Shown here: one piece after another, positions 1-64,000 of the stretch
Layout of the letters: each line of letters starts with the position of its first letter
How positions within the stretch are numbered: the first letter of the stretch is position 1
Assembly (NCBI GenBank): GCA_023244935.1
Contig: JAHFLJ010000001.1
Span: forward strand, 13,327-77,326
Direction: 5' to 3'
Length of the DNA stretch: 64,000 nucleotides
Source: Candidatus Liptonbacteria bacterium
GTDB taxonomy: Bacteria > Patescibacteriota > Minisyncoccia > UBA6257 > 2-01-FULL-56-20
Made by a program: the position numbers and the translations under genes
The notes under the pieces: model-generated
Database searches by the model: none
What the model saw: the letters and a program-made list of their open reading frames with translations, nothing else
What the model was told of the DNA's origin: nothing

Positions 1-796
1 CGACAACTCTTTCCGAAGCCGAAAATCCCGGCGAGTCGGAGTTGGTGCTATCGATAAAAATGCTATGAATTTTTTCTTCGGCCAGTCGATAAAAAATATC
101 CAAATTAGTCGGCTTTCCATTGGCATCGATATCCAATCGAAAATCCCCAAAATTAACCATCTTCCCTGCCGGAGTATTTAAAATAAAACCCAGAGCCTCG
201 GGGATGGTGTGTCCCACCGAAAAGAAATCGGCGGTCAAATGTTCCGATATCGGAATCTTGCTACCGTTTTTAACGGTAATGAAATTTAATTTTGGAGCAT
301 TCGGAAATTCCTCGTGTCTCTTCTCCACAATCGCTTTCGTAAACGGAGAAGTCAAAATCGGCGGGTTACCCAACTTCTCGATTAGATAATGAATCGCGGC
401 GATGTGATCGAAGTGGCCGTGAGTCAAAATAATTGCGCGAATATCCTTTTTACGATTTTCGAGAGATGAAACGTTGGGAATAATAAAATCTACTCCGGGG
501 GTTGCCTCTTCCGGAAACTGAATACCGACGTCGACTATTACAATCTCGTTCCCATATTCAAAATAAGAACAGTTTCTTCCGATTTCTTCCAATCCTCCCA
601 GCGGGATAAATTTAAGCTGAACTCCTTCGGAAGGAAGGAATCGCTCGTTATGTTTAGACGTTTGTTTTGTCGGTGCGCGTCTTACCGCACCGTGATGCGC
701 CGATCTTTCTTTTTTTACAAAGCCGGCGGTTCCCGACGCCCTCGAAGTCCTTTGTTGAGGACCGGAAGCGCGAGATCGTGATACATTCTGAATCAT
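1..796 (-). CDS. rnj: Ribonuclease J, 5' part (runs off the window start)
   Basis: Manual translation from ATG at 796 gives LKFIPLGGLEEIGRNC, IVDVGIQFP and ILTHGHFDHI (metallo-beta-lactamase HxHxDH motif). Not in the ORF track because it is truncated. Confidence 0.93.
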   Translation of the reverse strand, partial: MIQNVSRSRASGPQQRTSRASGTAGFVKKERSAHHGAVRRAPTKQTSKHNERFLPSEGVQLKFIPLGGLEEIGRNCSYFEYGNEIVIVDVGIQFPEEATPGVDFIIPNVSSLENRKKDIRAIILTHGHFDHIAAIHYLIEKLGNPPILTSPFTKAIVEKRHEEFPNAPKLNFITVKNGSKIPISEHLTADFFSVGHTIPEALGFILNTPAGKMVNFGDFRLDIDANGKPTNLDIFYRLAEEKIHSIFIDSTNSDSPGFSASERVV

Positions 797-947
797 TTTT
801 TTATTTGCTTTGGAGTAAAATTGATTAATATTGAGTTTTGACTAAAACAAAATCCAAAGCTATTTATAGAATTTTCGACAAATTCCATTTAGCTGGCGGT
901 GTTTATTCGATTAAATTATTTTAGGAATAAACTATTAACACCATCTG

Positions 948-1126
948 TGGACGAATAAGGAATTGAACCTTTAGACTGCCCTCACGCCAATGCCGTCTTT
1001 GTGCCGCGGGAGAGATTTGAACTCTCATGGTCTTGCGACCGCTGACACCTGAAGCCAGTGCGTCTGCCAGTTTCGCCACCGCGGCATTGGTATAAGGGAT
1101 GAAGCAACCAGCTTCACTACTCGTCC
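948..1126 (-). ncRNA. tRNA-shaped RNA enclosing tRNA-Leu
   Basis: Acceptor stem GGACGAG/UUCGUCC plus A; U8A9; 7-bp D-like stem with a UGGUU loop; T-arm AAGG-UUCAAUU-CCUU; 13-nt stem CCCUUAUACCAAU/AUUGGCGUGAGGG flanking the tRNA-Leu. Confidence 0.6.
1002..1085 (-). tRNA. tRNA-Leu(CAG)
   Basis: Acceptor stem GCCGCGG/CCGCGGC-A; anticodon arm CUGGC-UUCAGGU-GUCAG; long variable arm GGUC-GCAA-GACC; T-arm GAGAG-UUCAAAU-CUCUC. CCA is not encoded. Confidence 0.96.
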
Positions 1127-1264
1127 GTTTAAATTTACAAATTGTTTCAAGTTATTTCGCCGGCCGATTTCAACCTGCGCGAGACCTACCCTGAATACAC
1201 ACAAAATGGAGAGTTAAACGTTAATCAGATTATACCTGAATCCCCAAAAAACACAACTCCCATA

Positions 1265-1348
1265 TAGAACCTAGAACGTAGAAAGTAGAATTTAGAATGG
1301 AATCAATGCATTATTCTATTTTCTAAATTCTATGTTCTACTTTCTAAT
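1265..1348. repeat. 84-bp inverted heptamer-repeat element, copy 1
   Basis: (NNTAGAA)n arm followed by a (TTCTANN)n arm. Matches the reverse complement of 62391-62474 with 6 mismatches by manual alignment. Confidence 0.9.
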
Positions 1349-1352
1349 TTTT

Positions 1353-2990
1353 CTACTTGAACGTCCTCGCCACCTTCACATACCAATTCTTTAACTCTTT
1401 TGCCCTGTCCGAAAAATCTTCCAGATGCACCTCGTTAATCCCCTGAATATCTTTGCTGGTCAAGAATAAATACGGCTGACTATATAAAAATATTGCCGGC
1501 ACGTCCGCGCCAATCAGCCTCAGCAATTCGTTTTGGGCATTGTTCTTATTTTCAAAAGTTAAACTTCCACGAACATCTTCAATCAGTTTATCCACGGTTT
1601 TATTATTATAAATCGAAAGATTTAATCCCGGATAAAACCTTTCCGAAGAATGCCAGAAAGAGAATAAGTCTCCGGATGAATTTACCAAATTTCCAAAAAG
1701 AAGGGCTTGATAATTTCTATTTTTAATCGGCTCCGCCAAAATCTCTTCGGCGGTCGGGGTGGAAAGCCTCACCTCAACTCCAATACTCTTCCAGTCCTCG
1801 GCGATAAGTTCGGCTGTCTTTTTCAAAAAATCTTTTTGCGGAGAAAGGAGCTCAATCTGAAGTTTGACAATTTCTTTTTTATAAGTCTTTTGGCGAATTC
1901 CATCCTCGCCAATCTTCCATCCGGAGTTATCCAAAATCTCCTCGGCTTGGCCTTTGTCATATTTCTGTGAATCCGAGGACTCTCCCGACTCCGGCAGTGG
2001 CCCGGCCTGCTTCTTGCCGTATCCCAAAAGTGCGTCATTTATTATGCGATCTCGATTAACCGCCAAAGAAAGAGCTTCCCTGACCGCCTTATCTTCCAGT
2101 AATTCATTCTGACTTTGATTTAAAAATACTGCGTAATAGTTTGAAAGAGGGAAAGCATGCAAATCATATGTTCTTTTTATTTTGGAAATATCTTCCGGAG
2201 TTACCTGCGGAAGTCCGTCCGATAAACCGGAATTAAAACTATCAATCGCATCTTCTTGTTTTGTAAAAAAGTTCAACGTAACCCTCCCGATAAAAGCCGC
2301 CTTTCCGGAATAGAACTTATTGGGACGAAGTGAATAGCTGGAAATAAAACCATCGTCTCGCTTCTCCATCTCTTCAAAAACATAAGCCCCGGAACCGACC
2401 GGCTTCAGGTTATAATTTGCCAAGCGCCAGTTAGATGCCGGAGTATCCGCAAAAATGTATTTCGGAACCGGATACAAATTGGAAAGATTATCTTCAAAAA
2501 AACCGTATGGCGAAGAAAGATTAAACTGAACTTCCAATTCGCTCACTCGGCTTATCACCACCCCCTGCCAACTGCTAAAAAATGGGGATGAAGTTTGCGG
2601 ATCTTGAATTTTCTGCAATGTAAAAATGATATCGTCGCTAGTCAATTTTTCTCCACTAGACCAAAGCAAACCCTCTTTCAATCTGACCTTCCAAACCTTT
2701 CCGGTTTTATCGCTTTCAATTTTTTCCGCCAAATCGGAAACGGAAGCAAAAGTTAGCCTCGCGATAGTCTTATCCGTAAAGGTGTCCGCAAATAACGGAT
2801 TTATAAATGATGGCTGTCCGACTATTGCCTCCGAATATTCTCCTCCGCTTGCCGGAGCCGGACGAGTATTCTCTCTTACAAATATACCCAAAAGTAACAG
2901 GCCACTGACGGTTAGTGTTCCTAACGTAAGAATGAACGCCAATTTCTCCTTGGAAGAAAAGGCGGAAAATATTTTTTTAAGCCAACTCAT
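1353..2990 (-). CDS. Peptide ABC transporter substrate-binding protein (OppA/DppA, SBP family 5)
   Basis: N-terminal TM anchor; motifs WSSGEKLTSDDIIFT, PVGSGAY, VREALSLAVNR and DVPAIFLY. Confidence 0.88.
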   Translation of the reverse strand: MSWLKKIFSAFSSKEKLAFILTLGTLTVSGLLLLGIFVRENTRPAPASGGEYSEAIVGQPSFINPLFADTFTDKTIARLTFASVSDLAEKIESDKTGKVWKVRLKEGLLWSSGEKLTSDDIIFTLQKIQDPQTSSPFFSSWQGVVISRVSELEVQFNLSSPYGFFEDNLSNLYPVPKYIFADTPASNWRLANYNLKPVGSGAYVFEEMEKRDDGFISSYSLRPNKFYSGKAAFIGRVTLNFFTKQEDAIDSFNSGLSDGLPQVTPEDISKIKRTYDLHAFPLSNYYAVFLNQSQNELLEDKAVREALSLAVNRDRIINDALLGYGKKQAGPLPESGESSDSQKYDKGQAEEILDNSGWKIGEDGIRQKTYKKEIVKLQIELLSPQKDFLKKTAELIAEDWKSIGVEVRLSTPTAEEILAEPIKNRNYQALLFGNLVNSSGDLFSFWHSSERFYPGLNLSIYNNKTVDKLIEDVRGSLTFENKNNAQNELLRLIGADVPAIFLYSQPYLFLTSKDIQGINEVHLEDFSDRAKELKNWYVKVARTFK

Positions 2991-3004
2991 TAATTGCTAA
3001 TTTT

Positions 3005-3220
3005 TTAATTCAAAAAAAGCTTATAGACCGATAGACCGATAAATACCACCGACAAGACGATTGTGGATACAAAAAAGAATTTATCCATTCCTCGCCTGGC
3101 CTGATAAAATCCACCGGCTTCTCCGCCTCCAAAAAGGCCGGACATTCCGACATTCCTCTGCTGAAGCAATACCAGCGTTATTAGTAAAACTGAAACTATT
3201 ATTAATGCTATTTCAATCAT
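3005..3220 (-). CDS. secG: Preprotein translocase subunit SecG
   Basis: 71 aa with two TM helices; motif VLLQQR..GMSGLFGG...RRGMDK. Confidence 0.9.
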   Translation of the reverse strand: MIEIALIIVSVLLITLVLLQQRNVGMSGLFGGGEAGGFYQARRGMDKFFFVSTIVLSVVFIGLSVYKLFLN

Positions 3221-3572
3221 TTTTTTCTGATATGTGTAATAAGAAGTTCAAGACGCTAATTGCCAGCGTGGCGATAATCAACGGCTCAACTCCACCAATT
3301 GTAAGCGCCGGGGACAAAAAGTCAACCAAAATCAGCATTAAGGCATTTACCACCAACAACCCCAATCCTAAGGTAAGAACGATTAGCGGTCCCAAAAAAA
3401 GCTTAACAATCGGACGTAAAATGAAATATAAAACCGTAAAAATTGCCGACAAAAGTAAAAGGTCTTTAATATCCGTCGCGACATAAAACCCTGTTACATA
3501 AGAACCCAAAGCAAAAAATGCCAAGGCATTCACGACTATTGATACCACTCCCCGAACTGCGTTCTTAATCAT
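3213..3572 (-). CDS. 4-TM phage-holin-like membrane protein (YvlD-like)
   Basis: Motif ILRPIVKLFLGPLIVLTLGLGLLVVNA. Start moved to ATG at 3572, which lies 7 nt after TGGTATAAT. Confidence 0.8.
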   Translation of the reverse strand: MIKNAVRGVVSIVVNALAFFALGSYVTGFYVATDIKDLLLLSAIFTVLYFILRPIVKLFLGPLIVLTLGLGLLVVNALMLILVDFLSPALTIGGVEPLIIATLAISVLNFLLHISEKND

Positions 3573-3603
3573 TTTTTTAATTATACCACAAGGAAGCACG
3601 CAA

Positions 3604-5139
3604 CTAAACCAAGTCTCTCAACAAATTTTTCCCGCTCATATCCTCCGGCTGTTTCAATCCCATAATATTCAAAATGGTCGGCGCCACATCCGAGATTATT
3701 CCGATTGGTTCATTCGCAACCGATTGCCAATTAATAAATTTTCTGCCCTTGAACTCTCTGGACATCAAGTAAAAAGGCACCGGCGAAGGGTCGTGCTGAG
3801 TTTCTACCCTGCCGGTCGCGGGATTAATAAGCTCTTCCATATTCCCGTGATCGGAAGTAATAATCACTATGGCATCGGTGTTTAACGCAACCTGGACCAC
3901 TCTCCCTATTTCGGCATCAATTGTTTTAACCGCTTCGAGCGATGCATGATAATTTCCGGAGTGAGCGATAGTATCTCCGTTAGCATAATTAACTAAAATA
4001 AAATCGAATGCCCTATTTTCCATTGCCTGAACAAGTCGGTCGGTAATAGCGGATGCCATCATTTGCGGATGTTCATCCGGATGAGGAATTGGCTCCGAAG
4101 GAACCAGGACCCTGTATTCTCCGGTGTATGGCGTTTCTACATAACTGTTAAAAAAATACGTTACGTGAGCATATTTATAGCTTTCGGCAAGTCTAAGCTG
4201 GGTCAATCCGGCATCGGAAATAACCTTCCCGAGTGGGCTTGTAATTACCTCCGGCGGATACGCCACCGGCACTTGAAATTTATCCATATAATGAGACATC
4301 GTCGCCACATGTAAATTCGGCATCTCTTTCCGTGGGAAGTTATCAAATTCTTTATCGATAAACGCCATAGCAATCTGTCGGATGCTGTCTTCTCTATAAT
4401 TAAAGAAGAAAAGAGCATCCCCATCTTTTATCCCGCAATCGGCCTGGACCTTAAGCGGAACCAAAAACTCCTCGTTTAATCCTTTGGCATAATTATTTTT
4501 TATCAATTCATCCAAATTCCCTCGCACCAGAGTTCCCCCGGATCCGGTCATGCAATCGTATGCCTCTTTAGTCAGTCGCCAGTTCCCCTCGCGGTCCATC
4601 GCGTAATATCTGCCGATAACCGTGGCGATTTTATCCATCGGCAATTCTTTAATTAATCCTTCCAAAGTTTTTGGCGACATATCCTTGCCATCTGCAAAAA
4701 GATGGAGCTTAACCTTGGTTATTCCTTGTTGCTCCGCAAATTTCAATAATGCCTTAACGTGTTCGATTGAGGCATGAACGTTCCCCTTGGAAAGAAGCCC
4801 TGCAAAATTTAGAGTGGAATCGTTTTTCTTGACGTGCTCGACACAGCCCAGAAGCGCCGGATTTTCAAAAAAAGTTCCATCCTGAATCGACATGGTAATC
4901 CTCGGATAATACTGATAGATAACCCGTCCCGACCCCAAAGTTAAGTGACCAACTTCACTATTCCCAACCTCTCCCCACGGAAGCCCGACAGAAATACCCG
5001 AAGCCTGCAGGCTGGTTATAGGATAATTTTCTTCTAAAAATTTAAAAGTTTTTGGCTGAACAACATGAATAGGATTGGATTCATCTTCCTTCCCAATCCC
5101 CCATCCGTCCAAAATTATTAATACAACAGTTCGCCGCAT
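3604..5139 (-). CDS. gpmI: 2,3-bisphosphoglycerate-independent phosphoglycerate mutase
   Basis: Motifs VLIILDGWG, GNSEVGH, GRYYAMDR and TSDHGN. Start is MRRTVV; the ORF-track extension runs through repeats. Confidence 0.96.
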   Translation of the reverse strand: MRRTVVLIILDGWGIGKEDESNPIHVVQPKTFKFLEENYPITSLQASGISVGLPWGEVGNSEVGHLTLGSGRVIYQYYPRITMSIQDGTFFENPALLGCVEHVKKNDSTLNFAGLLSKGNVHASIEHVKALLKFAEQQGITKVKLHLFADGKDMSPKTLEGLIKELPMDKIATVIGRYYAMDREGNWRLTKEAYDCMTGSGGTLVRGNLDELIKNNYAKGLNEEFLVPLKVQADCGIKDGDALFFFNYREDSIRQIAMAFIDKEFDNFPRKEMPNLHVATMSHYMDKFQVPVAYPPEVITSPLGKVISDAGLTQLRLAESYKYAHVTYFFNSYVETPYTGEYRVLVPSEPIPHPDEHPQMMASAITDRLVQAMENRAFDFILVNYANGDTIAHSGNYHASLEAVKTIDAEIGRVVQVALNTDAIVIITSDHGNMEELINPATGRVETQHDPSPVPFYLMSREFKGRKFINWQSVANEPIGIISDVAPTILNIMGLKQPEDMSGKNLLRDLV

Positions 5140-5150
5140 ATCGTAGATTA

Positions 5151-5290
5151 TAACGTGTAACGCGTAACTTGTAACGCGTAGCACAAAGACGTGTAGCGTA
5201 TAGCATGTAACTTGTAGCGTGGAATACAAGTTGTATTTGTCATCCCGGGCCTGCTTGCCCGCCAAAGCCCTGCCTGCCGGCAGGCAGGAA
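5151..5290. repeat. Heptamer tandem repeats plus CCTGCCTGCCGGCAGGCAGG palindrome
   Basis: TAACGTG TAACGCG TAACTTG TAACGCG ... TAGCATG TAACTTG. The palindrome at about 5269-5288 recurs at 9664-9683 and, imperfectly, at about 9489-9508. Confidence 0.8.
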
Positions 5291-5339
5291 TATACTAATG
5301 TCTGCGAATTATACGAATAATACTAATAATAAGATTTAG

Positions 5340-5612
5340 CGAGATAGACACCAAAAAGAGATAAATCAACGAAAAGCATCCAATCACGCGGAGAATAGTT
5401 CTTCTTGGCCGGGCTACGAAGTTTGCCGAGCATGGTCTCCGCCTGTCGGCGGAGTCGGCAAGCTGAGTGCCAGTTCAAAACCCGCTGGGGTTTTGAATGT
5501 AGGCCAAAAAGGACTATTCGGAGCGCCCTGGACGAGTATGCCAATACTCTGTATACTATCAAAGTCCATTCAAAAGTCTTAACACTTCAGTAGGAGCCCC
5601 CCGAAAGGGATT
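5340..5612 (+). ncRNA. Structured RNA upstream of rny, candidate 6S RNA
   Basis: Long stem GAATAGTTCTTCTTGGCC/GGCCAAAAAGGACTATTC with internal hairpins. Location upstream of rny matches known 6S synteny in several phyla. Boundaries are uncertain. Confidence 0.4.
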
Positions 5613-5643
5613 TTAATGAAGATTTTAATCACAAAAAAATACA

Positions 5644-7164
5644 ATGTATACATATTTAGCAGCCATCGTGGCGCTGGTTTTAGGTTTAGGAATCGGATAC
5701 ATAGTCCGAAAAAAAATAGTAGCTAAACAGCTCGGAAGTCTGGACCAACAACTACAACAAAGAACGTCTGAAGCTGAAAACAAAGCCAAAGAGATTCTTT
5801 TTACCGCCAAAGAAAAAGCCTCGGAGATACTCGAAGAAACCCAGAAAGAAGAAAAAGAAAGAAAACGTGAAATTCTGGCGCTGGAAACAAAGATACACGA
5901 ACGCGAAGAAGCCATCGACAAAAAACTAAATACCCTCGAATACGAATCAAATTCCTTACGAAAAGAACGGGAGGTTATTGAAGGTAAAGTTAAAGAACTC
6001 GAAGAAGTAAAAGAAAAAACAAAAAAGGAACTGGAAAGGATTGGTGGCTTGAGCCGAGACGAAGCCCGCGAAGCATTGTTCACGGAAATAAAAGAAAAAA
6101 GCCGTGACGACCTTGCTCGGACCTCGCAAAAACTGGAAAAAGATCTTCGGGATGAAATCGAGAAAAAAGCTAAGGAAGTTATCACCATAGCCCTTCAACG
6201 CTATGCCCGTTCCCACGTTTCCGAATTAACCACCAGTGTGTTTCACCTCCAAGATGAAGAAATCAAAGGAAAAATTATCGGTCGCGAAGGTAGAAATATT
6301 CGCGCCCTGGAAAGAGCCACCGGTGTAGAATTTATTATGGACGAAACTCCGGACACGATTGTCATTTCTTCATTCGATCCATTCCGACGTGAAGTCGCCA
6401 GTCTCGCCTTAGAAAAACTTATTAAAGACGGCCGAATTCAGCCAGCCAAAGTTGAAGAAAAAGTAGAAGAGGCTAAAGAAGAACTAACCAAAAGAATGTC
6501 GGAAATCGGCGAAGCCGCCGCGATGGAAGTTGGAGTTTATGATTTACCGAAAGAAATCCTCCAACTGCTCGGCCGACTTCACTTCCGAACCAGTTTTGGC
6601 CAGAATGTTTTAACTCACTCGATTGAAATGACTTACCTGGCCGGAATGATTGCCGGAGAACTTGGACTCAATGTTGCCCTTGCGAAGAAAGGCGCGCTGG
6701 TCCACGATATCGGAAAAGCAATTGACCACGAAGTTGAAGGGACCCACGTGGAGCTTGGTATTAAAATCTTGCGCAAATATGGAGTTGGCGAAGACGTTAT
6801 CAACGCCATGCGCTCTCACCACGAAGACTATCCTTATGCATCCCCGGAATCTTTTGTGGTTACCGCCGTTGATGTCCTCTCTGCCGCCAGACCCGGAGCC
6901 AGACGTGGAACAATGGAAAATTATATTAAACGTCTCGGTGACTTGGAAAAAATTGCCGGCGAATTTCCGGGAGTTAAACAAGCCTATGCAATTTCTGCCG
7001 GACGCGAACTCCGAGTATTCGTTACTCCGGAAAAGATTGATGACTTTGGCGCTTTGGAAATGGCTCGCTCAATCGCCAACCGAATTCAATCCGAACTTAA
7101 GTTCCCAGGAGAAATTAAAGTTAATGTCATCCGCGAGACCAGAGCAGTGGAATACGCAAGATAG
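5644..7164 (+). CDS. rny: Ribonuclease Y
   Basis: N-terminal TM helix, coiled coil, KH motif KGKIIGREGRNIR, HD motif HDIGKA, C-terminal FPGEIKVNVIRE. Confidence 0.97.
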   Translation: MYTYLAAIVALVLGLGIGYIVRKKIVAKQLGSLDQQLQQRTSEAENKAKEILFTAKEKASEILEETQKEEKERKREILALETKIHEREEAIDKKLNTLEYESNSLRKEREVIEGKVKELEEVKEKTKKELERIGGLSRDEAREALFTEIKEKSRDDLARTSQKLEKDLRDEIEKKAKEVITIALQRYARSHVSELTTSVFHLQDEEIKGKIIGREGRNIRALERATGVEFIMDETPDTIVISSFDPFRREVASLALEKLIKDGRIQPAKVEEKVEEAKEELTKRMSEIGEAAAMEVGVYDLPKEILQLLGRLHFRTSFGQNVLTHSIEMTYLAGMIAGELGLNVALAKKGALVHDIGKAIDHEVEGTHVELGIKILRKYGVGEDVINAMRSHHEDYPYASPESFVVTAVDVLSAARPGARRGTMENYIKRLGDLEKIAGEFPGVKQAYAISAGRELRVFVTPEKIDDFGALEMARSIANRIQSELKFPGEIKVNVIRETRAVEYAR

Positions 7165-7196
7165 ACTAATAACTTATCACTAATAACTGATAACTA

Positions 7197-7226
7197 AAAG
7201 ATCCCTGAGAATTCAGGGATTTTTAT
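7197..7226 (+). terminator. Intrinsic terminator after rny
   Basis: ATCCCTGA-gaat-TCAGGGAT followed by a T-run. Confidence 0.75.
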
Positions 7227-7289
7227 TTTTCACTTTGCCTATACCGTTTTAATTATTAATTGTTGGTAATAATTTATTTATTGAACCAC

Positions 7290-7559
7290 TTAGTCCAAAG
7301 ATTGATAAATATCCTTTCTCTGCCCGATTGCGAACAGAATAATGTCCTGACTATTCAACCGAAAAATTCCACGATAAACACGAGTAACCCTGAAAGAAAA
7401 GACTCTATCACTACCGAATCCTTTCAGTTTTTTAGTATGAAGTTTCGAATTAAACATATTTTTGCTCAATAAGACTTCTTGTTTCAACAAAAATTTCCTT
7501 TCTTTATCAGAAAGCAAGGCTGTCTCCTTGACATAATTCCTGCTTTTTAAAAGAATCAT
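7290..7559 (-). CDS. RelE/ParE-family toxin
   Basis: 89 aa, basic; LHTKKLKG...FSFRVTRVYRGIF...AIGQRKDIY; overlaps the upstream antitoxin gene. Confidence 0.75.
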   Translation of the reverse strand: MILLKSRNYVKETALLSDKERKFLLKQEVLLSKNMFNSKLHTKKLKGFGSDRVFSFRVTRVYRGIFRLNSQDIILFAIGQRKDIYQSLD

Positions 7560-7789
7560 CTTTGAAATTCTTTTAACGAATCCTTGTAAGAGGAGATTAT
7601 ATCTTTTTTATTGACATAAAGGCTCAACTCTTCAGTAGGCATCTTAGAAATCACGATGCCTTGATTTACGATAAACTGTCTGAGTGAGGCGTTAATAATA
7701 TCCGTCAAAGAAAACCCAAGCTCCCTGGCCAAATCTTGCGCCTGCACCTTCAATTCCTTTTTAGTTTTTATTAAAATAGTTGTGTCCAT
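7556..7789 (-). CDS. RelB/DinJ-like antitoxin
   Basis: RHH-like N-terminus TTILIKTKKELKVQAQDLARELGFSLTDIINASLRQF; ATGA overlap with the toxin; start MDTT. Confidence 0.75.
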   Translation of the reverse strand: MDTTILIKTKKELKVQAQDLARELGFSLTDIINASLRQFIVNQGIVISKMPTEELSLYVNKKDIISSYKDSLKEFQR

Positions 7790-7989
7790 ATCCGAAAGTA
7801 TATATAAACGGATAATATTGTCAAATGCCAAACTTCCGCCTCAACCCCCAGGAATCCGCGAGTTTTACGTACCCAAGCCAGGATTTTTCGGAAATTTATT
7901 TACAACCGGATACAACCAAAGCAAAAAATCGTAAGTCTTTTGATAAATTATTAGATCCTGAAGCATTTTGAAAATTAAATTCTATATTT

Positions 7990-8037
7990 TATTTTCTCCT
8001 GTTCTTTCCGCTTAATCGGAAAGAACAGGAGAAAATA
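7990..8037. other. Perfect 21-bp inverted repeat (terminator or DGR-type hairpin)
   Basis: TATTTTCTCCTGTTCTTTCCG-cttaat-CGGAAAGAACAGGAGAAAATA, 44 nt past the stop of the pilin-CLec gene. Confidence 0.8.
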
Positions 8038-8081
8038 CAAAACCAATACTAGATTACAGATTTCAGATTACTAAACAACAA

Positions 8082-9653
8082 CTACCGAGCACAGCGGAAC
8101 CCGATGCTGCCGCCCGTATCCGTCGGACCAGTGCTCAAGATCAACGTCTCTACCCCAGCGTACGTGTCATAATACCAATCCCCACCGCGAACGAAGGCGT
8201 AAGGAGTTGACCCTCCGGCGGAGTATGAGGAATTTATCCTGCCAATTCCCTGAGTTGCGGTCCAGGCTGAATTTGAAGGTCCAGCGAGAGTTGGAGATAA
8301 GGTTCCCCAATTTGTTATGTTCGGAAACTCTCGCCATCCTGTCGGCTGTGGTTGATTTCCGTTGGTGATTGTGTCGTTAGTCCATTCCCAAACGTTCCCT
8401 GCCAAGTCCCAAATAATTTGACCATTCGAAAGAGTGTGGGCACGTCGGTGAGTGAAGTCGGCTGTGACAAGGTAGGTTGAATTGGTGTCGTCTGCAGATG
8501 CAATTTGCGCCGCAGAACCATTTGAATTTCCTCTGCCCAAGTATCCACTTCCGACTGAACTTCCGCTCCAATTACTTGATACACTCTGTGCATTCCAAGC
8601 AATTGTTTGCCATTCGTTGTTGGTGATGAGATGTGCTCCGATAGATTGGCAGTAAGAATGTGAAGTTGTTTGATCGATATTTGCGATTGGGTATCCGGCA
8701 GGAGTGGAAGTTAAATACCTTCCGGATGTATTACAAGGATATCCAGAATTATTATACGTTTGATATCCGGTATCGTAAGGTGCCGATCCAAGCGGACCCG
8801 TAGTATCCGCGCACTTGGCTTCGTATTTCATCACCCAAAAATCAGATGTTCCGAAGGTGGAGTTGCCAGGGACTCTAATCCAACCATTTGGAAAGATTCC
8901 TGCTCCAAGATTCATATTATTTCCCATTTCAAAAGAAGCGGGCGCTGTGCCTCCGTCGGTATTTCCTTGCACAATGTATTTTTGGGATTCCAGGGATACG
9001 GCGGTTAGCTTCCAGCTTCCTCCAGACATATAGGTGTAATAATTCAGACTTGTAGTGGTATTGATTGGATCGATGGGAAGTTGTGAAATTGGAGAATTGG
9101 ATGATATCTTTTGGAAGTTAACCGGAATCCAGCCGGTGCCGTCGGTTTTACGGAGATTGGCAGTGGTGACACAATTGTATTGCCAGCCGGTTGGGAGAGT
9201 TGGCAGACCTAAGTTGGCGCACGTTGAAGATATGTCCGGAATGGATACATAAACCACCGTGGGTGTTCCCATAGATCCTGTGGAGACATCTGCAGAAAAC
9301 AGATTAAGCGCGGTGTTGATTGTCGAGAGATCCGAGAATCGATTGGAATCTCTGGCTTGTTTGAGTAATTCCCCTGGGTTAAGAGCCATAATAACAACCA
9401 CACTTAAAATCGCGACTAGGGCGAGGACTACCAGGAGTTCGATAAGGGTAAAGCTTCCCCGTTTGTTTACCCTGAGAGTAGTCGAAGCCTTGCCTGCCGG
9501 CAGGCAGGGGTCAGTCTGAGCCTGCGAAGAATCTAAATTAGATCCTTCCCTGCGTTCAGGATGACAGAAAAGAGAATTCAAAAACCTGGATTGTCCAAGC
9601 AAGTTGGACAATGACAGAATAGAAAAGAAACTTCCTTTGTTTTTATTCTTCAT
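8082..9653 (-). CDS. Type IV pilin N-terminal domain fused to an FGE-sulfatase/CLec domain; probable DGR target
   Basis: Pilin motif SFTLIELLVVLALVAIL; FGE/CLec motifs VMKYEA, HLITNNEW, WDLAGNVWEW and RGGDW...IGFRC. Confidence 0.85.
   Translation of the reverse strand: MKNKNKGSFFSILSLSNLLGQSRFLNSLFCHPERREGSNLDSSQAQTDPCLPAGKASTTLRVNKRGSFTLIELLVVLALVAILSVVVIMALNPGELLKQARDSNRFSDLSTINTALNLFSADVSTGSMGTPTVVYVSIPDISSTCANLGLPTLPTGWQYNCVTTANLRKTDGTGWIPVNFQKISSNSPISQLPIDPINTTTSLNYYTYMSGGSWKLTAVSLESQKYIVQGNTDGGTAPASFEMGNNMNLGAGIFPNGWIRVPGNSTFGTSDFWVMKYEAKCADTTGPLGSAPYDTGYQTYNNSGYPCNTSGRYLTSTPAGYPIANIDQTTSHSYCQSIGAHLITNNEWQTIAWNAQSVSSNWSGSSVGSGYLGRGNSNGSAAQIASADDTNSTYLVTADFTHRRAHTLSNGQIIWDLAGNVWEWTNDTITNGNQPQPTGWREFPNITNWGTLSPTLAGPSNSAWTATQGIGRINSSYSAGGSTPYAFVRGGDWYYDTYAGVETLILSTGPTDTGGSIGFRCAR
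9462..9616. repeat. Composite palindromic insertion in the pilin leader; the 9510-9616 core is repeated at 50990-51096
   Basis: Hairpins GTCAGTCTGAG...CAGGATGAC and TTGTCCAA-gcaag-TTGGACAA. Four mismatches over 107 bp relative to the second copy. Confidence 0.9.
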
Positions 9654-9881
9654 TCGTATAATTCCTGCCTGCCGGCAGGCAGGCGTATTGATTCGTAATT
9701 TCGTAATTATTCTAAATTCTATTTTCTGAGTTCTATATTCTATGTTCTAACTATACCACATTTTGCCTCTGGGGGGGGCAACAACAGCTGGGGATAGTTA
9801 AAGGACTCATAGCTTATCAACTTATAACAAATAACTAAAAAGAATTTGAGGCCGGAATTATTAGTGATTGGCGATAAGTCA

Positions 9882-11615
9882 TTAGCCATTCTTCAGCATC
9901 CCCAACATCCCTTCGACGTCTCTAGTATTTATTATATCACTTTTTTTCGCCCAACCGCGACGCGCCTGCGTAATCCCAAATTTCAAAAAATCAAAATGTT
10001 CCGAGGAATGCGCGTCGGAATCAATCGAAAGTTTCACGCCGGAATTTACGCATCTGCGAATATAATCGTCCTTCAAATCCAGCCTATCCGGGTATGCATC
10101 AATTTCTAATATCGTTCCGGTCTCTTTAGCTTTGCGGATAAGCGCCTCGGCGTCTACGGCATATGCCTCTCGCCTTTTAATAACTCTACCGGTTGGATGG
10201 AAAATTATATCTACGTTCTTATTCTCCATCGCTCTACAAATCCTTGCAGTCTGCTCTTTGCCGGATAAATTGAAATTTGAATGTACCGCTCCCCCCACCA
10301 CCTCCAACCTGGAAAGTGTTTTATCCGACAAATCCATGCTTCCGTCTTTTAAAATATCGCACTCACTTCCCTTCAAAATTCTTATCTTGCCGGCGAACTT
10401 TTTATTTAATTTATCAATCTCTGCCATCTGTTTTAAAATTTTTTTATCGTCTAAACCTCCGGTCATCGCCAATCGTTTTGTGTGATCGGTAATCGCGATA
10501 TATTTTAGTCCGCGAGAGATAGCCACCTTCGCCATCTGTTCTATGGAGTGCGCGCCGTCAGTCCAATCGGTTTGCACCTGCAAATCGCCCTGTAAATCCT
10601 TGTAGCCGATAAGTTTCGGCAATTTACCGATCATCGCCGACTCAATTTCACCGGTATTTTCTCTAATCTCCGGCTCGACATACTGAAGTCCAAGCGCGGA
10701 ATAAATCTCCTCCTCAGTTTTTCCGGCAATCTGCTTAAGTCCTCGATAAAGCCCATATTCATTAAGTTTATAGCCTTTTTTTATCGCAAGTTTTCTTAAG
10801 CCGATATTGTGCATCTTAGAGCCGGTAAAATAATTCAATGCCGACCCATAAGAATTTCTTGGCACCACGCGCAAATCAACATCCAATCCGTTTTTCAATT
10901 TTATTGATGACTTAGTTTCTCCATTGGCAACAACCTTGGCAACCGCCTGCATAGAAACAAACTCTTTCATAATTTTTTTGGAATCCTTCACGATTGCCAA
11001 AATATCCAGGTCTCCCACAGTTTCTTTTCCTCTGCGCGTTGACCCGGCAATAACAACGGTTTCAACTCCGGCAACCTCCAGAAGTTTTTCCTTAATTTTT
11101 TCGGCAAATGGCAACGCCTCACCCAAGGTAAATCGCCCACCGGATTTCTTAAGGAACTCGATGCTTTTCAAAATATTTTGTTCTGCCTTCGTTCCGAATC
11201 CTTCAAGCTTAGAAACTTTATGAGCGTTCACTGCTTTCTCGAGAGTAGCCAAGTCTTTTATTTTTAAAGCAAGATATAATTTTTTTATAGACTTAGGTCC
11301 GAGCCCTTCGATGGCGCTAAGCTCTTTTAAATTAACCGGCACGGCTTTTTGAAGCTCCGCGTAATGCGAAGACTTCCCCGTCAGAAGAAATTCTTCGATA
11401 GTTTGCGCAATTGATTTTCCAACCCCGGGAATATTCTCAATTCCTTTAATTCCGTTAGCTTTATAGATACTCACAACCGAATCGGAAAGCTCGGAAACCG
11501 AATCCCCCGCTTTTTCGTATGCTCTCGGCTTAAAAGGTTCTTCTTGCATCGCCAAAAATTCTCCTATTTCGTAAAGTAGTTCCGATACTTCTTCGTTTGT
11601 TTTCTCTTTAATCAC
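9882..11615 (-). CDS. polX: DNA polymerase X family with PHP domain
   Basis: HhH IPGVGKSI, GSTRRGKETVGDLD, YFTGSKMHN, and PHP motifs ITDH and DSDAH. Confidence 0.93.
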   Translation of the reverse strand: MIKEKTNEEVSELLYEIGEFLAMQEEPFKPRAYEKAGDSVSELSDSVVSIYKANGIKGIENIPGVGKSIAQTIEEFLLTGKSSHYAELQKAVPVNLKELSAIEGLGPKSIKKLYLALKIKDLATLEKAVNAHKVSKLEGFGTKAEQNILKSIEFLKKSGGRFTLGEALPFAEKIKEKLLEVAGVETVVIAGSTRRGKETVGDLDILAIVKDSKKIMKEFVSMQAVAKVVANGETKSSIKLKNGLDVDLRVVPRNSYGSALNYFTGSKMHNIGLRKLAIKKGYKLNEYGLYRGLKQIAGKTEEEIYSALGLQYVEPEIRENTGEIESAMIGKLPKLIGYKDLQGDLQVQTDWTDGAHSIEQMAKVAISRGLKYIAITDHTKRLAMTGGLDDKKILKQMAEIDKLNKKFAGKIRILKGSECDILKDGSMDLSDKTLSRLEVVGGAVHSNFNLSGKEQTARICRAMENKNVDIIFHPTGRVIKRREAYAVDAEALIRKAKETGTILEIDAYPDRLDLKDDYIRRCVNSGVKLSIDSDAHSSEHFDFLKFGITQARRGWAKKSDIINTRDVEGMLGMLKNG

Positions 11616-14109
11616 CGCTTTTAAAAACTATTTTTTCGGATTCAATAACCACTCGGACATTACTGCCCTGATATATCTCTTTTCGCAAAATTTTCTGAGC
11701 CAGCTCGGCTCTAAATTTCTCTTCAATTGTCCTTCGGATTGGTCTCGCCCCAAAAGCTCGGTCATATCCGGCTTTAACAATATAAAGAGCCACTGAATCA
11801 TCAAACGATAATTCAATTCCCTGCTCCCCCAATGTCTCTGCCAGCTCGGCAAGTTGTAATTTTGCCACCACCGCCAACTCTTCAATTGAAAGCTCACGAA
11901 AAACCACAACCTTCGAAAAACGATTTATCAATTCCGGCTTAAAAACATCCGTAAGTTTTTTCTTCAAGTATTCGGAAATCTCGGTCATCGACTGTCCTGA
12001 ACCAAGTGCCGTATTAATTATGTCCGAATGAGCATTGGAAGTGGCGATAATAATCGTATTTTGAAAATCAACAACCCTACCCATTCCATCCGTTAGTCTC
12101 CCATCATCCATAACCTGCAAAAACAAATTCAAAATATCCGGATAAGCCTTCTCGAACTCATCCAGCAAAACCAAGCTATAAGGCTTTTCCAAAATCGCAT
12201 CCGTAAGCGCTCCGCGCACTCCTCCGTCAGCTGACCCGATAAATCTCTGGAAACTTTGCTTGTCCTGATATTCGGTCATATCAAATCTAACCATCATATC
12301 TTTGGATCCAAACTGCATTTTAGTAACAATTTTAGCCAGCTCGGTTTTTCCCACGCCGGTCGGCCCAACGAACAAAAAACTTGCGATAGGACCTCCCTTC
12401 CTTGCCAATCCGCTACGATATGCCCGCAACGAATCTCCCACCGCTTTGACGGCTTCTTCCTGATTTATAAATTTCTCATGAACTATTTTTTCAAAATTTA
12501 AAAGTTTTCCGGTTTCATCTTCGTCCGCTTCCTTAACCGGGATGTTAATTCTGGATTCCACCACATCCATAATTTCTTCCGCGGTTAATCTTTTTTTACC
12601 GCCGTCTTTCGCTCTGCCCGCCGCAAGTTTTAAAAGCTCATCCGCACTTGTCGGCAAAAACTTCCCTTTGCTAAAATATTTTTTAGCCAACTTTACGGCA
12701 GTTTTTATTGCGCCAAAACTAACCTCTATTTTCATCTGCTTCTCCAGTAGAATACTTGAAAGAGTCAATACTCGTTCAGCCTCTTCCACGCTGATTTCCT
12801 CAACATTAATACTCTCGAACAACCCGGCAAAGTCACTGTGCGCTTCAATGTCACGCTTCATCTCCCGCGGGTAAGTTGAGCCGATAACCGGAAATCTCCC
12901 GCTCTGAATAATCGGCAGCAACGCGTCCGCAGCCGACATATATGCCGATCCGGAAGTCTTAAGTAAATTGTGAATATCCGGTAAATAAAGAATTATATTT
13001 TCGGCGGAATATATTTCCTCAACAATTTTCTGAATGCGAGACTGAACTTCTTGCGGTTCCGCTCCGGCGATAAGCCTGGACAAATCCACGCCAACCAACC
13101 GCTTGTCAAAAAGTGCCGCCGGAACCTTATCTTTTATGATAGAAAAGGCGATGTGCTTTACTACCGACTCCTTCCCCACGCCGGACTCCCCAATTAAAAG
13201 GGCGTTCGGGCTAACTGATTTTGAAATGGCGTCTATTGTTCTCGCATACTCCTTTTCATGTCCAATTAACAATCCTATCGCTCCTTCTCTCGCCAAATCG
13301 GTATAGTCAATCCCAAAACTATCCAAAAGCGGTGTAGGCCTCGCTGTCCAGGCGCGATTCATAACCCGATGGCGAATTCGTTTATGACCTTCAGGAATCA
13401 TCCCGGACAAAGATAAGGCTCGCGCCCTACGCGACGCCTGAGAAAAAACCATCGCTTGCTCCAAATCTTGTGCAGTGAGTGAAAAAGTTCTAAAAAGTCT
13501 TCCCAACTCCGCATCCGGCGTGAGCGCCAAAGATGAAAAAATGTCGCAAACCAAAATTGATTTATGACCGGAAGAAAAAGCGGTTCTCAAAGCATCGGAT
13601 AACAAAGTCTCCAGCATTCTATATTTTTCTTCCCTGGTTGCCGGAATACTTGATTCCTTCAGCAGAGAAGATAATTTTTGAGAAAATTCATCCGGATCCA
13701 CATCTAGCCTGCGGAGCCCTTCTTCAACCATCTCCGCCTCAAATAAAGATTCTGCCAACTCCAGGTGCAAAGATGTCTGTTTAATAATGCTCCTTTCAAA
13801 AGCCTTCTCGATTAATCGAAAATTTTTCCCGGTTAAATAATCCGCGGAATTGATTTCCTCTTTTTTAGAGGCGTCCATCAGATGCTCGTTCCCCTCTTCT
13901 TTATTTATTAAACGATCAATAATCCCCAAAAATAACAAAACTCCCAAATATCTCAAATTGGAATCTTCGGAAATAACCAGCGCGATGGAAGCAAAAACAA
14001 AAACGATATCCCCAACTATAGCGAACAATCGTACCAAAAATCTTCCCCCATAAGTCATTCTAAGTCTCGGCTCATCCAAATATATTTTAATTGCTTGTCG
14101 TTCTTCCAT
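11608..14109 (-). CDS. ClpA/ClpB-family AAA+ ATPase with N-terminal TM segments
   Basis: Two AAA modules (GESGVGK; GPTGVGKT, LLDEFEKA, FGARPIRR) and a hydrophobic N-terminus. Confidence 0.88.
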   Translation of the reverse strand: MEERQAIKIYLDEPRLRMTYGGRFLVRLFAIVGDIVFVFASIALVISEDSNLRYLGVLLFLGIIDRLINKEEGNEHLMDASKKEEINSADYLTGKNFRLIEKAFERSIIKQTSLHLELAESLFEAEMVEEGLRRLDVDPDEFSQKLSSLLKESSIPATREEKYRMLETLLSDALRTAFSSGHKSILVCDIFSSLALTPDAELGRLFRTFSLTAQDLEQAMVFSQASRRARALSLSGMIPEGHKRIRHRVMNRAWTARPTPLLDSFGIDYTDLAREGAIGLLIGHEKEYARTIDAISKSVSPNALLIGESGVGKESVVKHIAFSIIKDKVPAALFDKRLVGVDLSRLIAGAEPQEVQSRIQKIVEEIYSAENIILYLPDIHNLLKTSGSAYMSAADALLPIIQSGRFPVIGSTYPREMKRDIEAHSDFAGLFESINVEEISVEEAERVLTLSSILLEKQMKIEVSFGAIKTAVKLAKKYFSKGKFLPTSADELLKLAAGRAKDGGKKRLTAEEIMDVVESRINIPVKEADEDETGKLLNFEKIVHEKFINQEEAVKAVGDSLRAYRSGLARKGGPIASFLFVGPTGVGKTELAKIVTKMQFGSKDMMVRFDMTEYQDKQSFQRFIGSADGGVRGALTDAILEKPYSLVLLDEFEKAYPDILNLFLQVMDDGRLTDGMGRVVDFQNTIIIATSNAHSDIINTALGSGQSMTEISEYLKKKLTDVFKPELINRFSKVVVFRELSIEELAVVAKLQLAELAETLGEQGIELSFDDSVALYIVKAGYDRAFGARPIRRTIEEKFRAELAQKILRKEIYQGSNVRVVIESEKIVFKSGD

Positions 14110-14111
14110 TT

Positions 14112-14471
14112 TTATTTAAGATTTTTACTTCCTCCAAAAGAAAAAGTTATTAAAATAATCGGCAAAAGTAGCCATGCCAAAACGATTAGCATAAAAATAG
14201 ATCCTAAAAATAGATAAATAACTCCTCCGATCAACAATCTAACTGACCTGAAAATTACACCCAGAACCCGCCCGACGATAGAATAATCCCGATACAAGGG
14301 AACGAAAAAATTTCTAAAAGTTATACCGAATGCGATCGACCTATCGGCCACTTCCATAAAATTAATAAACTTATAAAAAAGAAAGCGTGTCCCGTCTATA
14401 TAATAGTGGTGCAAAAATTTGCTTATCCTGAAAAGTCCTCGTTTTAATATGTATGCCGGCGCAAAATCCAT
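14112..14471 (-). CDS. Membrane protein directly upstream of the Clp ATPase
   Basis: 119 aa with a hydrophobic C-terminus; stop lies 2 nt before the clp start. Confidence 0.7.
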   Translation of the reverse strand: MDFAPAYILKRGLFRISKFLHHYYIDGTRFLFYKFINFMEVADRSIAFGITFRNFFVPLYRDYSIVGRVLGVIFRSVRLLIGGVIYLFLGSIFMLIVLAWLLLPIILITFSFGGSKNLK

Positions 14472-14599
14472 TTTTATTTATATATTGATCTCGATATATA
14501 AATATTACCACAAAGATGAGCGTTAGTAATCAGCACTAGCCGATAGCCCCACCACCGAGCGAATTAATTTATTATGGTATTGAAGTCTCCTCGCCCCCC

Positions 14600-14755
14600 C
14601 CCAAATCCTTTAATTTTGAGGGATTTCGCGCAGGCTATTTTAGCTTGGTTTTCCGTCGAAGGCGAAAATAAAATAGCCGAGGGACAGTTATAAATTTCCG
14701 CGGAAGAAATTCAACAACAACCCCTCAAAATTACAAAAGATGAGCCAAATTGACA
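14600..14755 (+). repeat. Promoter-abutting structured element, copy A (truncated copy at about 14547-14585)
   Basis: Outer stem TAATTTTGAGGG/CCCTCAAAATTA; inner stem GGCTATTTT/AAAATAGCC around AGCTTGG; ends GAGC-caaa-TTGACA. Confidence 0.8.
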
Positions 14756-14810
14756 CCGAGTAATAAATTCGTATAGCATTTGCTTAGCAATCAAAAAAAG
14801 GAGGGCCACA

Positions 14811-15185
14811 ATGGTCCGCTCAGTGATAACCGAACGATTCTACTGCGATACCTGTAATTGCGAATACGAGAACGAAGAAGAAGCCACTGCTTGTGAGGCT
14901 ATGAGCCTTGAATTCCGCCCGCCCTATGCGGAAGTCGGTCAAGAAATCGTAAGTGATTTTTTCTGTGGATACTGCCGAATCGGCTACACCGTCGGCGTGA
15001 TTACAGAAATAGAAGGGCCGGTTCCGGCTGACGAAGATATTGAACATCGCCTTATTCAAATCCAGGGAAGAGTCGGGGTTCTCCATGTTTATTATCTCCA
15101 CGTCAAAGCTCCTTGCCCTCTTTGTAAAAGAGAGCTTCCCTGGATTAAAGCCATCCCCCAAATCAGACCAAACAAAAGATTCTAA
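14811..15185 (+). CDS. Orphan Cys-rich (putative Zn-binding) protein
   Basis: Three CxxC motifs (CDTC, CGYC, CPLC); SD AAGGAGG; own promoter and terminator. Confidence 0.7.
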   Translation: MVRSVITERFYCDTCNCEYENEEEATACEAMSLEFRPPYAEVGQEIVSDFFCGYCRIGYTVGVITEIEGPVPADEDIEHRLIQIQGRVGVLHVYYLHVKAPCPLCKRELPWIKAIPQIRPNKRF

Positions 15186-15187
15186 TC

Positions 15188-15214
15188 GAGCACATGCCAT
15201 GTGCTCTTTTTTTT
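15188..15214 (+). terminator. Intrinsic terminator
   Basis: GAGCACATG-c-CATGTGCTC followed by T8. Confidence 0.75.
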
Positions 15215-15239
15215 ATCAAGCACATGATATGTGTTCGGC

Positions 15240-15445
15240 AACCCTGCGCTACGCCCTGCGAAACTTTAGTGAAGCAGGGTAGCCACGCGCCATGTCCTGC
15301 AAATCCGCCAGTCGGCGGCTGGCGGAGAAGTCGGATAACCCCGCCTTGTCATCCCGGGCCACGACCCGGGATCCAGTATTCGTTTTCCGTAATTCCACAT
15401 TCGGCATCCTGCCTTCCACGCTATGCGCTACATATTACAAGCTAC
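15240..15445. repeat. Mosaic of REP-like palindromic modules
   Basis: CCCTGC...GCAGGG, TCCGCCAG...CTGGCGGA and GTCATCCCGGG-ccacga-CCCGGGATC, then a heptamer tail. TGTCATCCCGGG also occurs at about 5238. Confidence 0.65.
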
Positions 15446-16011
15446 AGGTTTTTCATTTTCTCCACCTTCTTAATTATTGCCGGAATCCGTTTAAAACTCT
15501 TCTTTAAAGCACTGCCCATTCTTTCCGGAGATCGAAGAGCTGCCGCCGGATGAAATAGCGGATAGATATATCTGCCATCAATACAAAAAAGTTTCCCGTG
15601 ATCTCTACTAATTTTCGCCTCCGGTAAAAAATAATTTAGAGAGAATCTTCCCAAAGTAACGATAAGTTTTGGATCTATAATTTCAATTTGTTTTGATAGG
15701 TATGATTTATAAGCGGATATTTCTCGCAAAGATGGATCTCTATTCTCCGGAGGCCGCCGTTTCACAATGTTGGTTATATAAACATCTCCTCTCTCCCATC
15801 CCAAGCTCGCAAACAATTTATCCAATAGCTTTCCGGATCTACCTACAAATGGCCTAATTAATCTATCTTCTTCTCGCCCCGGAGCTTCCCCGATAAATAA
15901 AACTTTCGCGCCCACATTCCCCTCCCCAAAAACTAAATTAGACTTAAACGGCAACTTCGCATCCGCCATCATCTCTTCTTTAAGTTTTTCCAATTCTCTT
16001 TCTTTATTCAT
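15442..16011 (-). CDS. Uracil-DNA glycosylase, family 4
   Basis: Motifs FIGEAPG, PFVGRSG, YITNIVKRRPPENR and FHPAA. Start is either ATG 16011 or TTG 16026. Confidence 0.92.
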   Translation of the reverse strand: MNKERELEKLKEEMMADAKLPFKSNLVFGEGNVGAKVLFIGEAPGREEDRLIRPFVGRSGKLLDKLFASLGWERGDVYITNIVKRRPPENRDPSLREISAYKSYLSKQIEIIDPKLIVTLGRFSLNYFLPEAKISRDHGKLFCIDGRYIYPLFHPAAALRSPERMGSALKKSFKRIPAIIKKVEKMKNL

Positions 16012-16028
16012 TACCTTATTTTTCAATC

Positions 16029-16062
16029 ATTTTTCTCATATCATGTATGATATGAGAAAAAT
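16029..16062. terminator. 16-bp inverted repeat, possible terminator
   Basis: ATTTTTCTCATATCAT-gt-ATGATATGAGAAAAAT. Confidence 0.5.
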
Positions 16063-16138
16063 ATTAGTTACAAATCTCTATATTTATTTTTTAAAAGTTA
16101 TTGGTTATAAGTCACAAGTCATAAGTCGCGCTCCGCGC

Positions 16139-17089
16139 TCACGGTTCTAAAATTCCCTCAGTCTTTCCCTCCACTGAAATTTTTACGCTCTTTACGGCCG
16201 GAAACTGCAAAAGAGTTTTTTCGATTTGAGTTCTAATTGCTAAAACGTTGCAAGATCCGGCGGTAGCCGAAAGTTCCTTGGAAAAATCAGCGGAAGCAAC
16301 CCCGTCTTCAATTTTCAAACTATTCAGCCATACCCCGCGAGGGATAGAAGACATGTAATCGGCATCCAACTCTTCTCCTCTCGGCCCCTCGAGCAAAAGA
16401 CGCAAGCTGGCCTCTCCTAAATTCTTAGTATCAAAAACCATTCTCTCGACCGGCACCACTTCCGCGCAGTCGCCATTCTTTTTAATCGAATCGTTCAAAA
16501 AATATACCTTGAAAGTTATTCCTGTAGGCATAACCGATGTTTTCTCGCCGGTAGTCAAAACAAACGACTCCAATAATCCCAACAACTCCCTACTAAAATT
16601 TTTTGACTCGGCATATACAAACCCGATTTCTGTTTTAAAAATCGCCACTTTATCTCCGGCTGACCCTTCGTAAGCTCCATCCGGAAATCTTCCGAACATT
16701 TTTACGCTCAAATTAACAACGTCATACATATCCGACCCCGATTCCCCCAGCGAAACATTCTCAAAAAATTCCTCGGCTCCCGAAAATCCCGCCGCGCCAT
16801 TATAAAAAATGCCTACTTTAGAAATATCTCCGCTTCGTAAATCTTTTATTTTAATTTCTGACTTACTCGGCAGATTTGCCACTCTAAAAACGGACGAGTC
16901 ATATGCAAATGAATAATTAAGAGATGTGAAATCTCCCTCATATCCTACGACATAAGAATCGGTAAATTCTATATTTTTGCCGGAAATTTCCCGCGCGCCG
17001 TTCGAAGCTATAAACGAAAGACCAAAAACAACCAATAGTGCCGCCACGGCAACAACCACTAATATTTGTGACCGCTTTTTTTCTTCCAT
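16139..17089 (-). CDS. Membrane-anchored GerMN-domain protein
   Basis: C-terminal LLLEGP...ADFSKEL..GSC.V.AIRTQIEKTLLQFPAVKSVKISVEG. Confidence 0.82.
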   Translation of the reverse strand: MEEKKRSQILVVVAVAALLVVFGLSFIASNGAREISGKNIEFTDSYVVGYEGDFTSLNYSFAYDSSVFRVANLPSKSEIKIKDLRSGDISKVGIFYNGAAGFSGAEEFFENVSLGESGSDMYDVVNLSVKMFGRFPDGAYEGSAGDKVAIFKTEIGFVYAESKNFSRELLGLLESFVLTTGEKTSVMPTGITFKVYFLNDSIKKNGDCAEVVPVERMVFDTKNLGEASLRLLLEGPRGEELDADYMSSIPRGVWLNSLKIEDGVASADFSKELSATAGSCNVLAIRTQIEKTLLQFPAVKSVKISVEGKTEGILEP

Positions 17090-17202
17090 AGATAAATTCT
17101 ATTCTACTCTACAAAATATCACAAAATAATGTATGTTCTCCACGCTTCGCGATTATATTTTTACTACTTGTATGACTATTATCTATTAGCTGACTGCTAC
17201 CT

Positions 17203-18312
17203 CTACCTAATCAAAAAATACACAATTTCGTAGATCGCCCCTAAAATAAACACAAGCCCGCAAATTCCGGCCAATACGGATTTCCACCCCTGAAGATTTA
17301 ACGCTTTTTCGCTGGCAAAGACCACTAAAACGTATTGAATAGCCAAAAACACGCCACCGACCAACGAAATAATCAACAAAAAATTATTCAAACCGGCCCA
17401 GAATAGCAATATCGGCAGAAAAATCGGCACGGCAAAACTTGCCGTCTCACTGAACTTTAAATCTCGGTGGATTGCTTTTTTTATTTCCAGAACTATCGGC
17501 AAATATGATGTCCAAATTGCCATAAGCCCCAAAAAAACGATTAACCCAAGCCCAAATCCGGATATCAAATCAATTCCGGCCAAAGAGTCTCCGGAAACAA
17601 AAGTTGATGACCCGAAAATTGCCATGGAAAAAATCAGATAAACGAACGCCACAATTAATGTTCCGTAACTTAAAATTTTAATCGGATGCTTTTGGATTCT
17701 ACCCCTGCCGGCTTCCCGAAGTAGCGGCTCGATCGCAGTCCACCCGGCAAGCGCGAAAAGAAACGGTCCGAATGGAAATAATATTTCTTTTAGATTAATT
17801 AATGGAGCAGAAAAAAAATTCCCGACTTCCGGAGCCACTAAAAATAAATATATAATCGAAATAACCATAGCCACGGCCCCGGCAACCTCCAAAAAAACAA
17901 AACGAGAAAAATTAAAAAGTATGGGAAGAGAACACAATATCCAAAAAAATAATACGGCGAGATATGACGGTATCGGCAAAATCTTTTGTAAAAAATTCCC
18001 GCCCAGAACAATATACGCGGATAGCGTAAGTAATAAACCTAAGATTATAGAGACAAAGCCTATCTTCTTCGCCCAACCGCCCAGCTCGGAGTCCACCAGC
18101 CCCAATAAGCTTGGCATCCCCTTCTTCTCAAGAGCCAGCCAATATATATAGTGCACATAAATTAAAACTCCCGAAAAACCCAGGAGGTAAATAATCCCCG
18201 GAAGCCAACCTCCGGTCTCAAAAGTTTTCGGCAAAGCAAAAATACCCGCGCCGATTGTCGAGGCAACCAAAATACCGACCGAACTAAAATATTTGCGAAT
18301 AGCCTTAAGCAC
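17203..18312 (-). CDS. Amino acid permease (aromatic amino acid transport family)
   Basis: STIGAGIFALP in TM1 and about 11 TM segments. Confidence 0.85.
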   Translation of the reverse strand: MLKAIRKYFSSVGILVASTIGAGIFALPKTFETGGWLPGIIYLLGFSGVLIYVHYIYWLALEKKGMPSLLGLVDSELGGWAKKIGFVSIILGLLLTLSAYIVLGGNFLQKILPIPSYLAVLFFWILCSLPILFNFSRFVFLEVAGAVAMVISIIYLFLVAPEVGNFFSAPLINLKEILFPFGPFLFALAGWTAIEPLLREAGRGRIQKHPIKILSYGTLIVAFVYLIFSMAIFGSSTFVSGDSLAGIDLISGFGLGLIVFLGLMAIWTSYLPIVLEIKKAIHRDLKFSETASFAVPIFLPILLFWAGLNNFLLIISLVGGVFLAIQYVLVVFASEKALNLQGWKSVLAGICGLVFILGAIYEIVYFLIR

Positions 18313-18725
18313 TATTTTTCAATAAAAATCTCGTCCCCCTCTCTGACCCGCTTAGCAACCTTAAGTCCCAGAGATTGACCCTTCTTGGAAACCTTAACTT
18401 GCTCGTGCTCATATTGTAAAGATAAAATAACTTGAGAAAAATTTGTGGTAGCCCCTTTGAATAAAACTTTTGTTCCGACTTTGACCGGCTCTTTAAATTT
18501 AACTACGGCAACTTTTATTTTGTTGTAATAGTGAGTAATTACTCCAACGGGCTTCTCAACTTTAGCTTTTACGGCTTTGCTTTTTTTAGGAATAATCTCC
18601 TGCTTCTTTGTCGCAACTTTTTTCTTAACGGCGACTTTTTTCTTTTTTATGATAACCTTTGCCTTTTTAGCAATCTTTTTTGGCCTGGAAACTTTTTTAA
18701 CCTGCTTTTTAATTTTTTTCTTCAT
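18312..18725 (-). CDS. Lys-rich protein with a translation-factor-like beta-barrel
   Basis: VGVITHYYNKIKVAVV...GQSLGLKVAKRVREGDEIF, preceded by a Lys-rich N-terminus. Confidence 0.7.
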   Translation of the reverse strand: MKKKIKKQVKKVSRPKKIAKKAKVIIKKKKVAVKKKVATKKQEIIPKKSKAVKAKVEKPVGVITHYYNKIKVAVVKFKEPVKVGTKVLFKGATTNFSQVILSLQYEHEQVKVSKKGQSLGLKVAKRVREGDEIFIEK

Positions 18726-19335
18726 CTTTTTTTATTTGTTTATTGTCCTCTTCAATTAAGGCGATGACCTTTTCCAGCAATGCCTCCGGATCGCTGTCAA
18801 AAACAACCTTACCCGGCCCTCGGTGCGCCTTACTAATAATATCTTGTAACATGTCCGCCATCCCGCCACTTCCAAGCAAAACTCCTTGAGGCTTATTATC
18901 TTCAAACGCAATCGTAAATTCATTTAATGTTCCCATTCTTCCGCACACGGTTATAACCGCATCCGAGGATCTGGTTAAAAGCAAATTTCTGCCGGAATAA
19001 TCAAACCCGGTGTAGATAATTAAATCGTGATATTCTATCGGAAGCTTATAAAATTCCACGTGATGTTGTTGGGTTGTCGCCGGAGAAAGACCAACTACAA
19101 AACCTCCCGCCTTCTTGGCGCCTTTGGCGGCCCAGAAAGGAGCGCCGGTCGTTGCCCCGGTAACCAGAACTAAATTATGTTGCGCGATTAATTCTCCAAG
19201 CTTCTCGGAATTCTGCAAAGCAGTTTCGGAGCAATGTCCGGTCTCTGCTGCACCGGAAATACAAATTTTGTATTTCAAGTGATACACTCCACTGCCATGA
19301 CTATGTCCGTTTGTTTTTTTATCTTCTTTTTCCAT
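18709..19335 (-). CDS. LOG/SLOG-family Rossmann-fold protein
   Basis: Motifs LVTGATTG, GRNLLLTRSSD and GRMGTLNE. Start reassigned to MEKEDK. Confidence 0.85.
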   Translation of the reverse strand: MEKEDKKTNGHSHGSGVYHLKYKICISGAAETGHCSETALQNSEKLGELIAQHNLVLVTGATTGAPFWAAKGAKKAGGFVVGLSPATTQQHHVEFYKLPIEYHDLIIYTGFDYSGRNLLLTRSSDAVITVCGRMGTLNEFTIAFEDNKPQGVLLGSGGMADMLQDIISKAHRGPGKVVFDSDPEALLEKVIALIEEDNKQIKKDEEKN

Positions 19336-19342
19336 TTTTAAA

Positions 19343-20689
19343 TTATAACACAACCTCCTCGTGACCTTTTGGAACATAAGCGTCCACCGCAAACTCGTCC
19401 CGGAGCTTCTGCGCCAACACTTCGCTCGCGCCTTCTTCACCCTGAATAACAAAAACCTTCTTAAGCGTAGACTTCCTTGGCTCGACCCACTTCAAAAGCT
19501 TCGGCTGATCGGCATGCGCGGAATACGCGCTAATACTTCGAATTTTGCAATTAACCTGGATCGGCTCTCCGAAAATTTTAACCGTCTTTTCGCCGTCGAA
19601 AATTCTTCTGCCCAAAGTTCCTTTGGCCTGATAACCCACAAAAAGAATTGTACTCTTTGGATCGGATAAATATCTCTTCTCGTGGTGAAGAATTCTGCCA
19701 CCGTTCGACATACCGGATCCGGCAATAATTATTTTAGGCGCGGGAACATCATTAATTTCCTTGGATTGTTCTGTTGTTAAAGTTAATCGCAGTCCCGGGA
19801 AATTCAAAATATCTTCTCCGGACTTAACCAGTTTATATGTCTCGGCGTTAAAATATTTCTCATATTTTTTATAGACTGCGGTAATTTTTATCGCTAACGG
19901 GCTATCAATAAATACCGGCACTTTTGGAACACGTCCATGAGTGAATAAATCGTCCATGTGATACAAGAGCTCTTGAGTACGCTCCATTGCAAATGTTGGA
20001 ATCATCAAAACTCCACCATCCTTAACCGCGTCTTCAATTGCATCTTCCAAATCAGCCTCCCGGTTTTCTTCTCTCTCGTGGAATCTGTCGCCGTAAGTTG
20101 ATTCTATCAATAGATAATTCACATCTGGAAGATTTTCGGTGTTGTGGATTATTGGCGCCGGATAATTTCCTAAATCTCCGGAGAATGCCACTGACTTTCC
20201 CTCGGCTTCAACTTTAATAATTGCGGAACCTAAAATATGTCCGGCGTCATAAAGAGTCACTTTAAACGGACCGACTTCAACAGTTTCATGATACGGAACT
20301 CCCTGCCACCTAATCATTACTCTTTCGATATCTTCCACTTCGTAAAGCGGAGGTAGCCCGGCCTTGTCACTTTCCCCTTTTAATACGTGCTGAGAATCAA
20401 TCAACAGTAATTCCGCAAAATCTTTGGTCGGCGGAGTTGAATAGATTGTGCCGACAAAACCGTCATTGACTAATTTCGGCAATCGCCCCACGTGATCAAT
20501 GTGCGCGTGAGTAATAAACACCGCCTGCACCTCGCTCGGATTATATTGAAAATCCTCAAAATTACTTTTTTCCACAAAACTCCCTCCCTGCTCCAATCCG
20601 CAATCAATTAAAATTTTAGAATCACCGGACTCCAAAAGATAATTAGCCCCAGTTACGCTCCCTGCTCCTCCGTGAAAAGTTAGTTTCAT
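19343..20689 (-). CDS. MBL-fold beta-CASP ribonuclease
   Basis: Motifs THAHIDHVG, AGHILGS, SGDLG, ESTYGDR and YSAHAD. Confidence 0.92.
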   Translation of the reverse strand: MKLTFHGGAGSVTGANYLLESGDSKILIDCGLEQGGSFVEKSNFEDFQYNPSEVQAVFITHAHIDHVGRLPKLVNDGFVGTIYSTPPTKDFAELLLIDSQHVLKGESDKAGLPPLYEVEDIERVMIRWQGVPYHETVEVGPFKVTLYDAGHILGSAIIKVEAEGKSVAFSGDLGNYPAPIIHNTENLPDVNYLLIESTYGDRFHEREENREADLEDAIEDAVKDGGVLMIPTFAMERTQELLYHMDDLFTHGRVPKVPVFIDSPLAIKITAVYKKYEKYFNAETYKLVKSGEDILNFPGLRLTLTTEQSKEINDVPAPKIIIAGSGMSNGGRILHHEKRYLSDPKSTILFVGYQAKGTLGRRIFDGEKTVKIFGEPIQVNCKIRSISAYSAHADQPKLLKWVEPRKSTLKKVFVIQGEEGASEVLAQKLRDEFAVDAYVPKGHEEVVL

Positions 20690-20808
20690 AAATTTATTTT
20701 TTTGTCTTTAAATTATACCACGCATAATATATTTTTCATTCCACTTTACATATTAAAGTTTTGTGATATAATACAGCGGCACATTTAATAGAAAGGGAGG
20801 AAGTCGTT

Positions 20809-21171
20809 TTGAAGAAAAAGGGTGCAATCGCAAAGGCGAAAACCAAATACCACATCTGGGGGAACATCGCCAACTCTAACATCACCTTCAATGAGTTCAC
20901 CTGCGCCTATTCCGAGGCACAGGCCAAGCTCGTCCTTCACCGCCGCCTGCAGGCTCGGTATCCGAGGATGGTAATTTTCCTCGACTACCGTGGCTGTAAG
21001 GCTACGGCAGTCCGCCCGAAGCTTTCGGGGATGATTCCCGAGAACGACTCGTCCTACCCCTGTACCGAGGGATGCGGCGGAGAGCCGGAGTTCGTCCCGC
21101 GGACCGAAAAAAAGCAGAAGACCAAAATCTTCCGCAGGACCGTTCGGTCGGCAAACCTCTCGCTCTTCTAG
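20809..21171 (+). CDS. Orphan basic protein
   Basis: TGATATAAT promoter (20764-20772), SD GGGAGG, TTG start, GC-rich codons and a terminator directly after the stop. Confidence 0.65.
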   Translation: MKKKGAIAKAKTKYHIWGNIANSNITFNEFTCAYSEAQAKLVLHRRLQARYPRMVIFLDYRGCKATAVRPKLSGMIPENDSSYPCTEGCGGEPEFVPRTEKKQKTKIFRRTVRSANLSLF

Positions 21172-21193
21172 CCCCACGATGTGGGGCTTTTTT
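21170..21193 (+). terminator. Intrinsic terminator
   Basis: AGCCCCAC-gat-GTGGGGCT followed by a T-run. Confidence 0.8.
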
Positions 21194-21256
21194 ACACTTT
21201 GCAACTTATTTTGCGAAGGCTTCTGTCTTGCCGAGGCAAAACAAGTCGCAAAGTGG

Positions 21257-22501
21257 TTATAAATTAACCTTTTCCAATTCTTCTTCAAAAACCTTCCTTT
21301 CGTCCCAGGCAATTTTTTCGTCTTTTGACTGATGAATCCAAGACTCGCTTCCTTTTCCGGTTGACACAACCACATCTCCGGGATGAGCGGATCGAACCGC
21401 CAAAGCAATAGCCTCTCTTCTGTCTAAAATCTTAAAAACATTTCCCATGTCGTATCCGGCTTCGCGTATTCCGTTTTCAATTTCTTCCAATATTCTTTCC
21501 GGTTTTTCTTCGTATGGATCTTCATCGGTTAAAATTATCAAATCACAATATTTTGCCGCCACTCTTCCCATCATTGGCCTCTTCCACTTATCTCTTCCCC
21601 CACCAGCCGATCCTAAAACACAAATCAACCTGCCGTCCGGAATTCCCATTTTTAACGTCTTATAAATTGCCTCCAAGGAATCCGGCGTATGAGCGTAATC
21701 CACTACTACCGCAAATGGTTCTCTCTGAACGTATTCAACTCTTCCCGGAACCCCTTTAAAATTTTCTATTCCTTCAATAATTTTTTCTTCGGGAATACCC
21801 AACTTTCTGCATATCGAAATTGCCAATGCGATATTTTCCCGACTGAACTTCCCCGGCAAAATTTTATAAACCTCCTGCGTAAACTCCGGCAATTCTTCTG
21901 CATTGTAAACAACCACCTCGTTTTCTTTCAACTCCTTTTCAAAGAATCCGGCGCTAGGGTCATCGCCATTCACAAACACCGGAGCTCCCTGCATGCCGGC
22001 GTAATTCAAAAAAGAAAGCTTCGCTTCGCGGTATTTTTCAAACGACCCATGAGACTCGATGTGCTCCGGGTGCAAATTTGTAATTCCAACCATCGCCCAG
22101 TTAATGAACATATGTCTATATAAAACCGTGCCCTGAGACGTTGATTCAATTAAAGCATACTCGCAATCTGCGCTCACCGCTCGACGCAAAAATCGTTGAA
22201 TGAACATTCTTCCGGGCATCGTATTGCCGGTCATATTCTTTTTTGATTTTTCTCCAATTTTCACTCTAACCGAAGTCAAAAGCGCAGTCTTTTTACCGGC
22301 AGATTCCAAAATCGAATTGATTATTTCCAAAACCGTGCTCTTGCCTTTGGTTCCGGTAACCCCGATTACTTTTATCTTCCTGCTTGGAAATCTATAAATT
22401 AAAGCGCCCGAAACAGCAAAAAATATGTGGTATAGCCGAAGGAATATTGGCAGTCTGTATACCCAAGAAATAATCGGCAGTCTTTTGAGTTTTTCCAACA
22501 T
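21257..22501 (-). CDS. murE: Mur ligase, MurE-like (short N-terminus)
   Basis: Motifs GVTGTKGKST, NLHPEHIESH, VDYAHTPDS, RDKWKRP and TDEDP. Confidence 0.8.
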   Translation of the reverse strand: MLEKLKRLPIISWVYRLPIFLRLYHIFFAVSGALIYRFPSRKIKVIGVTGTKGKSTVLEIINSILESAGKKTALLTSVRVKIGEKSKKNMTGNTMPGRMFIQRFLRRAVSADCEYALIESTSQGTVLYRHMFINWAMVGITNLHPEHIESHGSFEKYREAKLSFLNYAGMQGAPVFVNGDDPSAGFFEKELKENEVVVYNAEELPEFTQEVYKILPGKFSRENIALAISICRKLGIPEEKIIEGIENFKGVPGRVEYVQREPFAVVVDYAHTPDSLEAIYKTLKMGIPDGRLICVLGSAGGGRDKWKRPMMGRVAAKYCDLIILTDEDPYEEKPERILEEIENGIREAGYDMGNVFKILDRREAIALAVRSAHPGDVVVSTGKGSESWIHQSKDEKIAWDERKVFEEELEKVNL

Positions 22502-22516
22502 ATTTTTATAAAATAA

Positions 22517-23098
22517 TTATTTATTTTTTCCGCTTAATATTTTCAAAGCCTCTTTTAATCTATTCTCGAGACCGATTGTATCCGCAGAGATTTTAGCCAG
22601 CGCCACTCGCGCGGTTTCTTTCCTGTAGCCCAAAGATGCCAAAGTCTCAACCAAATCTCCGTCTGACTCCATCGATTTTACAATTTCTTCCGACTGCAAA
22701 GTTGCCACCTTGCCCCTAAGTTCAATAATCACTTTTTCGGCGGTCTTTCTGCCGATACCCGAAGCTTGAGTTAAAAGATCCGGACGGTTTTCAATAATCG
22801 CCGCGGAAAGTTTTCCTATCTCGGCCACGTCCAAAATTGAAAGGGCTGATCTTGGACCTACTCCGGAAACCGAGATTAACAATTCAAAAAATGACAACTC
22901 GGACGGAGATAAAAATCCGTATAAATCCAATGCATCCTCTTTCACGTGTAAATGAGTAAAAATATTCAGCTCTTTTTCTTCCGAAAGATTTCCGAGATCC
23001 TTTTCGGACATGGCAATTTTAAACCCAACGCCGTTCACGTCAAGAACCGTGAATGTATTAAAAACTTTTTTTACCCTCCCATTTAAGCTATATATCAC
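22517..23098 (-). CDS. ruvA: Holliday junction branch migration protein RuvA
   Basis: Motifs LYGF, LISVSGVGPR, GIGRKTAEK and LASLGY. Confidence 0.96.
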   Translation of the reverse strand: MIYSLNGRVKKVFNTFTVLDVNGVGFKIAMSEKDLGNLSEEKELNIFTHLHVKEDALDLYGFLSPSELSFFELLISVSGVGPRSALSILDVAEIGKLSAAIIENRPDLLTQASGIGRKTAEKVIIELRGKVATLQSEEIVKSMESDGDLVETLASLGYRKETARVALAKISADTIGLENRLKEALKILSGKNK

Positions 23099-23183
23099 CC
23101 AATCATTATAGCAGAAATCCGCTGATTTAAAATTAATGTGGTTTCTGCTTATTATTCCCTAAAAACTATTGGCCAGTGGCTAA

Positions 23184-23864
23184 TTACTGCTCTTCCGTGC
23201 TGGTCGCACTCGTAGAAGTCGCGCGCTCGTCCGGTAGTTTTTCGTAAATAATTTCCCTCACCGCTTTTGTCTCGCCTCCTAAAAATTTCTTAGCAATAAC
23301 CTCTACCACATTCATTCCGGGGAACAAAGCCACATCCTTTTGCCACAATCCGTCTTTAATCTCGGCTCTTTCTCCATTTATATATATTTCATCGGCATTA
23401 ACCACCGTTCCGCTAATTAAAATCTTTTCTTCGCCATACATAATCCTCTGCTCGCGCGGATTCCCGATCGCAATTTCCGGTAATCCGGAAAGGCGTGGTA
23501 TTTGTAAAATTAAATATATAAGTATTAAAACTCCAAAAAGCCCTAACCAAAAATACTTGGCAATTGGCTTTCTGGAAAAACGATTGTGTGGCAATTTATC
23601 CAATGGCCCCGAACTCTTCATTTCCTCCTGCGCCTCGCCTTTCCATTTTTTAAATGCCTCCTCGCCGTCAAAGTCCAATATCTCTCCAAGTTTAATAAAA
23701 TATCCGTGTAGATACGGAGCTGCCGGCAAACTTTTATAATCCCCTTTCAGAATACTTTCCAAATTTCGCGCCGAGATACCGGAAATCTCCGCCAATTTTT
23801 CCAAGGTGAAATTTTTGTCTCGCAACTTCTCGGCAAAAAAAACACTAAATCCGTCTTTTTCCAT
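23184..23864 (-). CDS. RodZ-like HTH membrane protein with a C-terminal Ig-like domain
   Basis: N-terminal HTH, one TM helix, C-terminal beta-rich domain; lies next to ftsK. Confidence 0.7.
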   Translation of the reverse strand: MEKDGFSVFFAEKLRDKNFTLEKLAEISGISARNLESILKGDYKSLPAAPYLHGYFIKLGEILDFDGEEAFKKWKGEAQEEMKSSGPLDKLPHNRFSRKPIAKYFWLGLFGVLILIYLILQIPRLSGLPEIAIGNPREQRIMYGEEKILISGTVVNADEIYINGERAEIKDGLWQKDVALFPGMNVVEVIAKKFLGGETKAVREIIYEKLPDERATSTSATSTEEQ

Positions 23865-23968
23865 CTTTATATTTTTTATTATGTATTCTCCGCGTTACTC
23901 GCCTCGCCCGCCTAGACTCGGCGAGGCTGGCTGACACTTGTCGAAGCGGGTAAGTTATGAGTCATACG

Positions 23969-26101
23969 TTACTCCGCCGGCTTTTCGAGATAAACTTCCC
24001 GTGGCTTCGCGCCGTTTCCCGGACCAATTACGCCCTTCTCTTCCATAAGATCCAGGAGCCGCGCGGCCCTTGAGTATCCGACCTGAAGTCGTCTTTGTAA
24101 AAGCGAAGCGGATGCTTTTTGAGCCGAAGTGACCACCGCTACGGCCTCATCATATAACTCATCCGAGTCGTCTTCAAGATACTCCGAAAAAATGTCTTTT
24201 TGAGGAATTGCCGTGGAGACCTGCTCAATTTGATCCGCGACCTGTGAAGCTTCCTGCCCCGGAACCTCGACGAACATTTTATTATGCTCTCGAATGAAAT
24301 CAGCGACTCTGTTTATCTCCCCTTCGGTAATATATGCTCCTTGAATTCTGCGTGGCTTAGAAAGTTCTGCGCTCATAAATAATAAATCTCCTCCGCCCAA
24401 AAGTTTTTCGGCTCCGGCTGTATCCAATATTGTTCTGGAGTCAATTTGACTCGCTACCTGCAAAGCAATACGACTTGGAATGTTCGCCTTAATTAGTCCC
24501 GTAATAACCTCAACCGACGGTCGTTGAGTAGAAAGAACCAGATGAATTCCCGTAGCTCGAGCCATTTGTGCCAATCTCACGATAGAACCTTCCACTTCTC
24601 TGCCGTAAGTGCTCATTAAATCCGCCATTTCATCGATGACTATCACCACGCTCGGCAAAGCTTCTTCTTTATGCCCGGCGTTATAACTTTTAATGTCTCG
24701 ATTTCCGGCTTTCTGTAAAAGCTCATAACGCCTGTCCATTTCTTGTAACGCCCACCTAAACACGCCCATCGCTTTTTTGTTTTCGGTAATTACCGGACTA
24801 ATTAAATGTGGTAATCCGGCATACGCCGAAAGTTCTACGCGCTTCGGATCTATTAAAATCATTCGAAGGGTTGAAGGACCATTCTTGTAGATTAAAGAAG
24901 TAATTATAGAGTGAATCATCACCGACTTTCCGCTACCGGTCGATCCGGCGACCAACAAATGCGGCATTTTTTGAATATCTCCGAATATCGGCTCACCGGT
25001 TACATCTCTTCCAATGACAAAACTAAGCGGTGGGCCATTTTGGAAATCATCATAGTTCATCAAGCTCCCCAAGCGAACCAACGCCGCAGTTTTGTTTGGA
25101 ACCTCGATCCCAACCAAAGATTTTCCCGGAATCGGGGCCTCGATACGAATCGGGTGCGCGGCAAGAGCCAAAGCCATGTCCTGCCCAAGCGCGGTTATTT
25201 TTGAGAGCTTTACGCCTTCGGCCGGCTTCAAAGTATAACGAGTAACTTTCGGTCCGATATTTATTTCTCCCATCTCTACCGGAATACCGAAACTCTCCAG
25301 AGTTCTTTTGATGATATTCGCATTCGCTCTCAAGTCCCCGGTTGTCGGCTTCTCGGTTGCCGAATCCAAAAGTGAAAGCGGAGGAGGAGTGTAATCTTTA
25401 AGTTGCATCTGTTGCTGCGTTTTATTTTTCTTTGGCGAGAAAAGCGCAAACTTTGGCTGCTCGGCAACATTTGGCTCAATCTCCGCTTCCTCCTCGCTTG
25501 TATCCTTATTCTTCTTTAATATTTGCTCCGCAACCTCGTCTTCTTCTTCCGCCTCCGAATCAATCTCCGGAATTTCAATCTCTATCTCTTTCGGCTTTTT
25601 ACTAAATTTCAATGGAACATTAAAAACAATTAAAATTGAAGCACACAAAACAATGAAGTTTATTATCGCCGAAGCAACATTCCCGAATGGATATTTTAAT
25701 GATCCGAGCGCCAATCCGATAAATCCTCCGCGCGCCGGAGAAAAAATATCAATAAGTCCTAATATGGCAAAAACGGCAAGTCCCGCCCCCATAGACGTTA
25801 CTCCTACGAAACGTCGTTTCCTTGAAGTCAAAAATACCCCGGCCAGTATAAATAATATTAGTGGACCCAAAAAATAACCCACTCCCAACAGCTTGGTCAA
25901 AACATTTTTTAAGAAATCGCCAACCGGCCCGGCAGAGTTAAAACCGGAAAGAGTCAAAACAACGGCTATCCCGACATAAATCAGCCCCCAAATGCTCTCC
26001 AGAGTATGAGGATGTAATTTACCGTCCGGTTCTACTTCATGGTTTGACTGCGCCTTCAAAATAGCCTGCTGTTCTTTTAACTTCTTTTTCTTTTTGGACA
26101 T
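23969..26101 (-). CDS. ftsK: DNA translocase FtsK
   Basis: Motifs PHLLVAGSTGSGKS, IDPKRVEL, TQRPS and gamma-domain SLLQRRLQVGYSRA. Start MSKKK. Confidence 0.96.
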   Translation of the reverse strand: MSKKKKKLKEQQAILKAQSNHEVEPDGKLHPHTLESIWGLIYVGIAVVLTLSGFNSAGPVGDFLKNVLTKLLGVGYFLGPLILFILAGVFLTSRKRRFVGVTSMGAGLAVFAILGLIDIFSPARGGFIGLALGSLKYPFGNVASAIINFIVLCASILIVFNVPLKFSKKPKEIEIEIPEIDSEAEEEDEVAEQILKKNKDTSEEEAEIEPNVAEQPKFALFSPKKNKTQQQMQLKDYTPPPLSLLDSATEKPTTGDLRANANIIKRTLESFGIPVEMGEINIGPKVTRYTLKPAEGVKLSKITALGQDMALALAAHPIRIEAPIPGKSLVGIEVPNKTAALVRLGSLMNYDDFQNGPPLSFVIGRDVTGEPIFGDIQKMPHLLVAGSTGSGKSVMIHSIITSLIYKNGPSTLRMILIDPKRVELSAYAGLPHLISPVITENKKAMGVFRWALQEMDRRYELLQKAGNRDIKSYNAGHKEEALPSVVIVIDEMADLMSTYGREVEGSIVRLAQMARATGIHLVLSTQRPSVEVITGLIKANIPSRIALQVASQIDSRTILDTAGAEKLLGGGDLLFMSAELSKPRRIQGAYITEGEINRVADFIREHNKMFVEVPGQEASQVADQIEQVSTAIPQKDIFSEYLEDDSDELYDEAVAVVTSAQKASASLLQRRLQVGYSRAARLLDLMEEKGVIGPGNGAKPREVYLEKPAE

Positions 26102-26322
26102 CTTGTTAAATTGTAATCCAATTTTACCGCGTTTTCCACCAGGTAGTAGAATTTCGCTCGCGCTTTTTAATTTTATCAACCATTCAAAATAAACACTTTT
26201 CGACAAGATCACTATTGCCCGGCACAGAATGCCGACTGGCACGACAGAAAATTAGCGAAATTTCACTACCGGGTCCACCCTACCTATTGGCTAATGGCTG
26301 TTTACTGGTTACTATTTAATAA

Positions 26323-26712
26323 ATGAAGGCTCATCCGCAAAAAGGAATTTGCTATTTACTGGAAAAAGAATTTGCCAAACCTCTGGCCGAAAGAATTTTT
26401 GATTCCCTTGGCAGGCATTTTGGCGCCGGAGAAATTATCCTGGGTTATTCCGATTCCTCCTCCCGATCTCACTACCAAACCGCGATTGAATCCCTGCTTG
26501 CTTCCAACGAGAAAATCTCTCTGGTTAAGTCCGGGATAATCAGCGAAAAACTTTTTGCCTTTCTTCTGGAAAGAACCGGAGCAACCGGTGGAGTATATTT
26601 TACCGGCGCGGATAAAAAAAATGTCTGCATTAAATTCTTCGGCAAAAATGCCAGGCCTCTAAATCAATCCGAACTGGCCAAAATCGGCAAAGTTATTAAA
26701 AAAAATGCTTAA
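26323..26712 (+). CDS. Degenerate phosphohexomutase (PGM/PMM) domain-I-like protein
   Basis: Pattern IILGYSD...GGVYFTGADKKNVCIKFF resembles VGxD...GGxxITASHNPxxxNGxKF but lacks the catalytic SHN. Confidence 0.5.
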   Translation: MKAHPQKGICYLLEKEFAKPLAERIFDSLGRHFGAGEIILGYSDSSSRSHYQTAIESLLASNEKISLVKSGIISEKLFAFLLERTGATGGVYFTGADKKNVCIKFFGKNARPLNQSELAKIGKVIKKNA

Positions 26713-27466
26713 AAATATTTCCACAAAAAAACTATTTATTTTTGACCTCGATGGAACGCTAACCGAAAGCAAATCTCCGATTACTACAAAAATGGCGAAC
26801 CTTCTTTCGGCTCTCCTAACCGAAAAAAAAGTTGCGGTAATCTCCGGCGGTAAATTTGCCCAATTTAAAAAACAGTTTATTTCCAAACTAAAAACCGACG
26901 GCTCCGTCTTAAAAAATTTAACTCTATTCCCGACAAACTCCACGGCTTTCTACTCACCAGTTGGCTCGTCATGGAAAAAAATTTACGAAGAGACGCTCTC
27001 CCCGACCGAAAAAACAACGATATTATCTGCTCTAAAAAAACTTCAAAGTTCTCCCTTATACCGGAAACCAAAAAAAGTTTATGGAAAAATAATTGAAGAC
27101 AGAGCAACTCAAATAACTATTTCGGCGCTTGGTCAACTTGCGCCCGTAAGCGCGAAAAAAAAATGGAATAAAATTAGCGACCTCCGCACTATATATATCT
27201 CTGCCTTAAAAAAGGATCTTGGAAAATTTGAAATTAAAAAAGGAGGACTAACCTCGATTGACATAACCCGTGAAGGAATCGATAAAGCTCATGGTATTAA
27301 AAAAATACTCAAAGAATTAAACATTCCCAAAACAGATGCTGTTTTCATAGGAGATGCCTTCTACCCCGGAGGCAACGACGCTCCGGCCAGGAAGGCAGGA
27401 ATTGACTGCATCCCCGTCTCCGGCCCGAAAGAAACCGAAAAAATAATCAAGACGGCTCTCAAGTAG
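26705..27466 (+). CDS. HAD-IIB hydrolase, phosphomannomutase-like
   Basis: Motifs FDLDGTL, ISGG, EDRATQIT, GGLTSID and IGDAFYPGGND. Confidence 0.85.
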   Translation: MLKNISTKKLFIFDLDGTLTESKSPITTKMANLLSALLTEKKVAVISGGKFAQFKKQFISKLKTDGSVLKNLTLFPTNSTAFYSPVGSSWKKIYEETLSPTEKTTILSALKKLQSSPLYRKPKKVYGKIIEDRATQITISALGQLAPVSAKKKWNKISDLRTIYISALKKDLGKFEIKKGGLTSIDITREGIDKAHGIKKILKELNIPKTDAVFIGDAFYPGGNDAPARKAGIDCIPVSGPKETEKIIKTALK

Positions 27467-27483
27467 TTTTATCTGGCACTAGT

Positions 27484-27675
27484 GAGATTATTAGTTTTTG
27501 AGAGGTGTCTGAAAAACCTTTTAGCTCGATCCCGCCAAGGGCGGGTAAAAGGTTTTGAAGACAGTTAGATTTTTGCTGTGACTGAGCAAGAGCGAAGAAA
27601 TACCTAAGGCCAGCAGGCCGAGGCAGAAAAAAATCGACACGACCCCTCAAAACTAATAATTGAGCGGGTTTGACT
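27484..27675 (+). repeat. Promoter-abutting structured element, copy B
   Basis: Outer stem ATTATTAGTTTT(T)GAG/CTCAAAACTAATAAT; inner stem AAAACCTTTT/AAAAGGTTTT; ends GAGC-gggt-TTGACT, then 17 nt, then TACCAT. Confidence 0.8.
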
Positions 27676-27705
27676 TGAATCAAACTTCTATATACCATAC
27701 GCCGC

Positions 27706-28308
27706 ATGGATACTCTAGTTTTCGACATCGAAACTTCCAACTTTTTTACCGACCCTGAAGTTGGTCGCGACAATTATGAGGCTTTAAAAATCTCCGTTGT
27801 TGGAGTGTATTCCTATAATCAAGATAAATACTTTTGCTACGAAGAATCCGAGATGGAAAAACTAGCCGAACTCTTTAAAGGGGACGTTAGAATCGTTGGC
27901 TTCTCCAGTAATCGCTACGACATTCCGGTACTAAACCTGTATTTCAAAAAGCTAAAAGACAGAGACCAATTAAATCTCTGGGAGAAAGATCGCGTAGACT
28001 TACTTCAAGAAGTAGAACTCGCGACCGGCGGACGCGTGAGTCTTAGCCGTCTAGCCGAAGCAAACCTCGGAGAAAAAAAGACCGGACATGGTTCCGAAGC
28101 AATTGGCTTATTTAAAGAAGGAAGAATTGAAGAGTTAAAAACCTACTGTCTTAAAGATGTAGAGCTGACTAAAAGACTTTATGACCTGTATATAAACAAC
28201 AAAGAATTATTGATCCCCAATAAAACAACCGGAGGAATAGATAAAATTTCCTTTGGTTTCGGCAACCCGGCTACTCCTGCCGATGGAGGAACCGCCACTC
28301 TTTTCTGA
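27706..28308 (+). CDS. RNase H-like (DEDD) exonuclease-domain protein
   Basis: Motifs VFDIET, GFSSNRYDIP and YCLKDV. Confidence 0.85.
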   Translation: MDTLVFDIETSNFFTDPEVGRDNYEALKISVVGVYSYNQDKYFCYEESEMEKLAELFKGDVRIVGFSSNRYDIPVLNLYFKKLKDRDQLNLWEKDRVDLLQEVELATGGRVSLSRLAEANLGEKKTGHGSEAIGLFKEGRIEELKTYCLKDVELTKRLYDLYINNKELLIPNKTTGGIDKISFGFGNPATPADGGTATLF

Positions 28309-28423
28309 ACCCCGCAGTGAATCGGGCGCCATCTTTACATTTATCCCGCCTTAGCGGGATTGTGCCCAATCTACTACAGGGATAAAGTTGGCATCTGCTT
28401 CCGCAAAATGCTAAAATCTAGCT

Positions 28424-29407
28424 ATGCAAAAGCCAATTTTAGTGTCAGGAATTCAACCAACCGGGAGGCTTCATTTAGGAAATTATTTGGGCGCTTTAAA
28501 AAACTTCGTCTCCCTCCAAAACACCAATAAATACGAGTGTTTTTTCTTTATTGCCGATCTTCATTCAATGACCGAAGAATTCACTCCGAAAGAAAAGGCT
28601 AAACAAATCATTGAACTCGCCGCCGATTTCCTTGCCGTGGGACTAAACCCAAAAAAGGCAACCTTATTCGCGCAGTCTGCAATCCCCGCTCACAATGAAC
28701 TTGCTTGGATTTTAAATACCATGACTCCGATGGGCGAACTTCGCCGAATGACTCAATTCAAAGATAAAGGAGGCGATCAAGAAACCGCCAATGTCGGTCT
28801 TTTCACTTACCCGGTGCTAATGGCGGCGGACATAATTCTTTACGATGCAAAATTTGTTCCGGTGGGAGACGATCAACTTCAACACCTTGAACTCGCGCGA
28901 ACCCTGGCGCGAAAGTTCAATTCCAAATTCGGAAAAACATTTACCGAACCACAACCACTCCTAACCCAGACCCCAAGAGTAATGAGCCTAGATGAACCGT
29001 CTAAAAAAATGAGCAAATCTCGACCACCCGGATGCATCTTTATGGACGACTCTCCGGAAGAAATTCACAAAAAAGTTATGCGTGCCACCACTGACTCCGA
29101 ATCTGTAATCCGCTACGATATTCAAACAAAGCCGGGCATCAGCAACCTTCTCCGCATTTATTCCTCGCTGAGCGGAGAGTTGATCCCTGATCTCGAAAAG
29201 AAATTTGCCGGAATGAATTATTCCGAACTAAAAATTGGACTGTCCAATTTAATCTCGAATTATTTTGCAGAATTCCGAAAAAATAAAAAGGAGATTTTAA
29301 AAAATAAAAAAGGAATAATCTCCGCGCTCTCGGCCGGAAATAAAAAGGCTTCTAAGATATCCGCAGAAAAAATAAAAAAGGTTAAAACCAAAATCGGCTT
29401 AATATAA
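28424..29407 (+). CDS. trpS: Tryptophan--tRNA ligase
   Basis: Motifs SGIQPTGRLHLGNY, YPVLMAADI, VPVGDDQ and KMSKS. Confidence 0.97.
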   Translation: MQKPILVSGIQPTGRLHLGNYLGALKNFVSLQNTNKYECFFFIADLHSMTEEFTPKEKAKQIIELAADFLAVGLNPKKATLFAQSAIPAHNELAWILNTMTPMGELRRMTQFKDKGGDQETANVGLFTYPVLMAADIILYDAKFVPVGDDQLQHLELARTLARKFNSKFGKTFTEPQPLLTQTPRVMSLDEPSKKMSKSRPPGCIFMDDSPEEIHKKVMRATTDSESVIRYDIQTKPGISNLLRIYSSLSGELIPDLEKKFAGMNYSELKIGLSNLISNYFAEFRKNKKEILKNKKGIISALSAGNKKASKISAEKIKKVKTKIGLI

Positions 29408-29409
29408 AA

Positions 29410-32400
29410 ATGCCAACAGAAAGAAAAATTGTCGGACAGGACGGACTATCGGAAGGCGAAAAAAAGGAACAAGAACGACAAATTCGCAAAATCAAGCAAG
29501 CTAGAAACTTCGACGAGCTTGCTGATGCCATGTCGGGAACAAAATTTGAAGACAGCATCAAAAATATTAAATTCGCGGGCAAAAGTGTCCGCGCCTTTAT
29601 CGATACGGATGGCCTGCGAAGAGATTATCTCGACCATGCAAACATCCTTCTGACGGAAAATACTGCCTTCCAAATACATATTAAAATGGGAGACCCAGTT
29701 GCTCTTGCAATTCTAAACCAAGGCAGAGAAATTCTTGAAAATGCCAAAAACACCGAAAAGGAGTCTCTCGATCTTCCGGATCCGACCGAAGAACCGGAAT
29801 CGCCCGAAACCTCTCCTATAGACGAAGAAACGGCGCCGGTGCAAGAGCCAATCCCCAATACTAGCGCCCCGGAACCAATAATTTCGGAAGTGGTTGGAGC
29901 CAACCCTCCGTCATCTCGAAGCGCCGAAAAAAGTGACCTGCCAAAAACCCTCGAAGACTACATACGCTTTACCGATAATCTGAGCGGACTCAGCGAGATC
30001 CTATCTGCTTACGGGGAAAAAGAAAACCGAGAAAAAATAACAAACATACTCACTAAGCTAATTTCAGCCGAATCCAAAGCAGAAGAAAGAAAAAATATAG
30101 CCGAAAATATCCAGGAGATTAGAAATCTTTTGTCGGATCTCGATAGCCCGCTGAAAGAAAAAGCTACCGAACTCGTAAAAAACGACCTGGCAAGAATTAT
30201 TGGGATTGATTTAGATGCTCCAGAAACATCCTCCTCTTCTGGAAACAACACAAATGAGAACACCCCTTCCCTGCCGGAAAAAATGAATGAAGATCCGCGT
30301 TTTTTAAGATTAGTGAATGACTTCAGCAAAAAATATTTTTTAGTAGATAACCCTAACTTTTCCAAAGAATTCTCCGGGGCTGTCTCCGTAAATGGACATA
30401 TGATGAGTGCGGACGGAAAAGAAACAAATTTTTTACCGAGTCAGATTATTGGAGTGGAAAGCTATCATACGGCACTCAAGGAAGCAGCAAAAAGATTTAA
30501 AGAATTATACCCGGAAGACTCTCAAGAATATGAAAAACGAAAAGAACCGGAGCTCATAATCTCGGGCATAGCCGGTGCAGCAGCTGAAAACATCTCTGCT
30601 CCTGAAAAGAAAATAACCGCCGAGGAGTTGAAAGAGAAAATAGTAGGGGCAAAATCTCTTGCCGAGCTCGCGGACACGCTAGAAAAACTAGAAGAAATCC
30701 CTACATCCTCCGGAGACTACACAAAAACCATGCCACTTGCCGTTTTATTGCGGGATACTAAAAATTTTGCATACATTGCCCCCGAAGCGATTAAAAGCAA
30801 GGTTGATAATTTTTGGAATCTATATCAAGACCGATTCACAAGGCAGGGAGGACTAAGAGAGAAAGTTTACTCCTTATTATCAGCCATCCTCGAAAACCCA
30901 GAGGCTCACGAAGAATCAAATGGTGCAGAAACTAACGAAATGTCAAAACCCGAGATGCGGTTTACGGGGATAGAAGATTTAAACATCGAAGCGAAAAATA
31001 AACCTATCCGGCCATTTCCGGATGCAGAACAGGCCCCTCCAAGGTTTACAGATATAGAAGAAAGCCCGCTAGATCGCGAAGCGGTTGAGGGCGAAATTGA
31101 ATCAACCATTGAAGAGGTTCTATCCGAACCGGCGACCCTAGAAGCTGCGACCGAAGCAATGTCTCCAGAATCAACTTCCGAAGAAAAACAAAAAATAAAA
31201 GAGGTGTTGAGCTCTCCTGATGCGAAAGAATCACTTATGAAACGGATTAAAAAACAAATGCGCGACCCGGCTTTTTGGCGCGACCTGGCAATCGGAACCG
31301 CGGCAGGAGGCACAACCAGAATGGTGGTCAGAAACTCAATTCGCTTTGCTCTTGGTCCGAACATCTTAGTTGGAATTGCAGCCGGAGGAATAGCCGGAGG
31401 TCTTGGAGCGGGAGTGGTTGAATTAATAAAAGAAAAAAGAATGATGCTCGGAACCGGCGCCTTGGAAAAACTTAAAAACGCTACCGACAACCTCGAAAGG
31501 GCAAAAATCTACGGCGAACTGAAGCGAATCTACGGCGAGAAAAAGATCTCAGGAACCGCGGAAGAAATCGAAGCGATAAACCAGGAGCTAATCCAAACCG
31601 AAACGATTCTAAAAACTGCACTGGAAACAAAGGACTTAGAAGGAAAAGATAAAATTTCGGCAATTCTTAAGATATCGGATGATTCCCGCGAAAGTCTTTC
31701 GAAAGAAGAACGGAAAGAAGTCAAAAAACTACTAAAAGAAATTAAATTTGAACGCGGGCCGGCAGATTGGAAAAAAATCAGCAAGTGCGCAACGAAAGGC
31801 GCCATAATGGGATCCATTGGTGGCGCGCTTGGAGGAGCCTTATCTTCGTGGCTATCCGGCAACTTAAATGGCGGAAACGCAACTGAGAAAGCCCTCGAGA
31901 AGGCTTCAGCGGCAAAAAAGGCAGCTGGGGAACTCTGGAATGAAAGATATGAAGCATGGAAATCAATGAAAGAACCGATATCTCGGGCTCAGGAAGTAGT
32001 ACGCGAGACAACGACATCAACGAGAGACAGTCTTTCCTCGAAATTCTTTGCAGTCACCACCGAGAAAGGTGAAGGCGTAACCCACTTGGCCAGAAAAGCG
32101 ATACATGAATATCTAGCAAATGACACCAAGCTAAATGGGACTCTAGGCAATACAATGAACACCGAAAAACTAGTTTATGCCGAAGACTACCTGCAAAAAC
32201 AACTCACCCCGCTGAATGCGCCGACCCTCCATCCCGGAGATTCATTCCAGATTGAAGGAAATAAAATAGCCGAGGCTCTCGAAAAAGCAGGTGTCTTAAA
32301 CGAAGAGCAAATAAGTTCGGTTGCCAAGGTAATTGAAAGTAATGGGGGCCTATCCGAAGAATCAAAAATGTTTATCTCTAACCCGGGGTTTGGCGTTCTC

Positions 32401-33285
32401 GACCCACAGAATGACTTTGTTGAAGCAATAAGCAAAAATACACCGGTAATATCCGAAGAAATTAACACTAGGATAGCTGAAGGTAGTGCAAAACAAGTAG
32501 CAGAAAATGCAGTTTCTGATATAAAAGAAGATTATGAGTATTTGTCCAAGGTAGAGAAGGGATGGTCTAATAAGCTCGGAAGTAGATTGTTCGAAGCGCA
32601 ACTCATAGATGGCGTTGTATCCTCGGGAATTGCACTGCCCGCAAGCGCGATAGCATTGTTTAGTAACCCGATAGACGAATATGATAGTTATGAAAAACAA
32701 GATCCTCTCGAAAAAGCTAAGGGGCTCGAAGATAAGTATGGTGTGACCCTGGAACATGGCGATGACCAGGAACTCACGAGTGAATCCGTCACAAAACTTG
32801 AGGGAATATTAGAAGAATTATCCGCTCAGTCCGATATTACCGGCCTGACGTTTATACATGCGAGCAATATTGATAGCGGTCTAATAGTAGATGATTATGG
32901 TCAAATTTTGGTTGACGTCGAAAATTATAATGAAGTCAAACCCGGCGCAATCCAAGAAGCGAAAGATAAAACAGCGAAAATGAAAGAACTGGATATTTTT
33001 ATAAGGAGTAAGAAGGCTGAAATTATAAAAATGGCCGGTAAATCTCCGATGTTCGAATTAATAGCGGATGAAAAATTAACAATAGATGAAACAAAAAAAC
33101 AGGCAGAGGCGGTGTTTTCGGCAGTACAAGAAGCTCTGGCTCAAGGAATTAAATTAAAAACAAAAAATATTATTATTTCTGATTACTATGACACAGCTAA
33201 AGGAGGAGCTAAGTTCGGTGTATGGATAAATCAAAACAGCAAAAAAGAAGAAATTGTCGAATTTCTTAAAAAAACATTCGCTTAA
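29410..33285 (+). CDS. Giant acidic hypothetical protein with glycine-zipper hydrophobic segments
   Basis: 1291-aa ORF; segments GIAAGGIAGGLGAG and GAIMGSIGGALGGALS; E/K-rich helical regions. Confidence 0.75.
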   Translation: MPTERKIVGQDGLSEGEKKEQERQIRKIKQARNFDELADAMSGTKFEDSIKNIKFAGKSVRAFIDTDGLRRDYLDHANILLTENTAFQIHIKMGDPVALAILNQGREILENAKNTEKESLDLPDPTEEPESPETSPIDEETAPVQEPIPNTSAPEPIISEVVGANPPSSRSAEKSDLPKTLEDYIRFTDNLSGLSEILSAYGEKENREKITNILTKLISAESKAEERKNIAENIQEIRNLLSDLDSPLKEKATELVKNDLARIIGIDLDAPETSSSSGNNTNENTPSLPEKMNEDPRFLRLVNDFSKKYFLVDNPNFSKEFSGAVSVNGHMMSADGKETNFLPSQIIGVESYHTALKEAAKRFKELYPEDSQEYEKRKEPELIISGIAGAAAENISAPEKKITAEELKEKIVGAKSLAELADTLEKLEEIPTSSGDYTKTMPLAVLLRDTKNFAYIAPEAIKSKVDNFWNLYQDRFTRQGGLREKVYSLLSAILENPEAHEESNGAETNEMSKPEMRFTGIEDLNIEAKNKPIRPFPDAEQAPPRFTDIEESPLDREAVEGEIESTIEEVLSEPATLEAATEAMSPESTSEEKQKIKEVLSSPDAKESLMKRIKKQMRDPAFWRDLAIGTAAGGTTRMVVRNSIRFALGPNILVGIAAGGIAGGLGAGVVELIKEKRMMLGTGALEKLKNATDNLERAKIYGELKRIYGEKKISGTAEEIEAINQELIQTETILKTALETKDLEGKDKISAILKISDDSRESLSKEERKEVKKLLKEIKFERGPADWKKISKCATKGAIMGSIGGALGGALSSWLSGNLNGGNATEKALEKASAAKKAAGELWNERYEAWKSMKEPISRAQEVVRETTTSTRDSLSSKFFAVTTEKGEGVTHLARKAIHEYLANDTKLNGTLGNTMNTEKLVYAEDYLQKQLTPLNAPTLHPGDSFQIEGNKIAEALEKAGVLNEEQISSVAKVIESNGGLSEESKMFISNPGFGVLDPQNDFVEAISKNTPVISEEINTRIAEGSAKQVAENAVSDIKEDYEYLSKVEKGWSNKLGSRLFEAQLIDGVVSSGIALPASAIALFSNPIDEYDSYEKQDPLEKAKGLEDKYGVTLEHGDDQELTSESVTKLEGILEELSAQSDITGLTFIHASNIDSGLIVDDYGQILVDVENYNEVKPGAIQEAKDKTAKMKELDIFIRSKKAEIIKMAGKSPMFELIADEKLTIDETKKQAEAVFSAVQEALAQGIKLKTKNIIISDYYDTAKGGAKFGVWINQNSKKEEIVEFLKKTFA

Positions 33286-33288
33286 CAA

Positions 33289-33606
33289 ATGAACGAAATA
33301 GAAACAATAATCAAAAAAAATCGAGAAGGGCTCCTGTCTCTCTTGGGGATTGAGAACCTAAAAGAAGAAGAAAAAGAAGCTACGGCCAATCAACTCTTCG
33401 AACACTTTAATAAAATAATTATTGAAACCTCGATATCCGCACTAAACGACGTGCAGGTGAAAGAATTCACTCGGTTAATGACTGCCGGACTACCCGAAGA
33501 AGGGATGGAAAAAATATTTGCCGAAACTCCGGGGCTTAAAGAAAAAATTCAAAACGCGTTAAGCCGAGAAGCAGAAACAATAAAGATTGCCTATAACAGT
33601 AAATAA
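33289..33606 (+). CDS. Small helical hypothetical protein
   Basis: 105 aa, starts 3 nt after the giant ORF and is followed by a terminator. Confidence 0.7.
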   Translation: MNEIETIIKKNREGLLSLLGIENLKEEEKEATANQLFEHFNKIIIETSISALNDVQVKEFTRLMTAGLPEEGMEKIFAETPGLKEKIQNALSREAETIKIAYNSK

Positions 33607-33607
33607 A

Positions 33608-33650
33608 GATTAATCAAAAACCCCGCTACTTGCGGGGTTTTTGATTAATC
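33608..33650. terminator. Bidirectional intrinsic terminator
   Basis: GATTAATCAAAAACCCCGC-tactt-GCGGGGTTTTTGATTAATC between convergent genes. Confidence 0.85.
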
Positions 33651-33681
33651 CTATCCCCAAATAATTCGAGAACACTCTTCT

Positions 33682-36600
33682 CTAGCTTTTTCGTATTGCC
33701 AGCCAAATCACGCCATCATCAACTTTGATCTCGGTTTCAGTTAAGAATTTAGGCTCTTTTTTGAATATTATTTTTGTCGCCCCGGTCTCCTTCAATATGA
33801 ACTTCTGCCACCTCTCTAGAATTCCGGATGTCATCGGTGTCGAGGCAATCATAAGCAAAACCTTGTTCGAAGGCTTCAGCTCGGCTTTTTGTCTTAACTC
33901 CGAGACTCCCCGAATTAGTTCGCGAACCAAGCCTTCTTCTCGAAGCTCATCGGATATCTCTTTATTCAATTCAACTTTTTCACCTATCTCCTTTTTCAAG
34001 GAAATAGCTTTTACATTAACTTCATCCATAATAATCGACATCAGCTCTTCATATTTGGAAAGTAATTTATATGCGTTCTCTCCCAAATATAAATCTGCTA
34101 AAGGCTGCCTGACTTTCAAGGCGGAGCTAGCTCTTTCGGCAAGCGCCAAACTGGAAACATTCCTCGCCTGTTCCATGGCCGAAACAAATTCCAATTCTTT
34201 AGAAGTTATAGGTTTAAATTTATCCCAATCCGCCAAGTGAACCGAGGATTCCAATTTTATTCCTGAATATTTTTTAACGGCTCCAAATATTGCTTCGGAA
34301 AAGAACGGGATAAACGGCGCGGATAATTTTGTAAGTGAAATCAAAACTTTTTCCAATGTTGCCGACGCCTCCAAATATTCTTGCTTAGTTTCCGGCTTCT
34401 GCAGTCTTCTTCGAGATCTGCGAATATACCATCTGGAAAGGTCATCAACAAATGCTTCGAGCGCCAAAGCGGCTTCACGCACATCATACTTCTCCATATT
34501 TTCACTAACCGAATTCCCGGTCTGAGACAACCGCATCAAAATCCACTTATCCAAAACATTCTTGGATTGTTTTACCGATCGCGAGGCCCCGCCTTTTGCA
34601 TAGGTGCGATAGAAAACAAAGGAATTGTAATACAATAAGTGAAATTTCCTGTATACCTTAAGCAATTCCGCCTCGTCAAAATTTTTTGACTCCCCCGGCG
34701 GATTAACCACGTAAAAATACCATCTAATTGCATCCATCCCATACTTGTCCGCCAGCGCCCAAGGATCAACGATATTCCCTTTGGATTTACTCATCTTTAC
34801 TCCGTTCTTGTCGTTAATTAATCCCAAACAGATTACGTTTCGATATGGCGCCTCGTGCCCAAGCAGAGTTGAAGTTGCCAACATGGTATAGAACCATCCC
34901 CTGGTCTGATCCATTGCCTCGGAAATATAATCCGCCGGAAACTCCAATTTTTTCATCAGTTTGTTCGCGTCGGTGAGTGAAACGTTTTTACCGCCGGAAT
35001 ACTTAAACGGAAAATGATTTTGCGCATACGGCATGGCCCCCGAGTCAAACCAAACATCTGCCACCTCTTTCACTCGATTCGCTCGCCCTCCGCACTTATC
35101 GCACTTTAGAATAATTTCGTCGACGTAAGGTTTGTGCAAGTCCAACTCGCCTGAACGATTTATCGGCAATGAATAAAACTTTTCTTTCCTGATTTCTCCA
35201 AATCCATATTCTTTCGCGGTTACAAATTGTTTTATCGGCAAACCGTTCATCCCCAGGCTCAAAGTTAAAAGCGGGTCTCCGTGACTAACAATAACAATTT
35301 TTTGGTCCTTGTGCCGTGAATTTATTTCTTTAATAAATTCCATCATTCGTCGCGAAACATCAAAGACGCTTTCTCCTCCGGGAGGAGTTTTCGTAAGCCT
35401 CTCCTCTCCTTGTCCATGAAATTCCCGATACTCTTTTATCGGACGCCAGTTAAACACGCCGGTGTTTATTTCAGTCAACCGATTATCAAAGATTATTTCT
35501 GCGCCGGTTGCCGAACTTATTTCTCGAGCCAACTGCGAAGTCCTGGTCATCGGCGATGCGTAAATTACATCTATTTTCTCTTTATTCAATTTGCCTGCGG
35601 TTTTTTTAGCTTGTAACTCTCCTCTCTTGGTTAGAGGCGCGATATTCTTGCCGACCTCTATCCCGCTAGCAACAAATCCACCGACATTACTTTCCGCTTC
35701 GGTGTGACGCACCAAATAAAACGAATTCTTATAATAATCATTTTCTTTTATCTCGCTAACCGCTCCAATAACTTTTATCGCCGAGCAATCACCGCACCGC
35801 CAAATCGGGAGCGGAGTTCCCCAATATCGCTCACGAGAAATATTCCAATCTTTTGCCTCTTTCAGCCACTCGCCAAACCGCCCTTCTTTAATATGCTCCG
35901 GCACCCAAGCTATTTTTTCATTCTCCGCGGAAAGCTTACTTCGCAAACGACTAACCTCCAAAAACCAAGAACGGCGCGCGAAATATATTAGAGGAGAACC
36001 ACACCTCCAACAAAATGGATATTCGTGCTCGATTTTTCCGGAAGAGAACATCAACCCACGATTAACTAAATCCGCAGAGATATCCGCATCAGCTTCCTTA
36101 ATAAACTTTCCCTCCCCGGGAAGTCCGGCAATCACTTTTCCCTCATCGTTGATTGTTGTGAGTAATTCAATATCCGGATAATGCTCAGCAACCAACTGGA
36201 AATCCTCTTCTCCAAACGCCGGCGCAATATGAACAAACCCGGTTCCGTCTTCAGTGGAAATAAACCCTGCCGGCAAAACTTTAAACATTTTTTGGACATC
36301 TTGTCCGGCGACTTCAAATAGGGGCTTATATGAAAGACCTACCAATTTACTTCCGGAAATTTTTTCCACCGCCTCGGCAAAAATTTCTTTTCCGTTTTTA
36401 TCTTGAGTTGTCGGCGGAACACTATATGACCAAATATAGTCTCCTCCTACTTTATATTTTGTGTAAGTCAAATCCGCGCCAACCGCCACGAACATATTCG
36501 AAGGCAACGTCCACGGAGTTGTCGTCCAAATTAAAATGTATTCATTCTTATGCCCGGCATCCAAAACCTTCAACTTCACATAAACCGAAGGATCCGGAAC

Positions 36601-37203
36601 TTTTTTATAAACTCCCGGCTGAGCAATCTCGTGACTTGCCAGAGCCGTCTGACAACGAGAGCAATATGGAATAACCTTTCGCTTCTCTTTCAAAAATCCC
36701 CTATCGGCAATTGCCTTAAAAACCCACCACAAACTTTCGATGTAACTATTTTCATAGGTTACATACGGGTTCTTCATATCTAGCCAATATCCCATTCTTT
36801 CGGTTAATCTCTCCCACTCATCTTTGTATTTCCAGACAGACTCTTTTGCTTTTTCGTTAAACAAATTAATCCCGAACTTTTCCAAATCCCGCTTATTTTT
36901 TATTCCCAATTCTTTCTCTATTCCTACTTCAACTGGGAGGCCATGAGTATCCCAACCGGCGCGTCGCGGGACATAAAACCCGCGCATAGTTTTGTAGCGC
37001 AGAATTATGTCCTTAAAAGACCTAGCTAAAACGTGGTGAATTCCCGGTTGCCCGTTGGCTGTCGGCGGACCTTCATAAAAAACAAATTCTTTTTTGCCCT
37101 TTCGCTTCGATAAACTTTTCTCGAAAATTTTGTCTCGTTTCCAGAATTCTAAAACCTTTTTTTCAACTTCGGGTAGGCTAAATTCGGTGTTTTCGTTAAG
37201 CAT
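33682..37203 (-). CDS. ileS: Isoleucine--tRNA ligase with an inserted histidine-phosphatase domain
   Basis: Motifs EGPPTANG.PGIHH, GWDTHGLP, WTTTPWT, SRERYWG, WFDSG, DQTRGWF and KMSKS. Insert runs LVRHTE...SPMTR...SHGD. Confidence 0.95.
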   Translation of the reverse strand: MLNENTEFSLPEVEKKVLEFWKRDKIFEKSLSKRKGKKEFVFYEGPPTANGQPGIHHVLARSFKDIILRYKTMRGFYVPRRAGWDTHGLPVEVGIEKELGIKNKRDLEKFGINLFNEKAKESVWKYKDEWERLTERMGYWLDMKNPYVTYENSYIESLWWVFKAIADRGFLKEKRKVIPYCSRCQTALASHEIAQPGVYKKVPDPSVYVKLKVLDAGHKNEYILIWTTTPWTLPSNMFVAVGADLTYTKYKVGGDYIWSYSVPPTTQDKNGKEIFAEAVEKISGSKLVGLSYKPLFEVAGQDVQKMFKVLPAGFISTEDGTGFVHIAPAFGEEDFQLVAEHYPDIELLTTINDEGKVIAGLPGEGKFIKEADADISADLVNRGLMFSSGKIEHEYPFCWRCGSPLIYFARRSWFLEVSRLRSKLSAENEKIAWVPEHIKEGRFGEWLKEAKDWNISRERYWGTPLPIWRCGDCSAIKVIGAVSEIKENDYYKNSFYLVRHTEAESNVGGFVASGIEVGKNIAPLTKRGELQAKKTAGKLNKEKIDVIYASPMTRTSQLAREISSATGAEIIFDNRLTEINTGVFNWRPIKEYREFHGQGEERLTKTPPGGESVFDVSRRMMEFIKEINSRHKDQKIVIVSHGDPLLTLSLGMNGLPIKQFVTAKEYGFGEIRKEKFYSLPINRSGELDLHKPYVDEIILKCDKCGGRANRVKEVADVWFDSGAMPYAQNHFPFKYSGGKNVSLTDANKLMKKLEFPADYISEAMDQTRGWFYTMLATSTLLGHEAPYRNVICLGLINDKNGVKMSKSKGNIVDPWALADKYGMDAIRWYFYVVNPPGESKNFDEAELLKVYRKFHLLYYNSFVFYRTYAKGGASRSVKQSKNVLDKWILMRLSQTGNSVSENMEKYDVREAALALEAFVDDLSRWYIRRSRRRLQKPETKQEYLEASATLEKVLISLTKLSAPFIPFFSEAIFGAVKKYSGIKLESSVHLADWDKFKPITSKELEFVSAMEQARNVSSLALAERASSALKVRQPLADLYLGENAYKLLSKYEELMSIIMDEVNVKAISLKKEIGEKVELNKEISDELREEGLVRELIRGVSELRQKAELKPSNKVLLMIASTPMTSGILERWQKFILKETGATKIIFKKEPKFLTETEIKVDDGVIWLAIRKS

Positions 37204-37366
37204 ATTTTTGTAGTTAAATGATATCTAAAACCCCACCGCTCTGCAACGTGGTCGCGGGAACTCGCCAACTATCGCTTATAACTAATGGCTAGTAACTAAT
37301 ATTACAAAATTCCCGCCTTTGGTTATCGGTGATAAGTTATTAGTGGTATTCCATGCACTCCGCGTC

Positions 37367-39067
37367 CTATATTTCCTCCGGCGATTCAATTCCCAAAAGC
37401 CCGAGCCCTTTTTTAATTACCGATGAAATTGAAGTAATAAGTGCCAGATATGCCTGCTTTTTCTTTTTATTCTCCTCTTTCAGAATATGAGTAGTTTCGT
37501 AAAATTTATTCGCCAAAACTGCCAATGAGAATAAATAACCGGCTAAATTATTTGTATATAACGTTTCAGCGCTCTTTTTTATTTCCTCAGGAAAATCCAA
37601 AAGTTTTTTAATCAAATTCAACTCGAGGTCTTTGTCCAGCATCGTAAAATCTACATTCGAAATTTTTCCCCCTTTCTTTATTATCCTGCTAAGTCTTGCC
37701 CTGGTGTATTGCAAATACGGAGCGCTGTTGCCGGAGAAATCCAGCATCCGATTCCAATCGAAAACAATATCGGAGTTTCTGTTCTCTTTAAGATCATTAT
37801 ATTTAAGCGCGCCGATTCCGATTGCCTTGGCTATCTTTTTCCTCTTCACGGCGGATAAATTCATATTCTTTTTAGTAATTGCGTCTTCCGCTAAAACCAA
37901 AATTTTAGCGATTAATTCCGAAAGTTGTATGGCGCGTCCCTCTCGAGTAGAAAGTTTTTTACGATCCTCGCCTAACACTAAACCAAACTTGGCATGCCGC
38001 AATTCTGCGCCGTCGATACCCATTTTTTTAGCGACCGCGAACATCTGCTCAAAATGCAAAGTCTGCTCATTCGCCACCACGTAAATAATCTGCTCCGGCT
38101 TATATTTTTTGTTCCTATCTCGAACACTCGCTAAATCCCTTGTTAAATAAAGGCTCGCACCGTCTGACTTCGCAACCAACGCCACCGGCAAGCCTTGCTC
38201 AGCCAAATCAACAACCAAAGCGCCTTCGCTCAAAGTGGCGATGCCTTTCTTTTTCATCTCAGAGATTATCGGCGCCATCTGTTGCTCGTAGGCGCTCTCC
38301 CCAACCCAAACGTCAAAGTCTATCCCAAGCAATTTGTACACTTTTTTGAATTCTTTAAGAGACTCCTCTCTAAACCATTTCCAAAGAGCCCGGTTTTCTT
38401 TGTCGCCTCTCTCCAATTTATTAAACTCTTCTCTGCCTTTATCGTCCAGCAACGCATCCGTTTTTACCCGATCGTGAAAGTAAACGTATAATCTCAATAA
38501 TTCTTCAATTGGATTCTTCTTTACTGCCGACTTATTTCCCCAAGTCTTATACGCATAAATTAGTTTTCCGAATTGAGTTCCCCAATCTCCTAAATAATTC
38601 CAGCGGATTACTTTATATCCGCACTCCTCCAGTATGTTCGCCAAGGCATCGCCGATAATCGTCGAGCGCAAATGTCCGACATGCATTTTCTTGGCAATGT
38701 TCGGCTGAGAATATTCCACAATAACCTTCTTGCCTTTCCCGGAGCTCAACTTACCGTATTTATTTTTTTCTTTATATATATTTTTAAGCTCCGCCTGTAA
38801 TGTTTTCGGAGAAAGATAGAAATTAACAAATCCCGGACCGGCAACTTCTATCTTAGAAAAAAACCCTTTCGGCGCGGCTATCTCTAGGCTTGCTACTAAT
38901 TCCCTCCCAACCTCCTGTGGATTTTTACCCTGTTCTTTTGCCAACCTCATAGCCACATTCGTAGAATAATGTCCAAGTGTTGGATTCTCGGTACTCGAAA
39001 TCTCCGCTCCTGAAATTTCCGGAAGTTGCGACTCAACCAATTTTTTTATTTTTTCCTTTATTCTCAT
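37367..39067 (-). CDS. argS: Arginine--tRNA ligase
   Basis: Motifs VEYSQPNIAK.MHVGHLRS, GDWGTQFG and GNSAPYLQY. Confidence 0.97.
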   Translation of the reverse strand: MRIKEKIKKLVESQLPEISGAEISSTENPTLGHYSTNVAMRLAKEQGKNPQEVGRELVASLEIAAPKGFFSKIEVAGPGFVNFYLSPKTLQAELKNIYKEKNKYGKLSSGKGKKVIVEYSQPNIAKKMHVGHLRSTIIGDALANILEECGYKVIRWNYLGDWGTQFGKLIYAYKTWGNKSAVKKNPIEELLRLYVYFHDRVKTDALLDDKGREEFNKLERGDKENRALWKWFREESLKEFKKVYKLLGIDFDVWVGESAYEQQMAPIISEMKKKGIATLSEGALVVDLAEQGLPVALVAKSDGASLYLTRDLASVRDRNKKYKPEQIIYVVANEQTLHFEQMFAVAKKMGIDGAELRHAKFGLVLGEDRKKLSTREGRAIQLSELIAKILVLAEDAITKKNMNLSAVKRKKIAKAIGIGALKYNDLKENRNSDIVFDWNRMLDFSGNSAPYLQYTRARLSRIIKKGGKISNVDFTMLDKDLELNLIKKLLDFPEEIKKSAETLYTNNLAGYLFSLAVLANKFYETTHILKEENKKKKQAYLALITSISSVIKKGLGLLGIESPEEI

Positions 39068-39380
39068 TTGACAATAATTACAAAGTATTTATTATATAAA
39101 TTACCTCGGCTGATGCCACGGCCGAAAATCGGGTCCCGCCAAGAGAATTCTGCCGAAACACCGCTCGAACCCTCTTATTCTCACCGGCAATCCCACCTCT
39201 TACGCCCGATCCCCATTGGCAACCCCCGCGGCGAGGACACCCTCGCCGCCTTTTCTTTAGAATATCACCTCTTCGTGGTCACAACAAATTTGCCTTCTTG
39301 GCGGAACGGTATTAATTATCAGCAATAAGTCATTGGTCATTGGTTATCGGTGACCAGTTGTTTTATGTTATTCTAAATAC

Positions 39381-39818
39381 ATGTCCATTATCGCCGAAAA
39401 TCGCAAAGCCCACTTCGACTATATTATAGAAGAAACCATAGAAGCAGGCATCAAACTGCTTGGTTTTGAAGTTAAAAGCGCCAAACACGGTAAACTCGAG
39501 CTCGCCGGAAGCTACGTGATTATTCGTGGCGGAGAGGCCTGGCTGATAAATTCAAAAATTGCCCCGGAACAACCCAAAAATGCCCCTGCAGATTATGAAC
39601 CATCCCATATCCGCAAACTACTTTTAAATAAAAAGGAGATCTCTCGGCTCGCCGGCGTATTAGATCAAAAAACATATTCTGCAGTAGGCCTCTCGGCAAA
39701 AGTAAAAAAGAATTTAATTAAAATCGAAATCGGAGTTGGGCGCTCGAAGAAAAAATCCGACAAACGTGAAACTATTAAAAAACGAGAGACTTTAAGAGAA
39801 ATTCGAAGAGAGGTTTAG
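39381..39818 (+). CDS. smpB: SsrA-binding protein
   Basis: Motifs IAENRKA.FDY, EAGIKL.G.EVKS, RKLLL and DKRETIK. Confidence 0.96.
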   Translation: MSIIAENRKAHFDYIIEETIEAGIKLLGFEVKSAKHGKLELAGSYVIIRGGEAWLINSKIAPEQPKNAPADYEPSHIRKLLLNKKEISRLAGVLDQKTYSAVGLSAKVKKNLIKIEIGVGRSKKKSDKRETIKKRETLREIRREV

Positions 39819-39895
39819 TCCTTTATTTTTTGAACTTCGAAACTCACCTTCGCTGGATTTGTCAATAACACACTTTTGTGTTATTATTCAAACAC

Positions 39896-40261
39896 GGGGA
39901 TGATGGGCTTCGCCGAGAGACGGAGAGCTTCCCTGCGAGCCGAGCGCAATCTCGCAAATCTTGCACAAACTACTAACTGCCAACTTTAAAGTTGCAGCTC
40001 CTGCCTACGCCTACGCGTAACGCACGGGGATCTCCTGCCTGATTTATCACGCAAGAGGATCGGCTAGCCTTTGCCCTTTGGGTTAATACCGGTCTTATAT
40101 AAAAGGACTACTTCGCGAAGAGGCGACACGACTCTCGCGGATAAAAAATCGTGTCGTCCTGATCAAAAATCAGAACCGTTTCAAATTTATTTTTGAAACT
40201 ACGCTCGTAGACGGGCTGTCTTTGCCCCTTTCGCACGAGGGTTCAACTCCCTCCATCTCCA
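39896..40261 (+). ncRNA. ssrA: tmRNA
   Basis: Acceptor stem GGGGAUG/CAUCUCC-A with a G3.U pair; T-arm GAGGG-UUCAACU-CCCUC; tag frame 39979-40020 reads ANFKVAAPAYAYA*; directly downstream of smpB. Confidence 0.95.
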
Positions 40262-40302
40262 CAAACAAAAACACCGACCATGAAGGTTGGTGTTTTTGTT
40301 TG
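40262..40302. terminator. Terminator after tmRNA
   Basis: CAAACAAAAACACCGACC-atgaa-GGTTGGTGTTTTTGTTTG. Confidence 0.8.
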
Positions 40303-40376
40303 CGAAATTAGGGGAGGGATTTAAACGGAAAGGCATCTTGCGCTAAAAAGTCCCGCGAGACGTTATTCTCCCCACC

Positions 40377-41999
40377 CTACGATACAATTGAAACCAATAG
40401 CGCGCTCAAAACAAGAAACACAAAAAAGAGAAGGAATATATAATTCTCTTGGTATGGTCTCCTGGTTGCAAACCTATACGCCAAAAAACCTGAAGGTAAT
40501 CCCAAAAAATATAAATAATAGTTAGAAAAGAAAATTGGCACCAGCAAAAAACTTAACCCCAATAGAGCTCCGGTTATTTCTACTCCGCGCGCGCCAAGAA
40601 TAACGGGAAGCGTCATTATGCCCCCGGCCCGATCTCCATCCACGTCTTTAATATCTCGCATATTTGACGCCAACGTCATCATGACAATCACCCCATAAAT
40701 TAAAATCGCCGGAAACGCGCTGAATTTTTTGTCGCCGGAAATCCAAAAGAATCCGGACAAAATTGTTGAAAGGCATGCGATAGATATGAGGAAAGAAGAC
40801 AAAATAGGAATCCTTTTAAGCCTATATGGATTCGCGGAATATACATAATAAGCAGAGGTAAAAACCAAAATCATAAAGAATGGATAGTATCCGACGGAAT
40901 AAGCTCCCAAAAGAGACGCCACGAACCAGATGTAACCAAGTTCCTTCATCTCCTCTTTACTCATTTCTCCGCTAATCAAAGGCCGAGATGGATTCGATAT
41001 CGCGTCGATTGAGATATCCTCTTTATCATTCACATGTATCGCAAAAAAACATGCCAAAATCCAAGAAGTCACAAGACACAAAACGCCTAAAACATCTACC
41101 CAGCTAAAATTTTTAATTGTTGCTTGAGCGCCGGCAACCAAAACTCCGACCCCAAGAAGACTGATATAAAAAGCTAAGCGTTCCGGCCTGGAATTTTTAA
41201 AAACCGCTAAAAATTTACTTTTTTGCTCCTTCCAAAAAATAATTAAGAAAAAAATCAGGGATATTAAAAACAGAATCTGAGAAGAAAATTTATTGAACCC
41301 AAGTTCATAAGCTCCGGTATATGTTTTTGTAGACAATGAACCGCCCAAAGCGTTTTCCGGAATTAAAGACGCATCTATTATTTTTTCGATGTACACGCTT
41401 ACTCCTGACCCTCCCGCCTCAACGTAGCCGGCCGGACTTGCCACCAGATAAACGATACTTGGAAAAGATCCGAGAATAAAAATCAGTATATAAGAGAAAA
41501 GCACGGAACCAATCGTTGCGGAAATTTTCTTTCGCTTAGTCCAAACGTAATAGCCTATAAACACTAAAATTAAAAATATCTCCACCTTCATCCCGAGGGT
41601 CACTCCTTTCGCAAAACCGAAAAACGACAAAAAACTATAAAGCAACTCTTTCGGAACCTTGAAAATATACATCATTCTTGCTCCGGCCGCCCCGCTAGTT
41701 AAAAGATCTACAAGCGGCGGTAGCCAAATAATCGGTAATCCGAAAAATAAAATATTCATCACCGAACCGCTACCTCCGGCGAAAAATTTAACCACCAAGA
41801 AAAGCCCGAGAGCGGCTGCAAGATAAAATAATCCGTAATGAACCAGCGTTCCCCCGTCCACCGTCATATATCCGGAATTTGAAGGGCTAGACATAAACTC
41901 CAAAAAAAACCTTATAAAAACCACGCCGGTAAACCCGGCCATCCACCCCAGAACAGAAGTGTGAGCTTTTTCAATGGTAGAAATAATTTTATTCAACAT
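40377..41999 (-). CDS. UbiA-family prenyltransferase with an extra N-terminal membrane domain
   Basis: Asp-rich motifs NDKEDISIDAISNPSRP and RDIKDVDGD; YVYS..PYRLKR; many TM segments. Confidence 0.82.
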   Translation of the reverse strand: MLNKIISTIEKAHTSVLGWMAGFTGVVFIRFFLEFMSSPSNSGYMTVDGGTLVHYGLFYLAAALGLFLVVKFFAGGSGSVMNILFFGLPIIWLPPLVDLLTSGAAGARMMYIFKVPKELLYSFLSFFGFAKGVTLGMKVEIFLILVFIGYYVWTKRKKISATIGSVLFSYILIFILGSFPSIVYLVASPAGYVEAGGSGVSVYIEKIIDASLIPENALGGSLSTKTYTGAYELGFNKFSSQILFLISLIFFLIIFWKEQKSKFLAVFKNSRPERLAFYISLLGVGVLVAGAQATIKNFSWVDVLGVLCLVTSWILACFFAIHVNDKEDISIDAISNPSRPLISGEMSKEEMKELGYIWFVASLLGAYSVGYYPFFMILVFTSAYYVYSANPYRLKRIPILSSFLISIACLSTILSGFFWISGDKKFSAFPAILIYGVIVMMTLASNMRDIKDVDGDRAGGIMTLPVILGARGVEITGALLGLSFLLVPIFFSNYYLYFLGLPSGFLAYRFATRRPYQENYIFLLFFVFLVLSALLVSIVS

Positions 42000-42045
42000 C
42001 TATCTTATTATAGTATTATTTGCGAAAATATAAACATTATAACCC

Positions 42046-42082
42046 AACTAAAAAATCGCCCCTCACAGGCGATTTTTTAGTT
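42046..42082 (-). terminator. Intrinsic terminator
   Basis: AACTAAAAAATCGCC-cctcaca-GGCGATTTTTTAGTT. Confidence 0.75.
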
Positions 42083-42097
42083 TGCATTTATCGAAGT

Positions 42098-42631
42098 TTA
42101 TGTAGTTAATTGTTTTTCTTTCCGCGAGCCGAAAACTGCAAGCGCGACCGCGGCGAGCAATAAAACGATTCCTATCAACTTTCTTGGCCAGACTGTCGCC
42201 CAAAGAGAAGCCAGCGCGCCTTTCTTAGCTTGGTTGTCACTCTCAGTTTGATTGCCGGAGCCTAAAGCCTCTTCGGAAACAGAAATATTATTCGCTTCCT
42301 GTGAATATAAACTCCCGGTGCCGGGATAATTCCCTGCCGAGCCATTACCGCCCGCCATATAGAGGTTCACGGCCGAAAGGCTTGATCCCAAAGAAGATAA
42401 CGCTTTAGATATCACTATTTTCTTCTCGCCGGAAAGTTCGTTTCTGGCAATCTTCGCTTCTATGTCTTTTAAAACCAAACCGATAACATCCAAAGTTTGT
42501 TTTAAAATCTTAGCCTCGGCCGGAGAAATCTCCGAACCGGAACCGACTACCTCGGCTTTCGCCTGCGGAACAAAAACAACTCCTCCTATAAAAACTAGAC
42601 CGATAAATGCAAATATAGTTATTTTTTTCAT
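42098..42631 (-). CDS. Secreted, C-terminally anchored hypothetical protein
   Basis: Signal peptide MKKITIF...AKA; C-terminal TM helix and basic tail. Confidence 0.7.
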   Translation of the reverse strand: MKKITIFAFIGLVFIGGVVFVPQAKAEVVGSGSEISPAEAKILKQTLDVIGLVLKDIEAKIARNELSGEKKIVISKALSSLGSSLSAVNLYMAGGNGSAGNYPGTGSLYSQEANNISVSEEALGSGNQTESDNQAKKGALASLWATVWPRKLIGIVLLLAAVALAVFGSRKEKQLTT

Positions 42632-42800
42632 GTATATTTGTTTTTTTCGGTCGACGTTTATGCAAATCAAAGAGCTAATACTGATTAAAATAATGCATCC
42701 CCGAAGAAGTTCTTGCAAGCCCCGCGACTGCTTTCTCTTACCTTGTATTCTAAATTCTATTTTCTAGGTTCTATTTTCTATCCACGTTATAATTCCTCCT

Positions 42801-43346
42801 ATGAGTGTTTTTTATACCGGAAAAGGAGATGGCGGGGAAAGCCTTCTTTGGGACAATAAAAAAATAGATAAGTCCTCAAAGGAGGTTGAATTATTGGGCA
42901 ACTTAGACGAACTAAATAGCACCTTAGGGATAATTAGAAGTATGGCAAATAAAAATTTAGCGAAGCGACTACTGGAAATCCAGCAGAATATATTTTCAAT
43001 CCAGGCGAATATTTTTTATATAATCATTAATAGAAAAAAAGAGGCACCAAAATTCGAATCCGAAAAAACAACCAATCTCGAAAAAGAAATTGCGGAAATC
43101 GAAAAATTATTCCCGCCACAAAAGAAATTTATCATTCCCGGAGAATCCCCTCTTCCCGCCTGGCTGGATTTAGCAAGAACCACCACGAGAAAAGTAGAAC
43201 GGTCCGCTTTCGTTTTCAATAAAACAAAAAAAATCCCCAAGGAAATTCTTTCATATTTGAATCGCCTCTCCAGCCTCTTTTTCGCAATGGCGCGACAAGA
43301 AGCGAGAGTTGAGGGGGTGAGAGAAAACAATCCTCAGTATAAATAA
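42801..43346 (+). CDS. PduO-type cob(I)alamin adenosyltransferase
   Basis: Motifs YTGKGDGG, GNLDELNS, ARTTTRKVER and YLNRLSSLFFAMAR. Confidence 0.9.
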   Translation: MSVFYTGKGDGGESLLWDNKKIDKSSKEVELLGNLDELNSTLGIIRSMANKNLAKRLLEIQQNIFSIQANIFYIIINRKKEAPKFESEKTTNLEKEIAEIEKLFPPQKKFIIPGESPLPAWLDLARTTTRKVERSAFVFNKTKKIPKEILSYLNRLSSLFFAMARQEARVEGVRENNPQYK

Positions 43347-43364
43347 AATGCCCCATAATTGGGG

Positions 43365-43775
43365 CTAAAGCAAAGAGCTAATAGGCAGAGGATCCTCGGA
43401 AGCATCCATCAGATTTACTCTTCGGACAAACTCCTCAAAATTGACCGGAGCTCCAAGTCTCCATCTGAGACTGAGCGTCCTAAGAAGAAAGTTTCTCTCG
43501 TCCGGCGGAAAAGCCACCGGAGATTCGTCATAGTAGGTTTTCATATATCTGAATATCCCAAGAAAATACTCCTCCTCTTCCCTGGAAAGAATCTGAACGC
43601 CGAGCCGTTCTGCAAGAAAAGATTTACTGATGACAAGTCTGTCGTTTCCTTTCTCGCCGAACATCAATGAAAAAAACAAATTCATTTTCTGTTGATAGAC
43701 TTCTATCTCCGTATCCGTTATTACCTTCACGGCTGCGGCTTTCTGAATGTCGGGATCGTCTCGAATTTCCTGCAC
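43365..43775 (-). CDS. Orphan hypothetical protein
   Basis: 136-aa ORF with SD AAGGAG before GTG and a promoter-like TTGAAT...TAGAAT upstream. Confidence 0.6.
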   Translation of the reverse strand: MQEIRDDPDIQKAAAVKVITDTEIEVYQQKMNLFFSLMFGEKGNDRLVISKSFLAERLGVQILSREEEEYFLGIFRYMKTYYDESPVAFPPDERNFLLRTLSLRWRLGAPVNFEEFVRRVNLMDASEDPLPISSLL

Positions 43776-43850
43776 TTCTCTCTCCTTATTTTTTTGCGAA
43801 GAACTGAGGTAGATTCTATACCATTTACAAGAATATTCAATACTCCCGAG

Positions 43851-44153
43851 TTAAGATTTTGTAATTTTTTTAATAACAGCGTCTACAAATAAACGGAAGG
43901 CTGGCCGTTTTTCTTTTTTGTAGATTATTTTCGCTCCTAACAGATGCTCTTTTTTACAGCTCAACATCTTATTATTAATAGGAACATCGGGCTTGGTTAT
44001 GCGATCAAGATACATCCTTCTTAAATTCCCCGGTCCATCCTTTTGATAAAAACAAATAAAACCTCTGCATTTTTCGCAAGAAATCTCCAATAAACGAGAG
44101 TATCCTCCTCTTTTGTTTCTATATTTATCGTTTTTTAAAACAGACTTCCTCAT
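43851..44153 (-). CDS. Hypothetical protein, possible Zn ribbon
   Basis: CEKC and YQKDGPGNLRRMYLDRI; ATG lies 6 nt after TATACT. Confidence 0.7.
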   Translation of the reverse strand: MRKSVLKNDKYRNKRGGYSRLLEISCEKCRGFICFYQKDGPGNLRRMYLDRITKPDVPINNKMLSCKKEHLLGAKIIYKKEKRPAFRLFVDAVIKKITKS

Positions 44154-44273
44154 AAATTTAGTATAATCACAACCTCAGAATTAACAAATTGAGTCCCTTG
44201 GGCGAGGACTCCGACCCCAACTCCTCCCACCTGTCGAGCAAATTAATTTCTGAGATTCTAGGAATTTTTCCTA

Positions 44274-44433
44274 CCACCAGCGAGCCCCTCCAATTTTAAA
44301 GGGGTATAGCGGAATTATTTTCAGCTTGTTCTCCCGCTTTAGCGGGAGTGAAAATAATGAGCTATAGGTGCCTCTCCTGCTAGAAGGAGAGGACTCCGAC
44401 CCCTTAAAATTCGGAGGGCGAGCCGCTTTGACA
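44274..44433 (+). repeat. Promoter-abutting structured element, copy C (fragments at 44191-44260)
   Basis: Outer stem CCCTCCAATTTTAA(A)GGGG/CCCCTTAAAATT(C)GGAGGG; inner stem ATTATTTTC/GAAAATAAT; ends GAGC-cgct-TTGACA, then 17 nt, then TATGAT. Confidence 0.8.
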
Positions 44434-44487
44434 GGAACCCCCAAAAATCTTATGATTAGCCAATAAAAGCCTGCGCGAAAGCGCCCA

Positions 44488-45003
44488 ATTCCCATAAAGA
44501 ACGTAAGAATAAACAATCAAATAATCGCACCGGAGGTCAGAGTTATTGATGCTGAAGGAAAGAATCTCGGCGTTTTACCAACAAGCGAAGCCCTTAAACT
44601 TGCCCCGCACGGATCCGGACTCGATTTAATTGAAATCTCTCCAACCGCCAAACCTCCGGTCGCCAGAATAATGAGCTTCGACAAATATCGCTATGAGCAG
44701 GAGAAAGTTGAGAAAAAGCAAAGGCAAGCCAATAAAAACACCGGAATTAAACACGTTCAGATTAGTGCCAGGTCCGCCCAAAATGACTTGCAGGTTAAAC
44801 TCGCCCGCTTGGAAGAGTTTATGAGCGAAGGCCATCCGATTGAGATAGTTATGCGTCTCAAGGGACGCGAAAAAGCCAACAAAGAATTTGCCGGCAAAAA
44901 ACTCACGGAATTTATGGGTATGATTAAAACCGAATACAAAATCATCTCCCCTCCAAAATATGCCGGCAACGGTTTTTCCGCCCAAATTACCAAAAAGGAA
45001 TAG
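44488..45003 (+). CDS. infC: Translation initiation factor IF-3, probable ATT start
   Basis: The frame extends upstream of the track ORF: RINNQI.APEVRVID...GLDLIEISPTAKPPVARIM. No ATG, GTG or TTG lies between the in-frame stop and this conserved region. Confidence 0.92.
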   Translation: MPIKNVRINNQIIAPEVRVIDAEGKNLGVLPTSEALKLAPHGSGLDLIEISPTAKPPVARIMSFDKYRYEQEKVEKKQRQANKNTGIKHVQISARSAQNDLQVKLARLEEFMSEGHPIEIVMRLKGREKANKEFAGKKLTEFMGMIKTEYKIISPPKYAGNGFSAQITKKE

Positions 45004-45053
45004 GTCCTTGCTTTTTCGGCAGATTTAAGTAGAATATAAAGCACTTCATAGAT

Positions 45054-45227
45054 ATGAAAAAAAGCGTAAGTAAAAGAATCAAAGTTACCAAAAACGGAAA
45101 GATTTTAAGGCGAGCTATGCGCATTAATCATTTTCGCACTCGAAAAACTACCAAGAACATAAAATCTAAAACTAAGATGTTCGGGTTAGACCATCCAACC
45201 AAAAAAATCTTAGCTACCGCTAAATAA
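45054..45227 (+). CDS. rpmI: 50S ribosomal protein L35
   Basis: MKKSVSKRIKVTKNGKILRR...NHF, 57 aa, between infC and rplT. Confidence 0.9.
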   Translation: MKKSVSKRIKVTKNGKILRRAMRINHFRTRKTTKNIKSKTKMFGLDHPTKKILATAK

Positions 45228-45231
45228 AAAC

Positions 45232-45579
45232 ATGCCAAGAGTAAAAAGAGGAACAACCGCCAACCGAAAAAGAGCTAAGGTTTTAAAACAAACCAAAGGT
45301 TTTCGTTGGAGCAGAAAATCTAAAGAAAGAGCGGCCAAAGAAGCCCTTCTTCACGCTCAAAGCCGAATGTTCAGGGGCCGGAAAGAGAAAAAACGAACCG
45401 CCAGAAACACTTGGAGCGTTAAGATTGGAGCTGCCTGCAAAGCCGAAGGAACATCTTATAGTAAATTAATCGGCGCTCTTAAAAAAGCGGAGATTAAATT
45501 GGACAGAAAAATACTCGCCGACCTTGCCCAAAACAATCCGGAAACATTCAAAGAAATCATCAAAAAAGCCACTTCCTAG
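45232..45579 (+). CDS. rplT: 50S ribosomal protein L20
   Basis: Motifs MPRVKRG, RKEKKR and LDRKILADLA. Confidence 0.97.
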   Translation: MPRVKRGTTANRKRAKVLKQTKGFRWSRKSKERAAKEALLHAQSRMFRGRKEKKRTARNTWSVKIGAACKAEGTSYSKLIGALKKAEIKLDRKILADLAQNNPETFKEIIKKATS

Positions 45580-46211
45580 GAAGTGGCTTTTTCTTCGGAC
45601 TTATGTATTGCCGGTGGATGCTCGTGAGATATCGGCTTTCTTAAAACAGGATGTCGATTCTGCGCTACCGAACGAACAACTCCCGAATGTGGATGACCTC
45701 CGGGTTGAGCTCTTCTTTTCTGCGCATTTTTAATAAAATCATTTGCCAACTTTAAAACTCTTTTTGTTCCGGCATATTGCTTCCCTACTGTTTTTAGCGC
45801 GTCATGATATAAAAACCAGGCAAACCCACTATGCTCCCGAGGAGAGATAGAGACATTCGCGCTCCTAGTTTCCGCTAAATACAGAATAACCGTATCGTGT
45901 ATTCTCTCCTTACCTCGGTCAAAATAAAATTTTTCGTATGCGCGAAATCCTGGGATTATTCTTAAATCCTCTTTTCCGATTCCTGTTTCTTCTTGCGTTT
46001 CCCTAAGTGCAGTGTCCAAGCTAGTCTCCCCAAGTTCAAAATGTCCTTTTGGAAAGTTCCAATATTGTCCCCTTCTGTAAAGAAGCAAATACTTTGGCCC
46101 ATCTTCGGTTCGTCTGAAAATAACAAACCCCGCCACTATCTGCTTCTTAATAGACATCTCGCGACGCTTAGCCGGTCCCTGATTTAAGGAAAATTCTTCT
46201 TTCCCTTGCAT
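45576..46211 (-). CDS. NUDIX hydrolase (Ap4A-hydrolase-like)
   Basis: Nudix box PKGHFELGETSLDTALRETQEETG. Alternative start at 46157. Confidence 0.9.
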   Translation of the reverse strand: MQGKEEFSLNQGPAKRREMSIKKQIVAGFVIFRRTEDGPKYLLLYRRGQYWNFPKGHFELGETSLDTALRETQEETGIGKEDLRIIPGFRAYEKFYFDRGKERIHDTVILYLAETRSANVSISPREHSGFAWFLYHDALKTVGKQYAGTKRVLKLANDFIKNAQKRRAQPGGHPHSGVVRSVAQNRHPVLRKPISHEHPPAIHKSEEKATS

Positions 46212-46389
46212 AGCTTAAGACTAGCAGATTGGAGGACTAAATCAAAATCACTAACGCGGGAAGCGTTAGTGCCGAGTACATTCCTTGTGCTCGGCTTATA
46301 TTAACCGCGAAAGCCAATAGCGACTAGCCACTAGAAATTAGTCGTTAATTTTATTTGTATAATTCGTAGAGATTCGTAATTTCATAACA

Positions 46390-47727
46390 CTAATATTCCA
46401 ACGGCACCTCTTTCGGCGGAATTAACGACGTGTCCACCGGCAAAGTAAAGGAGAATATGCTCCCCCTGCCAAGTTCGGATTCAACCCGCATACTCCCGCC
46501 GTGCGCTCGCACAATATTTTGCGCGATATACAACCCTAAACCGGAACCTTCGGTCGCAAATTTCAAAGCATTTGAGGCGCGAAAAAATTTAACAAACAGT
46601 TTTTGAACTTCTTCCGGCGGGATTCCAATTCCGGTGTCTCTGACTGAAATTTCCACGTATGGCGCATCCGAAAGTTTTTTCGCGGAGACGATGACCTCTC
46701 CGTTTTTGACGTTGTATCTAATCGCATTATCAATCAAATTAGAAAGAACCATGGAAAGCTTTTGCGGGTCAATAGTCACCTCCGGCAGTTGTTCGGCCGG
46801 CCTGTCAAAAAGTATTTTAATTCCCAACTGACGAGCGGTCTCGCTGGCCGGCTTCAAAATTTCCTCAATGAAACCGAATAGATTCATTTTTTGGAATTGA
46901 TATCCAAATCGCCCCTCTTCGATTCGTGAAATATTTAACAAGTCCTCAACTATTTCTCGAAGTTGAATCGCTGACGCATACGCATTTTGGGCGAGAGCGC
47001 TCATTTCCGGCGAAAGTGTCGGCTCTTTGGTTATCGCTTCCAACCCCCAAACTACATGCGTAAGCGGAGTTCGAAGCTGATGCGAAGTAACCGTCACGAA
47101 TTCGGTTTTTTCTTTGGAAAGAGAAACTTCACGCGTTCTATCCCTAATTATTTTCATAAACCCGACTAAATTCCCGCTTTCGTCGGTTATCGGCGAAGTA
47201 AAAGTTCGAAGCTCCAGATAAGGGTCGTCGAAAGACAAATCGACAACCTGCGGATATTTACCGGAAGGAGACCGAGAAATCATCGATGGAGCAAGCGATG
47301 GAAAAACAACCTGAACCAATCTTCTTAAAACCGAATTTTCGGCGAGCTTCGGATCAATCTGCTTTCCAACAAAATCCGCACTCTTAAGTCCGAACAATCT
47401 TTCGGATGATCCGTTCAAAAATAACACTTTGAAATTTTGATCATATACCAAAAGCGCGTCATCCATTGTGCTAATAATGCTTTTAAGTTGATTCCGCTCA
47501 AGGCTAACTCCGGAAGTTGTCGCCCCGGCTTTAAGAATTAAATCGTAAACCAAAAAAATTGCGCCTACCGAAAAAATTGCGCCGGCTAAAGGAAAAATCC
47601 AGTTTGAAAAAACTACCCCGAGAAATCCTAAAATAATTGCCCCTACCAAAAGACCAATTGCAAAATAAAGACTTTGTTTGTTTTGTGTGGCACCATTGGC
47701 CTTGTTTTCGGGAGAAGATCCGCTCAT
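46390..47727 (-). CDS. PAS-domain sensor histidine kinase
   Basis: Two TM helices, PAS domain, H-box SHQLRTPL, N-box NLIDNAIRY, DTGIG and GSGLGL. Confidence 0.93.
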   Translation of the reverse strand: MSGSSPENKANGATQNKQSLYFAIGLLVGAIILGFLGVVFSNWIFPLAGAIFSVGAIFLVYDLILKAGATTSGVSLERNQLKSIISTMDDALLVYDQNFKVLFLNGSSERLFGLKSADFVGKQIDPKLAENSVLRRLVQVVFPSLAPSMISRSPSGKYPQVVDLSFDDPYLELRTFTSPITDESGNLVGFMKIIRDRTREVSLSKEKTEFVTVTSHQLRTPLTHVVWGLEAITKEPTLSPEMSALAQNAYASAIQLREIVEDLLNISRIEEGRFGYQFQKMNLFGFIEEILKPASETARQLGIKILFDRPAEQLPEVTIDPQKLSMVLSNLIDNAIRYNVKNGEVIVSAKKLSDAPYVEISVRDTGIGIPPEEVQKLFVKFFRASNALKFATEGSGLGLYIAQNIVRAHGGSMRVESELGRGSIFSFTLPVDTSLIPPKEVPLEY

Positions 47728-47756
47728 ATCTTTAACTATAACATTTTTAACGGATT

Positions 47757-48647
47757 TTAAAACAAAGATTTCTGAGGATCTATAACTTCTTCTTTTTTTG
47801 CTTTTTCTTTCTGAGACAAAGAACTAAATCCCATCTTCTCGAAATATCCGGCTAAGTCCGACCCCCCTCCCAGTTTTAACTCTTCAATTTTAACATCTAT
47901 CGGAGCATCCTTTCTTAATTTTACCAACCCTCGAGAAAATTCCGCTTCCTTCCTGTTGTTTTTAACCTTCAAAACCGCCGGCCCCTCGTCTTTAGTTGTA
48001 AATATAGTGTCCAGATTTCCATATTTATTCAAAAGCGTCATTGCGGTTTTTGGGCCGACCCCGGCGACCCCTTTAATATTATCGGAAGAATCTCCAACCA
48101 ACGACTTATAGTCGGTCATCTGTTTTGGCAATATCCCAAACTTCTCTACCGTAGACTTTTCATCATATACAAAAATCTCGCTTATCCCTTTAACCGGAGT
48201 CCATAAAACAATTTTTTCCTTGTCCACCAACTGAATCCCATCTCGGTCACCGGACAGGATAACAATTTGTAAATCTTTTTCTTTTTTGAACTTCTCCACA
48301 AACGTCGCGATAAGATCATCCGCCTCGAAGCCGGCCAGCTCAAAAGTCTTTATTCCAAAAGCTTTGAATAAATTATGAGCCTCGATTAACTGAGAGATTA
48401 ATTCATTCGGAGTTTCCGGCCTCCCGGCTTTGTATTCCGCATACATCTCATCGCGATGAGTCGGCTCCGGTCGGTCAAAAAGAGCCGCGACATATTCCGG
48501 ATTTTCTTCTTTTATTAATCTTGAAAGCATCCGCGACAATCCATAGATCGCCTGACTTGGTAATCCGGAAGGAGTTGTTAGTGGTGGTAATGCGTGGAAG
48601 GCTCGATGGATTAAAGAATTCGCGTCTATTAAAAACAATCTTTTCAT
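47757..48647 (-). CDS. Stand-alone 5'-3' exonuclease (PolA N-terminal/FEN domain)
   Basis: Motifs LIDANSLIHRAFHA, YKAGR, EADD, SGDRD and GDSSDNIKGV. Ends with no polymerase domain. Confidence 0.9.
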   Translation of the reverse strand: MKRLFLIDANSLIHRAFHALPPLTTPSGLPSQAIYGLSRMLSRLIKEENPEYVAALFDRPEPTHRDEMYAEYKAGRPETPNELISQLIEAHNLFKAFGIKTFELAGFEADDLIATFVEKFKKEKDLQIVILSGDRDGIQLVDKEKIVLWTPVKGISEIFVYDEKSTVEKFGILPKQMTDYKSLVGDSSDNIKGVAGVGPKTAMTLLNKYGNLDTIFTTKDEGPAVLKVKNNRKEAEFSRGLVKLRKDAPIDVKIEELKLGGGSDLAGYFEKMGFSSLSQKEKAKKEEVIDPQKSLF

Positions 48648-49090
48648 TTTTTAATTTCTATAATCCTCTCGTTCTCTTTTTTTCCGTGAGAAAATTTTAT
48701 CCAAATAGCATCTTTCGGAATCGCCTTTTTTATATTCCCGGCCCACTCCACGATTGTCAGCGACGCGGGAGTCTTTAACATTTCGAAAAAACCTATACCG
48801 AATAATTCCTCTTCCTTCTTTAGTCTGTAAGCATCCATATGAAAAACGTTTTTTATTACTTTATTAGCCGTTTTCTTTTTCCTAACAATAATAAAGGTTG
48901 GACTAAGCGCGGATCCTTTGATTTTAAGCGCCGAGAATATTCCCTTCACAAAAGTTGTTTTCCCGGCGCCGAGGTCGCCCTCCAACGCCAAAACCACCGA
49001 TTCTTTATTCTTCAAAAATGAAATCAGGCCGGAAATAAATTTTTTGGCGACCAACTCCGTGTCTTTACTTGAACCGGTTTTTATTTTCAC
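48644..49090 (-). CDS. tsaE: tRNA threonylcarbamoyladenosine biosynthesis ATPase
   Basis: Motifs GDLGAGKTT, SPTF, HMDAYR and VEW. Confidence 0.95.
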   Translation of the reverse strand: MKIKTGSSKDTELVAKKFISGLISFLKNKESVVLALEGDLGAGKTTFVKGIFSALKIKGSALSPTFIIVRKKKTANKVIKNVFHMDAYRLKKEEELFGIGFFEMLKTPASLTIVEWAGNIKKAIPKDAIWIKFSHGKKENERIIEIKK

Positions 49091-49095
49091 AAAAG

Positions 49096-49614
49096 TTAAG
49101 GAAGTTTATAATCTATTGATTCAAATTGCCAAACCGGAGACCCTTCGTATCCGGGGACTTTTCTAAACTCCATATCAATAGGGTTGGAAATCTTGAAACT
49201 GTCACCCTCCGGACGGATTCCTTTATATTCTTTTTCCGACACTCTCAAAACTTCTACAAATTTCCGCATATTTGGCTCGGAAATATCTTTAAGTTTTTCA
49301 AGGTGAGCCATTCGAGTTTCCCGAGTAAAAAATGTGCTGGCGAGCGGATACTGTTGAGACTCTAAAAATTCATAATACATATAAATTGTCCCCGCCGGAG
49401 TGTCTGCTCCGTAATTCGCTTTTGTGTTACGAATGTAGGCCATGTCCTCTACGACTTTGAGTTTCGCCAGTAGTTCTTCTTGATACGCCGTTTTTTTGGC
49501 TTCCGAATAAGAGAAATAAACAAATATCGAACCTAAAATAACCAGATACGCGCAAACCGTCCAAAAAAACGCCTCCAAAACCCACTGCAAATTAATTTTT
49601 TTAATGTTTTTCAT
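49096..49614 (-). CDS. Membrane-anchored hypothetical protein
   Basis: One N-terminal TM helix and a YGADTP motif. Confidence 0.7.
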   Translation of the reverse strand: MKNIKKINLQWVLEAFFWTVCAYLVILGSIFVYFSYSEAKKTAYQEELLAKLKVVEDMAYIRNTKANYGADTPAGTIYMYYEFLESQQYPLASTFFTRETRMAHLEKLKDISEPNMRKFVEVLRVSEKEYKGIRPEGDSFKISNPIDMEFRKVPGYEGSPVWQFESIDYKLP

Positions 49615-49638
49615 TCTTTCTGTATATTACCACAAAAA

Positions 49639-50643
49639 TTAAAGCAATTCCCCCGGACGACGTTTTTTAAGGTGGTCGTAGGCCGGAGCCAACACTACCC
49701 TGCCTCCGGGAGTTCGTTGTAAAAATCCCAAACTCATTAAATATGGCTCATAAATATCCTCAATAACTCCACGCTCCTCGCTAAGCGCCGCCGCCAACGT
49801 GTTCACGCCAACCGGCCCGCCGTTAAATTTCTCGATCATCATCAGCAATAATTTTCGGTCATTTGGTTCCAGCCCCAGCTCATCAATTTCCAAAAGTTCC
49901 AACGCGTGCATCGCAATTTCTTCATCAATTTTACCGACCGCATTGATCTGCGCAAAATCTCTGGCTCGCTTCAACAGTCTATTTGCGATACGCGGAGTCG
50001 CGCGCGAAGCTCTGGCCAAAACCGAAAGAGAATCCTCGGTTGCGGTTACCCCTAAAATTTTAGCGGAACGCTCCAATATTTTTTTAATATCTTCCACGGA
50101 ATAATAATCTAATCTTAAAATTGCCCCGAACCTGGAACGGAGCGGATGGGATAATAAATTTTCTCGAGTTGTCGCCGCGATCAAAGTAAACGGCGGAAGA
50201 TCCAAGCTTAAAGTCCTGGCGCTCGGCCCCTTTCCGATTACCAAATGAAGCTTGCGCGACTCCATTGCCGGATAAAGAACCTCTTCAATCATCCGATTAA
50301 TTCGATGGGCCTCATCTATAAAAAGAACCTCGCCCGGCTCCAGGTTAGTTAGAATTGCCGCCATATCCCCCATTTTCTCCAAAGCTGGTCCGGAAGTTGT
50401 CCTAACGGGCACTTCCATTTCCCGAGCCACTAAATAAGCCAGGGTGGTCTTGCCAAGTCCGGCCGGTCCCGAAAAAAGAAGATGGTCCATTGATTCTCCT
50501 CGTTTTTTAGCGGCCTCGATAATAACCTTCAGATTCCTTTTAATCTTGTCCTGCCCTACATATTCATCCCAAACCGCCGGACGTAAAGCCTGATCTATTC
50601 CTAAATCGTCTGGGGAAAAACTGTTGATATTTTTAGCGTCCAT
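49639..50643 (-). CDS. ruvB: Holliday junction DNA helicase RuvB
   Basis: Motifs LRP, GPAGLGKTT, FIDEAH and YEPYL...RTPGGR. Confidence 0.97.
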   Translation of the reverse strand: MDAKNINSFSPDDLGIDQALRPAVWDEYVGQDKIKRNLKVIIEAAKKRGESMDHLLFSGPAGLGKTTLAYLVAREMEVPVRTTSGPALEKMGDMAAILTNLEPGEVLFIDEAHRINRMIEEVLYPAMESRKLHLVIGKGPSARTLSLDLPPFTLIAATTRENLLSHPLRSRFGAILRLDYYSVEDIKKILERSAKILGVTATEDSLSVLARASRATPRIANRLLKRARDFAQINAVGKIDEEIAMHALELLEIDELGLEPNDRKLLLMMIEKFNGGPVGVNTLAAALSEERGVIEDIYEPYLMSLGFLQRTPGGRVVLAPAYDHLKKRRPGELL

Positions 50644-50713
50644 TTGACTTGTATTTTATATTTCTATGTTATAATGTGAACTCCCGCCAAGCAATTGTGT
50701 CGCGCGGTAAGAC

Positions 50714-50742
50714 TTGACAAATTTATCTAGGAGTGCTATCAT
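50714..50742 (+). promoter_or_regulatory. Sigma70-type promoter
   Basis: TTGACA, 17-nt spacer, TATCAT, with an extended -10 TG. Confidence 0.75.
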
Positions 50743-50748
50743 ATACCC

Positions 50749-50953
50749 AATCTCGAAGTGTTCATTTCAAATCTGGGGGCAGGAATTTTTCTCAGTTTTA
50801 GGATGGTTTGGCTTCGGCGAAACCTCTCCTCGGTTTAATTCTATCCTCTTTCCGTTTTACGCGAAAGAGAACCAAATCCATTTATGGACGTCCCCAGGTT
50901 TGAGTTGATCACTTCTCATCCGGACACTGCATGCAGTGTCCGGGTTTTGTTTT
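50749..50953 (+). ncRNA. Orphan structured RNA with terminator
   Basis: Closing stems GAAGTG/CACTTC and TCAAATCTGGGG/CCCCAGGTTTGA; internal cUUCGg hairpin; terminator CCGGACACTGCATGCAGTGTCCGG followed by a T-run. Confidence 0.6.
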
Positions 50954-50989
50954 ACATATTCATTCGTAAAATTCCTGCCGATAGGCAGG

Positions 50990-51096
50990 GTCATTCTGAG
51001 CCCGCGAAGAATCTAAATTAGATCCTTCCCTGCGTTCAGGATGACAGAAAAAAGAATTCAAAAAACTGGATTGTCCAAGCAAGTTGGACAATGACA
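50990..51096. repeat. Palindromic element, second copy of the pilin-leader insertion
   Basis: 103 of 107 positions identical to 9510-9616, same orientation. Confidence 0.9.
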
Positions 51097-51202
51097 AACC
51101 GAAAAGCTTCTTTCTCTTGTTCGTATTATTTTTATTATTCGTAGACATTCGTATATTAATATTGTTATGAGTCACAAGTTATAAGTTATTAGTCATAAGT
51201 TC

Positions 51203-52879
51203 CTAAATCCACGGAATCGGCCCGGTCGTCCCCTCAACTTCGTCAAAAGTAGTCATCCCGGACAAAACTTTCAAAACTCCGTCTTGTTGCATGGTCACCA
51301 TCATCTGCTTCTCCGCCAGCTTTCGGAGAGAGCGCTCGGAAACTTCGGTTAAAATAACTTCTTCCAACTCCGGCCCACCTTTGAAAAACTCGAAAATTCC
51401 TCGTCTTCCTTTATAGCCAAAACCATTACAAGTCTCACAGCCAACCGGCGCGAAAACCGTTATTTTTTCATATGGTTTTTTATCTACTCTTGCCGGAACC
51501 TTTTCCAAATATTTTTTTATCTGCTCGATTTTTTTTGCGTCCAAATCAACCGGTTTTTTACAATTGTCGCAAAGCTTCCTAACTAAGCGTTGAGCAATGA
51601 TTAAAGTAACCGCCGGACCGATGCTTGCCGGCTTTACGCCAACGTCAACAAGACGCGGGATTGCGCCGACCGCGCTATTGGTATGAAGCGTAGACAAAAC
51701 CAAATGCCCGGTTAACGCTGCTTGAATCGCAATTTCCGCAGTCTCTTGATCGCGGATTTCACCGACGAGAAGCACATCCGGGTCTTGACGCACGATTGCT
51801 CTTAATCCTCCGGCGAAAGTATACCCGGCGTCCGGATCAACTTGTGTTTGCTCAATTCCTAAAATTCTATATTCAATCGGATCTTCAACGGTAATAATTT
51901 TTGTTTCCGGGTCAACCAACTTTCGGAGGAACGCGTAAAGAGTCGTGGTTTTTCCGGAGCCGGTCGGTCCTGTATTCAAAATCAGTCCATTTGGCCTTTT
52001 TAGCTCCGCTTCCACCAGAGCCAGGTCGTCCTCTCGCAGACCGAGCTGTGGCAAGGTCACATTAATTCCCGCCGGATCCAAAATACGCATAACAATTGTT
52101 TCTCCGAATTCCGAAGGGATAAGCGAAACGCGCATTTCGATTTCTTTTTCCGGCAACCCTATTGTAAATCTTCCGTCTTGTGGCTCGGAATGAACATTTA
52201 ATTTTAATTCGCAAAGTAATTTTATTCTGGTAACCAAGCTGACATAGTTTTTTATCGGCAAATTTGCGATGTCGTGAAGTAGTCCATCCACGCGATACCT
52301 AACCCGCGCATCTTTTTCTTGAGCTTCAAAATGAACGTCAGAGGCTCTGGTGGTTAACGCTCCGGCTAAAAGTGTTTCCAAAAGACTCGACACGCTTGCG
52401 GATTTATAATCAAAGGTTGCCAGGGTCTGTTGAACCATCTGAAAAGTCTTAAACTTTTGCATATCCTCAGCGAATCTCACCGCGTCGATATTTATTCCGC
52501 CGGTAATTGACTCTTTCCCTTTAGAAACAAATTTATAAAATTCCAGGGCTTGTTTAACCGCCGACAAAGAGACTACGAACGGCTTAATTTTATATCCCTT
52601 TTCTTCCAAATAGGTAATCGCTTTTTGCGCCTCTTCGGTTGTTGGGTCATAAAAAATTACCGCTAAGTCTTTATTATTTAATTGTATGCCAACTCCCAAA
52701 GCCTTCCTTGCTTCCTCTTCCGGAAGCAAAGCAACCGCCTCAATCGAAATCGGAGTTTTCCCTAGGTCAGCGTAAGTCAACTTAAGTCTCTCGGCGCGAC
52801 GCTTCGCTTCCCGCTCCTCTCCGGCGCGCCTAATTGCTTCTAATTTATTCGTTAACTCACCTTGGGGTGTAAGGTTCAT
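51203..52879 (-). CDS. pilB: Type IV pilus assembly ATPase (PilB/GspE)
   Basis: Motifs ASDVHFE, PQDGR, GPTGSGKTT, EDPIE, RQDPD, TGHLVLSTLH and two CxxC. Confidence 0.9.
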   Translation of the reverse strand: MNLTPQGELTNKLEAIRRAGEEREAKRRAERLKLTYADLGKTPISIEAVALLPEEEARKALGVGIQLNNKDLAVIFYDPTTEEAQKAITYLEEKGYKIKPFVVSLSAVKQALEFYKFVSKGKESITGGINIDAVRFAEDMQKFKTFQMVQQTLATFDYKSASVSSLLETLLAGALTTRASDVHFEAQEKDARVRYRVDGLLHDIANLPIKNYVSLVTRIKLLCELKLNVHSEPQDGRFTIGLPEKEIEMRVSLIPSEFGETIVMRILDPAGINVTLPQLGLREDDLALVEAELKRPNGLILNTGPTGSGKTTTLYAFLRKLVDPETKIITVEDPIEYRILGIEQTQVDPDAGYTFAGGLRAIVRQDPDVLLVGEIRDQETAEIAIQAALTGHLVLSTLHTNSAVGAIPRLVDVGVKPASIGPAVTLIIAQRLVRKLCDNCKKPVDLDAKKIEQIKKYLEKVPARVDKKPYEKITVFAPVGCETCNGFGYKGRRGIFEFFKGGPELEEVILTEVSERSLRKLAEKQMMVTMQQDGVLKVLSGMTTFDEVEGTTGPIPWI

Positions 52880-53017
52880 ATTTACTAAGTTTATATTTAA
52901 ATACTCTTCCCCGCAAAGAAGAATTTGTGTAAAGATGCTCTCTTTGACTTTTTTGCTATTTTATAGTATAATATACTCAGATATTTGAATAAAAACTGAA
53001 AGGAAAAAGGAGTCGTT

Positions 53018-53803
53018 GTGAAGCTTTTCGTTGCTCTACTTGTCGCGGTTCTCTCATTTCTCGCGACCGGATGCGGGGTGGTCATCGAGGCGACAAAGTC
53101 GTCGCTCTCGGGAATAAAAATTTCGTCCCCGGTCGTCGACCAGCTCGGCTTCCGAGCCGAATCTCACAAGCTCATCATCAAAAACCGCTCGTCTCTTACG
53201 GCGGGAATCATTATCAACGGGTACAACTCCAAATTGGAGTTGTACCCCAACGAGGACTTGGTCTTTACCAGCTCGTGGGAGCCGTTCGTCAATGCCGAAA
53301 TGACCATCGTCCTCGTTTTTCGCGAAACCGACGGTTCATACGGCGGCTACGCGGAGAAGACTTTCAATTCGGGCAGCTTTGCCCAGTCGGAAGCGTGGAC
53401 ACTCTTCGCCTCCGACATCACCTGCTATGGTCAACGACTCGCGGAGTCGGACGATGCCCCCGAATTCGAACCGAGAGTTAGGCAGTTTCGCCTTCCTCGC
53501 GAGTGGTTCAATGGGACAAGCTTCTTCGGGATGATTAATGACACGCAAGGAGAGTTGCGCGTCACCACCAACGGATCCGTCCGCACCGAAACCCTCGCAC
53601 CCGGCGAAGTCTACACGGTTCGGACAAGAGACTGGTCATCGTCTTCTCGTTGGGGAAACCGCCAACCTGTGATCATCCAGCTCGAAGGCTGGGATGATGA
53701 TGGTCGATACATCGGAATTTGTGAACGACATTTCTATCCGACCTCGGACGGCGTCCGTTCACAGTTCGAGGCCGTGGCTCCCTCCTCCCTTTATCGTCGC
53801 TAG
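53018..53803 (+). CDS. Orphan lipoprotein with two tandem beta-rich repeats
   Basis: Lipobox LATGC; promoter TTGACT-17-TATAAT (52944-52972); SD AAGGAG; GC-rich codons. Confidence 0.75.
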   Translation: MKLFVALLVAVLSFLATGCGVVIEATKSSLSGIKISSPVVDQLGFRAESHKLIIKNRSSLTAGIIINGYNSKLELYPNEDLVFTSSWEPFVNAEMTIVLVFRETDGSYGGYAEKTFNSGSFAQSEAWTLFASDITCYGQRLAESDDAPEFEPRVRQFRLPREWFNGTSFFGMINDTQGELRVTTNGSVRTETLAPGEVYTVRTRDWSSSSRWGNRQPVIIQLEGWDDDGRYIGICERHFYPTSDGVRSQFEAVAPSSLYRR

Positions 53804-53824
53804 CCTTTGTCTCCATTAATCACC

Positions 53825-53846
53825 GCCGCCCGAAAGGGCGGCTTTT
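53825..53846 (+). terminator. Intrinsic terminator
   Basis: GCCGCCC-gaaa-GGGCGGC-TTTT. Confidence 0.85.
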
Positions 53847-53972
53847 CACTTTTACGGATAAATTCCTTAAAAATGACCCTTCGTAGCCACGCGCTACGGG
53901 GCGAAGTAGAGTTCCGCGAAGTCGCGGCTAGTTATTAGTGATAAGTAATTAGTTATAAGTTATTATTAACCC

Positions 53973-54509
53973 ATGTCAGGACACTCTCATTGGTCAGGAA
54001 TAAAACATCAAAAAGAAATTACCGACAAAAAACGAGGCGTGGTTTTCTCTAAACTTTTAATGGCAATTTCCGCCTCCGCGAAATCTGACCCGGATCCAAA
54101 CTTTAACCCCCGTCTCCGAAGCGCAATCGAAAAAGCGGAAGAAAACAATGTTCCCGCCGAAAATATTGCCCGAGCCATAAAACGCGCCAAAGAAAGCGCC
54201 GAAGGAGTTGAAGAACTTATTTTTGAAGGATATGGACCGGCTGGTGTCGGAATTATAATTTCGGTCATCACCTCCAACAGTAATCGCGCCATTTCTGAAA
54301 TTAAAAGTATTCTAATCAAGGCCGGAGCCCGCTGGGCAGATCCCGGAAGTGTTAAATGGGCATTTGAAACTCCTAAGTCTTTTGGCGGAGACTGGATTCC
54401 AAAGCATTTAATTCCCATTGAAGAAGAGGACGCGAAAAAATTAAGTTCTATTATTGACTCCTTAGAATCTCACGATGACGTCCAAAAAATTTTTACGAAT
54501 GCCGAATAA
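53973..54509 (+). CDS. YebC/PmpR-family protein (short form)
   Basis: Motifs MSGHSHW..IKH.K, EGYGPAG and LESHDDVQ. Confidence 0.92.
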   Translation: MSGHSHWSGIKHQKEITDKKRGVVFSKLLMAISASAKSDPDPNFNPRLRSAIEKAEENNVPAENIARAIKRAKESAEGVEELIFEGYGPAGVGIIISVITSNSNRAISEIKSILIKAGARWADPGSVKWAFETPKSFGGDWIPKHLIPIEEEDAKKLSSIIDSLESHDDVQKIFTNAE

Positions 54510-55011
54510 TTTTGAAAAAATAAATATTCTCGGAATCGACCCTGGCACAAAACGCGCCGGTTTCGGAGTTATATCCAAAGAAGGAAACATTTTGCGGCTC
54601 CTTGACGCGGGAATTTTTGCCGTCGGAAAATCCACTACAAATGAATCTCTCTTAATTATAAAAAATCAAATAGACCTTTTGATAAAAAAATATAACCCTT
54701 CTGTATTCGCGATAGAAAAACTTTTTTTCTCCACCAATCAAAAAACCGCGATGAGCGTCGCGGAGTCTCGCGGAGTTTGTATCCTCTCTGCTTTAGAAAA
54801 AAATATTCCTATTTTGGAGTTTTCCCCTAACGAAATCAAAAGCTCAATAGCCGGATTCGGAATGGCCGACAAAAAAGCTATTTTGAAAATGGTGCGACTG
54901 ATTCTAAAAGAACCAAATTTAAAAGTCATAGATGACGCCAGCGATGCACTTGCCATTGCAATCGTGGGAGCCCAAAACCTTAGACTTATAAAAACAGAGG
55001 GTGGCCACTAG
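54499..55011 (+). CDS. ruvC: Crossover junction endodeoxyribonuclease RuvC
   Basis: Motifs ILGIDPG, AIEKLFF, ESRG and DDASDALAIA. Confidence 0.95.
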   Translation: MPNNFEKINILGIDPGTKRAGFGVISKEGNILRLLDAGIFAVGKSTTNESLLIIKNQIDLLIKKYNPSVFAIEKLFFSTNQKTAMSVAESRGVCILSALEKNIPILEFSPNEIKSSIAGFGMADKKAILKMVRLILKEPNLKVIDDASDALAIAIVGAQNLRLIKTEGGH

Positions 55012-55051
55012 CCAATAGGCGACACCAAAGACTATTAGATTTGTATTTTCT

Positions 55052-55163
55052 CCCCAGCGAATCCTTTAATTTTGAGGGGTACCTCGTGGATTTCTTCTCT
55101 TTACCCCAAACGAGATTGTTGGTTTTGCGGGGTGTCTGAGAAACCTTTTAGCTTGGTCCCGCC
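55052..55163 (+). repeat. Two stacked truncated copies of the promoter-abutting element
   Basis: 55052-55087 matches the left end of copy A (AATCCTTTAATTTTGAGGG). 55104-55163 matches the left end of copy B (GAGATT...GGTGTCTGA.AAACCTTTTAGCT...CCCGCC). Confidence 0.8.
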
Positions 55164-55171
55164 TCTTTCCT

Positions 55172-55331
55172 CCCATCGACGAGCAAACTAATTTTCGGAG
55201 GTGTCGCGCAGTTCATTCCGGCTTGGTCCCCGCCGATTAGGCGGGGCGGAATGAACGAGCGGCAGCGCTAATTTCCGCAGGAGAAATTAGACAGCGACCT
55301 CCGGAAATTACGTTTGTGAGCGGCATTGACA
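55172..55331 (+). repeat. Promoter-abutting structured element, copy D
   Basis: Outer stem TAATTTTCGGAGGT/ACCTCCGGAAATTA; inner stem GTTCATTCC/GGAATGAAC; hairpin CCCCGCC/GGCGGGG; ends GAGC-ggca-TTGACA. Confidence 0.8.
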
Positions 55332-55377
55332 AGTTTCTTTAACTTTTTATACTGTATTCCATAAAAAAGATATAAAT

Positions 55378-55626
55378 ATGAAAGCAAAAAAAAATTATTC
55401 TTTCTCGGGAAACAGAGACGAGGACGCTATTCCCGAAGAGGAGCTTAAAGGAGACCCGTTTCTCTCGATGTCTCCCGCGTCTGAAGTCGACGAAGAAAAC
55501 GTTGATGACGATGACGGAATAACCGACGGACTACTCACCGAAGATGCCGAAGATGAAGAAAGCGAAGAATCTCTGGGGGCTAATGGTTTTACAATTGTAA
55601 CCGGAGAAAAAGACGACGAAATGTAA
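55378..55626 (+). CDS. Small, highly acidic protein
   Basis: 82 aa, D/E-rich, bracketed by a promoter and a terminator. Confidence 0.65.
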   Translation: MKAKKNYSFSGNRDEDAIPEEELKGDPFLSMSPASEVDEENVDDDDGITDGLLTEDAEDEESEESLGANGFTIVTGEKDDEM

Positions 55627-55630
55627 AATT

Positions 55631-55668
55631 AAAACCCGGACAGTCCATGGACTGTCCGGGTTTTTTTT
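55631..55668 (+). terminator. Intrinsic terminator
   Basis: AAAACCCGGACAGTCCATGGACTGTCCGGG followed by T8. Confidence 0.85.
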
Positions 55669-55686
55669 GGTAAAATCAAGACCTAA

Positions 55687-58122
55687 ATGATTAAAGTTTT
55701 AAGTAAAATGAGCAGGTTCTTAAAGCGCAAAAGTAAAAAAGAACTATTTTTATATTTGCTCGGGATTATTGGAATTATAATTTTAGCCGGAGGCCTTTTT
55801 GTTCTTTATTTAATCAAAACCCTTCCCTCTGTAGAACAAATTAAAACCAGAGAAATGTCCCAGTCTACCAAAATTTTTGACCGAAGCGGAACGGTTCTTT
55901 TATATGAAATTAGCGCCGGAGAAAAGCGCACGGTTATTCCGGAAGATAAGATTCCCCAATCTCTAAAAGACGCGATACTTTCGATTGAAGATGAAAAATT
56001 TTATGAAGAACCGGCTTTTGACTGGAGATCGATGATCCGCGCGCTTCTCGCCAATCTAAAAAGTGGAGAAGTGGTGCAAGGAGGATCAACCATAACTCAG
56101 CAGTTGGCAAAAAACGCGTTCCTTTCGGCTGAACAAACTATTCTACGCAAAGTTAAAGAGTTGATTCTGGCGGTAAGAATTAATCAATATTATTCGAAAG
56201 ACAAAATCCTTTGGCTTTATATAAACGAAGTTCCTTTCGGACCTACTGTTTATGGGGCGGAGTCCGCGAGTTTTTTATATTTCGGGAAATCCGCAACTGA
56301 CCTTTCTGTTCCCGAAAGCGCGGTTCTCGCCGCCATACTCAAAGCGCCAAGCTACTATTATCCGGGAGGAAATCACGTGCCCGAACTTTTAAAACGAAAA
56401 GATTTGGTCTTAAAAAAGATGAAAGATCTCGGAAAAATATCCGAAAAAGAATTTTCCTCCGCGATTAAAGAAAAAATTAAATTTATTCCGATTATCTCCG
56501 GCATAAAAGCCCCTCATTTTGTTATGACGGTACAAGATTATTTAATAAATAAATATGGAGAAGAATTGGTAAGAAAGGGTGGTCTTCAGATTACAACTAC
56601 TCTCGATTGGTCTTTGCAACAAGCCGCGGAAAAGGCAGTTAAAGATGGTGCTTTAAACAACGAAAAACTTTACAAGGGAAAGAATGCCGCGCTGGTAGCT
56701 GAAAACGCAACCTCGGGTCAAATTTTGGCGCTGGTTGGCTCTCGGGACTACTTCGAGACTGAAAATGATGGAAATTTTAATGTCGCCACTCAAGGACTTC
56801 GCCAGCCGGGATCTTCTCTTAAGCCTTTCGTATATCTAGCGGCTTTTGAAAAAGGATTGACTCCCGACACGATTCTTTTTGATGTCCCCACGGAGTTTTC
56901 CGCAAACAACGCTGTCTGTCCGCCGGTTCCTAATTATAAAAGCGAAAACACAAAATGTTTTCATCCGGAAAATTTTGACCATATTTTTGTCGGCCCGGTT
57001 AGCATGAGAGATGCGCTGGCTCAATCAATCAATATTCCTGCGGTAAAAACCCTTTATATTGCCGGTCTCAATAATGTTATCAAAAAAGCTAATCTATTCG
57101 GACTTCAAACTCTTAACGACCCCTCTATATACGGACTCTCTTTGGTTTTAGGTGGAGGAGCGGTTCACTTAATCGACTCGGTTGAAGCTTATTCAACTCT
57201 CGCAAACGATGGAGAAAGAGCGGAACAATCCTATATCCTCGAAATTAAAGATGCCAAAGGAAATATTTTAGAAAAATATTCTCCTAAAATCTCCAGAGCT
57301 ACCGAACCTCAATATGCCCGAGAAATAAATAATATTCTTTCTGATGCAACTGCTCGCGGGCCTCTTTTCCAGAATAGTCTTGATTTAACCGTTTTCCCGG
57401 GAAAAGACGTAGCTATGAAGACCGGTACCAGCAATGATTATCGAGATGCGTGGACTCTTGGTTATACTCCTGAATTAGTTGTAGGTGTTTGGGCTGGAAA
57501 CAACGATAACTCCCCGATGCAAAGAAGTGGCTCAAGCCTCTTGGCGGCTGTTCCGATTTGGAATGCTTTTATGAAAGAAGCTTTGAAAATAATTCCAACC
57601 GGAGCATTTATAAAACCTGATATCAGAATTCCGGAAAAACCTATTTTACGTGGAGAATATGTAGTTAATGGTCAAATTCATAATATTCTTTATTATATCG
57701 ACAAAAATAATCCAACCGGACCGGTTCCGGAGAACCCTCAAGAAGATTCTCAATTTATTAATTGGGAAACCGGAGTTCTTTCTTGGGTTTCTCGACACGC
57801 AACTGAACTCCAAACGAGGTTTTCCTCCTCCGGGTTTGGACAAATAGACGTCAAAATAAATAATCCACAAAATAATTCTTTTTCTTCCGGAGAAATATTT
57901 CTTAATACTTCAATCTCCTCACTCAATAATTTATCGGAAGTAAGAGTTTATTTTAATGATACTTTAATTTACAATGCCGGACTTCCTAAAGAAAAAACTT
58001 ATAATTTTGTTTGGTCTTTTACTCCTGTTCAAATAAATCAACAAAATACCTTATCGGTTGAGGTCTTTGATGAGACCGGGAAAAGTAGCAAATCTTCGGT
58101 TATAATTTATAAACAAAATTAA
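55687..58122 (+). CDS. Class A penicillin-binding protein (PBP1A family)
   Basis: Glycosyltransferase motifs EDEKF, QGGSTITQQL and RKVKE; transpeptidase motifs SSLK, SIN and KTG. Confidence 0.94.
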   Translation: MIKVLSKMSRFLKRKSKKELFLYLLGIIGIIILAGGLFVLYLIKTLPSVEQIKTREMSQSTKIFDRSGTVLLYEISAGEKRTVIPEDKIPQSLKDAILSIEDEKFYEEPAFDWRSMIRALLANLKSGEVVQGGSTITQQLAKNAFLSAEQTILRKVKELILAVRINQYYSKDKILWLYINEVPFGPTVYGAESASFLYFGKSATDLSVPESAVLAAILKAPSYYYPGGNHVPELLKRKDLVLKKMKDLGKISEKEFSSAIKEKIKFIPIISGIKAPHFVMTVQDYLINKYGEELVRKGGLQITTTLDWSLQQAAEKAVKDGALNNEKLYKGKNAALVAENATSGQILALVGSRDYFETENDGNFNVATQGLRQPGSSLKPFVYLAAFEKGLTPDTILFDVPTEFSANNAVCPPVPNYKSENTKCFHPENFDHIFVGPVSMRDALAQSINIPAVKTLYIAGLNNVIKKANLFGLQTLNDPSIYGLSLVLGGGAVHLIDSVEAYSTLANDGERAEQSYILEIKDAKGNILEKYSPKISRATEPQYAREINNILSDATARGPLFQNSLDLTVFPGKDVAMKTGTSNDYRDAWTLGYTPELVVGVWAGNNDNSPMQRSGSSLLAAVPIWNAFMKEALKIIPTGAFIKPDIRIPEKPILRGEYVVNGQIHNILYYIDKNNPTGPVPENPQEDSQFINWETGVLSWVSRHATELQTRFSSSGFGQIDVKINNPQNNSFSSGEIFLNTSISSLNNLSEVRVYFNDTLIYNAGLPKEKTYNFVWSFTPVQINQQNTLSVEVFDETGKSSKSSVIIYKQN

Positions 58123-59225
58123 GACTTAAGTATCGGCATTAATATATACACAAACGATCCTTCATTCGGCTCTCGAATTGTCGCCGGTTTACTTTCGTCG
58201 TTTATTCCGATAAAAACTTCTTCGGTTTTTACGGCTCTTACTCCGTCACTTAAATATTTCCAATTAAAGCTTATTTTTTCGAATGAGCCTTTTATTTTTG
58301 AAGAAAGAGTATAAACATTTTCTCCGACAGATTCTTCGTTAGAAAATATTTTAATTGCTCGGTCTCCTTCTTTTTCAATATTTATCTCGTTAGTTCTTGA
58401 ACTTAAAATCGAGGATAATTTTAAGGCATTTAATAAATCATTTTTATTTATGACTACTTCGGCATCTACCTTTTTAGGTATCAGCTGTTTATAATCCGGA
58501 AATTTATTATCCAGTAAACGAGAAATTATCTCTACTTTTTCGTTTTCCAATAAAATTTGGCTTTCTTCGATATATATATTCACTTCGCCTTCTTTAAAAA
58601 TTTTTGAAGCTTCCACCGCGGTTTTCAAAGGGATCAAACAAGTAATATTTTCCATTCCTTCTTGTTTAAAATCTCCCTCTTTTATTTTTTTCTCGGCAAG
58701 CCGGAAGCTATCCGTGGAAGTTAAAACTAAAAACTCGTTCTCCAGCGTGAATAAAACTGAATTTAGATCCGGTCGGTTTTCTAATACCTGCGCCGCGGAG
58801 AGAACTTGTTCAAGTGAGCTTTTAAAATTGTCGGCACTCATCGAAATAAAATTCTTTTTACTTTTTATTTTAGGAATTAGAGGATATTCATCCGAAGAAA
58901 TACACTGAAGCTTGGCATTATAGTTATCCGTCTTAATATCTAAAACTCCGTTTTTAACTTCCAAATTTATTCTTTCGGTTTGGATTCCATTTACTATTCC
59001 TGAAAATAAAGCCAACGGTATTGTCGTCACTCCTTCTTCAATTACCTTCCCGGCTATGTAAGCGGTTATCGCAATTTCGAGGTTGGTCGAAACTAATTTA
59101 ATCTTATTATTTTTCGCCTCAAATAATATATTTTTTAATATCGGCAATTCTTTATTCTCTCCTCCTGATCTGGAAACAGAGTCTAATCCTTCTTTTAATT
59201 TTTCTTTAATTACTACTACATTCAT
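58119..59225 (-). CDS. dnaN: DNA polymerase III beta clamp
   Basis: Motifs STNLE, TDSFRL, FPDY..LIP and YILMP; downstream of dnaA. Confidence 0.96.
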   Translation of the reverse strand: MNVVVIKEKLKEGLDSVSRSGGENKELPILKNILFEAKNNKIKLVSTNLEIAITAYIAGKVIEEGVTTIPLALFSGIVNGIQTERINLEVKNGVLDIKTDNYNAKLQCISSDEYPLIPKIKSKKNFISMSADNFKSSLEQVLSAAQVLENRPDLNSVLFTLENEFLVLTSTDSFRLAEKKIKEGDFKQEGMENITCLIPLKTAVEASKIFKEGEVNIYIEESQILLENEKVEIISRLLDNKFPDYKQLIPKKVDAEVVINKNDLLNALKLSSILSSRTNEINIEKEGDRAIKIFSNEESVGENVYTLSSKIKGSFEKISFNWKYLSDGVRAVKTEEVFIGINDESKPATIREPNEGSFVYILMPILKS

Positions 59226-59227
59226 GT

Positions 59228-59345
59228 ATTAATAAGATAGTTGTTGTTGTAGAGACGACTAATTCTGTGGATAAATCGGTTTGTTCTAGGTTTTAATTGA
59301 ATCGGTGTTGTGGATAAAAACGCTTTTGCCCGGGGATTAAGGGGA
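59228..59345. promoter_or_regulatory. Predicted oriC unwinding region
   Basis: Perfect DnaA boxes TGTGGATAA at 59266-59274 and 59309-59317; adjacent trio-like TAG TTG TTG TTG TAG and an AT-rich stretch, all in the dnaA-dnaN spacer. Confidence 0.8.
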
Positions 59346-60704
59346 TTATTCCTTGAAAACAAGTTCTTTAATTAAATTCATTTTTTGGCTCAAGGAAGAA
59401 TTTTGGTTGATTTCCCTGGAGATTTTCTCAACCGCGTGAATTGCAGTGGTATGATCCCTACCCATCTTTTCCCCAATGTGTGGGTAAGACATCTCCAGGA
59501 TTTCCCTAATTAAGAACATCGCTACTTGGCGAGGCTCAACAATCTCCTTTTTTCGCACTCTCCCGGTCATTTCTTCCACGGAGATATTGTAAAAATCGGA
59601 AACAGCTTTAATAATTTGATCTTCGGAAACTCGATGAGAAAAATCTTTAACCGTTTTTCGAATAATCTCTTCAACCTCTTTTGGATTAAGGTCAATTCTT
59701 TTGGCTTCTCGATAAAAAAGTATTTTATTTAAAACTCCTTCGATTTCTCGGACGTTCTTTTTTACTTTTCTTGCTATTAGATCAATAACCTCTTCACTTA
59801 GATTCCTATCTTGTTCTAATAATTTACTCTTAATAATCGCCACCCGCATCTCGTATTCCGGAAACCCGATGTCTGCGGTCAGTCCTGCCTCAAAACGCGA
59901 CCTGAGGCGTTCCTCAAGGGTTGGTAGGGATTGTGGAGGACGGTCGGAAGAAATTATTATTTGTTTGTTTAGTTCATGCAGAGCGTTAAAAGTATAGAAA
60001 AATTCTTCTTCGGTTGCTCTTTTACCGCCCACAAACTGAATATCATCGATAATTAAAAGATCGCAGTCTCGATATCTCCTTTTAACGTCTTCCATTCTTT
60101 TATTTTTTATTCCCCAAATCACATCGCTGGTAAATTTTTCGGAGGTCACATATCGCGGCCGTAATTTTCCTCCGTATCGCGCCTTAACTTCATTTCCAAT
60201 GCCTTGTATTAAATGAGTTTTTCCTAAACCAACCCCTCCATAAACAAAGAAAGGATTATATTTGGTTCCAATCTCGTCGATAATCGCGTTTGCGGCCGCG
60301 AAGGCCAATTCGTTTGAAGAACCAACCACAAAAGATTTTAAAGTGTAGCGGGAATTTAAATTTGTCTCCGGATCTATCTTAAAATCCAAATTTATTTTAT
60401 TTTCGAATCGTTGAAAATCCCCCGTGGTAATTTTTTGAGTTTTCGGCTCAAGCACGGCAGTGCTATGAACTACAAACTCCAAGTTTTTTGTAGAAGGGTC
60501 AAAATTTCTAACCGCTCCGAGAATATTTTTATTATATTTATTTTCAACCCACTCCTTCGCGAAATTATTCGGCAAAGAGATAATCAAAGTTCCATCTCGC
60601 TTATCGACAATCCTGCTATTTTTAAGCCAGGTTGCAAAATTAGCCCTAGAAAGCTGAACCTCCATCTCACCTAAAGCAGACTGCCAAAGTTTTTCCAAAT
60701 CCAT
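59346..60704 (-). CDS. dnaA: Chromosomal replication initiator DnaA
   Basis: Motifs YNPFFVYGGVGLGKTHL, IDDIQF, RLRSRF and GRDHTT. Confidence 0.98.
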   Translation of the reverse strand: MDLEKLWQSALGEMEVQLSRANFATWLKNSRIVDKRDGTLIISLPNNFAKEWVENKYNKNILGAVRNFDPSTKNLEFVVHSTAVLEPKTQKITTGDFQRFENKINLDFKIDPETNLNSRYTLKSFVVGSSNELAFAAANAIIDEIGTKYNPFFVYGGVGLGKTHLIQGIGNEVKARYGGKLRPRYVTSEKFTSDVIWGIKNKRMEDVKRRYRDCDLLIIDDIQFVGGKRATEEEFFYTFNALHELNKQIIISSDRPPQSLPTLEERLRSRFEAGLTADIGFPEYEMRVAIIKSKLLEQDRNLSEEVIDLIARKVKKNVREIEGVLNKILFYREAKRIDLNPKEVEEIIRKTVKDFSHRVSEDQIIKAVSDFYNISVEEMTGRVRKKEIVEPRQVAMFLIREILEMSYPHIGEKMGRDHTTAIHAVEKISREINQNSSLSQKMNLIKELVFKE

Positions 60705-60760
60705 TGATAGTATTCTATGCGTAAAATCAGATTCGTCAAAGGACGCTGTTTTTAGGTAAC

Positions 60761-60782
60761 TGCGGATATCCTGTTGATAACT
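60761..60782. promoter_or_regulatory. Degenerate DnaA boxes upstream of dnaA
   Basis: TGCGGATAT and TGTTGATAA. Confidence 0.5.
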
Positions 60783-60808
60783 TATTTTTTTTGTGATAAA
60801 ATAGAATC

Positions 60809-60943
60809 ATGTCCCAAACATACAACCCTAAAAAGAAAAAAAGAGTAAGAACTCATGGGTTTCTGACCAGAAACACAACAAAAGGAGGAAAAAAGGTATT
60901 AAAACGCAGAAGAGCCAAAGGAAGAAAGAAGCTTTCCGTTTAA
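60809..60943 (+). CDS. rpmH: 50S ribosomal protein L34
   Basis: [21 protein letters not shown]...[12 protein letters not shown], 44 aa. Confidence 0.95.
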
Positions 60944-60948
60944 AAACC

Positions 60949-61260
60949 ATGCTAAATAAAAAGAATAGGCTATCCCCTACGGAATTTAGGGGGCAAAAAG
61001 CCCATTCTTTTTTTATTTCAAAATTTAAAGTGTTATTTGTCAAAAAAAATGAAGGAGTTAATCGTTTTGCGGTTATTATTCCGGCTACAGTAGTAAAAAA
61101 AGCCGTCGATAGGCATTATTGGAGGCGGAGGATAGCTGAAACTGCCAGACTGTGGAAAAATAAAGGATTAGATGCTATTATCTTTGTTAAGAATGCCCCG
61201 CAGAAAAAGGAAAAAGATGAGTTGCTATCGGCTCTATCTAAAGAAATTAATAAAATATAA
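60949..61260 (+). CDS. rnpA: Ribonuclease P protein component
   Basis: MLNKKNRL and the RNR-like KKAVDRHYWRR; sits between rpmH and yidC. Confidence 0.85.
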   Translation: MLNKKNRLSPTEFRGQKAHSFFISKFKVLFVKKNEGVNRFAVIIPATVVKKAVDRHYWRRRIAETARLWKNKGLDAIIFVKNAPQKKEKDELLSALSKEINKI

Positions 61261-61968
61261 ATGATCGGCTCACTATTTAACACAATCCTCTACAAACCAC
61301 TCTTAAACCTTCTTATTCTGCTATATGAGCATGTAACCTTCGGAGATTTAGGGCTGGCCATTATATTAATAACCATTCTCGTTAGAATTGTTCTTTTACC
61401 GCTTTTTGAAAAACAAACCAGGTATCAGCTGGTGATGCAAAAAATTCAGCCTCAAATAAAAGAAGTGGAAAAAAAGCACAAAGGAGATAAAGCTAAACAA
61501 ACCGAGGCAATGATGGCGATTTATAAGGAACACAAAACAAATCCTTTTTCCGGCTTTTTAATCCTATTCATTCAAATTCCGATACTTATCGCGCTATATA
61601 AGATAATCTCGGCCGTGGTGGGCGCAGCTGGGTTTTCCGGTGACCTGTATTCTTTTGTCCCGGCCCCCGAAACAATCAATATTATGTTCTTGGGCTTGAT
61701 AAATTTAGGAAAAGCCAATATCCTAATCGTAGTTCTGGCGGCTCTAGCTCAGTTTTTCCAAGCTAAAACCACCATGTTCAAAAAGAAGCCCGGAGAGGAG
61801 GAGACTCCTCAGGAGAAAGCGGGAAGAACGATGGTCTATGTAACTCCCCTTCTAACCGTTTTTCTGTTTTATAACTTTCCGGCGGCCATCTCTCTCTATT
61901 GGCTCGTGGCTTCAGCGCTTTCCATTATCCAGCAGATAATAATTAAGAGAAAAATAGCAAATGATTAA
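61261..61968 (+). CDS. yidC: Membrane protein insertase YidC (short form)
   Basis: Motifs AIILITILVRIVLLP, MQKIQP, NPFSG and LYW...SIIQQ. Confidence 0.93.
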   Translation: MIGSLFNTILYKPLLNLLILLYEHVTFGDLGLAIILITILVRIVLLPLFEKQTRYQLVMQKIQPQIKEVEKKHKGDKAKQTEAMMAIYKEHKTNPFSGFLILFIQIPILIALYKIISAVVGAAGFSGDLYSFVPAPETINIMFLGLINLGKANILIVVLAALAQFFQAKTTMFKKKPGEEETPQEKAGRTMVYVTPLLTVFLFYNFPAAISLYWLVASALSIIQQIIIKRKIAND

Positions 61969-62395
61969 TTGGGAAGAATATACAAAAGAATTATTCAACA
62001 AAATGGGGTTTGCGGACTTCAGTTTTGACTTTGACGCCGAACACCGGCACGGCGGAGTTTTTCTATATGAAAAAGATCTGATAATAAAGGACAACCTGGC
62101 TTTTTTTGTCGAGAATCTAAACCACGTTTTGCAGTTGGTTGCTCAAAAAAATGGCGAAGATAAAGTTTATATAGATATAAACAATTATAGGAAAGAAAGA
62201 GAAAAACTTCTTATAGAATTGGCCAAAGCCGCCGCTCGCAAAGCCGTCTCCACCAAGCAAGAGATTCCGTTACCGGCAATGAATTCTTATGAGAGAAGAA
62301 TTGTCCACGCGGAGTTGTCCGCCCGACCCGATGTAAAGACCGAAAGCCAAGGGATGGGAAGAGAAAGATTTATAACAATAAAACCGCTCGATTAG
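61961..62395 (+). CDS. Jag/KhpB-like R3H-domain protein
   Basis: Motifs DINNYR and LPAMNSYERRIVH; follows yidC. Confidence 0.85.
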   Translation: MINWEEYTKELFNKMGFADFSFDFDAEHRHGGVFLYEKDLIIKDNLAFFVENLNHVLQLVAQKNGEDKVYIDINNYRKEREKLLIELAKAAARKAVSTKQEIPLPAMNSYERRIVHAELSARPDVKTESQGMGRERFITIKPLD

Positions 62396-62474
62396 AAAAT
62401 AGAACATGGAATTTAGAAAATAGAATAATACATCGATTTCATTCTAAATTCTATTTTCTACGTTCTAGGTTCTA
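62391..62474. repeat. 84-bp inverted heptamer-repeat element, copy 2
   Basis: Reverse complement of 1265-1348 at 78 of 84 positions. Confidence 0.9.
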
Positions 62475-62551
62475 ACCGCCCACATTCTGTCATCCTGAAC
62501 AAAGGGAATGTTCTCTTCTTATTAATACACTAGATTTCCTGCCTAAAGTTA

Positions 62552-63835
62552 TTATCTATTTGGAACCGAGTAGAGGAAATTATTATTCCTATTTATAAAA
62601 TAAATTTCGTTTTCGCCGGAGAAAGGTTTGTATATATCCATCTGCGCTTCTGTCGGCGAGAATACATATCCCAATGAACCATCGTCCAGATTAATTTTAA
62701 CCAAGTCGTCGCTCATCACTAATGATCCACGATAATATTCATCCGGCAAAATAGCTGACTCAAAAGCCTTGGTGTCTCTGGGAAACGCGCAGTAGAGCTC
62801 ATTTTGTGAATGCGTAGGAGTTGTGCTGGCAGAAGTCGAAGTGGCGACCTTAGTTTTAACAACCGAGGTCGTGGCCATCTCAAAATATGAACGAGGGTGA
62901 AAAAAAGAACATTTTTCGGCAAGAGTTGTGACCGTAAGTTTGCTGGACTCTTCTCCTCCGGCTAGACGAATCCTAAGGTTTCCGCCTCGATAGGTTTCGT
63001 TCCCATAAAAAGCCAAACCCATAGATCCCAAATCGTTCCAAACTACGCTTAACGCATATTCGTCTTTTATGAGCGGAATGGCGGTTTTTTTGGAAAGGTT
63101 AAAAGCGATTATGGTATTTTTGATATATGCGGAAGGTCGGCTATTTATCAAAAGAGTATCCTTATCTCTCCACGATAAAATCGGATCTTCTATTTGCAGA
63201 GAGGAGATTTGTTGAGGGGTTGTTTTTGGTTTATCTAAATCCCAAATAAATAAGTTTTTTGTTCCCATTTTCTCATATAAATAAACAACTTCATGGGTTT
63301 TAGGGCGGATTGTCGCGGTAGTATTTGCTAAAATCGGTTGCCAAGTACTTGAGGCAACATCATAGACACTAAACTGTGGAGCGGTTATCTTTCCATAGGT
63401 TAAAAGAATTTTTTTACCATCATTTGAGAATACAACTTCGAGCGGATTCTCAATTTCGGAATTATTCAACTCTCTAGTCTCTCCGGTAGTGGAAACCGAA
63501 GCAACTACTCCCTTTTGGGTCACTAAAATAACTCCTCCGTCCGCAACAGGAGAGAACCCTAAAATTGGTTCTTTATATAAAATTTTCGAACCCAACACGG
63601 TTGTTACTACGTCTTCGCCGGCCAGATTTCCCCCGGTTGCTTCGCTACTACTCCCATTTTCCCCGATAGGTAGCTCAGAAGTTTCTCCCGTCTGTCCGGA
63701 GGGTAGAGTGGCTCCAGAGTCGGTGCCTGTTGGGACTCCGGCGACCTGGTCGGTTCTAGTCCCAAAATAAACACCGGCGCCAACAACTCCCGCAACTGCC
63801 AGAAATATCAATATTATTTTTATCGTTTTGGACAT
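62552..63835 (-). CDS. Membrane-anchored hypothetical protein, possibly beta-propeller-like
   Basis: Start MSKTIK, then a TM helix, a T/G/S-rich linker and a beta-rich remainder (FSNDGKKILL). Confidence 0.7.
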   Translation of the reverse strand: MSKTIKIILIFLAVAGVVGAGVYFGTRTDQVAGVPTGTDSGATLPSGQTGETSELPIGENGSSSEATGGNLAGEDVVTTVLGSKILYKEPILGFSPVADGGVILVTQKGVVASVSTTGETRELNNSEIENPLEVVFSNDGKKILLTYGKITAPQFSVYDVASSTWQPILANTTATIRPKTHEVVYLYEKMGTKNLFIWDLDKPKTTPQQISSLQIEDPILSWRDKDTLLINSRPSAYIKNTIIAFNLSKKTAIPLIKDEYALSVVWNDLGSMGLAFYGNETYRGGNLRIRLAGGEESSKLTVTTLAEKCSFFHPRSYFEMATTSVVKTKVATSTSASTTPTHSQNELYCAFPRDTKAFESAILPDEYYRGSLVMSDDLVKINLDDGSLGYVFSPTEAQMDIYKPFSGENEIYFINRNNNFLYSVPNR

Positions 63836-64000
63836 TTTAGTTACTTGTTTTACACACATCTGAAGTTGTCTGCACGCAAAAATCTCCGATATTATCGGCT
63901 CCGTATTGCTTAAGTAAATTAACACAATTGGAGTCGCAATAAGATTTAGTCCTCGGTGTACCGTCGGGAGAAGTTCGGCTCACGCAAGAGAGCCATCTTT

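Follow-up and report, generated by a model that had tools for sequence, protein, structure and literature searches.

The tRNA-like domain of tmRNA and bacterial Y RNAs such as YrlA mimic tRNAs but have no anticodon for decoding; tmRNA and Y RNA presumably arose from tRNAs, and to our knowledge the ancestors of these mimics are not traceable. A tRNA gene can also be nested in another gene, as selC reportedly is in selB of Alphaproteobacteria. Bacterial genomes further harbor MITEs and MICs, which are short, protein-free elements with terminal inverted repeats that occur in several copies per genome and sometimes carry cargo. Two described systems combine disruption or nesting with tRNA genes themselves. 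In Lak megaphages, the intron of a tRNA-Thr(UGU) gene may itself encode a tRNA (Devoto et al., 2019, PMC6784885), and in the tRNA-dependent lysogeny of mycobacteriophages, an element disrupts a tRNA gene and replaces it (Guerrero-Bustamante and Hatfull, 2024, PMC10865867).

Here we describe a locus at which a working tRNA-Leu(CAG) gene is enclosed by a second, tRNA-shaped RNA, which we call the shell. It lies in the window, the whole 64-kb stretch of DNA that was analyzed, from a small-genome bacterium (genome G000; 712 kb, 31 contigs). Comparisons were made with a congener (G001) and with a genome of the nearest genus (G004, whose locus is L037). On the minus strand, a family-5 solute-binding protein gene is followed by a probable −10 box, the nested RNA and rnj.

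The locus shares features with each of these systems and departs from each. As is predicted for the shell, tmRNA keeps an acceptor stem, T-arm and elbow, and a long helix in place of the anticodon arm leads to another RNA domain; the shell has no G3.U70 and no tag frame, no Ro60/TROVE protein was found in its genome, and the domain that it carries is a complete tRNA. The nesting recalls selC, except that the host gene selB is protein-coding. The inserted cassette is built like a MITE or MIC, yet it carries the cognate tRNA of the very gene it disrupted and its target duplication is inconsistent. As in the Lak tRNA-Thr(UGU), a tRNA shape lies within a tRNA shape and is conserved across genomes; there the outer gene is interpreted as an intron-containing tRNA, whereas here the outer RNA has no anticodon arm, the inner tRNA works and the host is a bacterial chromosome (PMC6784885). 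The element of the lysogeny system likewise disrupts and replaces, but the present one is ~128 nt long, has inverted-repeat ends and no integrase, and leaves the two halves close enough to pair around the new tRNA, where they are conserved afterwards (PMC10865867). A literature search for nested or disrupted tRNA genes in Patescibacteria, or for exapted tRNA remnants, found none described in titles or the beginnings of abstracts, and supplementary tRNA tables may list such loci. Replacement of a tRNA by an inserted copy is a known kind of event, achieved here through a miniature cassette; what is new is that the broken shell persists, apparently exapted.

A tRNA-Leu(CAG) gene enclosed by a tRNA-shaped shell

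A preliminary description of this DNA had drawn an outer cloverleaf around tRNA-Leu(CAG), and we find every element of it at its claimed minus-strand position (Table 1). The T-arm holds in part: a canonical T-loop is present, but the T-stem of the source genome has just 4 bp and an A.A mismatch, compared with 5 bp in the congener. The shell resembles a tRNA in its 7-bp acceptor stem with discriminator base and in a T-arm with T-loop consensus, and differs from one in having no 5-bp anticodon stem, no 7-nt loop with U33 and no conserved anticodon, the triplet at the anticodon position being CCA in G000 and CTA in G001 and preceded by A in both. An Rfam scan of this region of the window matched nothing of the shell beyond the inner tRNA, and the 3' half of the congener's shell scores 21.4 bits with the Rfam tRNA model, under the 29-bit cut-off. 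ARAGORN, which the preliminary description had proposed to run on the flanks with the inner tRNA removed, calls a tRNA-Trp(CCA) in G000 but makes no default call in G001.

Table 1. Features of the nested RNA and its surroundings (window positions)
Feature	Position	Strand	Basis or remark
Shell acceptor stem, 7 bp	1126-1120 with 955-949; discriminator A948	-	sequence
Shell U8A9	1119-1118	-	sequence; A9 missing in G001
Shell D-like stem, 7 bp	1117-1111 with 1105-1099, loop UGGUU	-	sequence
Long stem, 12 of 13 paired	1098-1086 with 991-979	-	sequence
Shell T-loop	967-961	-	sequence
Inner tRNA-Leu(CAG), working	1002..1085	-	ARAGORN; Rfam 48.5 bits; sole CAG reader called in G000
Cassette left end: TTCA (also old anticodon-loop bases) and 5' inverted-repeat arm	1086..1103	-	arm same in L053, L070, L149
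Cassette right end: linker with CGGC, 3' inverted-repeat arm, CAG/CAAG end	976..1001	-	sequence comparison
Probable old gene, 5' half: acceptor strand, U8, D-like stem, GG loop	1104..1126	-	aligns with the intact L037 gene
Probable old gene, 3' half: anticodon-stem remnant, T-arm, acceptor strand, A73; variable arm deleted; no encoded CCA	948..975	-	
TATAAT, probable −10 box of the tRNA-Leu-rnj transcript	1229..1234	-	sequence, kept in G001; putative function
Leader block with CTCC motif	1201..1222	-	invariant in G001
AU-rich stretch immediately preceding the shell; possible single-stranded leader for RNase P	1127..1144	-	invariant in G001; putative role
Conserved block ahead of rnj, apart from the shell	833..898	-	near-identical in G001 and in X9 contig
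rnj (metallo-beta-lactamase of the RNase J family), continuing past the window edge	2..796	-	Pfam Lactamase_B matches

The 196-nt region is predicted to fold at −78.3 kcal/mol (z = −4.61; 0/200 shuffles equal). With the inner tRNA masked, the shell alone reaches z = −4.61 in G000 and −6.56 in G001, which none of 300 mononucleotide shuffles equaled in either genome. The inner tRNA is 98% identical between the two, and its two changes form a compensated pair in the variable arm. Both of the mutually exclusive folds that had been proposed appear in the folding model. In the free ensemble of either genome, a model that takes in neither tRNA tertiary structure nor co-transcriptional folding, the GCCG/CGGC extension of the long stem is predicted to be favored over the inner acceptor stem by ~4.6 kcal/mol, and the inner G1-C72 pair has a probability of 0.001.

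The shell is very probably a broken resident tRNA-Leu(CAG) gene

What the preliminary description missed, in the light of sequence comparison, is that the shell stems from a broken resident tRNA-Leu(CAG) gene and that its long stem is the terminal inverted repeat of a cassette. We are highly confident that the outer RNA represents the former resident tRNA-Leu(CAG), which a cassette bearing another tRNA interrupted in the anticodon loop. An intact tRNA-Leu(CAG) lies at the same locus in the nearest genus (L037), where RnJ is 82% identical. When the G000 shell minus the cassette was compared with 105 tRNA-Leu(CAG) genes of the family, the L037 gene was the best match (51.4; next 44.1) and the inner tRNA ranked 29th of 105. 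For the G001 shell, L037 ties for second place (43.3, with 44.3 and 43.3 for two other genes). It is the alignment with the intact L037 gene that identifies the shell as the former resident: relative to it, the D and anticodon stems have together lost about 9 nt, and a single A-to-G change lets the start of the old D-arm pair with old anticodon-loop bases, giving the 7-bp D-like stem. The anticodon and variable arms are lost, and the acceptor stem, A73, the T-loop and the GG loop are kept.

No second copy of the shell halves was found in G000. BLAST of the 5' flank against 125 family genomes gave a real match in G001 only, the eight others being weak matches of 17-35 nt (E 0.002 to 0.035), and a shell-specific pattern matched 0 stretches among metagenome contigs.

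A miniature cassette and the replacement of tRNA genes

The cassette (~128 nt, ~1103-976) encodes no protein, starts with TTCA-TCCC and ends with GGG-CAG, and its inverted-repeat arms surround the inner tRNA. Terminal inverted repeats, lack of coding capacity and relatives elsewhere in the genome place it with MITE-type elements. Five tRNA-less elements of 104-128 nt with TTCA-TCCC...GGGA ends were found in G000, these being 5 of 23 scan matches where a shuffled genome gave 3. Target-site duplication is inconsistent: TTCA stands on both sides in L050 and in two of the G000 elements, and elsewhere the right end is CAAG or TGAA; among the clear nested cases TTCA is repeated in L050 only. The ~128-nt insert holds only the tRNA and the arms, with no element-encoded tyrosine integrase and no attP/attB core.

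Broken Leu genes of two further genera (L053, L070) and of a metagenome contig (L149) contain nearly the same arms and tRNA. Since the cassette recurs in this way outside the genus, the long stem and its GCCG/CGGC overlap are properties of the cassette. The CGGC of the linker, which is invariant in G001, pairs with the first 4 nt of the inner tRNA, and overlaps of this type also occur in L046, L053, L070, L081, L113 and L149. The shells themselves met different fates. In L053 and L070 the shell T-loop is interrupted by palindromic inserts; in L149, which has the same insertion as L053, the shell is trimmed to the acceptor stem and an intact T-arm and may be a second retained shell. A cassette pattern matched 3 genome, 4 metagenome and 0 viral stretches. 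The three genome matches are loci already in the family set, and L149 is the only cassette among the four metagenome matches, L146-L148 not being nested. A search of 400 further genomes of the order for the start of the cassette gave no match; G001, G064 and G071 were not part of this sample.

Broken genes around working ones recur in the family. At least 10 of 103 loci outside the genus carry both halves of a broken Leu gene around a working one (L046, L050, L053, L056, L070, L073, L081, L088, L093 and L113; parts in L117 and L139), a count by eye that is a minimum and covers 27 of 105 loci, pattern-flagged or sharing the inner acceptor, and some others. More than 90 family loci have the same tRNA-rnj arrangement without a shell. 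Other shells match the live genes of congeners (L050 that of L043 at full score, L113 that of L104, L056 that of L045, and L081 those of three congeners), and the tRNA-Gly(CCC) of G001 sits within a broken copy of the live gene of G000. Of 26 tRNA pairs that share an anticodon between G000 and G001, drawn from the surroundings of 30 G001 calls, 12 show 82% identity or less, and the RNase J segments of the two genomes are 99% identical. Further, G000 holds many broken tRNA copies with palindromic inserts. On these sequence comparisons, small cassettes routinely replace tRNA genes in the group. None of nine other nested loci shares its shell with a congener (flank scores ≤18 vs 94 and 60 here), and at L103 only cassette arms remain.

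Variants of the arrangement were also seen elsewhere. The nearest-genus genome has a nested tRNA-Leu(TAG) whose cassette lies in the D-loop of the old gene (L008), and in another family a stranded 3' half lies behind tRNA-Leu(CAG) (L006, genome G025).

The shell is probably maintained by selection

Two full shell sequences (G000, G001) and partial contigs suggest that the shell is probably held by purifying selection. The pairs were defined on G000 alone, without reference to G001. Between the two genomes, rnj differs at 45 of 78 four-fold sites and at 78 of 201 third positions, compared with 9 of 64 paired shell bases (binomial 6e-13 vs four-fold sites, 1e-5 vs third positions). All 32 shell pairs read from G000 also form in G001, through two two-sided and three one-sided changes, and both mismatches of the G000 shell are pairs in G001. 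The D-like stem is invariant and therefore without covariation. The preliminary description had said that its idea of a tRNA inside a tRNA mimic should be given up if relatives had no conserved or covarying outer stems; because the outer fold is conserved in the congener with compensatory changes, the idea stands.

A random-change simulation gave P of 0.008-0.14 for at most 2 broken pairs alone, and P of 0.002-0.025 for at most 2 broken pairs together with two compensations. A shuffle control of the pair count was not significant (62/500), which is expected because the alignment has two rows. Changes in the T-loop are restricted to positions 57 and 59 and stay within tRNA consensus; the unpaired variable region and the adjoining leader hairpin have diverged freely.

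Between the same two genomes, the flanks of other tRNA genes have median identities of 0.46 upstream (n = 26) and 0.48 downstream (n = 25), versus 0.88 and 0.76 at the shell, and 4 of 26 other upstream and 3 of 25 other downstream flanks reach 0.78-0.88, some of them beside coding sequence. Other non-coding blocks are equally conserved (best 40-nt windows 0.97 and 1.0), so several non-coding stretches are under constraint and the shell is not exceptional among them. Partial shell sequences, with bases that are G001-like or new, come from contigs of sequencing runs X8, X9, X10 and X20, and none of these is a full third sequence. A contig from the RNA library X20 covers 989-1144, and no contig spans the whole stretch; it was not counted as expression because contigs show neither ends nor strand and a library may contain DNA.

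Tail inserts that start with an inverted copy of a tRNA T-arm lie at most 150 nt behind a tRNA in 7 of 8 G000 cases, the eighth carrying an inverted tRNA-Trp end. In G001, the tail insert behind the shell copies the T-arm of the shell, not that of the inner tRNA, and repeats the shell 3' end. This is suggestive only: whatever places these inserts may have treated the shell like the end of a tRNA.

Two other non-coding regions were noted in their own right. Window positions 5392-5660 (+), upstream of the RNase Y gene, are 87% identical in G001 over 272 nt; positions 5392-5600 fold at z = −6.5 into a closed multi-branch structure, a candidate unannotated RNA. This region has no Rfam match at E 10 save a weak P9 hit just outside, and no 6S RNA was found in G000 or G001. 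A 277-nt intergenic region 2.5-2.8 kb before the window (G000:C31, ~10527-10803) is 92% identical in G001 and is possibly a structured RNA.

Leader, rnj and the processing machinery

The TATAAT at the probable −10 box is not among the calls of our promoter scan, which demands a −35 match. The CTCC-containing leader block may pair with 948-941 and so close the whole element; this pairing is predicted in one G000 fold and is absent from the G001 fold and from longer G000 folds. In contigs of runs X9, X10 and X20 the alignment extends as far as 1144, the exact point at which two of them diverge. Across the family, the anti-Shine-Dalgarno-like motif YYCTCCW occurs upstream of tRNA-Leu(CAG) on the sense strand of 46 of 100 leaders versus 4 antisense, and it stands 12-32 nt behind a −10-like box in 21 of 100 loci (0.3 expected; leaders L033-L142). 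The conserved block ahead of rnj (833-898, minus strand) has the core GTCGAAAA, and GTCGAWA lies downstream of the tRNA in 11 of 105 loci vs 4 on the other strand. An AT-rich 73-nt palindrome (1273-1345) behind the solute-binding protein gene is missing from G001, and a similar one follows rnj.

The name RNase J for the rnj product is one that we presume from the preliminary description and from known motifs. The gene was matched in 118 of 125 family genomes, and the DNA upstream of 110 rnj genes contains tRNA-Leu(CAG) at 105 loci; because of this near-constant association, the tRNA-rnj neighborhood is ancestral and has no special bearing on the shell. The start of rnj lies ~150 nt past the shell, where neither alternative fold touches it, G001 has a ~170-nt insert in between, and a terminator scan between the tRNA and rnj found none.

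A CCA-adding-family enzyme is encoded in all three genomes (G000, G001 and G004), and most of their tRNA genes have no encoded CCA. RNase III was found in G000 and not in G001 (90% complete). No RNase Z above the family cut-off was found in any of the three, and tRNA 3' maturation may use RNase J or exonucleases. The RNase P RNA of G000 scores 91 bits, under the 100-bit cut-off. The RNase P RNA genes are oversized in G000 (G000:C18:31235-31719, 485 nt) and G001 (G001:C24:8275-8787, 513 nt), compared with 364 nt in G004. RtcB and Leu/Phe transferase were found in 0/3 genomes, and no Ro60/TROVE protein was found in G000, in a search whose control was positive in 2 of 14. ARAGORN calls in G000 a tRNA-Ile(TAT) and intron-containing tRNA-Asn(GTT) and tRNA-Thr(GGT), and makes no call for Ser(GCT), Ser(GGA), Arg(CCG) or a second Met. 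A separate tmRNA lies at window positions 39896-40262 (+), with the tag ANFKVAAPAYAYA.

Several identities for the shell were considered and rejected: a bacterial Y RNA, since no TROVE was found in G000; a tmRNA piece, given A3-U70 instead of G3.U70, no tag frame and the separate tmRNA; and a role via Leu/Phe transferase, found in none of the three genomes.

Discussion

We propose that a disrupted tRNA gene was exapted as a tRNA-shaped frame for processing or stability, an account that we rate, taken whole, as evenly balanced between right and wrong. The resident tRNA-Leu(CAG) upstream of rnj would have been split at its anticodon loop by the protein-free cassette, whose own tRNA-Leu(CAG) took over decoding. 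The broken gene would then not have been erased as in relatives; losing its anticodon and variable arms and gaining the D-like hairpin, it would since have been held by selection as a cloverleaf with the cassette stem at the anticodon position. The acceptor stem, A73, T-loop and GG loop are features read by RNase P and 3'-end enzymes, and a GG loop on a long D-stem is known from tRNA-Sec. With its acceptor stem and the elbow of D-loop GG and T-loop, the shell could serve as a substrate for RNase P cleavage at 1126 and for 3' processing after 948. These cuts would define and stabilize an intermediate of ~179 nt and fix where the rnj message begins. RNase P would free the inner tRNA if this folded first during transcription; alternatively, release would follow cleavage of the long cassette stem, possibly by RNase III.

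For the role itself, a processing or stability frame within the tRNA-Leu-rnj transcript, our confidence falls a little short of even. The frame is not needed for processing in general, because more than 90 family loci do without a shell. In a fuller version, tentative and on balance doubtful, the exapted, anticodon-less and elbow-forming mimic would enclose its replacement tRNA, be a substrate of the tRNA-processing enzymes itself and influence how the tRNA-Leu-RNase J transcript is expressed; such a mimic possibly ends as a CCA-tailed, leucine-accepting two-piece RNA.

The shell could instead be inert, a relic of the same origin with no function in its tRNA shape that persists among leader signals or through hairpin-driven DNA repair. 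Broken shells are common by-products at the rnj locus, G000 is full of broken tRNA copies with palindromic inserts, and the covariation comes from two sequences. Against inertness, 9 of 64 paired bases changed vs 58% of four-fold sites, the unpaired variable region and the adjacent leader hairpin diverged freely and T-loop changes kept to tRNA consensus. Other shells are not common to congeners, and L103 was left with cassette arms only. We consider inertness unlikely, though the likeliest of the alternatives.

Rather less probable is a stable mimic, whose 41-nt and 54-nt halves would stay paired once the inner tRNA is released, receive CCA and be bound or charged by LeuRS, serving as an anticodon-less leucine carrier or as a decoy for proteins that bind tRNAs. 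A CCA-adding-family enzyme is at hand in all three genomes; Leu/Phe transferase was found in none. The LeuRS of Aquifex depends on A73, U8-A14, G18-U55 and G19-C56 and can do without the anticodon arm (PMC2377443; PMC9976931), and removal of the anticodon arm or the variable arm mainly lowers affinity, with U8-A14 critical (PMC2377443). The shell lost the parts that Aquifex LeuRS spares and kept A73, U8, the GG loop and the T-loop (PMC2377443). The old A14 and A15 are paired in the remodeled 7-bp stem, however, so the U8-A14 contact is doubtful in the shell, and G001 has no A9.

The preliminary description had also offered a structural switch, in which extension of the cassette stem competes with the inner acceptor stem and couples tRNA-Leu maturation to rnj expression. 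The two folds lie ~4.6 kcal/mol apart in both genomes, the CGGC linker is invariant and no terminator was found between tRNA and rnj; as no RNase Z came to light either, trimming of tRNA 3' ends might fall to RNase J. The proposal is nonetheless unsupported and, in our judgment, improbable. The overlap is a general feature of the cassette (L046, L053, L070, L081, L113, L149) and recurs in copies inside decayed shells, the tRNA-rnj pair is mostly shell-less across the family, the rnj start lies outside both folds and beyond an insert in G001, and neither ligand nor terminator is apparent. Least credible is a spliced gene in which the inner tRNA is the intron of a second, missing tRNA, as the ARAGORN tRNA-Trp(CCA) call on the G000 shell and the uncalled Ser(GCT), Ser(GGA) and second Met might hint: a tRNA-Trp or amber suppressor was rejected since removal of the insert leaves no consistent tRNA (the triplet reads CTA in G001 and follows an A in either genome, and G001 yields no default call), an ordinary tRNA-Trp exists and G001 has an ordinary Ser(GCT), RtcB was not found in the three genomes, and the Rfam scan showed no group I intron or other intron family.

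Were the shell inert, the finding would be one more case of a replacement cassette. If the fuller reading of a processed mimic holds, the locus would document how a tmRNA-like or Y-RNA-like mimic arose from a tRNA whose ancestral form can still be seen in a neighboring genus. The intact ancestor in the nearest genus, fresh breakages in other genera, decayed shells and one retained, remodeled shell all occur at one locus, and because these stages stand side by side, the step from broken tRNA to functional mimic can be tested on a 179-nt transcript. Fast replacement of tRNA genes in these Patescibacteria also bears on the annotation of tRNAs and on the phylogeny of the group.

Follow-up and report, generated by a model that had tools for sequence, protein, structure and literature searches.

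What kind of element recurs ahead of unrelated genes as the same branched fold, with stems whose sequences differ from copy to copy, and seems each time to stop just short of a promoter? The question arises from a locus at 55172 in the window, the whole stretch of 64,000 nucleotides analyzed here, which derives from the 712-kb genome of a Candidatus Liptonbacteria bacterium (G000 hereafter; G001 is a genome of the same genus, and L numbers denote loci). Our results reveal a family that is real, mobile, common in one order, and absent from Rfam and from the literature searched. Its members are likely a new type of selfish element that folds as single-stranded DNA (ssDNA) and is probably copied in enzymatically.

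The original prediction described four full copies in the window, and their coordinates, P2 arms, linker, P4 hairpin, and GAGC-N4-TTGAC right end were all verified (Table 1). A fifth full copy, absent from that prediction, ends in GAGC-N4-TGGACG-17-TATACT, with its promoter boxes at 5529-5557. In the focal copy, an outer stem gives rise to two arms: P2/P3, which carries a 7-nt bulge on one side, and P4. Relative to shuffled sequences, this fold is strongly stable both as RNA (z of -6.3) and as DNA (z of -6.2), and three other window copies, folded as DNA, range from -2.5 to -8.0. The P4 loop of the copy at 27476 holds an unrelated hairpin at about 27578-27624. Other repeats also occur inside element loops, at 1262-1352 of the window and in many intergenic regions of G000: 7-nt units in inverted arrays, a palindrome of 20 nt, and a hairpin of 47 nt.

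Table 1. Coordinates, in window positions, of the element copies and of the features associated with them.
Feature	Position	Strand	Remarks
Focal full copy	55172..55325	+	5' GAG at 55181-55183; terminal GAGC at 55318-55321, then 4-nt tail
Focal copy, outer stem P1	about 55184-55203 / 55297-55315	+	P2a and GNA/GA loop also present
Focal copy, P2	55211-55220 / 55247-55256	+	7-nt bulge GCTTGGT at 55221-55227
Focal copy, P3	55228-55246	+	
Focal copy, P4	55268-55290	+	Loop CGCAGGA
Leader of focal copy	55164..55175	+	Pyrimidine-rich, at left junction; presumably untemplated
Older copy	55102..55163	+	Upstream of focal copy; different subtype, 5' half only, cut at P3 tip
Still older 5' fragment	55056..55085	+	19 nt identical to the 14600 subtype
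Host promoter TTGACA-16-TATACT	55326..55353	+	Outside the element; serves gene 55378-55626; retained in G001 behind a different subtype
Full copy	14596..14749	+	Host -35 at 14750-14755; another subtype with the same 4-nt tail in G001
Full copy	27476..27669	+	Host -35 at 27670-27675; site empty in G001
Full copy	44274..44427	+	Host -35 at 44428-44433; upstream of IF-3 gene
Probable older fragments	44191..44262	+	Upstream of 44274 copy; seen by eye and in weak BLAST matches, not flagged in the HMM test
Fifth full copy	5383..5528	+	Span also given as 5383-5541; same subtype at the same site in G001

The pairing of these stems is retained far beyond the window. A covariance model (R1), built on 20 copies, yielded 19 matches in G000 at E <= 0.1, a filter that missed the fifth window copy, and 17 matches in G001. 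Across 109 copies, 97.7% of the 2659 stem cells are paired in an alignment fitted to the model, versus at most 48.4% when partners are slid, and all 25 modelled pairs vary on both sides. The proposal that P2 differs between copies but stays paired was thus borne out, with P2 unbroken in 20 of 20 sequences and strong covariation throughout. Beside selection for compensatory changes, correction of one arm from the other may contribute, as 7 of the 12 changed pairs in five close pairs are double transitions. Conserved letters are GCTTGG in the bulge and CGCNRGA in the P4 loop, together with those of the GNA/GA loop and of the terminal GA/GA motif. Variants of 130 nt at L381, L384, and L385 retain P1, P2a, and P4 but no longer have P3 or the bulge. 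A second branched family, shorter and possibly a sibling, occurs at L010:3650-3950, L011:1200-1520, L012:1500-1850, and G000:C3:3475-3621; its outer stem stops at a TTGACA box, which the stem mirrors in some cases, and the family shares an AGCTCG-like bulge with the element.

Searched against Rfam, the window returned only tmRNA and tRNA matches, and the best match to the focal copy (E = 3.2) lay below the gathering threshold, so that the family, as had been suspected, has no Rfam counterpart. The tmRNA lies at 39896-40262 and a tRNA-Leu(CAG) at 1001-1085, with no element copy at that tRNA. The literature searched likewise held no description of the family; for a preprint on intergenic clustering (10.64898/2026.10.21.760802), this applies to the main text, and its supplements might list the family as a cluster.

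Model R1 matched 77 of 141 related genomes and 55 of the 84 genomes within the taxonomic family. A second model, R2, recovered 10 of the 29 R1-negative genomes of that family, for a total of 65 of 84; some of those recovered have nothing but short variants, and presence labels are noisy (G009, for example, had no match in the R1 search and was positive in later ones). The number of model matches per genome ranged from 0 to 24. Across Patescibacteria the family is sparse, with matches in 4 of 150 genomes in a phylum-wide sample. A degenerate pattern scan proved too loose, as it found 121 loci, of which 80 were tested and 14 passed the model (none of three viral loci did so); those passing were labelled as Patescibacteria groups in 11 cases, as "bacterium" in two, and as "uncultured Gammaproteobacteria" in one.

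Comparison of filled and empty alleles, which had been put forward as a check, revealed gain and loss at orthologous sites. Specifically, among the 17 hits in G001, six correspond to G000 sites that are empty or lack a copy, eight are filled in both genomes, and three could not be placed. The eight shared sites comprise four with a different or partly swapped subtype, three that are alike, and one remnant. At three sites (rpsT, 14600, and focal), the two genomes have different subtypes before the same promoter; between L006 and L033, the inner module alone has been swapped. The infC locus was not found in G001, and orientation relative to flanking genes is mixed. At the 27484 site, which is empty in G001 (L386), the -35 and -10 boxes are intact, and at L037 and L042, which are filled in G001, both boxes are present in G000 without the element. 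No target duplication was found in these three alignable filled/empty pairs, and host bases are replaced instead. Because the boxes exist in the empty alleles, the portable promoter module offered in the original prediction is excluded for the compared sites, and the promoter belongs to the host. The companion suggestion, an undescribed structured mobile element acting as RNA or ssDNA, accords with the filled and empty orthologous sites, the covariation, and the lack of an Rfam hit. Patescibacteria are regarded as streamlined and poor in mobile DNA; here, copies of one family number up to about 20 per genome and come and go within a genus. At 54894-55055 of the window, a second allele is present in runs X1, X3, X5, and X6, with about 20 changes and six gaps across the left junction and the ruvC end, against a nearly identical remainder, as in a short recombination patch.

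The element had been claimed always to end 4 nt before a -35 box, and this generalization fails across the family. Of 109 right ends, 28 adjoin a -35/-10 pair, 28 a convergent stop codon, nine a DnaA-like box, seven the 3' end of a tRNA, and four the 3' end of a 23S gene, with 33 unclassified. Promoter targeting therefore describes 28 copies and not the 81 without a promoter at the right end. Right ends adjoin a defined feature in 76 of 109 cases, compared with 17 of 109 in a mirror test on the left, where the mirrored interval is shorter than the leader and contact is thus understated; shifted controls gave 2-6 promoters and 4-8 stops. The spacer to the -35 box is 2-5 nt in 26 of the 28 promoter contacts, with a mode of 4 (2 nt in five copies, 3 in six, 4 in 11, 5 in four, and 12 and 13 in one each), and spacers of 0-1 nt are absent among them. 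Convergent stops fall at -20 to +6 of the right end in 28 of 75 cases, 17 of them inside the element, versus 3 of 65 within 6 nt on the left, and the gap before a stop is 1-6 nt in 11 cases, with a mode of 3. Since a similar gap is also seen before stops, and stops lie inside the element, the 4-nt gap is most simply the element's own tail. Further, the contacts with stable RNAs and with stop codons are all at the 3' end of an opposite-strand transcript.

The 17 copies scored in G000 include eight that satisfy the -35/-10 rule (inspection by eye adds the fifth window copy), five at a convergent stop, one at a DnaA-like box, and three others. Contact with promoters is commoner in this genus (16 of 33 copies by rule), which accounts for the initial impression. 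The bare motif GAGC-N4-TTGAC occurs eight times in the genome, five of these being element ends, and the N3 version likewise occurs eight times. Loci at ruvC, secY, ychF, mraZ, rpsL, efp, tRNA-Pro, and the 23S end (labels from translations) recur across genera. Most right ends point to a functional edge (-35 box, stop codon, DnaA box, or stable-RNA end) and can aid the annotation of uncultured genomes; the element also rewrites gene C-termini and sits within rRNA insertions. Three of the unclassified copies (L054, L100, and L074) lie inside 16S or 23S genes, antisense to the rRNA; the L054 copy, in a 16S gene, is beside a group I intron, and a 23S gene with a copy also holds four tRNA genes. 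A role as a terminator was rejected by inspection, as the T-rich run precedes the stem on the folded strand.

The left junction behaves differently from the right. Leaders are poor in G (7-13% at positions -15 to -6 from the 5' motif versus 21% further out) and differ between copies with near-identical bodies. When each leader was compared with the reverse complement of its own right flank, the mean score was 12.06, against 10.87 +/- 0.22 in 300 permutations (maximum, 11.47; 88/104 hits), a signal that comes from about 10 loci, with kin not independent, and that later template switching could also produce; the direct-repeat control gave 11.57 against 11.07 +/- 0.24 (maximum, 11.81). The clearest of these fold-back cases are 10-16-nt copies of tRNA ends, which track the local sequence. 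At 12 of 109 loci, mostly from one genus, older fragments lie upstream on the same strand, 11 of the 12 being 5' parts, and none lie on the opposite strand. Both 5' fragments upstream of the focal copy have a pyrimidine-rich start of their own, and in G169, from another class, several of 12 copies have the same upstream pattern by eye. Because the leaders, the inverted flank copies, and the upstream 5' fragments would all fit it, we infer that the minus strand is extended leftwards, starting at the right junction.

Loop sequences bear on whether the fold forms in DNA or RNA. In 102 copies, the P3 hairpin is capped by a C-GNA-G triloop 29 times, by its reverse complement three times, and by a GNRA tetraloop twice. 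GNA mini-hairpins are described in PMC13037366 as much more stable in DNA than in RNA and as found in ssDNA origins and the N4 promoter. The triloops thus favor a DNA-type fold, as judged from loop type. With G-T cells outnumbering A-C cells in P2 (21:9) and P1 (46:28), the plus strand is favored as the folded strand. The share of G-U cells failed its control as a test for DNA (21 of 1020 cells in P2, 8 of 273 in tRNA acceptor stems).

Taken together, we consider it somewhat probable that this is a non-autonomous element of about 150 nt that folds as ssDNA and enters by copying that starts at its right end and deletes nearby DNA, its right flank eroding to the first essential feature. The plus strand would serve as the folded template, and a host 3' end at the right junction would prime minus-strand synthesis leftwards. 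The minus strand may add untemplated purines and sometimes fold back, copying its own flank, and the new strand would then be joined to the left side, with the 3' part of any resident copy cut off. Resident copies would draw in new insertions, and repeated replacement would erode the right flank until selection halted it at -35 boxes, stops, DnaA boxes, or stable-RNA ends, the 2-5-nt gap being the element's own tail. That ssDNA might enter by natural transformation is a guess. Erosion and targeting are nevertheless confounded, as gaps of 6-9 nt (L037 and L042) would force any tolerated insertion near the -35 box, and the 33 unclassified right ends of 109 fit less readily. More broadly, and as a speculation to which we give a minor share of credence, geneless mobile DNA without fixed ends, in which a branched ssDNA recognized by its shape is copied by a host polymerase or a novel one onto a primed chromosome end and overwrites its predecessors, could act as a ratchet of genome streamlining that pares intergenic DNA in ultra-small genomes back to the borders of promoters, stop codons, DnaA boxes, and stable RNAs.

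The closest competitor to erosion is active targeting, in which a break or resection stops at bound RNA polymerase, at DnaA, or at a transcript 3' end, and the 4-nt gap is a footprint. The missing 0-1-nt spacers with their mode of 4, the confinement of stable-RNA and stop contacts to the 3' ends of opposite-strand transcripts, and the 27484 replacement, in which about 75 nt were exchanged to within 2 nt of the -35 box, would all suit such a process. Nonetheless, a similar gap precedes stop codons, the 17 stops inside the element are expected under erosion, and three copies present in G001 at sites empty in G000 (L035, L038, and L041) adjoin no scored feature, so we regard targeting as unlikely. 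Still less support goes to a portable promoter that brings or builds its -35 box: although a -35-like hexamer follows each of the five window copies at a distance of 4 nt and nearly half of those in the genus contact a promoter, the boxes pre-exist in empty alleles and persist when the subtype changes, and most copies in the family have no promoter at their right end, which makes this reading barely credible.

A retro route, by which RNA of the element would be reverse transcribed in trans (for example, by the reverse transcriptase [RT] of a diversity-generating retroelement [DGR]) and inserted by target priming, would account for several features that are RT-like (10.1101/2022.03.14.484287): the right end is fixed, the left one varies and is accompanied by deletion, and both untemplated bases and snap-back occur. 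G000 carries a DGR, DGR RTs are common in these genomes, and the tandem GA loops are also compatible with RNA. However, the loops are of DNA type, RT shows no clear co-occurrence with the element, G001, G004, and G065 hold 9-17 copies and no RT match, and no RT recurs among the proteins flanking the 109 loci; we consider this route improbable. Equally improbable is a domesticated host element that serves as a boundary, for priming, or for protein binding, stays at fixed loci, and is homogenized by gene conversion rather than transposed. The same loci recur across genera, the inner module was exchanged between L006 and L033, and the bulge and P4 loop are strongly conserved, as one would expect of a host function, whereas empty sites in a same-genus genome, the spread of 0-24 matches per genome, the truncated arrays, and the overwriting of gene ends argue against it.

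No partner enzyme was found among the RT, Y1, IS110, GIY-YIG, AEP, and DUF559 candidates tested. The RT, HUH, or recombinase genes suspected from the outset were searched for, and none was associated with the element: RT occurs in 39 of the 65 element-bearing genomes and in 9 of the 19 others (Fisher p 0.43), and Y1 in 17 of 65 and 2 of 19 (p 0.22), in both cases with related genomes non-independent and labels noisy, while IS110 (PF02371), AEP primase, and DUF559 were each found in 0 of 5 genomes searched, and DinB in four of five. PF01797 (RAYT/Y1) is absent from G000 and G001. Small GIY-YIG genes are present in 84 of 85 genomes and so do not discriminate; G100, with three copies, has no GIY-YIG match at E 1e-6. 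RT and Y1 are not among the recurring flanking proteins of the 109 loci (largest 45 clusters), which we take to be housekeeping or shadow frames, by names drawn from translations. Two inverted pairs of copies enclose no enzyme. Subtraction of the element-free G078 from the ORFs of G000 and G169 left 42 of 802, including DprA and no clear mobilizer. DprA, present in 79 of 85 genomes, gives no evidence of partnership, since G001, G047, G067, and G087 carry copies without a match to it. Neither the element nor DprA is present in the two genomes of genus g20, G078 and G020, and G078 is also without matches to several further genes of G000, small GIY-YIG and four-helix-bundle-like ORFs among them. 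The junctions, with their per-copy leaders, fold-back copies, and one-sided overwriting, match no tested transposase class, and the partner could be a new DNA-writing activity.

Several known systems resemble the element in part. Correia, ERIC, and Rickettsia RPE repeats are of similar size, non-coding, bounded by terminal inverted arms, and located near promoters or gene ends, as is the element. Unlike those of such miniature inverted-repeat elements (MITEs), its arms have no fixed sequence and differ between copies, host bases are replaced without target duplication at L037, L042, and 27484, and the searches made found no cognate transposase. An IS200/IS605 derivative was rejected, since a fixed 4-5-nt target without host loss is not seen; right neighbors vary and host bases are replaced. 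R2 elements insert by target priming with an RT. The element resembles R2 and the G2L4 RT in that the priming end is fixed, the far end varies and suffers deletion, and both untemplated bases and snap-back copies occur, and differs in lacking a linked RT or clear RT co-occurrence and in its DNA-type loops. An IS110/IS1111 bridge RNA was rejected on the absence of PF02371 from the five genomes and on loops that are conserved rather than variable. A retron or DGR RNA was rejected as well: copies are dispersed, no RT is among recurring flankers, and the DGR of G000 has its own template (TR) and variable repeat (VR). That DGR, at L013:1871-4461 (G000:C3), is complete, with an RT, an avd-like ORF, a 211-aa target gene, and a TR (2946-3079) and VR (2363-2496) that are 83% identical.

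REP/REPIN sequences, as presented in PMC3116915, are likewise small, non-autonomous, multicopy extragenic hairpins with predicted ssDNA structure that occur in clusters or tandem arrays. By comparison with that account, the element has no conserved REP doublet, its stems covary freely, its fold is branched, its truncated arrays are one-sided, each copy has its own leader, and no Y1 gene is in G000 or G001 or linked to it. Ssn nucleases and their NTS hairpin repeats, which are recognized in ssDNA form in cells capable of natural transformation (PMC11893778), invite comparison with the small GIY-YIG genes that abound here. There, however, NTS is 28 nt and flanks ssnA, whereas one scored locus (L008) adjoins a small GIY-YIG gene, at a tRNA end. 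Like REPINs, NTS repeats, and MITEs, the element would be a small hairpin mobilized in trans, and it differs in having no conserved arms, duplication, or linked RAYT or Ssn; it is of the miniature non-autonomous kind, and its junctions may point to a new insertion chemistry. Membership in the Ssn/NTS system was rejected: one of the five small GIY-YIG genes of G000, all at tRNA ends, is beside a copy, and G100 has copies and no GIY-YIG match. These five Ssn-like genes (L115-L119; contigs C12, C14, C23, and C26) stand at tRNAs with partial tRNA duplications and inserted hairpins.
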